Part shown: piece by piece, positions 1 through 32,000 of the stretch
Layout of the letters: every line of letters begins with the position of its first letter
How positions within the stretch are numbered: the first letter of the stretch is position 1
Source: Candidatus Scalindua sp.
Lineage (GTDB): Bacteria; Planctomycetota; Brocadiia; Brocadiales; Scalinduaceae
Direction of reading: 5' to 3'
NCBI GenBank assembly: GCA_031316235.1
Contig: JALDRA010000001.1
Location: forward strand, 1,770,001-1,802,000
DNA: 32,000 nt
Notes under the pieces: generated by a model
What the model was told of the DNA's origin: nothing
What the model saw: only the letters and a program-made list of their open reading frames with translations
The model's database searches: none
Translations under genes and position numbers: made by a program

Positions 1-275
1 AAGTCGTTGACCTGGAAGAGATCAGGATGCCTCTTACCGTCAGGACGAGGAGGAGGGGAGACAGGTTTTTTCCATTGGGATCTGATAGTTCTAAAAAACT
101 TAAAGATTTTTTCATCGATAGTAAAATCGCACAGAAAGAACGGGATATGATTCCCATAGTAACTATGCAGGACCAACCTATATGGGTAGTGGGATATCGG
201 ATTGACAATCGTATCAGAGTTTCTGAAAAAACTGAGAAACTATTGATAATGAAGGCTGAACAACATGAAAAGTGA
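1..275 (+). CDS. tilS: tRNA(Ile)-lysidine synthase, C-terminal fragment (5' end outside window; in-frame from nt 3)
   Basis: The frame is open from the window edge. The translation ...LTVRTRRRGDRFFPLGSDSSKKLKDFFIDSKIAQKERDMIPIV...PIWVVGYRIDNRIRV matches the conserved TilS C-terminal domain pattern (R-x-GD-x-F-x-PLG, KKLK-x-FF-x-D-x-KI). The stop overlaps the miaA start by 11 nt. Confidence 0.8.
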   Translation, partial: VVDLEEIRMPLTVRTRRRGDRFFPLGSDSSKKLKDFFIDSKIAQKERDMIPIVTMQDQPIWVVGYRIDNRIRVSEKTEKLLIMKAEQHEK

Positions 276-1227
276 AGAAAAGGAGTTCAATCCTGCTGCT
301 ACGTCACAAATTTTATGGATACTTACAGGAACAACGGCCAGTGATAAAACCGACATAGGTTTTCACATTGCACAGAAAATTGAAGGTGAGATACTCTCCG
401 CAGATTCAATGCTTATTTATCGAGGAATGGATATCGGGACAGCAAAACCCTCCCTAGAGATGAGAAAGAATATTCCCCATCATTTGATAGATATTGTTGA
501 TCCGTGGGAAAATTACAGTGTTGGGAAATATGTTGAAGATGCTGAAAATGTTATGAGTACCCTTCATAGAAAAAGGAGAAACTTTATTATTGTCGGAGGC
601 ACACCCCTTTACATTAAGGGAATTAGAGACGGTATATTCAGGAGTCCCGAAGCTGATTGGAAAATCCGTGAAGAGCTGGAGAGATACGCTCACGAAAAAG
701 GGAATTTGTATGTTCACGGTATTCTTGAGAAGATAGACCCCGTTACGGCCAGGAAACTGCACCCGAATAATATGAGACGAATAATTCGTGCTATAGAGGT
801 GTATAGGAAAACCGGAAGACAGATGTCAGATCTCCAAGAACTTCACAGGCAGAAAAAGAGGAATTGTATAATAGTATGCATAACAAGAGAGAGGGAGGAT
901 CGGTACAAGAGGATACATAAAAGGATTGATATAATGTTTGATAATGGCCTTGTTGACGAGGTTCAATCCCTGCTTGATTCTCCAAAAGGGCTCGGCAGAC
1001 AAGCAGGGCAGGCACTTGGGTATAGAGAAGTCATTCACTATCTTCAGGGTAACTGTACATTGGATGAGGCAAAAGTTATGTTAAAATTACACACCCGCAG
1101 GTTTTCCAAGAGGCAAATGACCTGGTTTCGGAGTTTTTCAAATATCAAGTGGTTAGAGGTAAAAGAAGGAGATAGCCTGGAATCGATTTCTGAGAAGATT
1201 ATTTCGGTTTTCAAGGGGAAGGTATAG
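265..1227 (+). CDS. miaA: tRNA dimethylallyltransferase (MiaA)
   Basis: 320 aa. N-terminal P-loop-like LTGTTASDKT followed by ILSADSMLIYRGMDIGTAKPS and IPHHLIDI. The C-terminal QMTWFR motif is typical of the IPP transferase family. Confidence 0.9.
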   Translation: MKSEEKEFNPAATSQILWILTGTTASDKTDIGFHIAQKIEGEILSADSMLIYRGMDIGTAKPSLEMRKNIPHHLIDIVDPWENYSVGKYVEDAENVMSTLHRKRRNFIIVGGTPLYIKGIRDGIFRSPEADWKIREELERYAHEKGNLYVHGILEKIDPVTARKLHPNNMRRIIRAIEVYRKTGRQMSDLQELHRQKKRNCIIVCITREREDRYKRIHKRIDIMFDNGLVDEVQSLLDSPKGLGRQAGQALGYREVIHYLQGNCTLDEAKVMLKLHTRRFSKRQMTWFRSFSNIKWLEVKEGDSLESISEKIISVFKGKV

Positions 1228-1356
1228 CGTTTGAACTCTCCATAGAGCTATTGCCGGGGGGTTGAGTAAACATTTCTTATTGAAGACTATTCAAATTCCC
1301 GTATAATGTTTAAAAATATTTCAGGACAGAAAGAGTTTTTATAAAGGCAGCACATT

Positions 1357-2220
1357 ATGCCAATTACCTATAAACAGCTAAAAACGCTCGAAGAGTTAAA
1401 GCCTTGCGAAAAGCTGCAGGAAGCGGTATGGGAATTTAATAAGAGCGACATAATACCATCAAGATTTATGCGACTGCTGTGTATACATGGAGGATTTGCC
1501 ATGGGGGCTTTTGACGCAGAGGCTATGATAGGTTTCGTGTTTGGTATTCCGGCAATTCACTATGGAAGACCGTCACAACATTCACACATGTTAGCAGTAT
1601 TGCCGGAATATCGCAATCAAAACGTGGGATTTCAATTGAAAAGAGCTCAACGGAAAAATGCCCTGAGCCGCAAATTAGATCTCATAACCTGGGCATTTGA
1701 CCCACTCCAATCCAAAAACGCTCACCTCAATATAAATAAGTTAGGCGTTATTGCCTGCAGCTATGATATAAACCTCTATGGAGAAGAAACTTCCAGCAAA
1801 CTGCACAGCGGGCTGGGTACTGACAGATTACTTGCTGAATGGTGGCTTGTCAGTGATAAAGTTACCGCTCTCATGGAAGGACGGACACAGGAGGTTGAAG
1901 AAAAATACTCTGTCAACGGCACACACATTAACAGGACCCGGCTGGATAATAAGGGTTTTCTCATTCCCCTTGAACCGGATTTAACCCTGACAAACGGAGT
2001 TTTATTGTTAGAGGTACCGGATAACATTGATAAAATGAAAGACGAAAATATAGCGGTCGCACATATATGGCGCACCCTTGTACAGAAATCACTTCTCCAC
2101 TATTTTGCTCAAGGATTTTACATTAGTTCCTTTCTGGTTGAGCGGGAAGCGGATAGACGCCGAAGCTACTATGTTCTTGAAAGGCTTACCAAACCATACA
2201 AGTCGATGACTATCGACTAA
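1357..2220 (+). CDS. GNAT-like acyltransferase-fold protein of unknown specificity (~290-aa uncharacterised family)
   Basis: 287-aa ORF. The segment HMLAVLPEYRNQNVGFQLKRAQR resembles the acyl-CoA-binding beta4-alpha3 segment (Q/R-x-x-G-x-G/A) of GNAT enzymes. Family membership is recalled from memory and was not searched. Confidence 0.5.
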   Translation: MPITYKQLKTLEELKPCEKLQEAVWEFNKSDIIPSRFMRLLCIHGGFAMGAFDAEAMIGFVFGIPAIHYGRPSQHSHMLAVLPEYRNQNVGFQLKRAQRKNALSRKLDLITWAFDPLQSKNAHLNINKLGVIACSYDINLYGEETSSKLHSGLGTDRLLAEWWLVSDKVTALMEGRTQEVEEKYSVNGTHINRTRLDNKGFLIPLEPDLTLTNGVLLLEVPDNIDKMKDENIAVAHIWRTLVQKSLLHYFAQGFYISSFLVEREADRRRSYYVLERLTKPYKSMTID

Positions 2221-2255
2221 AAACTTCTTGATCGTATACTAAAACCTGTTTGGTT

Positions 2256-2277
2256 TTTGGCTTTCCAAAAAGCCAAA
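2256..2277 (+). terminator. Perfect hairpin downstream of the GNAT-like gene (possible terminator; no U-tract)
   Basis: TTTGGCTTT (2256-2264), CCAA loop, AAAGCCAAA (2269-2277). It begins 36 nt after the stop at 2220. No T-run follows, so terminator function is uncertain. Confidence 0.3.
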
Positions 2278-2553
2278 GCCTGGTTGAAGTTATGCTCATC
2301 TTGAATCAGGCACAAGACGTATGCACACTATCTTCCCGAGCACATAAAGAGAAGGAAAAAAGCGCGTGGCTGAGGAGATAAACCGCTGGTACGCTCTGGT
2401 AAAGGAGAGAACTCTTTCCAGGTATTCAATTCATAATTGCAACAAGAAATACACCGAGACTGTATGGGTATATAGATATGGATAAAATAGTTAGAAGAAA
2501 TGTTATTTTCAATCACAGTAAGTCGCTAGAAATTCAGTAATAAGGAATATTGC

Positions 2554-4092
2554 ATGTCAGAAGGAAAATCTGAAAAAGTCCTCCTGTGCCTCATGATTGC
2601 GGGAATACTCTTTGGTATTGCTATTGGAGGGTTTTTACCGGAAAAAGGGAAAGAAATGGCATTCATGGGAGAATTTTTCATCGGTTATCTAAAAATGCTT
2701 GTTATTCCGCTCGTCATTACCTCAATGATCTCAGGAGTTACCGGACTGGGAGATATCAGAAAATTAGGAGGATTAGGAAGGAAAACCATTCTTTACTATT
2801 TGGCAACAACGGGTTGCGCGGTCCTCATAGGGATTATTTTAGTTGTTATCATTGGCCCTGGAAGAGCAGATACAAAGGAGGAGCAGTTGAAGTTGCGGGG
2901 AGGATCTTCTTTACCGGAGTTATCTTATACCATACAAGGCAATCAAATTACGTTTGATGAAGCTCTGGAGAAAAACAGATATGATGAGAGGTACCTGATC
3001 ATTCTTCGTGATCAGGATGGAATCAGGGGGACTATCAGCGAAATGGAAGATGAAAACATTTGTATTGTTCGTAATTGGGTTCAGGTTGGGGGAGATAGCC
3101 ACAAAATAGCGGAAGCGAGACCAGAGGGAAAGGGAAAAGGAATCGATTTTGATCTATCGCTGTCAGATAAAGTTTTACACAAACAAGGGAAAACTATCGG
3201 CAGTACTTTAAAGGAAGTTTTATTAGGACTCGCTCCAGACAATCTCATCAAAGCGATGTCTGAGACAAAGGTCCTGCCTGTTCTCGTGTTTGCAATGATT
3301 ATAGGTGCGATCCTTACGACGCTTGGAGAACCGGGAAAACCCGTAATCGCTTTTTTTCACGGAGCAAATGAGGCAATTTTAAAATTCGTACAACTGTTAA
3401 TGCTTATAGCTCCTTTCGGAATCGCATGCCTTATCGCAGGCAAATTGGGGGACGCAGGGGGAATTGAAAAGTTCGGGCTTGAATTCAAAAAAATTGGATT
3501 CTATGCCATGACGGTACTTCTGGGATTATGCATACATGCAATTGTTGTCCTCCCGCTCATTTTGAAATTCTTTGCAAAACGAAATATACTATCGTATGCC
3601 CGGGGGGCAAGTTCCGCCCTATTAACCGCATTCAGTACCGCGTCGAGTTCGGCAACACTACCGGTAACCATCAAGTGCAGTGAAGACAACAATCAGGTTT
3701 CCCCAAGAGCAGCAGCCTTTGTTTTACCTCTTGGCGCTACTATCAACATGGATGGAACCGCCTTATATGAAGCGGTTGCGGCAATCTTTATTGCACAGTT
3801 ATATGGTATCGATTTAGGTATGGGACACTTGACAGTAATATTTTTAACCGCCACATTAGCAGCTATCGGGGCCGCCGGTATTCCTGAAGCTGGCCTGGTA
3901 ACCATGGTGATAGTATTGGAAGCAGTTGGATTGCCAATAGAAGGGATCTCGATGATTTTAATGATTGACTGGTTTTTAGACCGATGTCGTACTTCGGTAA
4001 ACGTATGGGGTGATTCTGTTGGGGCAGCGGTCATAGACAAAGGTTTAGAGGGTGAGTTGAAAAAAAAGTGTCTTATTGGCGGTGAGGGTTGA
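2554..4092 (+). CDS. Dicarboxylate/amino acid:cation symporter (DAACS/SDF family, GltP-like) with an enlarged TM3-TM4 loop
   Basis: 512 aa. Family signatures are present: TASSSATLPV, INMDGTALYEA and DRCRTSVNVWGD, plus multiple hydrophobic helices. AAGGA lies 7 nt upstream of the ATG. Confidence 0.85.
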   Translation: MSEGKSEKVLLCLMIAGILFGIAIGGFLPEKGKEMAFMGEFFIGYLKMLVIPLVITSMISGVTGLGDIRKLGGLGRKTILYYLATTGCAVLIGIILVVIIGPGRADTKEEQLKLRGGSSLPELSYTIQGNQITFDEALEKNRYDERYLIILRDQDGIRGTISEMEDENICIVRNWVQVGGDSHKIAEARPEGKGKGIDFDLSLSDKVLHKQGKTIGSTLKEVLLGLAPDNLIKAMSETKVLPVLVFAMIIGAILTTLGEPGKPVIAFFHGANEAILKFVQLLMLIAPFGIACLIAGKLGDAGGIEKFGLEFKKIGFYAMTVLLGLCIHAIVVLPLILKFFAKRNILSYARGASSALLTAFSTASSSATLPVTIKCSEDNNQVSPRAAAFVLPLGATINMDGTALYEAVAAIFIAQLYGIDLGMGHLTVIFLTATLAAIGAAGIPEAGLVTMVIVLEAVGLPIEGISMILMIDWFLDRCRTSVNVWGDSVGAAVIDKGLEGELKKKCLIGGEG

Positions 4093-4416
4093 AACATAAG
4101 TTAGGTCAAGTTACCTTTCGAGATAGGAAATTACTGGGGAGAAAAGATATTTCAAGAGACTAAAGTTAATAAGCGATTAAAAAGACAAAACTCTTCCCTA
4201 TTTCAGCCATGATTGATATACTTCTGATATTGTTTTTAGTCTCTAAATCAATAATTTCCTGCTTTTTTTGCTGCCCGTCCGAACGCAATCATCCGGGGAG
4301 GGGGAATTGTCAACTTATGGATTGTCTTACCACACCTTCTGTGTGTTAAAGAAACGCAACTCATCATTGGCGATCGTTGCGGCTTTGCGTGAGAACTTCT
4401 TTTTCAGGAGAATGAG

Positions 4417-5526
4417 ATCAAGATCGAAAGGTTCGAAATTCGGGAAATTACCCTGCCACTTGTCCATTTTTTTGAAACAAGCTTCGGCAGGACGGAGAAG
4501 CGCCGCATACTCCTGACAAAGGTGTTTTGTGACGGTACACCTGGATATGGTGAGTGTACGGCAGGGGAGAGACCATTATTCTCTCACGAGACAATCGATA
4601 CGGCCTGGATTATCATACGAGATGTTTTAGTGCCACTGGTACTCAACAGGGACTGGGACTCACCATCGGACCTTAGCCAATGGTTGCAGCCAATAAGGGG
4701 ACACCACATGGCTCGTGCAGCGGTGGAAAATGCTTGTTGGGACCTGTCTGCCAGAGCGAAAAATATACCTCTTCACCAATTGTTGGGAGGGACACTCAAG
4801 AAAATTCCCTGCGGGGTCTCTATCGGCATCCAGGACTCTCCTGAACAACTGCTGGACAAAATCAAAACTGAACTGAGTGCCGGTTACCGCAGAATCAAGA
4901 TCAAGATCAAGCCTGGATGGGACTATGATATTGTCAGCCGAGTCCGTCAGCAGTTTCCTGATATTTCCCTCTCCGTAGATGCTAACTCAGCATACACCCT
5001 TGCCGATATTGATCTGCTCAAACGGTTTGATGACTTTAACCTGATTATGATGGAGCAACCATTGAGTTATGATGATATTGTTGACCATGCACAATTACAA
5101 AGAGAGTTGCGGACGGCCATCTGTCTTGACGAACCAATAACTTCGGTCGATAAAGCACGCAAGGCCATTGAGATGAAGAGCGGAAGGATAATCAACCTGA
5201 AATTAGGACGCGTTGGCGGTTTCAGTGAAGCTATCAAGATTCATGATTACGCTGTGGAACATAACATACCTGTCTGGTGTGGAGGCATGCTGGAAGCCGG
5301 TATCGGCAGATCCCACAATATCGCGATGTCAACACTGCCCGGTTTCATTTTGCCCGGTGATGTGTCGGCCAGTAATCGATATTTCCTGAAAGACATTATC
5401 GATCCACCCGTAACCGTTGACAGTCAAGGTTTCATCGATGTTCCACAGATCGGCGGAACGGGTTACGAACCGGAAGAGGATTATATTGAAGAAATTACGG
5501 TGAGGAGAGAGGTGTTTACAAAATAA
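4417..5526 (+). CDS. Enolase-superfamily o-succinylbenzoate synthase / N-acylamino-acid racemase (OSBS/NSAR subgroup); start codon uncertain (proposed ATC)
   Basis: Catalytic motifs are all visible: RIKIKIKPG (K-x-K), SVDANSAY, MMEQP, CLDE and NLKLGRVGG. Homology clearly extends upstream of the tracked GTG (4522) as IKIERFEIREITLPLVHFFETSFGRTEKRRILLTK, in the same frame. AGGAG at 4406-4410 lies 6 nt before ATC 4417. Confidence 0.8.
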   Translation: MKIERFEIREITLPLVHFFETSFGRTEKRRILLTKVFCDGTPGYGECTAGERPLFSHETIDTAWIIIRDVLVPLVLNRDWDSPSDLSQWLQPIRGHHMARAAVENACWDLSARAKNIPLHQLLGGTLKKIPCGVSIGIQDSPEQLLDKIKTELSAGYRRIKIKIKPGWDYDIVSRVRQQFPDISLSVDANSAYTLADIDLLKRFDDFNLIMMEQPLSYDDIVDHAQLQRELRTAICLDEPITSVDKARKAIEMKSGRIINLKLGRVGGFSEAIKIHDYAVEHNIPVWCGGMLEAGIGRSHNIAMSTLPGFILPGDVSASNRYFLKDIIDPPVTVDSQGFIDVPQIGGTGYEPEEDYIEEITVRREVFTK

Positions 5527-5546
5527 ACGTGCAAAGTAAAAAGGGA

Positions 5547-5580
5547 TGCTCTTCAAGATCTGAGAGCACTTTGATATTTC
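5547..5580 (+). terminator. Weak hairpin plus T-rich tail after the OSBS/NSAR gene
   Basis: TGCTCT (5547-5552), a 10-nt loop and AGAGCA (5563-5568), followed by CTTTGATATTTCTTATTT. The stem is only 6 bp. Confidence 0.3.
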
Positions 5581-5710
5581 TTATTTGCCGTATTTCAGTA
5601 TAAGGTAAATCCTTTCTGCATCAGAAACGTTGTTGCTGCCACTTTAGAGAAAGATACTGTTACGCGTTCCCTCATACCCCTGAAGAAATTCACCAACATG
5701 CCTGATTTCC

Positions 5711-6556
5711 TTAATCTCGTTTAAAGAGTAGCCTGGAAAAATTGTACATCACAAAATATTCCCATGCAAACGGGCCGAACCCAAGAAAACCGACAACCGG
5801 CATCTCGAATATCTTGATATCCTGCATGAATGGTGCAGTATAAACCCATTTTGAGGCCGCCCAATAGTTCCAGAATTCCCACAATACCCCACAAATAAAA
5901 CCAGCCGCAAAAAGATTGAGAATTCTTTTTAATACTCCGTTTTCCAGGTCTCGCAGCAGAGACTCTCCGTTGCTGGAATACACAATCGGTTCTAACAGCA
6001 TTACAAAGCCTGTCCAGACAAGGCCAAAGAGATACTTGGCGTAATCTCCACTGATGAGCAATGGTGCCATAATGAAGACAAAACCCAGCACAATACCACT
6101 ATAAATTATCCTGTTTGTAACTTTCAGTTTTGCAATACGAAATTTGCTGAAAACCTGAAGTGTATCCAGGAGTTCGGCCGTAAGAAACAATCCTGGCATT
6201 ATTGTTGCGAAGGAAAGGCCCGTCCCTAAAGAGAGTTCTAATGGATGTGTTGGTAAACCAACATACTTCCAATTGGCAAGATGCAGATTGTAGACCTCAA
6301 AAAGGAGCCAGATAATAACTGACAGCGGGAGTTGTAATAAAAAATTCTTCCGCCTGCTGCAGATAAGAGAATTGCCCTTAATTTTGAATATCACGGCATC
6401 TAACAGGAATATGTACCCCCACCAGCATAAGGGTGTTGTCCATACACTTATCCTGTGTGCTATCGAGAAACGATATTGAAGGGCTACTCCAGCCTCTGCC
6501 AACAGGATAAGAAAGATGCCAATCCAGCCGTATAGTTTAAAATCGTGTCCTTTCAT
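5711..6556 (-). CDS. Polytopic integral membrane protein, unknown function
   Basis: 281-aa ORF with about 7-8 hydrophobic segments and Trp/Phe-rich loops (WEFWNYWAASKW, GFLGFGPFAWEY). I recognise no family. Confidence 0.6.
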   Translation of the reverse strand: MKGHDFKLYGWIGIFLILLAEAGVALQYRFSIAHRISVWTTPLCWWGYIFLLDAVIFKIKGNSLICSRRKNFLLQLPLSVIIWLLFEVYNLHLANWKYVGLPTHPLELSLGTGLSFATIMPGLFLTAELLDTLQVFSKFRIAKLKVTNRIIYSGIVLGFVFIMAPLLISGDYAKYLFGLVWTGFVMLLEPIVYSSNGESLLRDLENGVLKRILNLFAAGFICGVLWEFWNYWAASKWVYTAPFMQDIKIFEMPVVGFLGFGPFAWEYFVMYNFSRLLFKRD

Positions 6557-6643
6557 CGCACTTGCCCAGAAGCACCAGAATATTCAGGTTTTTGTATATC
6601 TACACTTCAGAAAGCATATTTTTCGCTGCTGTTAAGTAGTGGT

Positions 6644-7900
6644 TCATGTTGAAGGTATCTCTAAAATCATCTTCCTGAGCATATTTAATGCCGTCAGAGT
6701 TGCACTTTGTATGTTGCTGCTGCGATGATCTCCCATTACATATTTCTGAGAAACAATCTTTCCTTCTCTTGCAACACAGATCCATGTCGTTCCAACAGGT
6801 TTTTCTCTGGTTCCTCCTCCCGGTCCGGCAATTCCCGAAGTTGCAATAACAAAATCGGTTTTCAGCAATTGCAAACAACCCTTGGCCATCTCTTCTACAA
6901 CTGCTTTGCTTACCGCACCATGTTTTATCAGGATATCCATGCTTACATTGAGAACATCATGCTTTACCTCGTTTGAATAGGCAACAACGCTCCCCTTGAA
7001 ATATTCAGAGCTGCCCGGAATTGAGGTAATCAATGCGGCAATTCTTCCACCCGTACAGCTTTCCGCGCTTGCCAATGTCAAACTCTTCTTTTTTAATAAT
7101 ACGCCTATCACCTTTTCGATTCCCTCTTCTTCGTAACTCACGATAGCTTCAGGTATAATGTGCTTGAGTTTTGAAATATGACCAGAAATCTTCTCCTTAA
7201 GTTTTTCATAATCAACACCTGAAATGCTTACTCGCAACCGGATCATCCCTGGTGAAGGGAGGTAAGCCAATTTTACATCTTGAGGGAGAGTGTTTTCCCA
7301 CTCTTCCAGTACCAGTGAGAGTTCCGATTCAGTAAAACCCTGAATGATGAGTGTCCTGTGAATTATAAACGGGGTGCTGAATCTGCTCTTTAGAAATGGC
7401 AACACGTGGTTTTCCATAATTGACTTCATTTCAAAAGGTACTCCCGGCAGAGACACGTATACTTTTCCATTTTCTTCAAACAACATACCGGGAGCTGTAC
7501 CATGTAGATTGGAGAGCGGTTTACAATTTTCTGGAACAAGGGCCTGCTCCCTGTTTAAGATATTCATCGGGTAAGTCCTTTTTGAGAGCAGCCCTTCGAT
7601 ATTCTTAAGGACCTCCCTATCTTCAACTAAAACGGTTTTAAAATATTCTGCCAGGGTCTGTTTTGTTCTATCGTCTCGTGTCGGGCCGAGTCCTCCCGTA
7701 ATCAATATGATATCCACCCGTTCATCTGCGAGTTTAATGGCTCTTGTAATACGGTCACTATCATCCGGAATAATGCTGATTTGACATACCGAGATCCCCA
7801 TCTCATCAAGTTTTTCAGTCATCCAGAAAGAATTTGTGTCAACTTTTTGCCCGATGAGAATTTCGTCTCCTATGATAATTACTTCAGCAGAAACCATCAT
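6644..7900 (-). CDS. cinA: CinA-family protein (MoCF-type N-terminal domain plus C-terminal nicotinamide-nucleotide amidase PncC-like domain)
   Basis: MMVSAEVIIIGDEILIGQKVDTNS...ITGGLGPTRDDRTKQ at the N-terminus and SAESCTGGRIAALIT at the C-terminus. I chose the start at the ATG ATG pair (7900/7897), not the ORF-track start at 8026. The 42 extra codons are Cys/His-rich and atypical, and the resulting 419 aa fits the family. Confidence 0.85.
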   Translation of the reverse strand: MMVSAEVIIIGDEILIGQKVDTNSFWMTEKLDEMGISVCQISIIPDDSDRITRAIKLADERVDIILITGGLGPTRDDRTKQTLAEYFKTVLVEDREVLKNIEGLLSKRTYPMNILNREQALVPENCKPLSNLHGTAPGMLFEENGKVYVSLPGVPFEMKSIMENHVLPFLKSRFSTPFIIHRTLIIQGFTESELSLVLEEWENTLPQDVKLAYLPSPGMIRLRVSISGVDYEKLKEKISGHISKLKHIIPEAIVSYEEEGIEKVIGVLLKKKSLTLASAESCTGGRIAALITSIPGSSEYFKGSVVAYSNEVKHDVLNVSMDILIKHGAVSKAVVEEMAKGCLQLLKTDFVIATSGIAGPGGGTREKPVGTTWICVAREGKIVSQKYVMGDHRSSNIQSATLTALNMLRKMILEIPST

Positions 7901-8116
7901 TTTCGATTTGCCTGAACAACATAAGCAATGGCAGACGCCGGAACTCCAAATATGGTCTTTTTTTTGCTTGCTAACATGTCTTTGTGTTAATGCACTTATT
8001 AACCGATAAAAGACTTTCAGATGCACCCTTTATACGTACTGGCATTATCAGCAAAAATAAAACACATTTCAAACAAAATATCGAAGAATAAAACAAAGAT
8101 TGTCTCGACAAATATC

Positions 8117-8145
8117 TTGACTCCAGCCTTCTATAAGCATAAACT
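8117..8145 (+). promoter_or_regulatory. sigma70-like promoter candidate (TTGACT-17 nt-TAAACT)
   Basis: TTGACT at 8117-8122, a 17-nt spacer, then TAAACT at 8140-8145. It sits inside a 411-nt gene-free region about 290 nt upstream of the next (+) CDS. Confidence 0.3.
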
Positions 8146-8437
8146 CATAGGTGGCAAAGGGGTATAAGGAGCCCTTTTATGGTGAAAATTTATGAAGCGT
8201 TTGTGTCCGGAGAGGAGCGATCAAAATCCCCCTGATCACAAATTCAATGAAAGTGAGCCATAGATCCAGGTATCTCTGTACGCGGATTCACTGCATGGAA
8301 AGAGCCGGGACCACCTAGAAGAAATTGTCTGGTAGTCTCACAAAGTTGTTTCCGTCAATCTAATTCTCCGTATTTCAAGCAGCTTCTTACATTTGCTCAA
8401 TCTGTATATATTTGGTTAATTTTTCCAAGGAGCGACT

Positions 8438-8860
8438 ATGTCTGATCTAAAAACAAAAATAAGAGATTTTTTAGGATCTGTCAAAACAGTTTCTGTTGCG
8501 ACGTGTATGAACAACTCCGCTTCATGCCGGATTATGGAAATTCAAAAGGTGGAAGATAACCTGGAAATATGGTTTGTTTCCCACAGGAGCTCACCCAAAG
8601 AGGAGCAAATTCATCAATGCAAGAATGCCTGTATTGTTTCCTTTAACAGTGAAATCTCTACGGATATCAGACTCTTTGGAACGTTTACTGTTTATGACGA
8701 TATGGAAACCAAGAAGTATATATGGAAAGATGAACTTGCATTGTACTTCAAAGGAGGCCTCAGTGATCCGGAGCTTACAGTTTTAAAATTTACCCCGGAA
8801 AAGCTCGAATACAGAGACATGAGGAAGGGAAGTTTAATGCCTGAGGTGGAAAATGTATAA
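8438..8860 (+). CDS. Pyridoxamine 5'-phosphate oxidase-like FMN-binding split-barrel protein (general-stress-protein-26-like)
   Basis: 140 aa. AAGGAG lies 5 nt upstream of the ATG. The pattern ...VSVATC...ARIMEI...LWFVS..SSPKEEQI....ACIVSF...IRLFGT..V.DD...K..IW resembles the PNPOx-like family. This was not verified by search. Confidence 0.55.
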   Translation: MSDLKTKIRDFLGSVKTVSVATCMNNSASCRIMEIQKVEDNLEIWFVSHRSSPKEEQIHQCKNACIVSFNSEISTDIRLFGTFTVYDDMETKKYIWKDELALYFKGGLSDPELTVLKFTPEKLEYRDMRKGSLMPEVENV

Positions 8861-9015
8861 AAATACTGATACGATTTTGATTCCCCGACTCCACCCGGAA
8901 TGGCTTCTCGCTGAGTGAAATCGAAGTGTAACAGACAGTGATATTCCTCTATGCATGGACTTACTGCGCTTTCGTTGAATCTTAAAACCGAAAAATGAGA
9001 TAAAGAAGTGGAAGT

Positions 9016-9405
9016 ATGGCAAAGAATCCCGATGAATGGATGAAACAGGCTGAGTACGATATGGAAACAGCCGAGTATTTGTATGAAGGGGGGAGACCTT
9101 TCTATTCTGTTTTTATGTGTCATCTCTCACTTGAAAAAGCATTGAAGGGAATCCATCAGAAGAAATTCAACGTAATAGCTTCAAGTATAAATAATCTCCC
9201 CTATCTTATTGAAAAAGTTCAATTACAGCTCCCCGAAGAGTTTTCTGATACGATTGCTTCCCTGAACAGAATGAGGGTCTTCCCCTACTACCCGGATAAC
9301 CTGCAGAAGATGCTGGACGGGTATGACAAGGAGAAAATGAGAGAAGTAATTACTCAAAGCAGGAAAGCTTTGAAATGGCTGAAGACAATGGAAAAAGGAA
9401 CATGA
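9016..9405 (+). CDS. HEPN domain protein (solo; no intact nucleotidyltransferase partner)
   Basis: 129 aa. WMKQAEYDMETAEYLYEGGRPFYSVFMCHLSLEKALKGI is the typical HEPN helix 1-2 pattern, and ...LNRMRVFPYYPD is the C-terminal R...YP segment. Confidence 0.7.
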   Translation: MAKNPDEWMKQAEYDMETAEYLYEGGRPFYSVFMCHLSLEKALKGIHQKKFNVIASSINNLPYLIEKVQLQLPEEFSDTIASLNRMRVFPYYPDNLQKMLDGYDKEKMREVITQSRKALKWLKTMEKGT

Positions 9406-9450
9406 AATTTCTGACCTGGCCATGAATGTCATACAAAAAGAATAAAACTG

Positions 9451-9481
9451 ACCAGAAGAAAACAACGATTTTCTGGTTTTT
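9451..9481 (+). terminator. Rho-independent terminator after the HEPN gene
   Basis: The stem pairs ACCAGAAGA (9451-9459) with ATTTTCTGGT (9468-9477), including one G-U pair. The loop is about 9 nt, and TTTTT follows at 9477-9481. Confidence 0.6.
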
Positions 9482-9546
9482 GGGCATTATCAACCAGAAC
9501 ATACATGGTGTGGAGATGGTAACAGACCTTTATAGAGAGGAAGTGA

Positions 9547-11319
9547 ATGAGGATATATTCATTACAAGATTTTATCAAATATTTAGACATACACGGTGAA
9601 CTGATACGGGTCAAGACCGAGGTTGATGCAAATCTGGAAACTACCGAGATCTCGATACGGGCGCTTAAGGAAGGAATGCCTGCCTTACTCTTTGAAAACG
9701 TTAAGGGCGCACGTTTTCCTCTTGCCATGAACGTGCTTGCCAGTGATAAGCGGATCGAGCTGGCACTGGGTAAGCATCCGGATCAGCTGGGGAAAGAGTT
9801 GATTACGTTTATGGAAGAAATCATGCCGCCAAAACCGAAGATCTTTTTCAAGCATCCGGACATATCGAAGCGACTGTATGCCACCATGCCTAAAATGACA
9901 CGAAGGCCCACATCTCAGGAAATAACGGGAAGTACAAGCTTATATGATCTTCCCGTTATAACCAGCTGGCCGGAAGATGGAGGACCCTTTATTACGTTAC
10001 CACAGGTCTTTACCTATGATCCACAGGACGGGAAACGAAATGTCGGGATGTATCGCATGCAGATCTTTGATAGCCAAACGACAGGAATGCACTGGCAGAT
10101 TCAAAAGGGTGGCGGTTTTCACTATTTCCGGTCTCAAAAACTGGGAAAGGAATTTGAGATTGCCGTGGCCTTGGGTACTGACCCAGCTCTTCTGCTTGCA
10201 ACAGTTGCGGCATTACCAGAAGGGATGGATGAAGTCATGTTCAGCGGATTCCTTCGCGGCAAAAGGACGAGGATGACGAAAGGTAAGAGCGTGTCAGTAA
10301 AGGTTCCTGCAGACGCAGAGTTTATCCTCGAAGGAAAGGTTCATTTAACAGACTTACGTATGGAGGGCCCTTTTGGTGATCACTTCGGCCATTATTCTCA
10401 TGCCTCAAAATTCCCCGTCTTTCACATAAATACAATAACACACAGAAAAAATGCCATCTACCCTGCAACCGTTGTAGGACGTCCGCCGATGGAAGATAAA
10501 TTCCTGGGCAATGCCACACAACAGGTTCTTGGGCCGCTTATCCGGTTGATTCACCCCGAAATTTCAGACCTGTGGGCCTACTACGAGGCTGGATTTCACA
10601 ATCTCCTCGTGGTTTCCGTAGAAGAACGCTATAGTAAAGAAGCGATGAAGACGGCCCTTTCAATAATGGGCGAGGGGCAGCTCTCACTGACTAAATGTGT
10701 CGTTACCGTTTCTCGAGGCGTTAACCCGCGTGACTTCAAGGCCATTTTAAAGGCGATTTACATGAATTTCAACCCGAAATATGATTTCATTATGATCCCG
10801 AAGGTACCTTTGGATACACTTGATTTTACGAGCTACAAAATGAACCTTGGAAGCAAGATGATTTTGGATGCAACAGAGAAACGAGGATTACATAAAACCG
10901 ACTCCAGAACAAATTCGCCTTCAGAGATTGATCAGTTGATAAAACACATTGACCGGAGAATAATTGACTCGAACCTTCTGGGAGAAACGTTATTAGTTAT
11001 CAAGGTGGCTGATAATGGGAGAGAGGTGGTCCGCACATTAACAAAATCAACCGAGCTTACCGGCCCAAAAATCATCGCGGCTGTTAGCCCGGATGTTGAC
11101 ATTTATGACCAGGAGCAGACCATATGGGGAATATTCACCCGGTTTGATGCTGAGCGTGATATTATGTTCCAGGAAGAAAAGCTGATTGGCATTAGCCCTC
11201 TCTTCAGTGGTAAAATGGGCATAGATGCGACCTGGAAAAAAGGGTATCCGGCACCACTGGTAATGACGGATGAAATAATTAACAAAGTAAACGATAGATG
11301 GGATGAATACTGGAAGTAA
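9547..11319 (+). CDS. UbiD-family (prenyl-FMN-dependent) decarboxylase, possibly a menaquinone-biosynthesis decarboxylase
   Basis: 590 aa. The N-terminus is LQDFIKYLDIHGELIRVKTEVDANLETTEISIRALKEGMPALLFENVKG. Later motifs are NVGMYRMQIFD and MEGPFGDHFGHYS (the UbiD EGPFGE-x-GYY region). GAGAGGA lies upstream of the ATG. Confidence 0.85.
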   Translation: MRIYSLQDFIKYLDIHGELIRVKTEVDANLETTEISIRALKEGMPALLFENVKGARFPLAMNVLASDKRIELALGKHPDQLGKELITFMEEIMPPKPKIFFKHPDISKRLYATMPKMTRRPTSQEITGSTSLYDLPVITSWPEDGGPFITLPQVFTYDPQDGKRNVGMYRMQIFDSQTTGMHWQIQKGGGFHYFRSQKLGKEFEIAVALGTDPALLLATVAALPEGMDEVMFSGFLRGKRTRMTKGKSVSVKVPADAEFILEGKVHLTDLRMEGPFGDHFGHYSHASKFPVFHINTITHRKNAIYPATVVGRPPMEDKFLGNATQQVLGPLIRLIHPEISDLWAYYEAGFHNLLVVSVEERYSKEAMKTALSIMGEGQLSLTKCVVTVSRGVNPRDFKAILKAIYMNFNPKYDFIMIPKVPLDTLDFTSYKMNLGSKMILDATEKRGLHKTDSRTNSPSEIDQLIKHIDRRIIDSNLLGETLLVIKVADNGREVVRTLTKSTELTGPKIIAAVSPDVDIYDQEQTIWGIFTRFDAERDIMFQEEKLIGISPLFSGKMGIDATWKKGYPAPLVMTDEIINKVNDRWDEYWK

Positions 11320-11347
11320 ATTCGTTTCTATCTGATCAGGAGCTACC

Positions 11348-11596
11348 ATGGCAGATAATCATAAGCTTACCATGGAAATCACAGGAATGCAGGAATGTCC
11401 CGCAATGCATGTGCAAAAAGATTAGAAAAAACCCTTGGATCAATAAAGAGTAACAAAGATACGACGGCCAACTTTGCGACAAGGAAGGCAACTGTCACGA
11501 GCGGATAAGAAACAGGTCTTTGGGGATGGAAGTAATGGCGCACCGGCCATTTTGCCTTACCTACTTAAGGCAGAGACAACAAACAGCCGGTTGTAA
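11348..11596 (+). pseudogene. Collapsed relic of a heavy-metal (CopA-type, P1B) ATPase: broken HMA domain joined to the GDGxNDxPAL hinge motif
   Basis: From ATG 11348 the frame reads MADNHKLTMEITGMQEC..., stopping at 11421-11423. A second frame continues SRNACAKRLEKTLGSIKSNKDTTANFATRKATVTSG* and ends at 11508. A third segment reads KQVFGDGSNGAPAIL...* and ends at 11596. See finding. Confidence 0.6.
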
Positions 11597-11643
11597 CACG
11601 CCCGCACTCATCTGCACCTCTCAATAGCGAATGGAAAAGATTT

Positions 11644-11913
11644 TTATAACACTTCAACAACTTCGCTGCGCAGCAGCTGTAAGGCCCTTATCTCCTGTTT
11701 AATAGACTCAATTGCTTCTCGTTGCTCCTCTTGAAGTCTTTTTTCTTCCAGAATCGCACTCACCGCTGATCTTTGTGCCGTCGCAACATCTACCGTTGCA
11801 TAGTAATCTTTTACTGCATGTACAGGAATATCCTTTACAACGTATTCATCGTAATTATCATATGCCGTTGAACCGAAAAACAGGAAAACAGTTGCTACAA
11901 TAAGCTTGCCCAT
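11644..11913 (-). CDS. Small secreted or membrane-anchored coiled-coil protein, unknown function
   Basis: 89 aa. A strong SD (AGGAGG) lies 6 nt upstream of the ATG. The N-terminus is hydrophobic (MGKLIVATVFLFFGSTA). The C-terminus has a heptad-like charged helix (EEKRLQEEQREAIESIKQEIRALQLL). Confidence 0.55.
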   Translation of the reverse strand: MGKLIVATVFLFFGSTAYDNYDEYVVKDIPVHAVKDYYATVDVATAQRSAVSAILEEKRLQEEQREAIESIKQEIRALQLLRSEVVEVL

Positions 11914-11973
11914 ATTACACCTCCTGTTAAAAAAGACAAATATTGAAGCTCACATTATGACAAATGAAGAACT

Positions 11974-12040
11974 GCTCGAAACTCGAAACTCGAAACTCGA
12001 AACTCGAAACTCGAAACTCGAAACTCGAAACTCGAAACTC
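11974..12040. repeat. Heptanucleotide tandem repeat (ACTCGAA)n
   Basis: Eight perfect ACTCGAA units span 11981-12036. A 1-mismatch unit (GCTCGAA, 11974-11980) precedes them and a partial unit (ACTC) follows. I counted these directly from the sequence. Confidence 0.95.
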
Positions 12041-12289
12041 AAGATTACTGCTTTTTATCGATAAAGTCAAATAAATAATTCATCCGCACACCCATGACTC
12101 TTTTAAAAATCCGTCACTATTTATCATTTCCCCACAAACAGGATTTAAAGATCTATGCGTTCTGCAGATAATCTCACATATGTTTCGTTGTTATCACTAT
12201 TCCTGATGAAGTGCGGCACAACAGGTAATTGAAGATCCGTTCAAAAAAATCTGTTCCTGATACGTGACGAAACGCACAGATCATTCAGG

Positions 12290-13330
12290 CTAAGCTCCTG
12301 ACTCCTCTTCGGTTTCTTCCTCACCCTCTTCTTCTACCGCAGCACGCTTTTTCTCTCTCTTAAAAACTATATAGAGATATGCAAAAGATATGAAACCAAT
12401 GATGGATGCTATTATAGTAAGTTTGAGTTCAACCGAGTTGATGGTGACGAACGCCTCCGCCTTATCTATCTCGACAATAAGTACCCAGTTCATAAAATTA
12501 AGGTTTAAAGGTGTATACGCACTTAAAACGGTTACCCCTCGATAATCTTCTATTATAGCGGTACCGACATACCCTTCAAATGCCTCTCTCGTAGCTTTCG
12601 TGTCGACCTTTTTTTGCATAATGGTCGGTTTTACAGAAAACCGTGAATTTGACCTCATGAATCCATCATCTCCCACGAGATACGATTCTCCTGTTTTTTC
12701 CAAACCTGTTCTCTGTGTTAACATGCTATCCAAATGAGAGAACGGAATCTCTATTATCAATACACCCAATAACTCATTTGCCTCAAAGACCGGTGCTGCA
12801 AAATAGGAGGTAAATTCACTCACTGTAGCGTTCCATGTATAATCCTCAAAGTTTACCTCCATCAAACCGTGTTTAAAAACACTTGCAATGTTATTATGTT
12901 TGTAAGCTCCCGTAAGCAAATTAGTCCCCGTAAACTCTTCCTTTATGACCGAAAACATCACCTCGCCATCCTTCTCGACAAAAAAAATGTTTACATAGCC
13001 ATAATCAAAGACATAGTACTCCATTAATGGCTGATACAGATCCAGAATTGTGGAAAATTGTGAACTTGAGTAACCGAAGGTATGCAAAGCGTTAGCTAAA
13101 CGGGTGAATCCCTGAGCAATGACAGGGTTCCTCGAAAGGACATCAATATCACCGTACCTTTCGTTGAAATAGTTCCATATCTGGAGCTTCAGAATGTCCC
13201 GCACCGTAATGATATGGTTAAAATTTTTCACCTTTAATTTATTTTTAAACGCATTATAGCTTACAAAAGGGACGATCAATAAGAAGGTCAAAATGGCTAT
13301 TCCAAACACTATTGTTATCTTTTTTACCAT
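12290..13330 (-). CDS. Membrane protein with a periplasmic Cache-like (double-Cache-sized) sensor domain and no cytoplasmic output domain
   Basis: 346 aa. An N-terminal TM helix (ITIVFGIAILTFLLIVPFV) is followed by about 265 extracytoplasmic residues. These carry Cache-type motifs (GESYLVGDDGFMRSNSRF; YRGVTVLSAYTPLNLNFMNWVLIVEIDKAEAF). A second TM helix follows (LTIIASIIGFISFAYLYIVF). The protein ends in a roughly 25-aa acidic tail (REKKRAAVEEEGEEETEEESGA). Confidence 0.65.
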   Translation of the reverse strand: MVKKITIVFGIAILTFLLIVPFVSYNAFKNKLKVKNFNHIITVRDILKLQIWNYFNERYGDIDVLSRNPVIAQGFTRLANALHTFGYSSSQFSTILDLYQPLMEYYVFDYGYVNIFFVEKDGEVMFSVIKEEFTGTNLLTGAYKHNNIASVFKHGLMEVNFEDYTWNATVSEFTSYFAAPVFEANELLGVLIIEIPFSHLDSMLTQRTGLEKTGESYLVGDDGFMRSNSRFSVKPTIMQKKVDTKATREAFEGYVGTAIIEDYRGVTVLSAYTPLNLNFMNWVLIVEIDKAEAFVTINSVELKLTIIASIIGFISFAYLYIVFKREKKRAAVEEEGEEETEEESGA

Positions 13331-13573
13331 AGGGATAATTTCCGTTATTCAGATTAAAAATAGATGAAAGTAAGAATCTCTGGATCTTTGAGGGCGACTA
13401 TTTATTCAGCCAAAACCGACCAGAACAGAACCTGATGAAGCTATTTCCAGAATATCGTGCATGCTATATATTTTGCAATGGAAAGTCAAGGCCTAGTTTA
13501 CCCGGCATTTCCCACAGTTATACATACTCAAAAATTCACTTTTAATACTATTGGGTTATGAAGAATCGAAAAA

Positions 13574-13951
13574 TTACTTCTTTATCACAAAAAAAGTTAA
13601 CGCCATGAGCTGGAACACCACCGCAAGGAGTAAAGTTGAATGCAAATCTCCGTGCCTGTTGATATAAGCAAATATCAATGTCCCAAAAACAAAGCACTGT
13701 GCTACTGCGGCAATAATGTTTAACCAGGAACCTGTTTCATAGGTCAGTATTCTCTTTATACTCTTTACCTCGTTAAGAATTGACTCATAGAAGAAACTCA
13801 GCTCGTCAAACCCTTTCTCTTTTTTCCTGCCGAGCATAGCCGTGCATTCCTGACAAACCAACTGCCCATAACGTTCCGTAGTTACTCCGGATTCCAGGTC
13901 TGCCTGAGAGATACTTTTTTTACATCTGCCACAAAGTCTGATTTCTGCCAC
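13574..13951 (-). CDS. Zinc-ribbon (CxxC...CxxC) protein with two C-terminal TM helices, unknown function
   Basis: 125 aa. It has CGRC...(21 aa)...CQEC at the N-terminus and two hydrophobic helices at the C-terminus. It begins 10 nt after the response-regulator stop, so it is probably co-transcribed. Confidence 0.55.
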   Translation of the reverse strand: MAEIRLCGRCKKSISQADLESGVTTERYGQLVCQECTAMLGRKKEKGFDELSFFYESILNEVKSIKRILTYETGSWLNIIAAVAQCFVFGTLIFAYINRHGDLHSTLLLAVVFQLMALTFFVIKK

Positions 13952-13961
13952 CTTTTCATCC

Positions 13962-15320
13962 TCACTTTAAACCATATTTGTCAAGTTTTCTATAAAGCGT
14001 CCGCTCTCCAATTCCAAGTATTTTTGCAGTTTCACCTCTGTTTCCATTTACGTATGCCAATGTTTTTGTTATTAATTCTTTCTCCATTTCATCCAGGGTC
14101 ATCCCTACGGGGAAAACAGGGCCCGGCAGTGCCGTTTTATTACTTTTATAAATGTGCTCGGGTATATTGGTACTATCCAAAACACCGTTCATCGAAAAAA
14201 TAATCATACTTTCGATACAATTTTTCAGTTCTCTCACATTACCCGGCCAGCTATACTGAAAGAGAATCTTTCTTGCTTCAGGAGTAATACCTTTAATTTT
14301 TTTTCCATGTTTACTGGAAAATTCCTGAATAAATGCATCAATCAATAAAAAAATATCTTCCTGTCTCTCTCTTAAAGGGGGGAGCCTGAGACATACAACA
14401 TTAAACCTAAAGTACAAGTCCTCTCTAAATATTCCCTCTTCTACCAGCTTTCCGAGATCTTTATTTGTGGCGGCAAGGATTCTAACATCTACCTTTATAG
14501 TTTCATTGCTGCCGACACGCATAATCCTTCCATCCTCAATGACTCTTAACAGCTTTACCTGAGTTGAGAGCGGCATATCGCCGACCTCATCAAGAAACAA
14601 GGTACCGTTGTTTGCGTATTCGAATTTTCCCAACCTCTGATTCAAGGCACCCGTAAAGGCCCCTTTTACATGTCCAAACAATTCACTCTCCAGAAGAGTA
14701 TCGGCAATTGCGGCTGAATTTAAGGCAACAAATGGGTTATTTTTACGGGGGCCGGTATAATGGATAGCCCTGGCTATGAGCTCCTTTCCCGTACCGCTTT
14801 CACCTACTATCAATACTGTTGCAGTAGTAGAAGCGATCTGTTTCAGTATGTGAAAAATCCTGTGCATTGGTTGGCTGTTTCCTGTAATACCAGCAAATCC
14901 ATACTTCTCTTCAAGTTGTATATGCAGCTCTCTGTTTCGCCTTACCAGATATTGTTTTTCCACCGCTTTATCTACTACTGCCCTTAGATGATCAATGTTT
15001 ACCGGCTTCAAGAGATAGGTAACTGCACCTTTCTGCATTGCGGCAACAGCATTCTCAATACTTCCATGACCCGTAATTAAGATAACCTCAGTTTCCGGTG
15101 AAATTTCCTTTGTAACTTTTAATATTTCCATTCCATCTATGTTGTGCATTATCAGGTCTGTGATCACAATATCGATATCACTATTTTTTATTATCTCAAG
15201 ACCTTTGCTGCCACTCGTTACGGTGGAACATTTGTATCCTATTTTACTCAGACTTTCAGCAAGTGCCGCAGCCTGATTTTCTTCATCATCTATAATCAAA
15301 ACATGTGCTTCCCGTATCAT
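13962..15320 (-). CDS. sigma54-dependent response regulator (REC + AAA+ + Fis-type HTH; NtrC family)
   Basis: REC domain (VLIIDDE...VITDLIMHNIDG), Walker A GESGTGKE, sigma54-contact loop GAFTGA, Walker B LFLDEVG, and the C-terminal HTH AKILGIGERTLYRKL. Confidence 0.92.
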   Translation of the reverse strand: MIREAHVLIIDDEENQAAALAESLSKIGYKCSTVTSGSKGLEIIKNSDIDIVITDLIMHNIDGMEILKVTKEISPETEVILITGHGSIENAVAAMQKGAVTYLLKPVNIDHLRAVVDKAVEKQYLVRRNRELHIQLEEKYGFAGITGNSQPMHRIFHILKQIASTTATVLIVGESGTGKELIARAIHYTGPRKNNPFVALNSAAIADTLLESELFGHVKGAFTGALNQRLGKFEYANNGTLFLDEVGDMPLSTQVKLLRVIEDGRIMRVGSNETIKVDVRILAATNKDLGKLVEEGIFREDLYFRFNVVCLRLPPLRERQEDIFLLIDAFIQEFSSKHGKKIKGITPEARKILFQYSWPGNVRELKNCIESMIIFSMNGVLDSTNIPEHIYKSNKTALPGPVFPVGMTLDEMEKELITKTLAYVNGNRGETAKILGIGERTLYRKLDKYGLK

Positions 15321-16036
15321 ATCTCTCTGTGTCCCGGTTTGGATTTAAATGGTATTTGGATCAAAAAACTACTCCCTTTTCCTTCCTCACTATGAACGGT
15401 GATCGTACCTTTATGCTCTTCAATAATCCTTTTCACAGTAGGAAGCCCGAGTCCGGTTCCCGACTTCTTTGTTGAATAATAGACCTGGTAGATTTTATCA
15501 ATTTTGTCTGAAGGGATTCCATACCCCGTGTCTGTTATGTCAATAAAGATATTTTCACTATTCTGGAAGGTCCGCACCATAAGTTCTCCACCTTCAGACA
15601 TGGCTTGCTGGGCATTAAGGATAACATTCAACAATGCCTGTTTTATCACATTACGGTCCAGATTACATTTTGGAAGATCTGCATCAAAATTCTTAAGAAT
15701 CCTAATGGAATTTTGCATTGCTTCAGGAGCAACAAAATCTAATACATTTCCGATGATTTCATTGATATCGCATTTCTCGAAATTGAGTTCATGTTTCTTG
15801 GTAAATCGTAAGAAATCGCCCAGTATGTCTTGCAGCCGGAACACCTCTTTTTGTAACAATTGTATCCTGCTAAGCATTTTTTTGCCTGTCTTTGAGGAGT
15901 CTGCCTGCAAATCTTCATTAAGCAATTGCAGATTAACACTGATCGTGTTCAGAGGATTTTTTATTTCGTGGACTAAACCTGCAGCTAATGTGTTTAGATG
16001 TTCCGACCTATCAGACTCCCTGTTATTCTTTATCAT
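15317..16036 (-). CDS. Cytoplasmic histidine kinase with DHp + HATPase core only (no sensor or TM domain)
   Basis: 239 aa. H-box LAAGLVHEIKNPLNTI, N-box NVILNAQQAM, G-boxes DTGYGIP and GTGLGL. Its stop overlaps the regulator start (ATGA at 15317-15320). Confidence 0.88.
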   Translation of the reverse strand: MIKNNRESDRSEHLNTLAAGLVHEIKNPLNTISVNLQLLNEDLQADSSKTGKKMLSRIQLLQKEVFRLQDILGDFLRFTKKHELNFEKCDINEIIGNVLDFVAPEAMQNSIRILKNFDADLPKCNLDRNVIKQALLNVILNAQQAMSEGGELMVRTFQNSENIFIDITDTGYGIPSDKIDKIYQVYYSTKKSGTGLGLPTVKRIIEEHKGTITVHSEEGKGSSFLIQIPFKSKPGHREI

Positions 16037-16066
16037 TTCTGCCGGGTGTCACCCTATATACGTTAA

Positions 16067-16115
16067 CAAAAAAGAAGCCAGGAAGCTAAGTATATCTACT
16101 AAACTTTCCTGGCTT
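16067..16115 (-). terminator. Rho-independent terminator of csp
   Basis: On the (-) strand a 9-bp stem pairs AGCCAGGAA with TTCCTGGCT (plus-strand coordinates 16107-16115 and 16077-16085). A T-rich tail TCTTTTTTGTT follows (plus-strand A-run 16067-16076). The structure starts 18 nt after the csp stop. Confidence 0.7.
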
Positions 16116-16132
16116 AATGGTAGTCACAAAGA

Positions 16133-16348
16133 TTATTCGCTGCTGTCAGGCTTTATGACATTTTGTGCCTGTAAACCTTTTGCACCTTCAACGATATCAA
16201 ACTCAACGTCATCCCCATCCTCTAGAACTTTAAAACCTTGACCCGAAATGTTTGAATAGTGAACAAACACATCACTACCCCCTTCTTGTTGAATAAACCC
16301 GAACCCTTTTTTTGCATCAAACCACTTTACGGTACCTTTGTTAGACAT
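16133..16348 (-). CDS. csp: Cold-shock protein (CspA family)
   Basis: [34 protein letters not shown] contains RNP1 (KGFGFI) and RNP2 (VFVHY). I set the start at the internal ATG (16348) because GAGGAG lies 5-6 nt upstream of it. The ORF-track start at 16372 adds 8 atypical codons. Confidence 0.92.
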
Positions 16349-16476
16349 CTTTTCTCCTCGTAAAAAAAACATATTACAAATAAAAATATTACGACTCAGT
16401 GATATTTTTTGCCCTTCTCCCTCCTATAAAAAATATGCAAAAACTCGATACAGAAAAAAATAGTCTAGGTTTTTAA

Positions 16477-18585
16477 CTATTGTTTATCAGCTTCAACAAG
16501 CTCTTCATCTTTCAAGGTAGCTTTTCTGCTCAATTTTACTCGTTTCTGGTCATCAATTCCTATAATTTTTACTTTAATCTCCTGTCCTTCCTTTACTACA
16601 TCTTCAACTTTTTCTATGAAATCATTTGAAAGCTCTGAAATATGAACCAAACCTTCCCGGCCAGGCATTATTTCCACAAACGCTCCATACTCTTTCACGG
16701 TAATCACCTTACCCAAATATGTTCTTCCTATCTCTAATTCATCGGTGAGTCCTCTAATGTATGCTTTTGCTTTTTCCACTGATTCAAGAGACATGGATGA
16801 TATGACGATTGTCCCATCATTATCGATTTCTACACGCGTATCAGAATCTTCCTGAATTCTTTTGATCGTCTTGCCTCCCGGTCCAATGACTAAACCGATT
16901 TTCTCGGGATTTATCTTGATCTTGATCAGCTTGGGTGCGTGTACGGAAATAGAGCTGCGAGGTTTTCCGATGGCAGCTATTATTTCCTTTAAAATGTGCA
17001 ATCTCCCCTCCCTGGCCTGCTCAAGGGCATCTCGTAAAATCTGTTCGGTTATACCCGATATTTTTACGTCCATCTGGAGAGCTGTAATCCCTTTCTCAGT
17101 TCCGGCAACCTTAAAATCCATATCCCCAAAATGGTCCTCACCCCCCAAAATATCAGACAAAATGCAAATATCTTCGCCCTCTTTTACCAGCCCCATTGCG
17201 ATTCCGGCAACTGGACGTTTTATGGGTATCCCGGCATCCATCATGCAAAGCGTACCTCCGCACACCGTTGCCATTGATGAGGAGCCATTGGATTCAAGGA
17301 CATCTGATACAATTCGGATCGTATAAGGAAAATCCTCATAAGATGGCATCATCGGTTCAAGAGACTTTTCTGCCAAAGCACCATGCCCGATTTCTCTTCG
17401 GCCAGGACCTCGAATCGGTCTAACTTCACCGACACAGAATGAGGGAAAATTATAATCAAGCATAAATTTCTTTTTATACTCTTCTGTCAGCCCATCCACA
17501 CGCTGCTCATCTATAGAAGTGCCAAGCGTCGATACCACAAGAGCTTGCGTTTCTCCCCTGGTAAACAACGCCGAGCCATGCGTTCGCGGCAGAAATCCCA
17601 CCTCGCAGGTAATTGGCCTTATATCTTTAAGACCCCTGCCATCTACTCTTCTCTTTTCTTTTACAATCTGCTCTCTGACAACCTGAGCCTCAAGTTTTTC
17701 AAAAACGGCCTTAACCATTCCTTTACTGACTTCACTCTCGCCGTCTGCACAATAATCGTCAAGCAATTTGGAACATATTTCCCCTAATGCCCCGTCTCTG
17801 GCATGCTTTCCCGGAACGGTAGACTTATCTTTTATTTCATCGTAAACCTTTGCCTTTATCTCATCAAAAAGAGACGTATCAGAGTTTTCCTCAGGAACCA
17901 CTTGTTTCACCTTATTACATTCCAAGGCGAGCTCTTTCTGCATCTTTACCAACTTCTTGATTTCCTGGAAACCAAACATGATTGCATCAACACATCTATC
18001 CTCCGAAACCTCTTTTCCAGCAGACTCCACCATCATAACATGATCTTCCGTCCCGGAAACAACGAGATTGAGATCACTTATTTCAAGTTCAGCTTTTTTA
18101 GGATTAACCACAAATACATTATCTATCATGCCAACCCTGACCGCAGCCACAGGACCGTCATAAGGAATGTCTGAAATTGCCACTGCAGCAGAAGCTCCGA
18201 TCATAGCAAGAATATCAGGATCATTCTCACCATCAGCAGAGAGGACCATTGTCATTATCTGCACTTCATTAAAATAATTCTTTGGGAAGAGAGGCCTCAT
18301 TGGCCTGTCTATCAATCGCATCGTTAAAATTTCTTTAGCTGTAGGCCTGCTCTCTCGTTTGTAAAAGCCACCCGGAAATTTTCCGGCAGCATAAGTCTTT
18401 TCTCGATAATCAACGGTTAAAGGGAAAAAACCTGCATCGGCTTTCGAATCTCCCGACACAACTGTTGCCAGGATTACATTGTCTCCACAACGCACAATGG
18501 CCGACCCATTTGCCTGCTTTGCAACTTCTCCGGTCTCTATGCTTATCACACTATTACCAATAGTCTCTTCTACCTTGAATTTCAC
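16477..18585 (-). CDS. pnp: Polyribonucleotide nucleotidyltransferase (PNPase)
   Basis: 702 aa. Two RNase PH domains, KH (IGLVIGPGGKTIKRI) and S1 (GRTYLGKVITVKEYGAFVEI) domains. The start is GTG at 18585, preceded by AAGGGGTGA. Confidence 0.97.
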   Translation of the reverse strand: MKFKVEETIGNSVISIETGEVAKQANGSAIVRCGDNVILATVVSGDSKADAGFFPLTVDYREKTYAAGKFPGGFYKRESRPTAKEILTMRLIDRPMRPLFPKNYFNEVQIMTMVLSADGENDPDILAMIGASAAVAISDIPYDGPVAAVRVGMIDNVFVVNPKKAELEISDLNLVVSGTEDHVMMVESAGKEVSEDRCVDAIMFGFQEIKKLVKMQKELALECNKVKQVVPEENSDTSLFDEIKAKVYDEIKDKSTVPGKHARDGALGEICSKLLDDYCADGESEVSKGMVKAVFEKLEAQVVREQIVKEKRRVDGRGLKDIRPITCEVGFLPRTHGSALFTRGETQALVVSTLGTSIDEQRVDGLTEEYKKKFMLDYNFPSFCVGEVRPIRGPGRREIGHGALAEKSLEPMMPSYEDFPYTIRIVSDVLESNGSSSMATVCGGTLCMMDAGIPIKRPVAGIAMGLVKEGEDICILSDILGGEDHFGDMDFKVAGTEKGITALQMDVKISGITEQILRDALEQAREGRLHILKEIIAAIGKPRSSISVHAPKLIKIKINPEKIGLVIGPGGKTIKRIQEDSDTRVEIDNDGTIVISSMSLESVEKAKAYIRGLTDELEIGRTYLGKVITVKEYGAFVEIMPGREGLVHISELSNDFIEKVEDVVKEGQEIKVKIIGIDDQKRVKLSRKATLKDEELVEADKQ

Positions 18586-18600
18586 AATGTCACCCCTTTA

Positions 18601-18879
18601 TCAGCTAATTTTTCTACGTATACCCAATTTTTCTATCAAACTCCTGTAACACTCTTCATCTTTCTTATTCAGATATTTGAGAAGCGAGGACCTTTTTCCT
18701 ACCATCATAAATAAACCCCGCCTTGATGTGTGGTCTTTTTTGTGACCTTGAAGGTGGCTGCTCAGGTGTTTGATTCGTTCGGTTAGCAAAGCGACTTGAA
18801 TTTCAGGTGAACCGGTATCACTATCGTGCTGCTTGTAATCTTCAATTATCTGCTTCTTTTGCTCTTTTTCTATACCCAT
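18601..18879 (-). CDS. rpsO: 30S ribosomal protein S15
   Basis: [70 protein letters not shown] is canonical S15. I set the start at the internal ATG (92 aa), not the ORF-track start at 18918. Confidence 0.95.
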
Positions 18880-18945
18880 AATTAGATCTCCCACTAAATT
18901 GTGCTTACTATAACACAAAGGTTTTTAAATTATCAACAAAAAAAC

Positions 18946-21423
18946 TTACTTTTGAAATGCCTCAATTTTTAAAACAATTTTATTAATGGATGACACCGAT
19001 AACTCAATTGTCGGAACAAGAAAAGTTGCAAGGACAAAAACGTTTAAACTGGATATAGTGCTAAATCTCCCTTTTGAATCTTTAAAGGTATTGAAATTTT
19101 CCGTATCCGACACACTTTCTTCTCCCCATGACTTTTTCAGCCCGACGAGATTATTATATGCTGCTGATGCGGACGATTTGTCAGAATAGCGAACTATGAG
19201 AATTTTATATGGCAAACTGCTGCTCTCAGAATCAAACTCCGCGACAGCAGCATCCGTATCTTCGCTCAGATTTAATATGTTTTCTTTCATGAATGTATCG
19301 GCAATATAGATGTTATCAAGATTAATCTTTTCATGAAAGAACTTTATACTTCCGTTTCTCTGCCCCTCTTCAGGTATAAACTTTAAAATATCCGGTTCCT
19401 GGACATCACCGGACGGAAGAGTTTTTACCAGAGAAGCACCGAAAAATGTCAGATCGTCTGAGGTAATATTGTCCGTGTATGGTTCGATACTTACAAAATA
19501 CTTATCCTGCCATATCCACAGGTAATTTTCAAATAATGAAGCCTTGTGACCTATCTCCACATCATGACCCGCTTTATCCATGGCAAAGACACCAAAAGCG
19601 TCATCAGAATTACCAAATTCCCAGATATCGATTTTTATGGATTTTCCGGAAGCTTTTATATGATATTTTGCAGTAGATACGCGAATAAATGAGTAAGCCA
19701 GATAAGCCTCTGCGCCTCCATTAATATATTCAAAGAGCTTACTGCTGCCATGGTATATGTCAGGGCTTCCCTCTCTGTGCCACAAGGCAATCGATTCGGG
19801 GAGGAATCCATCCTCCCCCCTTTCTATCATTGTGATCTTTTCTTGGGGCTGTATCCCTTCGACAACAATTGCAGATTGACCGGATACCGGGCAAACCTTC
19901 TCACAGAAACCACATCCGATACATACATCTTCTCTTACAAATACCCTCCTGATCTCTTTACCATTTTCATGGAGGTAGGTATTAAAATGTATCGCTTTTG
20001 TGGGAACCGGGCAGACCTCTTCACATACACCGCAGTTGACGTCTTTCCAGTTTTTTTCGAGTTCCGGTAACCCTGCGTAAGCCACCCATGGGATACACCT
20101 GTTTCTGTTTATCCTGGCCTTGCCTATTGCCAATATTTGTTTTTTGTCTTTTGGAAGTTTCGTAATCGCTCCGGAAGGGCAAACTCTCGTGCAGAGCACA
20201 CAATCATACGCACAATATCCAATACGCGGAATCAGTTGCGGAGTCCACATCCCCTCTAAACCAGCTTCCAGGATCACAGGATGTAATCCATTTGTTTTGC
20301 ACACCCTCATACATTCACCGCATCTCATACATTTTGCTAAAAAGGTATTTTCCGGTTGTGCTCCCGGAGGACGGATAATGCAGAGATTTCCTCCTCCTTT
20401 TTTTTTGTGAAAGTTCAGTGATAAAAGCGGTGCTGAAACGATACTGGCAGCACACGCTGCAAAAAAGCCTCTCCTCGTTAAATCAACAGGCTGTGCCTGC
20501 TCCGCTGGCTGCCTTGATGTAAACCGGACTGCTCCCGTATGGCATATATCCTGGCATTTCATGCACAGGATACATTCACCATCCTGGGTTTTTTTCCCCG
20601 TCTCATCAATGGCTCCCATCTTGCATTCGACATTACATCTATTACACCCATCGCAAGCATTTTCCCCTACCACCCTCTTGAATAAAGACCAGTCTGATAA
20701 CAGAGAAAATAATGCTCCCAAAGGACAGAGATTTCGGCACCAATACCTTTTGTAAAACAGACCGAGGAACACAACGACCATAAAGAGTACCAGGAAGGAA
20801 AGGTGTCCCCTGAAAAAGGGAGCATGCAGGGCGAACAGTATCTCCTTTAAAAAGCCGTGTATTCCATCGCTTACAAAGCTAATGAAGGGGAAATCATGAA
20901 GGTAATTGAAGAGTGAGTTCAATATAGACACACAATAGGGATGAATAACGATGGTATATGCGTTTGTTGCAATGCTGAGCGGATCGAACCACCCAACCAT
21001 CTGGCTGCTGATAAATAAACTGAGGAGAAGAAAGCCTAAGAGATAAAATTTAAGCCTCTTCCCATCATACAATTTGGAGGAAATTTTATCTCTTTGTGAG
21101 GCGATCAGTTTATCCGTGGCGTCAAAGGTTGTACCGAGAGGGCATATCCAGCCACAGAAGAATCGGCCGAGGAAGAGAGATGCTAACAAAACAATTGCCG
21201 CAGGCCAGTACTGAATAATAAACTCTCTGGCAGCCACCATTGCCGCGACTGCTGAAAGAGGGCTTGACCGAAGAAAAAAGTTTACCGATCTATCTGTTTC
21301 GGCAATGGGGTCGGAAAATATGAGCAGGACAAGAAATAGAGTAAAAAGCATCCCCTGAACTATGAGCCTTATCTTATAAGCCAATGAGCCTGTTTTCGTA
21401 TATACCTTACGCTGTTTTGTCAT
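18946..21423 (-). CDS. Membrane-bound polyferredoxin: NapH/NosR-like membrane module + NapG/MauM-like 4x[4Fe-4S] module + ~300-aa C-terminal domain of unknown function
   Basis: 825 aa with several TM helices and two CxxxCP motifs (FFCGWICPLG, WCRNLCPLG). Fe-S motifs are CDGCNRCNVEC, CILCMKCQDIC, CMRCGECMRVC, CVLCTRVCP, CGVCEEVCP and CIGCGFCEKVCP. There is an internal LTRRGFFAACAAS followed by IRPPGA. The C-terminal region (LFEYINGGAEAYLAYSF...) contains no Cys motifs. Confidence 0.8.
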   Translation of the reverse strand: MTKQRKVYTKTGSLAYKIRLIVQGMLFTLFLVLLIFSDPIAETDRSVNFFLRSSPLSAVAAMVAAREFIIQYWPAAIVLLASLFLGRFFCGWICPLGTTFDATDKLIASQRDKISSKLYDGKRLKFYLLGFLLLSLFISSQMVGWFDPLSIATNAYTIVIHPYCVSILNSLFNYLHDFPFISFVSDGIHGFLKEILFALHAPFFRGHLSFLVLFMVVVFLGLFYKRYWCRNLCPLGALFSLLSDWSLFKRVVGENACDGCNRCNVECKMGAIDETGKKTQDGECILCMKCQDICHTGAVRFTSRQPAEQAQPVDLTRRGFFAACAASIVSAPLLSLNFHKKKGGGNLCIIRPPGAQPENTFLAKCMRCGECMRVCKTNGLHPVILEAGLEGMWTPQLIPRIGYCAYDCVLCTRVCPSGAITKLPKDKKQILAIGKARINRNRCIPWVAYAGLPELEKNWKDVNCGVCEEVCPVPTKAIHFNTYLHENGKEIRRVFVREDVCIGCGFCEKVCPVSGQSAIVVEGIQPQEKITMIERGEDGFLPESIALWHREGSPDIYHGSSKLFEYINGGAEAYLAYSFIRVSTAKYHIKASGKSIKIDIWEFGNSDDAFGVFAMDKAGHDVEIGHKASLFENYLWIWQDKYFVSIEPYTDNITSDDLTFFGASLVKTLPSGDVQEPDILKFIPEEGQRNGSIKFFHEKINLDNIYIADTFMKENILNLSEDTDAAVAEFDSESSSLPYKILIVRYSDKSSASAAYNNLVGLKKSWGEESVSDTENFNTFKDSKGRFSTISSLNVFVLATFLVPTIELSVSSINKIVLKIEAFQK

Positions 21424-21847
21424 GTAAAATAAAGACAGTGATTCTTGATTGTTTTTAATGCAATATACACCATGCTACCGTTATTTTGTTGATTTGTCAT
21501 CCGATTTTTGACTTGATCGAAAATGCACATTGCTTTAGCATGTAAATCATACAGTAGTGGGCATTAACAAAAAAACATTGATAAAGTCATGAAGCGGTAA
21601 CGAAAATCTCACAAGAATATCATAACGGCATGGAACAACTCTATTGTTTTTTTCTTCTAAAAAAGTGAAAGAGATTCTACAGTTGTACAAACCACCTCCT
21701 GAAGAAGCGCAAAAGGTTTTTCCTAAAAATCAAAGATGAATATTTTTCCTCCAAGATGTATTCTTATAAAGAATCCAAGGCTTTATCAGATTATCTCAAA
21801 GAAGTTGATGAAAAAATTATTAAAAAAAGATGACAAGGAGTTGGTTT

Positions 21848-22915
21848 ATGAAACACAAGAAAGTTAGTATAAAATCCGTGTTAAGAGACGACGTCTCTTT
21901 CTCTCCACCTTTTACGGTTTCTGATCTTCCTCATAAGGCGAAACTGGATCAGAACGAAGCGCCATTCGATCTCCCGGAGGATGTCAAGGAAATCTTGCTG
22001 GGCAAGTTAAAGGAGTGTGAGTGGAATCGCTATCCGCAGCCACTGATGTACACCGAAGTCAAAGTGGCCTTTGCCAAAACAATTGGATTCCCTCCGGAAA
22101 ATATAGTCCTAACTATTGGTTGTGATCAGCTCATTCAGGGTGCGTATCTTATTTCAGGGGGGCATGATCGGAAGGCCCTGGTTTTTGAGCCTACCTATCC
22201 AATGTTTTCCCATGCGGCCAAATTCAATCAGACAAAGGTTACCAGAGTCCAGCTTGCCGCTGATGAGGTGCTAACCAAAAACCATATCAGCAGGTCAAAC
22301 CATCATCTGATTTTTATTGTTGCCCCGAACAACCCGACAGGCACCATGCCGGGGGAGGGTATGATTGAAGCCGCTCTTTCGAAAGACTCCCTGGTGTTTG
22401 TGGACGAGGCATATGTCGATTTCTCCAAAAGGACATGGGCACACCTCATGAATGAGCACCCTAACCTCTTCATTGCCCGCACACTCTCAAAGTCCTGCAT
22501 GGCGGGAGTCCGCCTGGGTTATGGAATTGGTCATCCCGGCATCATTAATGCGTTGGAAACAGTGTTGACGGCTCCCTACCATTTGAGCTATTTTCAACTG
22601 GTAATTGCAAAACATTTCAACCTTATTCAGCCATATCTAAAAGATCTTTCAGGGTGTATTGTCTCTGAGAGAAAACGTGTGGAAGATACATTCAGTGAGA
22701 GGGGAGTCTCCTTTGTACCTTCCCAAGCCAACTTTATCCTCTTTCGGGCAAATGACCCATCAGCGGTTTTTCAACAGTTGGCAGAAGCGGGAGTACGTAT
22801 TCGCAGCCTCCATACCATTCCCGGTCTAGCAGGGTATGTACGGGTGACGATTGGAAAAAGGGAGGAGAACGACCTGTTCCTTGAAAAACTAGCTACCTGT
22901 AATGATCGCGTCTGA
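21848..22915 (+). CDS. hisC: Histidinol-phosphate aminotransferase (class II aminotransferase)
   Basis: KLDQNEAPFDLPEDV...WNRYPQP, APNNPTG, VFVDEAY and the PLP-lysine context TLSKSCMAGVRLGY. I chose the ATG at 21848, which has AAGGAG 7 nt upstream. An earlier ATG at 21830 is also possible. Confidence 0.85.
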   Translation: MKHKKVSIKSVLRDDVSFSPPFTVSDLPHKAKLDQNEAPFDLPEDVKEILLGKLKECEWNRYPQPLMYTEVKVAFAKTIGFPPENIVLTIGCDQLIQGAYLISGGHDRKALVFEPTYPMFSHAAKFNQTKVTRVQLAADEVLTKNHISRSNHHLIFIVAPNNPTGTMPGEGMIEAALSKDSLVFVDEAYVDFSKRTWAHLMNEHPNLFIARTLSKSCMAGVRLGYGIGHPGIINALETVLTAPYHLSYFQLVIAKHFNLIQPYLKDLSGCIVSERKRVEDTFSERGVSFVPSQANFILFRANDPSAVFQQLAEAGVRIRSLHTIPGLAGYVRVTIGKREENDLFLEKLATCNDRV

Positions 22916-24553
22916 CCTTGGTACTTTCTGAGATTCTTGAAAAACCCCTTCCATTCCTCTCGATGTCCTGACTCGCAGGGTTTCATTATCATCCTCATAG
23001 ACAATAATGCCTTCAACATCAGGGAGTTTTTCAATCAGTTTCATACCCTCCTCCAAACCCAGGACGAATACTCCGGTAGAGAGGGCATCGGCTTTGGTGG
23101 CATTATCTGCGATTATGGTAACACTTGCAATACCCTTAACAGGCCTGCCTGTCCTCGGATCAATAATATGAGAATATCTTTGACCATTTATTGTGAAAAA
23201 TTTTTCGTAATCTCCAGAGGTGGAAACTGCCTTATCGGTAATCTCAAAAGAACCGATAATATCCTTACTGTTTCGAGGATGTTGCAAACCGATAATCCAC
23301 GATTTCCTTCCGGGCGGCGAACCGCAGGCGTACACATTTCCCGCAAAATTTATTAATGCGGATCTTATCCCGTTATTGCGAAGCAGCTTCATTGCCGAGT
23401 CAACCGCATACCCCTTTCCAATCCCTCCCAAATCCACCTGGGTGTGAGGATTCTTAAATGATATGACCTTTTCAATGTTTGAACCCCGAAATAAAGACTT
23501 TTTAGAATTTTCTTCAATATGAATATTTTTATACGATACCGACCGGAGTACTGAATCCAACTCATCCTTGTCAGGTATCTTTCCCTGCTCCTTAAAAAAC
23601 CCCCACTTCTTCATAAGAGGCCCTATGGTTATATCAAAGGCCCCATTTGAGATATCTCCATACTGTATGGATTGTTCGATGATGTATGCAAGCTCATCGT
23701 CACAGGCAACCGGTTCTGATACCGCCTTTCGATTGATCTCTGACAGATCACTCTCTGTTTTATAATTGCTCATTAAATTATCGAGCCTGTTAACTTCATC
23801 AAAGACCTCATTAAATACCTTTTCGGCTTCACTTTTGCTCGAAACATAAGCAGAAATATCGAAAACTGTCCCCATGCTCATGATAGCTTTTTTGAGCAAT
23901 TTTGATTCTATTTTTCCCCTTTTTGCCTTGAACTCCACCTTTTTCAGCGAATTAACATCATTCTCTCTTTTTCCATCAAGATAGTACTCTTCAATTACCG
24001 CAAGTACTTTCTTGACACCCGTGCACATGGTAACGACAGACATGGTTGCCCCGGTGATATTAATGATATCCCGGTTAATCCGGATTCGATTCTTGAGGGA
24101 TTTCCCTTTAAACTGATGGAGAAATCTTTTATTCATGATCTCACTACCCCTGCTTTCCCGATAAACAAGAACGGCTATATGACGAATCTCACCTTCCGGA
24201 TTTGATGACACGATAAAGGTATAGGGGTGAAACTTCCCAACCTCTTCAGTAATTATTGCGTATCCTGCAACTACCCCTGACCTGATACCAATGTAAACAG
24301 TAAAACGGTCCTCAAATATCTTACGCTTCAGTCTCTTTTGAAGCCGGTTCTTTTCCTCTTCTGTAGGAATAATCTCTTCGTAAACGATAGAGTCACAATC
24401 GGGAAATGTCTGCTGAAGTGCCTGTTCCGGTGTAAGAAACACCTGAATATCGTAGCTCTCGGCAGGGTCGTCTTTGTAATCCGCCTCTACGCTCTGCCGG
24501 GCAGCAATACTAACAATTGCGATTAAAAATAACAGAGAAAGGGTTTTTTTCAT
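22889..24553 (-). CDS. apbE: Secreted fusion of an FMN_bind domain (NosR/NqrC/RnfG-type flavinylation target) and ApbE FAD:protein FMN transferase
   Basis: 554 aa with a signal peptide (MKKTLSLLFLIAIVSIAA). The FMN_bind region ends in NRDIINITGATMSVV, the S/T-G-A-T flavinylation motif. The ApbE region has MGTVFDISAY, AFDITIGPL, VDLGGIGKGYAVD and SHIIDPRTGRP. Confidence 0.85.
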   Translation of the reverse strand: MKKTLSLLFLIAIVSIAARQSVEADYKDDPAESYDIQVFLTPEQALQQTFPDCDSIVYEEIIPTEEEKNRLQKRLKRKIFEDRFTVYIGIRSGVVAGYAIITEEVGKFHPYTFIVSSNPEGEIRHIAVLVYRESRGSEIMNKRFLHQFKGKSLKNRIRINRDIINITGATMSVVTMCTGVKKVLAVIEEYYLDGKRENDVNSLKKVEFKAKRGKIESKLLKKAIMSMGTVFDISAYVSSKSEAEKVFNEVFDEVNRLDNLMSNYKTESDLSEINRKAVSEPVACDDELAYIIEQSIQYGDISNGAFDITIGPLMKKWGFFKEQGKIPDKDELDSVLRSVSYKNIHIEENSKKSLFRGSNIEKVISFKNPHTQVDLGGIGKGYAVDSAMKLLRNNGIRSALINFAGNVYACGSPPGRKSWIIGLQHPRNSKDIIGSFEITDKAVSTSGDYEKFFTINGQRYSHIIDPRTGRPVKGIASVTIIADNATKADALSTGVFVLGLEEGMKLIEKLPDVEGIIVYEDDNETLRVRTSRGMEGVFQESQKVPRSDAIITGS

Positions 24554-24559
24554 ATCTTA

Positions 24560-25048
24560 TCACGGTAGTCCTATTATATCTTCAACATGCGTTAAAAATT
24601 CTTCTTCCTTTTCACCTGTAGAGTGCACCCTCTGCCACCTATACGCAGCACTGCCCCCCCTGGGTTTTTCCTGAACCCTGCAACTTACGGCAACGGTGCA
24701 AAAAGTATTGTTACGGGAAACATTGACTATCAGACAATGCCTCTCTTGCCAATTGTCATCAAGAAATTTTCTCGTTAAAACACTTCTCGCATTTTTCTGT
24801 GACCATCCTTCAAGCCAGCCGCTCTTAATAAGGCCCTTATCTTTATCAATCTTTTCAAGCGGCATCCCATCCAATGCAATCACAGCAGCTGACCATAACG
24901 TTTCATAATCAACTTGAAAGGTCCTCAGATACTTCGAAGAGGAAGAGCTATTAGAAATATCCTTGCGCACCTGATCGCCAGCAGTGAAAAAGCAGCCTGA
25001 TAAAACCGGGACAAGAAATAGAGCGATGGAGAGAAGGATACTTTTCAT
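24560..25048 (-). CDS. Lipoprotein, unknown function
   Basis: MKSILLSIALFLVPVLSGC contains the lipobox L-S-G-C. Its stop lies 6 nt upstream of the ApbE-fusion start, so the two are probably co-transcribed. I used the ATG at 25048 rather than the upstream TTG at 25078. Confidence 0.55.
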   Translation of the reverse strand: MKSILLSIALFLVPVLSGCFFTAGDQVRKDISNSSSSSKYLRTFQVDYETLWSAAVIALDGMPLEKIDKDKGLIKSGWLEGWSQKNARSVLTRKFLDDNWQERHCLIVNVSRNNTFCTVAVSCRVQEKPRGGSAAYRWQRVHSTGEKEEEFLTHVEDIIGLP

Positions 25049-25248
25049 AATATTGCAAATGAGACTAAATTTCAGCAAAGAGATAGTAACAGAATTATTC
25101 TTCAGTTGTCAAGAAATTAAAATCGGAAAGCTGGGGTAATTAATGAATAGAGGCTGCATAGGGAGGCAGCTAAAAGGGGAGAGAGGTTGAACTGTTACAC
25201 GAGAAAACTGGAAGGTACAAAGTAACCTTGAAAAAGCTGCTGAGAGGA

Positions 25249-25485
25249 TTAACTTTTTTTTATGTGGATCTTAAATCCATCCTCGAACGGCTCAACCTTC
25301 ACGATCTTATGTCCATCTTCCTTGATACTCCGCGGAACATTGCGCATAGGCTCTCCGTCATCCAGCGTTACCTCCAGAATCTGGTCACTTTCCATCATCT
25401 CGAGCTTCAACTTTGTTTTAACAAAATTAATCGGACAGAGAACACCCCTCAAATCAATTTTTTCATTTCCTTCATTTCCACTCAT
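25249..25485 (-). CDS. TusA/SirA-like sulfur-carrier (sulfurtransferase) protein
   Basis: 78 aa. IDLRGVLCPINFVKTKLKLEMMESDQILEVTLDD matches the TusA pattern D-x-R-G-x-x-CP-x-P/N...G-x-x-L-x-V, including the conserved CP cysteine. Confidence 0.75.
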   Translation of the reverse strand: MSGNEGNEKIDLRGVLCPINFVKTKLKLEMMESDQILEVTLDDGEPMRNVPRSIKEDGHKIVKVEPFEDGFKIHIKKS

Positions 25486-25626
25486 CTGTCAAATATCCTC
25501 TCTGTTTTCTTCTTACGTTATACCAAATCCTGGTGAAGGTATACCCGCTCAAATTTATCTCGGATTTTATCCGAAATCCAGTATGAGATGAGTATATTCT
25601 ATGCATACGGCAAAGGGCTTACCTTT

Positions 25627-26043
25627 TTATTGCTCTATCTCTTCCTCAACCACTTTTCTCTTTTTGTCAAGATGCCAGGATTTAACTTCGGTATCCACTC
25701 CTTTGTTCACTGATATAATTACGTATGAGTATTCAGTCCATACGTAAGCGCACTCTTTATCAAAGTCCGATGGTGTCGGGGGGTGGTCCGGATGTGAGTG
25801 GTAGATGCCAATAATGCTTAACCCACCCGCGATTGCCTTTCGGTCTATCTCATCAAATGTTTTTGAGTCTATTTCGTACCTATCCTGTGCCCTCTCTGTA
25901 TTCCTGTTTTCAACTGGATGGATCTCATGCACGACTTTTCCAGCACCCGTGCTGCCCGTTAATATACCACAGCATTCAAATGGGTAAGAAGCTTTTGCCT
26001 CTTCCACTAGCCTGTTAACCAAATCCCTGCCTATGAAAATCAA
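25627..26043 (-). CDS. JAMM/MPN+ (Mov34) metalloprotease
   Basis: 138 aa. Glu in YPFECCGIL plus HSHPDHPPTPSDFD gives an intact E...H-x-H-x7-S-x2-D zinc site. TTG is the only canonical in-frame start after the upstream stop. Confidence 0.8.
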   Translation of the reverse strand: MIFIGRDLVNRLVEEAKASYPFECCGILTGSTGAGKVVHEIHPVENRNTERAQDRYEIDSKTFDEIDRKAIAGGLSIIGIYHSHPDHPPTPSDFDKECAYVWTEYSYVIISVNKGVDTEVKSWHLDKKRKVVEEEIEQ

Positions 26044-26155
26044 TGATTTTTCTCAAACATTCCTTCGGATCGTTGCATATTCCTGAACTGAGGATAATTT
26101 TTCCCCAAACCCTGCCTGATGCTAAGAGGCACCCCCCGTAGTTAAACCGAAACCA

Positions 26156-26572
26156 CTAAATATAAAGCTGCGTTTCAGCACCCTCGGCCATCTTCAGCAT
26201 CGTGGGCAAACCTATAATTTCATCCACCTTACTTTTTACCAATTCCTCGTCGAGCTCCATCAGCTTTACCGCCCCGCTGCATGCATAAATTTTCATATTA
26301 CCCATTGAGGCCACTTCCTGTAATATTTCCTTAAGCATATTTGAACTTCCCTGTGGAACGGCTTCCAGCAGACGCTTCTCTTCCTCCCGTATGTCAGCGG
26401 GAAACGTAATCTCATCCAATTCATCTTTTACGAACCTTCGCAGAGCCCAGAAGAATAAAAATATGTGGACACTGTTTCCCATGGAAGCAGCTGTTACCGC
26501 CAGCATTATGGCCTGATACAATTTATCGTATGCACCGCTGTGAAGAAAGAGGATAAATTTTTTTTCGCTCAT
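26156..26572 (-). CDS. DsrE/DsrF-like (COG2210-type) sulfur-relay family protein
   Basis: 138 aa. KFILFLHSGAYDKLYQAIMLAVTAASMG (Rossmann-like DsrE N-terminus) and a single Cys in MKIYACSGAVKLM. The ATG directly abuts the stop of the upstream reductase. Confidence 0.6.
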   Translation of the reverse strand: MSEKKFILFLHSGAYDKLYQAIMLAVTAASMGNSVHIFLFFWALRRFVKDELDEITFPADIREEEKRLLEAVPQGSSNMLKEILQEVASMGNMKIYACSGAVKLMELDEELVKSKVDEIIGLPTMLKMAEGAETQLYI

Positions 26573-27463
26573 CTATTCACCAGCAAAGTCCCGGGTAACC
26601 TCATCCTTAAATTCTTTAAGTCCCACACGATCAATCGTCTTTCCTATTCTTTCGCCTCTCTTCCCATTGCTATTATACCATTCAATGGTTTTACTGATAA
26701 AATCTGTGACCTTTTCATCAGGTAAAAATTTCACAATCTCGTCTGCTTCCCTGGGATGTCTTCCATGCCTTCCACCTGCACGGACGATCCAACCCTTCCG
26801 TTTTGCTGTCCATGCATCGGTTGGGCACACCTTAATGCAATCCCCGCACTGCACACACTTCTCGCTGTAAAAAACAGGCGTACCATCCTCATCGTCAACA
26901 ATGGCACCTTCGAGACAAGCCTTTGCACACAAGGTACATTTTGTACAGGGATCTTCCTCCCATTGTGGCGTTACCACTCCCTGAAACCCCAGATCCATTC
27001 CTTTTGTCCGGGCACAATCAATCGGACAACCCGAAAATGAAGTCTTGAATTTATGATGACACTCAGTACCAAAAAGCTCTCTATCTACTTCCAGCGCTTT
27101 TTTCTGGGCATCCATAATCCCGTTTGGATTATACTCACAACCACCACATGCAGTCGGTACCCGGACACGAGGGCCGCAAGAAGCAACCTCCTGCCCGAAT
27201 TCAGCCAGATCCTTTACTATAGCGTCAAAATCATCGATATGTACGCCAATAATCTCAACAGATTGCCTGAAACTCAGATGACAATATCCCATTCTGCTAT
27301 ACTTCTTGGCAACTTCAGCAATCTTTGCCATTTTATCTATGTCAAGCCTGCCGCCAGGCACTCGCAACCGGACCGTAAAAAGGTCCTTCTGGGTCTGTTT
27401 TATAAATCCGCCGGATTTTAATTCTTTCAAGTTAACTCTTTTCCCATCTGTACTCTCAGTCAT
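26573..27463 (-). CDS. Small nitrite/sulfite-reductase-family (siroheme-type) protein with an inserted 2x[4Fe-4S] ferredoxin domain (AsrC/Dsr-like small type)
   Basis: 296 aa. FTVRLRVPGGRLDIDKMAKIAEVAKKY is the NIR_SIR ferredoxin-like half-domain pattern. Cys clusters are PTACGGCEYN and SFSGCPIDCARTKGMDLGF. The ferredoxin insert has CTKCTLCAKAC and CVQCGDCIKVCP. AAGGAG lies 6 nt upstream of the ATG. Confidence 0.75.
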   Translation of the reverse strand: MTESTDGKRVNLKELKSGGFIKQTQKDLFTVRLRVPGGRLDIDKMAKIAEVAKKYSRMGYCHLSFRQSVEIIGVHIDDFDAIVKDLAEFGQEVASCGPRVRVPTACGGCEYNPNGIMDAQKKALEVDRELFGTECHHKFKTSFSGCPIDCARTKGMDLGFQGVVTPQWEEDPCTKCTLCAKACLEGAIVDDEDGTPVFYSEKCVQCGDCIKVCPTDAWTAKRKGWIVRAGGRHGRHPREADEIVKFLPDEKVTDFISKTIEWYNSNGKRGERIGKTIDRVGLKEFKDEVTRDFAGE

Positions 27464-27702
27464 TCAGCACTCCTTAAGTCTGATAAAAAACTCAATGTAA
27501 TTCACTGTCTAATATGATAAATAGTATCAACAATAGGAATATGTTGCAAGGAGAAAAAGCTCCTGCCCATTGAAGAGCCGTGGCTTGAAAAATGAACTGT
27601 TTAAGACAGAACTTTTCAATAAGGATAGTATACCTTACCCGTACGAGTCGGAAACTGTAAAGGATAATCTATCAGCCTTCCTCTCCGGCTCATGTCTCCG
27701 TT

Positions 27703-28326
27703 TCACTCAAAAATAATTTGCCTCATCTTCGTTTCTGCTTCTTTTGCCCCCCTGGTCTTCACGATCTCCAGCATATCATTCTCCGCCAGCCGTTGGAGTA
27801 TCTTTCTCCGTTTCAGGTCGTCCGTAACCTCTGATAGTGCTAACGTACGCATCTTTGTTAACAAAATTATATACTCTTCATACTCTGAGATAAATATTTC
27901 CTCTAATTTACTTCGAATATTTTTGGCAAGAGCAGGGCTTGCCCCGCCGGTTGAAATGCTGATGCAAAGATCTCCCCTGTTTATGGTTGAAGGAACTGTG
28001 AATGAGCACAGTTCCGGGCAATCAACTACATTTACCTGTATATTTCTCTTCCCTGCATCTATCGCAATTTTTCTGTTAACCTCCTGGTTATCTGTAGCAG
28101 CAATAACAAGGAAGGCGTCATCGATAAGGCCCTCTTCATAATTTTTCTTTATCACCGTGAGCCCGTTTCGCTTCACAATGTCTGAACAGACATCCGGACT
28201 TATCACGATTACGTCTGCCCCTGCATCTTGTAAACTGCACGCCTTACGATAAGCGACCTTCCCCCCTCCAACAATTACACACCTTTTCCCTCTGATATCC
28301 AGATAAACAGGATAAAATCTCGCCAT
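27703..28326 (-). CDS. sirC: Precorrin-2 dehydrogenase / sirohydrochlorin ferrochelatase (siroheme synthase N-terminal-domain type, SirC/Met8-like)
   Basis: 207 aa. YPVYLDIRGKRCVIVGGGKVAYRKACSLQDAGADVIVISP is the canonical NAD-binding start of the CysG-N/SirC family. GGAGG lies 6 nt upstream of the ATG. Confidence 0.8.
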   Translation of the reverse strand: MARFYPVYLDIRGKRCVIVGGGKVAYRKACSLQDAGADVIVISPDVCSDIVKRNGLTVIKKNYEEGLIDDAFLVIAATDNQEVNRKIAIDAGKRNIQVNVVDCPELCSFTVPSTINRGDLCISISTGGASPALAKNIRSKLEEIFISEYEEYIILLTKMRTLALSEVTDDLKRRKILQRLAENDMLEIVKTRGAKEAETKMRQIIFE

Positions 28327-28384
28327 TCGTTTCCTCCACCTCTTTCATCGAGTTTCAATTATACAACTTCTGGTTTCAACGACT

Positions 28385-28481
28385 AAGCTAACCCGCTTGG
28401 CAAACAAAACTTTTAATGATAATTAAAATGATCAAAGAATCTAAAAACATAAAAACTACACAAGACAAAGGGGGTTAGCTT
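28385..28481. repeat. 10-bp perfect inverted repeat flanking a 77-nt AT-rich spacer
   Basis: AAGCTAACCC (28385-28394) and GGGTTAGCTT (28472-28481). It lies between the sirC start and the DUF2442 stop. Confidence 0.8.
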
Positions 28482-28491
28482 CAGAGACTTG

Positions 28492-28755
28492 TTATGATTT
28501 TATATTATTTTCATACAAATGCGCAATTGGGAAGCAAAGATCATAGTCATTCCACTCTAAATCACCATTATCAGTTTTAAATTTTTTAAATTCCTGTTTG
28601 TCTAAATATTTTCTTATTAAAGGATTTAATGAACTATTTAAGAATGGAAAGAAATCTACTAATTGAATCGTGTTATTATTAAATGATAATTTAATCTTAT
28701 ATTCTCCAATGTATTCAGCAGAAATGATTGTAATAACCTGGTCATCAAAAATCAT
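28492..28755 (-). CDS. DUF2442-family small protein
   Basis: 87 aa. The pattern ...YKIKLSFNNNTIQLVDFFPFL....F..L.D...F..F....GDLEWNDYDLCFPIAHLY fits the DUF2442 consensus as I recall it. The start overlaps the upstream reading frame (ATGA). Confidence 0.7.
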   Translation of the reverse strand: MIFDDQVITIISAEYIGEYKIKLSFNNNTIQLVDFFPFLNSSLNPLIRKYLDKQEFKKFKTDNGDLEWNDYDLCFPIAHLYENNIKS

Positions 28756-29056
28756 TTTACTTTCCTTTCAATAATTTCACATGAAATATGTTTATGCAAA
28801 ACAAAATAATCAATCCATTTTTGAACAATTTTGTCAGCATAGACGTTAACAAATTTTTCAAAGTCTCTTAAAATATTTGCAGGCAATGGGCCCGTCCTTT
28901 TACAGACTTAATAATAACACTTTCTACTTTTCCCTCTTTAATTATTAAGTCTGCCTTAGACTCTTTCCCTTGATATTTGCCATGGACGTGAACCGGTTCA
29001 TGATCATTGCTATAGAATATTATGACTATCCCGCAATATACGTATATTTTAGGCAT
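28752..29056 (-). pseudogene. DUF4160-family gene split by a frameshift
   Basis: The 5' part (29056-28868) reads MPKIYVYCGIVIIFYSNDHEPVHVHGKYQGKESKA..., the DUF4160 DH-x-P-x-H-x-H motif, and ends at TAA 28868-28870. A second frame, open over 28907-28752, reads ...GPLPANILRDFEKFVNVYADKIVQKWIDYF...*. It ends in the ATGA overlap with the DUF2442 start. Confidence 0.6.
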
Positions 29057-29161
29057 TAATTTCTTTCGTTTTCAACTCTATAATGAATAAACTGAGGGCA
29101 CCACTGGATATACTTCCGAGAAAGCAACGCAGGGCTTTCAATTGTTCGTTCAAACGTATTA

Positions 29162-29434
29162 TTAAGCGGTTCGATAAGAGTCAGGAAAATAATTGTCTAA
29201 ATCCTGGATTTTCATATGTTTGAGCAAGAAGTCTTTCGCACCACTTTCTGTCGTTGGGAATATATTCCATTTGCCATTTATTATCTTGTCCCATAGGTTA
29301 CCCTCATGAAGTAAGAACCATGATCCGGCTTTGGTCTTCCACAACGATTCGTAATGCCTATCCGAACCGTAGCGACCTGATACTCGATCAGCATCTCTGA
29401 AATCGCAAATGACATTATTAATGATTTGCTGCAT
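29162..29434 (-). CDS. Hypothetical 90-aa protein (no recognisable family)
   Basis: An ORF on the same strand as its neighbours in the AT-rich islet, Trp-rich (WKTKAGSWFLLHEGNLWDKIINGKWNIF). I see no clear SD. Confidence 0.4.
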   Translation of the reverse strand: MQQIINNVICDFRDADRVSGRYGSDRHYESLWKTKAGSWFLLHEGNLWDKIINGKWNIFPTTESGAKDFLLKHMKIQDLDNYFPDSYRTA

Positions 29435-29558
29435 GCATGTTCTTCCTTAAAAAATAGTGGTTAATTGGCAAAATAACCCACATTATTAATAATTATCATA
29501 ACGTTGCCGATCAGTCATGCCGTTTTTTGACGCTGGCTGAAGTGACTGGTTGTGCCTT

Positions 29559-30386
29559 CTATTTTTCTTTGTACAAGTCCAATTCAGAATAAAGTTTCTT
29601 TGCGCAATCTGGGCATATACCATGACTGAATTCTGCCTCTGAATGGTCTCGGATATATGACTCAATTTGGTTCCAGTATCCTTTGTCGTCACGGATATTT
29701 TTACACGATGCGCAAATTGGCAAAAACCCTTTAAGCATTTTCACCTCTTTCTTCAACAGCTTCAGTTTGGTAATATCTCTATTGCTCCCGCGGATGCCGC
29801 GATTCTCACCTCTTTCATCGTAAACATTTCTAGAGACGTGATCAATCCAACGGGTTTCTCCCGATTTAGTTGTAATACGAAATTCAACGGAATCAATCTC
29901 ACCATCTTTTGACATTCCGTGATGGTAAGCTTCCCATTTTCTCAGGTCATCGGGATTAATAATTTCTTTTAACAACTCTTTATTTTGATAAAATTCCCAT
30001 GGGGAGTAACCAGTGATTGTCGCACAGGATGGTGAAATATAGAGAAAAGATTTGTCTAAACCTTCCCAATACTCGCAATCGTATGAAAATTCTGCAATTA
30101 GACGAAATTTTTGTTCGCTTTCGAATAGCTCATTTTTCAATATATTAAAATCTTCATTTAATTTTAAATTATTATTTGTATAGGCTGATAGTGGTTTATA
30201 AACAAACAGAAAAAGAAGTGGAACTAAAAGGAGTGCATGAATAGTTACGGCAATAATAACCAGATTTGTTTTAGTGGTTACTGTCTGATAAGCTATAAGT
30301 AAGCCAATTGCTTCAGCTACGAGTGCAGAAAGAATTATAATTAAAAGCGTACATCTCGGGAGTTGCTCAATACGTTTTAGAAACAT
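29559..30386 (-). CDS. Membrane-anchored PAS sensor with a C-terminal Cys/His-rich (CxxC...H...CxxC) module instead of a known output domain
   Basis: 275 aa. Two N-terminal TM helices are followed by a PAS fold (SEQKFRLIAEFSYDCEYWEG...YISPSCATITGYSPWEF...EFRITTKSGETRWIDHVSRNVYDERGENRGIRGSNRDITKLK). The C-terminus is LPICASCKNIRDDKGYWNQIESYIRDHSEAEFSHGICPDCAKKLY. Confidence 0.75.
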   Translation of the reverse strand: MFLKRIEQLPRCTLLIIILSALVAEAIGLLIAYQTVTTKTNLVIIAVTIHALLLVPLLFLFVYKPLSAYTNNNLKLNEDFNILKNELFESEQKFRLIAEFSYDCEYWEGLDKSFLYISPSCATITGYSPWEFYQNKELLKEIINPDDLRKWEAYHHGMSKDGEIDSVEFRITTKSGETRWIDHVSRNVYDERGENRGIRGSNRDITKLKLLKKEVKMLKGFLPICASCKNIRDDKGYWNQIESYIRDHSEAEFSHGICPDCAKKLYSELDLYKEK

Positions 30387-30684
30387 GCAGGTATTCTCGT
30401 TTTTATCTATTTGTCGGGATTCTGATCAAACTGCCGGCTCTTTGGCATCACTTACTTCTAACTCTGACAAATTATTAAGTTTATAGATAATACCGTACAG
30501 ATTTATCAATTGCAGATTGCTTTTTGGAATTTCTGTGCCGGAGTTTTCGTGAAATTTTAATTTTTCGATTGAACAAAACCAGAGACTTGGTAATGCCAAG
30601 TCGAGGATTTAGTGCTTGAGAAAAATGTAACGTCCGGGTGGAATCTGGTTCTGAAAACCAATTTGTAATAGATATTAAAGATGC

Positions 30685-30740
30685 GTAGAAATTCCGGAAC
30701 CGGAACGCACTCACGTACGTGAGGAATGCGGAATTTCTAC
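30685..30740. repeat. Nested inverted repeat (12-bp outer arms enclosing a 14-bp perfect palindrome); possible terminator of the radical SAM gene
   Basis: Outer arms are GTAGAAATTCCG (30685-30696) and CGGAATTTCTAC (30729-30740). The inner palindrome is CTCACGTACGTGAG (30710-30723). On the (-) strand the structure starts 41 nt after the radical SAM stop. Confidence 0.6.
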
Positions 30741-30780
30741 AGCAGCGCAGCATATGGGTTGTTTCCGTTCGACCGTGGGA

Positions 30781-32000
30781 CTACATCACATGCAGTTCGC
30801 TCACCTTGCGAAAATGGTAACCGTAAATTGCAAGTTTTACCGAGAGCGGGAACAGCTCCCGATGATGAATGCACGTCCACAGCAAGAGATTCCAGAATTG
30901 AAAACGTTCCTTCCCCATGATCCCGAGATGAAATACAGAACGAACCAACGCCAAGATATGATCCCGATCAACTTTGACCTTAATCTTTGGCGCTTTGTAC
31001 TCCCGGAGGAAGGTCTTGACTCGCCGATAGTAGTTTTCGGGAGAATAAATGTATTTCAAAATAGCCTTATACCCATTTTTACAGGTATCGGCATCCATGT
31101 TATTAGGGATAATGTTCGTTGTGCCGTCAACGTTATCACCTGACATCCGCCCAAGCAGACGCCCTTCTTTTTTAAGACGGTCGTAGAGTTTTGTACCATA
31201 CGGGGCCTGAAGCAGGCCGATCATGGCCATTACGACCCCGCTTTTCTGGATAAAATCAATTTGACGCTGAAATATGGAAGGGGTATCACTGTCAAAGCCA
31301 ACAATGAAACCTGCCTGTACCTGTAAACCTGCCCGCTGAATGCGTTGTACGTCTGCGACAAGTTCGCGATTATTGTTCTGTTTTTTTCCGCATTCAACCA
31401 AGCTGTCAACATCCGGAGTTTCGATGCCGACAAAGACCGCGTCAAAACCCGCATCAGACATCATCTTCATCAACGGTTCATCATCGGCCAGATTGATAGA
31501 GACCTCTGTATGAAATGGCAAAGAGACATGTTCCGCCTGCCACTTAATCAATGCAGGCAGCAGTTCCTTCTTGAGAGCCCTTTTGTTTCCGATGAGATTA
31601 TCATCAACAAAAAAAACAGGGCCACGCCAACCCAGCTCATAAAAACTATTCAACTCACCGATAATCTGTTCAACATTTTTCGTGCGCGTACGCTGTCCGA
31701 AAAGAGCCGTTACGTCGCAAAATTCACATTGGTACGGGCAGCCCCGTGAATACTGTATACTCATTGAGGCGTACCGTTTCATATCAATCAAATCCCATTG
31801 AGGCGCTGGAGTTTCACGGATATCAGGAAACAGCTTAGTAGTATACACCCGTTTAGGACAACCATTATGCAAATCTTCCAGGAAACCCGGAAGAGTCAGT
31901 TCCGCCTCATTGAGGACAAAATGATCAACATCCTCAAATTGAGTATATTCACTTGTAAATAACGGTCCTCCGGCAACTACTTTGACCCCTGCCTTCTTAC
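30781..32000 (-). CDS. B12-binding-domain radical SAM protein with a DUF4070-type C-terminus (5' end outside window)
   Basis: The frame stays open upstream of the tracked TTG to the window edge (...KAGVKVVAGGPLFTSEYTQFEDVDHFVLNEAELTLPGFLEDL). The radical SAM motif is SRGCPYQCEFCDV. The C-terminal region YKAILKYIYSPENYYRRVKTFLREY...WNLLLWT is typical of the DUF4070 extension. Confidence 0.85.
   Translation of the reverse strand, partial: KKAGVKVVAGGPLFTSEYTQFEDVDHFVLNEAELTLPGFLEDLHNGCPKRVYTTKLFPDIRETPAPQWDLIDMKRYASMSIQYSRGCPYQCEFCDVTALFGQRTRTKNVEQIIGELNSFYELGWRGPVFFVDDNLIGNKRALKKELLPALIKWQAEHVSLPFHTEVSINLADDEPLMKMMSDAGFDAVFVGIETPDVDSLVECGKKQNNNRELVADVQRIQRAGLQVQAGFIVGFDSDTPSIFQRQIDFIQKSGVVMAMIGLLQAPYGTKLYDRLKKEGRLLGRMSGDNVDGTTNIIPNNMDADTCKNGYKAILKYIYSPENYYRRVKTFLREYKAPKIKVKVDRDHILALVRSVFHLGIMGKERFQFWNLLLWTCIHHRELFPLSVKLAIYGYHFRKVSELHVM

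Follow-up and report, generated by a model that had tools for sequence, protein, structure and literature searches.

A small sulfite reductase cluster of Candidatus Scalindua as a probable anammox form of a known sulfur-assimilation operon

Introduction

What do a siroheme enzyme, a compact sulfite reductase, a DsrE-like protein, a JAMM peptidase and a TusA-like protein do side by side in an anammox genome? The question is raised by a locus of Candidatus Scalindua, a marine anammox bacterium whose reductase is 95% identical to its counterparts in two Scalindua genomes. Within the window, as we call the whole analysed stretch of 32,000 nucleotides, all five open reading frames, SirC, the reductase (Sir), DsrE-like, JAMM and TusA, are real genes on the minus strand between 25249 and 28326 (Table 1). 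The original prediction proposed a functional unit in which reduced sulfur leaves the reductase, moves along a cysteine relay and reaches a carrier that the JAMM protein matures and whose gene lies at another site. Its gene coordinates, common strand and three gaps agree with ours, and its five domain assignments are upheld by Pfam and NCBIfam profile scores.

Table 1. Genes and spacers of the cluster, with positions in the window
Feature	Position	Strand	Profiles and remarks
TusA/SirA-family sulfur-relay protein, Cys-Pro motif, 78 aa	25249-25485	-	PF01206
Gap between TusA and JAMM genes	25486-25626		
JAMM/MPN+ zinc peptidase, Mec+/HcyD/desampylase type, 138 aa, TTG start	25627-26043	-	Prok-JAB
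Spacer between DsrE-like and JAMM genes, 112 bp	26044-26155	-	site of a cysM-like gene in most other Brocadiales
DsrE2B-like (DrsE_2 family) single-Cys protein, 138 aa	26156-26572	-	PF13686
Siroheme-[4Fe-4S] sulfite reductase, Fsr-C-like / Group III Dsr-LP type, 296 aa	26573-27463	-	NIR_SIR_ferr, NIR_SIR, Fer4
Spacer between SirC and reductase genes, 239 bp	27464-27702	-	comparable size in relatives
SirC / CysG-N-terminal-like precorrin-2 dehydrogenase and sirohydrochlorin ferrochelatase, 207 aa	27703-28326	-	PF13241, PF14824, TIGR01470

A conserved block of five genes

Could the arrangement be an accident of genome order? Neighbourhood conservation, which the original prediction had proposed to check, speaks for a functional unit: the five genes are co-localised in the window and in nine further non-redundant, fully covered Scalindua-type loci, and the block recurs in about 60 genomes, which is beyond chance. 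While the gaps of 112–239 bp leave room for separate promoters, a chance juxtaposition of five unrelated genes has next to no probability. Order and strand are kept in about 40 anammox genomes and partly across three phyla, all five Scalindua genes are under purifying selection (dN/dS 0.04–0.16), and the Brocadiaceae conserve just the cluster and some flanks. Synteny effectively refutes this explanation.

At the head of the block, SirC is the siroheme supplier. It scores 160 bits against TIGR01470 (cutoff 62) and has a dN/dS of 0.08–0.15. Of the 59 related loci long enough to judge, 41 have its gene immediately before that of the reductase, and every one of the 41 belongs to anammox-type Brocadiales. 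A promoter that serves the other four genes may lie in the spacer behind it. An Rfam search of this spacer returned zero matches, even at E ≤ 1, and its single weak terminator-like hairpin (27579–27558) is not above chance expectation.

A reductase of the Fsr type

The reductase belongs to a family of 1938 homologues and scores 66 bits with NIR_SIR_ferr and 92 bits with NIR_SIR in Pfam. It had been predicted to be compact, with an inserted two-cluster ferredoxin, and the Fer4 dicluster families indeed match residues 169–222, a 2x[4Fe-4S] domain with the motifs C173-x2-C176-x2-C179-x3-C183 and C203-x2-C206-x2-C209-x3-C213-P. Its predicted proximity to AsrC, Dsr and Fsr rather than to CysI or NirB finds agreement in the NCBIfam scores (AsrC 139, DsrB 83, NirB 82 and CysI 33 bits), of which the AsrC score stays far below the equivalog cutoff of 324 bits. 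It also agrees with the solved structures, among which the C-terminal half of Fsr (7np8/7npa) is the best match at 117 bits and E 1.7e-32. Foldseek likewise ranks Fsr first, then DsrB and DsrA, so that Fsr-C and the Group III Dsr-LP proteins (Susanti and Mukhopadhyay 2012, PMC3448663; Jespersen et al. 2023, PMC10229431) are the closest match in sequence and fold.

On alignment, residues R32, R66, R101, K138 and K140 correspond to Arg355, Arg388, Arg423, Lys460 and Lys462 of Fsr and are invariant among 14 homologues. All four sulfite-binding residues are therefore present, together with the assimilatory-trait arginine, Arg66, which is Thr in DsrA and goes with full six-electron reduction. In other respects the protein departs from Fsr: it is free-standing, without the F420H2-oxidase half, and just ~29% identical to the Fsr C-terminal domain. 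Its siroheme-cluster motif, C106-x2-C109...C146-x3-C150, opens with CX2C in place of the canonical CX5C, and there is an additional invariant cysteine, Cys96. The unusual CX2C pair is a new feature, and it counts against the explanation we prefer below.

Does such an enzyme act on sulfite at all? The original prediction had kept nitrite as an alternative, and anammox bacteria, which live on nitrite, are exposed to high concentrations of it. Siroheme sulfite reductases including Fsr reduce nitrite too (PMC10229431), and Fsr is a detoxification enzyme. If the reductase served mainly to convert nitrite to ammonium or to detoxify sulfite as Fsr does, its linkage to sulfur-relay genes would be regulatory or incidental. 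We regard this as very unlikely. In Group II Fsr, nitrite-specialised or uncharacterised, two arginines are replaced, and both of them are kept and invariant here. A cysteine-relay protein is encoded in tight linkage with the reductase, whose conserved neighbours across three phyla are sulfur-assimilation genes throughout. Nitrite is disfavoured because the sulfite-binding Arg and Lys residues are all retained in a genomic context of sulfur assimilation.

Putative relay proteins and a JAMM peptidase

The gene that follows the reductase encodes a rare protein. It scores 46 bits against PF13686 (cutoff 25), and its family is small, with 251 of 1.84 billion cluster representatives at E ≤ 1e-3. 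As predicted, it has exactly one cysteine, C98 in 'IYACSGA', which is invariant even among relatives at 30–49% identity. The family profile reaches 2qs7 over the full length (E 2.7e-19), and an AlphaFold2 model (pLDDT 85) has the same structure as its best Foldseek match (TM 0.79). This nearest structure, at just 28% identity, is SSO1126 of Sulfolobus, named DsrE2B in PMC11094781. The reductase TAG abuts the DsrE-like ATG with zero spacer, which confirms the original reading of the sequence, and of the 12 other Scalindua loci in which this junction is covered, 10 show it too.

In sulfur oxidisers, cascades of DsrE2B or DsrE3 with TusA are described (Liu et al. 2014; Tanabe et al. 2024, PMC11094781). 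Here, too, a DsrE-fold protein with a conserved active-site cysteine is co-encoded with TusA, but the context is assimilatory, with sulfite reductase, CysM and JAMM, whereas the described systems belong to sHdr or rDsr sulfur oxidation. DsrE2B itself has no established activity, which counts against the explanation we prefer below.

TusA itself scores 74 bits against PF01206 (dN/dS 0.04–0.08). The expected Cys-Pro cysteine lies in 'VLCP', and an 'LCP' cysteine occurs in 73 of 73 TusA proteins from related loci. The JAMM protein (dN/dS ~0.16) scores 87 bits with Prok-JAB and has 2kcq (72 bits) and Pyrococcus JAMM1 (5ld9) as best solved structures. Its zinc motif is complete (E22, H82-x-H84-x7-S92-x2-D95), in line with the prediction of an intact site, and the canonical E...HxHx7SxxD is present in 60 of 64 JAB proteins from related clusters.

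Relatives with a fuller gene set

What surrounds this reductase elsewhere? In 59 non-redundant loci its steadiest partner is TusA (56), followed by JAB (54) and CysM (45). The order in other Brocadiales is SirC-Sir-DsrE-like-CysM-JAMM-TusA, with CysM lying between DsrE-like and JAMM in 28 loci (TIGR01138, 375–381 bits). Deltaproteobacterial relatives, whose reductases are 62–67% identical to that of Scalindua, have the full set on a single strand: ThrC-like, Sir, TusA, a ThiS/SAMP1/MoaD-like carrier, NIL, CysM, JAB and E1, then a Na/sulfate symporter, PAPS reductase and ATP sulfurylase. Their E1 is MoeB-like, 274 aa long and without a rhodanese domain. The carriers end in AIAGG plus one or two residues in 13 of 15 ThiS-labelled open reading frames (12 of 14 non-redundant) and therefore need a C-terminal peptidase.

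This operon class was described by Iyer, Burroughs and Aravind (2006; Genome Biol 7:R60, PMC1779556, Table 1 row 4e) in Geobacter metallireducens, Wolinella succinogenes and others. It unites a ThiS/MoaD-like carrier, JAB, E1, SirA of the TusA family, sulfite reductase, PAPS reductase and ATP sulfurylase, and SirA was predicted to replace the rhodanese. The relatives of the Scalindua reductase occupy exactly this type, with carrier, rhodanese-less E1, PAPS reductase and ATP sulfurylase. The Scalindua cluster shares the sulfite reductase, JAB/JAMM and SirA/TusA. Unlike the described operons, it has no adjacent sulfate-activation genes and no PLP sulfhydrylase, and SirC and the DsrE2B-like gene are added in the Scalindua and Brocadiales version, the latter as a real lineage-specific addition. 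Anammox genomes have been reported to have acquired sat, aprAB and 'fsr' together (PMC9387917).

Two biochemical systems can be set beside this gene content. Both serve amino-acid synthesis that depends on protein thiocarboxylates. The HcyS-HcyD-HcyF-Sir-MetY pathway of Wolinella succinogenes, reportedly characterised by Krishnamoorthy and Begley in 2011, is the biochemical precedent, and the other is CysO-CysM-Mec+-MoeZR of M. tuberculosis, reportedly described by Burns and colleagues in 2005. As in Wolinella, a sulfite reductase lies within the operon, a likeness of gene content; as in HcyS-Ala, the relatives' carriers bear residues past the GG. In sister lineages a CysM-type enzyme accompanies the JAMM peptidase, like CysM with Mec+. 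Unlike MoeZR, the relatives' E1 is without a rhodanese domain, and the M. tuberculosis system has nothing that corresponds to TusA or the DsrE2B-like protein. The original claim that this composition was undescribed gives way to the operons of Iyer et al. and the Wolinella pathway.

Missing partners

The original prediction had seen no beta-grasp open reading frame ending in GG, no E1 and no CysM in the cluster, which is correct and extends to the 32-kb window. No open reading frame of at least 20 aa in the cluster is beta-grasp-like or GG-terminated, and the window has no PALP, ThiS or ThiF gene. For 10 kb around the cluster, carrier and E1 are absent from all of about 60 Brocadiales loci, as is CysM from all Scalindua loci. 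No trace of a former CysM was detected by tblastn, either in the window or in 13 other Scalindua-type loci, and among the best 120 homologues of CysM, which reach down to 65% identity, none is named Scalindua. These absences count against the explanation we prefer below, under which carrier, E1 and CysM of Scalindua would have to be encoded outside the cluster; we infer that such distal partners exist.

Has the Scalindua module then abandoned cysteine? It might feed tRNA thiolation, Moco, thiamine or a SAMP-like modification, with the JAMM protein as a desampylase-type isopeptidase. E. coli TusA feeds tRNA thiolation and Moco synthesis, which counts for such a role, as does the remnant-free loss of CysM from the window and 13 of 13 other Scalindua-type loci tested. 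The haloarchaeal desampylase is the best NCBIfam match of the JAB protein, at 77 bits, but this is under the cutoff of 130, while a delta-cluster carrier passes the SAMP1 cutoff at 60.6 versus 60. The remaining cluster is nevertheless orthologous and syntenic with the CysM-containing version, and a dedicated sulfite reductase would be a large investment for trace cofactor sulfur; we consider this reading unlikely.

A proposed route for sulfur

The cluster is probably the anammox (Brocadiales) form of a sulfate/sulfite-assimilation operon, one that supplies sulfur for making cysteine or homocysteine by way of protein thiocarboxylates. This largely supports the main hypothesis of the original prediction, since in relatives reductase, TusA and JAMM adjoin CysM, a carrier with post-GG residues and a rhodanese-less E1.

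Gene identities, motifs, conserved synteny and the company of CysM, carrier, E1 and sulfate-assimilation genes in relatives are established; we infer which way the sulfur flows, what the DsrE2B-like protein does and on which substrates the JAMM peptidase acts. SirC would provide siroheme to the Fsr-C-like reductase, which would take sulfite to the sulfide level with electrons arriving via its two-cluster ferredoxin domain. The sulfur would be caught on cysteines of the linked DsrE2B-like protein and TusA, the latter standing in for the rhodanese domain absent from the E1 of this operon class. TusA would then pass it to an E1-adenylated ThiS/MoaD/CysO-like carrier, whose thiocarboxylate a CysM-type PLP enzyme would turn into a carrier-cysteine adduct. 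Finally, the JAMM peptidase would either trim the post-GG residues of the carrier, or free the amino acid and regenerate the carrier, or do both.

A role of TusA and the DsrE2B-like protein is not chemically required, because an assimilatory-type reductase should release free sulfide. Such sulfide needs no protein relay for attack on an acyl-adenylate, a point that counts against our preferred explanation.

Might the reductase instead never let its product go? By analogy with DsrAB and DsrC, it would release no sulfide and, while reducing sulfite, load the sulfur directly onto a cysteine, that of the DsrE2B-like protein or of TusA, as a persulfide or trisulfide for onward relay to the carrier or other thio-cofactor pathways, so that free sulfide would never appear in the anammox cell. 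A cysteine-relay gene does directly follow the reductase in most lineages: DsrE2B-like in anammox bacteria (spacer of 0 to ~30 nt), whereas delta and Nitrospirota loci have TusA there, its gene overlapping that of the reductase or abutting it. The Dsr-like architecture seen by Foldseek, the non-canonical cluster motif with the extra Cys96, and the DsrE-to-TusA transfer documented in sulfur oxidisers (PMC11094781) also suit this idea. Arg66 in the active site speaks against it, and in non-anammox Brocadiales it is CysM, not a relay protein, that comes immediately after the reductase; we give direct hand-off a low probability.

Conclusions

New in the Scalindua cluster are the absence of carrier and E1, and of CysM too, the CX2C motif of the reductase, and its tight linkage with a rare DsrE2B-like protein. 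The described bacterial gene set is one in which sulfite is reduced and the sulfur carried by small proteins into cysteine or methionine. As a trimmed, lineage-specific version of it, the cluster is an interesting variant of that pathway rather than a new one.

A five-gene cluster conserved among anammox bacteria

The cluster encodes a SirC-like enzyme, a small siroheme reductase (Sir), a DsrE-like protein, a JAMM (JAB) peptidase and TusA. The five open reading frames have the coordinates given in the original prediction, whose observations were borne out in every detail: the three intergenic gaps lie where it placed them, the ATG of the DsrE-like gene directly follows the reductase TAG with zero spacer, and an ORF scan of the gaps finds no small GG-terminated reading frame. 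The first protein scores above the cutoff of TIGR01470 (siroheme-synthase N-terminal) with an NAD-binding and a siroheme-synthase central domain, which identifies it as SirC or a CysG N-terminal domain. No riboswitch or other RNA was matched in Rfam in the three spacers or the whole window even at E <= 1, and promoter-like and terminator-like sites are not more frequent than in shuffled sequence.

Genes of the cluster and its surroundings, in window positions
Feature	Position	Strand	Length	Characteristics
Large membrane polyferredoxin	18946-21423	minus	825 aa	NapH-like Fer4_5 repeats, 4Fe-4S dicluster domain, DUF6599
ApbE flavin transferase	22889-24553	minus	554 aa	N-terminal region FMN_bind-like, RnfG-like
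Small lipoprotein-like gene	24560-25078			DUF3576-related; placed downstream of ApbE
TusA	25249-25485	minus	78 aa	PF01206, 74 bits; VLCP motif
JAMM peptidase	25627-26043	minus	138 aa	TTG start; Prok-JAB, 87 bits; E22 and H82-x-H84-x7-S92-x2-D95 intact
DsrE-like protein	26156-26572	minus	138 aa	PF13686 DrsE_2, 46 bits (cutoff 25); single cysteine C98 in IYACSGA
Reductase (Sir)	26573-27463	minus	296 aa	NIR_SIR_ferr, NIR_SIR; 4Fe-4S dicluster families at residues 169-222
SirC-like enzyme	27703-28326	minus	207 aa	TIGR01470, 160 bits (cutoff 62); PF13241, PF14824
DUF4160 and DUF2442 pair	28492-29056	minus	62 and 87 aa	Directly upstream of SirC
Membrane PAS-domain protein	29559-30386	minus	275 aa	Cys-rich tail CASCKNIRDDKGYW...HGICPDC in place of the kinase domain

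Are these genes neighbours by chance? Related loci were collected by a scan with the reductase alignment, taking one genome per species and using the best 80 of 332 relatives; ORFs were called in all loci and labelled with profiles seeded by the window and two annotated relatives. The top reductase matches come from Candidatus Scalindua: those of Scalindua sp. SCAELEC01 and RBC_AMX3 share 95% of their amino acids with the window reductase. Other anammox Brocadiales come next, and then Deltaproteobacteria/Thermodesulfobacteriota and Nitrospirota. In the 59 non-redundant loci whose downstream sequence was long enough, the most frequent architecture is SirC-Sir-DsrE-like-CysM-JAB-TusA (28 loci: Kuenenia, Brocadia, Jettenia, Loosdrechtia and others). 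The form without CysM is present in 10 loci, namely the window, eight of Scalindua/Scalinduaceae type and one unclassified Planctomycetota MAG. About 10 other Brocadiales-type loci have Sir-CysM-JAB-TusA or near variants, and 10 loci of Deltaproteobacteria and relatives read ThrC-like-Sir-TusA-ThiS-like-NIL, seven of them going on with CysM-JAB-ThiF. Counted by partner, the reductase is accompanied by TusA in 56/59 loci, JAB in 54/59, CysM in 45/59 and the DsrE-like protein in 41/59.

Co-localisation in related genomes, on which the original prediction depended, is thus found, and this synteny contradicts a chance neighbourhood. All five genes are under purifying selection within Scalinduaceae (dN/dS 0.04-0.16 wherever synonymous sites are unsaturated). 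Twelve other Scalindua loci span the junction between reductase stop and DsrE-like start, and in 10 of them the two codons abut as well. The five genes are a functional unit. Extra genes, toxin-antitoxin-like, carbamoyltransferase-like and similar, sit inside the cluster in three loci (L029, L051, L037); none of these insertions contains a carrier (a ThiS/MoaD/CysO-like beta-grasp protein) or E1 (ThiF/MoeB-like adenylyltransferase) gene.

The surroundings vary. Directly upstream of SirC, the DUF4160/DUF2442 pair looks like a toxin-antitoxin-type module, and similar small mobile pairs break up the cluster in L051 and L029. In Brocadiaceae, argH and lysA precede the cluster and a Rieske/cytochrome b (bc-type) complex with multihaem cytochromes always follows it (for example L001:11286-16891, and most Brocadiaceae loci), whereas Scalindua does not share these flanks.

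A small reductase related to the C-terminal half of Fsr

Among solved structures, the reductase best matches F420-dependent sulfite reductase, Fsr, in its C-terminal half (7np8/7npa, aligned over residues 342-612; 117 bits, E 1.7e-32). Foldseek also places Fsr first, above DsrB, DsrA and the assimilatory sulfite/nitrite reductases, for an AlphaFold2 model of moderate confidence (pLDDT 71) whose cofactor loops are poorly predicted. By Pfam, the protein has a single NIR_SIR_ferr plus NIR_SIR repeat, into which is inserted a ferredoxin domain bearing two [4Fe-4S] motifs, CxxCxxCxxxC at residues 173-183 and 203-213, in which all eight cysteines are invariant. Susanti and Mukhopadhyay (PMC3448663) define Group III Dsr-like proteins by a siroheme-[4Fe-4S] core with a peripheral and an additional cluster, and the window reductase is a member of this group in their scheme.

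Two neighbouring families were considered and rejected. Against AsrC, the anaerobic sulfite reductase subunit C, stand a TIGR02912 score of 139 bits where the equivalog cutoff is 324, and the neighbourhood, as AsrA/B-like genes occur in no locus examined. Nor is the protein Fsr proper, because its 296 residues lack the N-terminal FrhB-like F420H2-oxidase half.

What does the enzyme reduce? In Fsr, sulfite is bound by Arg355, Arg423, Lys460 and Lys462, and a fifth key residue, Arg388, marks assimilatory-type chemistry (PMC10229431). These five align with R32, R101, K138, K140 and R66 of the window reductase, none of which varies across 14 homologues with identities as low as 61%. In Group II Fsr two of the arginines are replaced and a different specificity is suspected (PMC10229431). 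A role with nitrite or in detoxification is the rival reading; since the sulfite-binding residues and the Arg388 equivalent are conserved, sulfite is favoured, and the sequence argues for it as the probable substrate.

One feature of the family is odd. The siroheme-cluster motif CX5C...CX3C is not followed: the window reductase has C106-x2-C109 in PTACGGCE and then C146-x3-C150. Residues 96-109, SCGPRVRVPTACGGCE, which hold the C-x2-C pair and an extra Cys96, are invariant family-wide. Fsr and the assimilatory sulfite reductases have CX5C at the matching position, whereas this family has C-x2-C; AlphaFold2 confidence is low in these loops. The non-canonical cluster motif is a new observation.

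A rare DsrE2B-like protein, a likely partner

The DsrE-like protein combines a score above the Pfam gathering threshold of DrsE_2 (PF13686), the DsrE fold and a conserved active-site cysteine, and is hence DsrE2B-like. Its family profile matches Sulfolobus SSO1126 (2qs7) over the full length with the cysteine aligned (E 2.7e-19), and its AlphaFold2 model (pLDDT 85) superposes on 2qs7 with a TM-score of 0.79 in Foldseek. Tanabe et al. 2024 (PMC11094781) named 2qs7 a DsrE2B. The protein scores 32 bits against the NCBIfam DsrE2 equivalog, below the cutoff of 210. C98 is invariant, also in relatives at 30-49% identity. The protein may act as a sulfur relay, binding a persulfide or thiosulfonate and passing the sulfur to TusA.

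The family is small: of 1.84 billion cluster representatives, searched exhaustively, just 251 match at E <= 1e-3, and 2 of them reach E <= 1e-30. In a word-indexed search with 158 matches, all those with an organism name are from Scalindua or other Planctomycetota. What is new is the anammox-specific insertion of this rare gene, in tight linkage with the reductase and along with SirC. DsrE2B-type proteins are an orphan family, for which we know of no function.

A Dsr-like reductase with a dedicated DsrE2B-like cysteine partner could also hand sulfur over directly, as with DsrC, first to this partner and then to TusA, so that the product would be a protein-bound persulfide and not free sulfide. 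We consider such a hand-off improbable. If true, it would parallel the DsrAB-DsrC mechanism on the assimilatory side and give the DsrE2B family its first function, and anammox bacteria could assimilate sulfur with no release of sulfide inside the cell.

Deltaproteobacterial relatives and a described operon class

The deltaproteobacterial loci carry the genes of a probable carrier-protein pathway, as scored against NCBIfam. Their CysM reaches 381 bits with TIGR01138, just below the cutoff of 394, and clears that of the cysKM subfamily (354 versus 344), while a 92-aa carrier lies above the cutoffs of SAMP1 and archaeal MoaD. An E1 is present in seven loci; the scan covered the one from L003, which is MoeB-like, with 274 aa and without rhodanese. 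A ThrC-type enzyme, a NIL-domain protein and a JAB peptidase complete the set. In 13 of 15 ThiS-labelled ORFs the carrier ends in ...AIAGG plus one or two extra residues, and so requires a C-terminal peptidase.

The ThrC-type gene opens these clusters (L003, L066-L086; in L003 at 6646-7887, TIGR00260, 294 bits), and a free-standing 78-aa NIL-domain protein (L003:9574-9810) adjoins the carrier. Both suggest carrier-dependent homocysteine synthesis beside cysteine synthesis. A variant radical-SAM gene comes after the E1, and several loci go on with it, a Na/sulfate symporter, PAPS reductase and ATP sulfurylase.

Biochemical precedents are reportedly the CysO/CysM/Mec+/MoeZR cysteine pathway of M. 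tuberculosis and the HcyS/HcyD/HcyF/Sir/MetY methionine pathway of Wolinella succinogenes. In older work the TusA family goes by the name SirA. The operon class of the deltaproteobacterial relatives was described by Iyer, Burroughs and Aravind in 2006 (type 4e, PMC1779556). The window shares with it a sulfite reductase, a JAB/JAMM peptidase with intact metal motif and a SirA/TusA-family protein with conserved cysteine, but lacks its carrier, its rhodanese-free E1 and its PLP-dependent sulfhydrylase (CysM or O-acetylhomoserine sulfhydrylase). With this class on record, the claim that no pathway of such composition had been described is not supported. The central hypothesis, in which reduced sulfur passes from the reductase through a cysteine relay to a distal carrier matured by the JAMM enzyme, is largely supported, as it matches the known logic of the class.

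The peptidase and TusA stay in place

The closest structures to the JAMM peptidase are 2kcq (72 bits) and Pyrococcus JAMM1, and its metal motif is conserved in relatives; its substrate would be the carrier. The Cys17-Pro motif of TusA is present in 73/73 TusA proteins of related loci.

The peptidase comes in two lengths. In six Scalindua-type relatives (L006:3210-3848, L011, L012, L014, L015, L016) it has 223-246 aa, of which some 85 at the C-terminus form a hydrophobic extension with 2-3 predicted membrane helices, and the end of its gene overlaps the start of TusA. The peptidase of the window, L007, L008 and L009 ends at 138-150 aa, and a spacer of 40-141 bp (25486-25626 in the window) replaces the extension. 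A Mec+-type peptidase anchored in the membrane would be unusual.

Where are the carrier, E1 and CysM?

No beta-grasp carrier with C-terminal GG was found among ORFs of at least 20 aa at 25080-28520, and neither HMM nor tblastn matched a carrier in the window or any Brocadiales locus. Unbiased ORF clustering of 64 Brocadiales-type loci, the window included, showed no small gene on the same strand to be conserved within the cluster. A rhodanese-free ThiF/MoeB-type E1 is likewise absent from the window and every Brocadiales locus; no Brocadiales locus has a carrier or E1 within 10 kb, and the rest of the 32-kb window holds no PALP enzyme, ThiS/MoaD-like protein or E1.

Neither cysM nor a remnant was detected in the window and 13 other Scalindua-type loci tested. 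A cysM pseudogene in the 112-bp gap was rejected, as tblastn at E <= 10 gave noise only. The best 120 matches to a Brocadiaceae CysM query, which extend down to 65% identity, include no Scalindua-named protein; two of them without a name that were examined, at 66-68% identity, both lie inside Sir-CysM-JAB-TusA clusters. Carrier, E1 and CysM of Scalindua are probably encoded away from the cluster.

For a cluster with the observed gene identities, motifs, synteny and co-occurrence, the most likely mechanism starts with siroheme from SirC, with which the reductase would bring sulfite to the level of sulfide. Cysteines on the DsrE2B-like protein and on TusA would take up the sulfur, and TusA would hand it to an E1-adenylated carrier, the flow presumably running in this direction. 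A CysM-type enzyme would make the carrier-cysteine adduct, and the JAMM peptidase would trim and recycle the carrier. The main weakness of this mechanism is that no carrier or E1 lies near any Brocadiales cluster and no cysM in Scalindua clusters; the Scalindua module might instead have been diverted to other carrier-dependent products. That cysM was dropped from the Scalindua cluster while JAMM and TusA stayed under selection, with carrier and E1 absent from the cluster in all Brocadiales, is also new.

Sulfur assimilation in anammox bacteria

Anammox bacteria, which are difficult to cultivate, account for much of the nitrogen lost from the sea. To our knowledge, their sulfur assimilation has barely been examined. 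In a phylogenomic study, Liao et al. 2022 (PMC9387917) found that sat, aprAB and 'fsr' were gained together at the origin of the anammox group. We infer that their 'fsr' is the window-type reductase gene, and the joint gain is consistent with this reductase catalysing the last step of anammox sulfate assimilation. The cluster allows better names for genes that these genomes now list as '4Fe-4S binding protein', 'peroxiredoxin family protein' or 'dissimilatory sulfite reductase'. It sets a DsrE2B-type protein in a defined assimilatory context beside its likely partners, and ties the 'fsr' gene to a specific, testable route: the proposed carrier-protein (thiocarboxylate) pathway.
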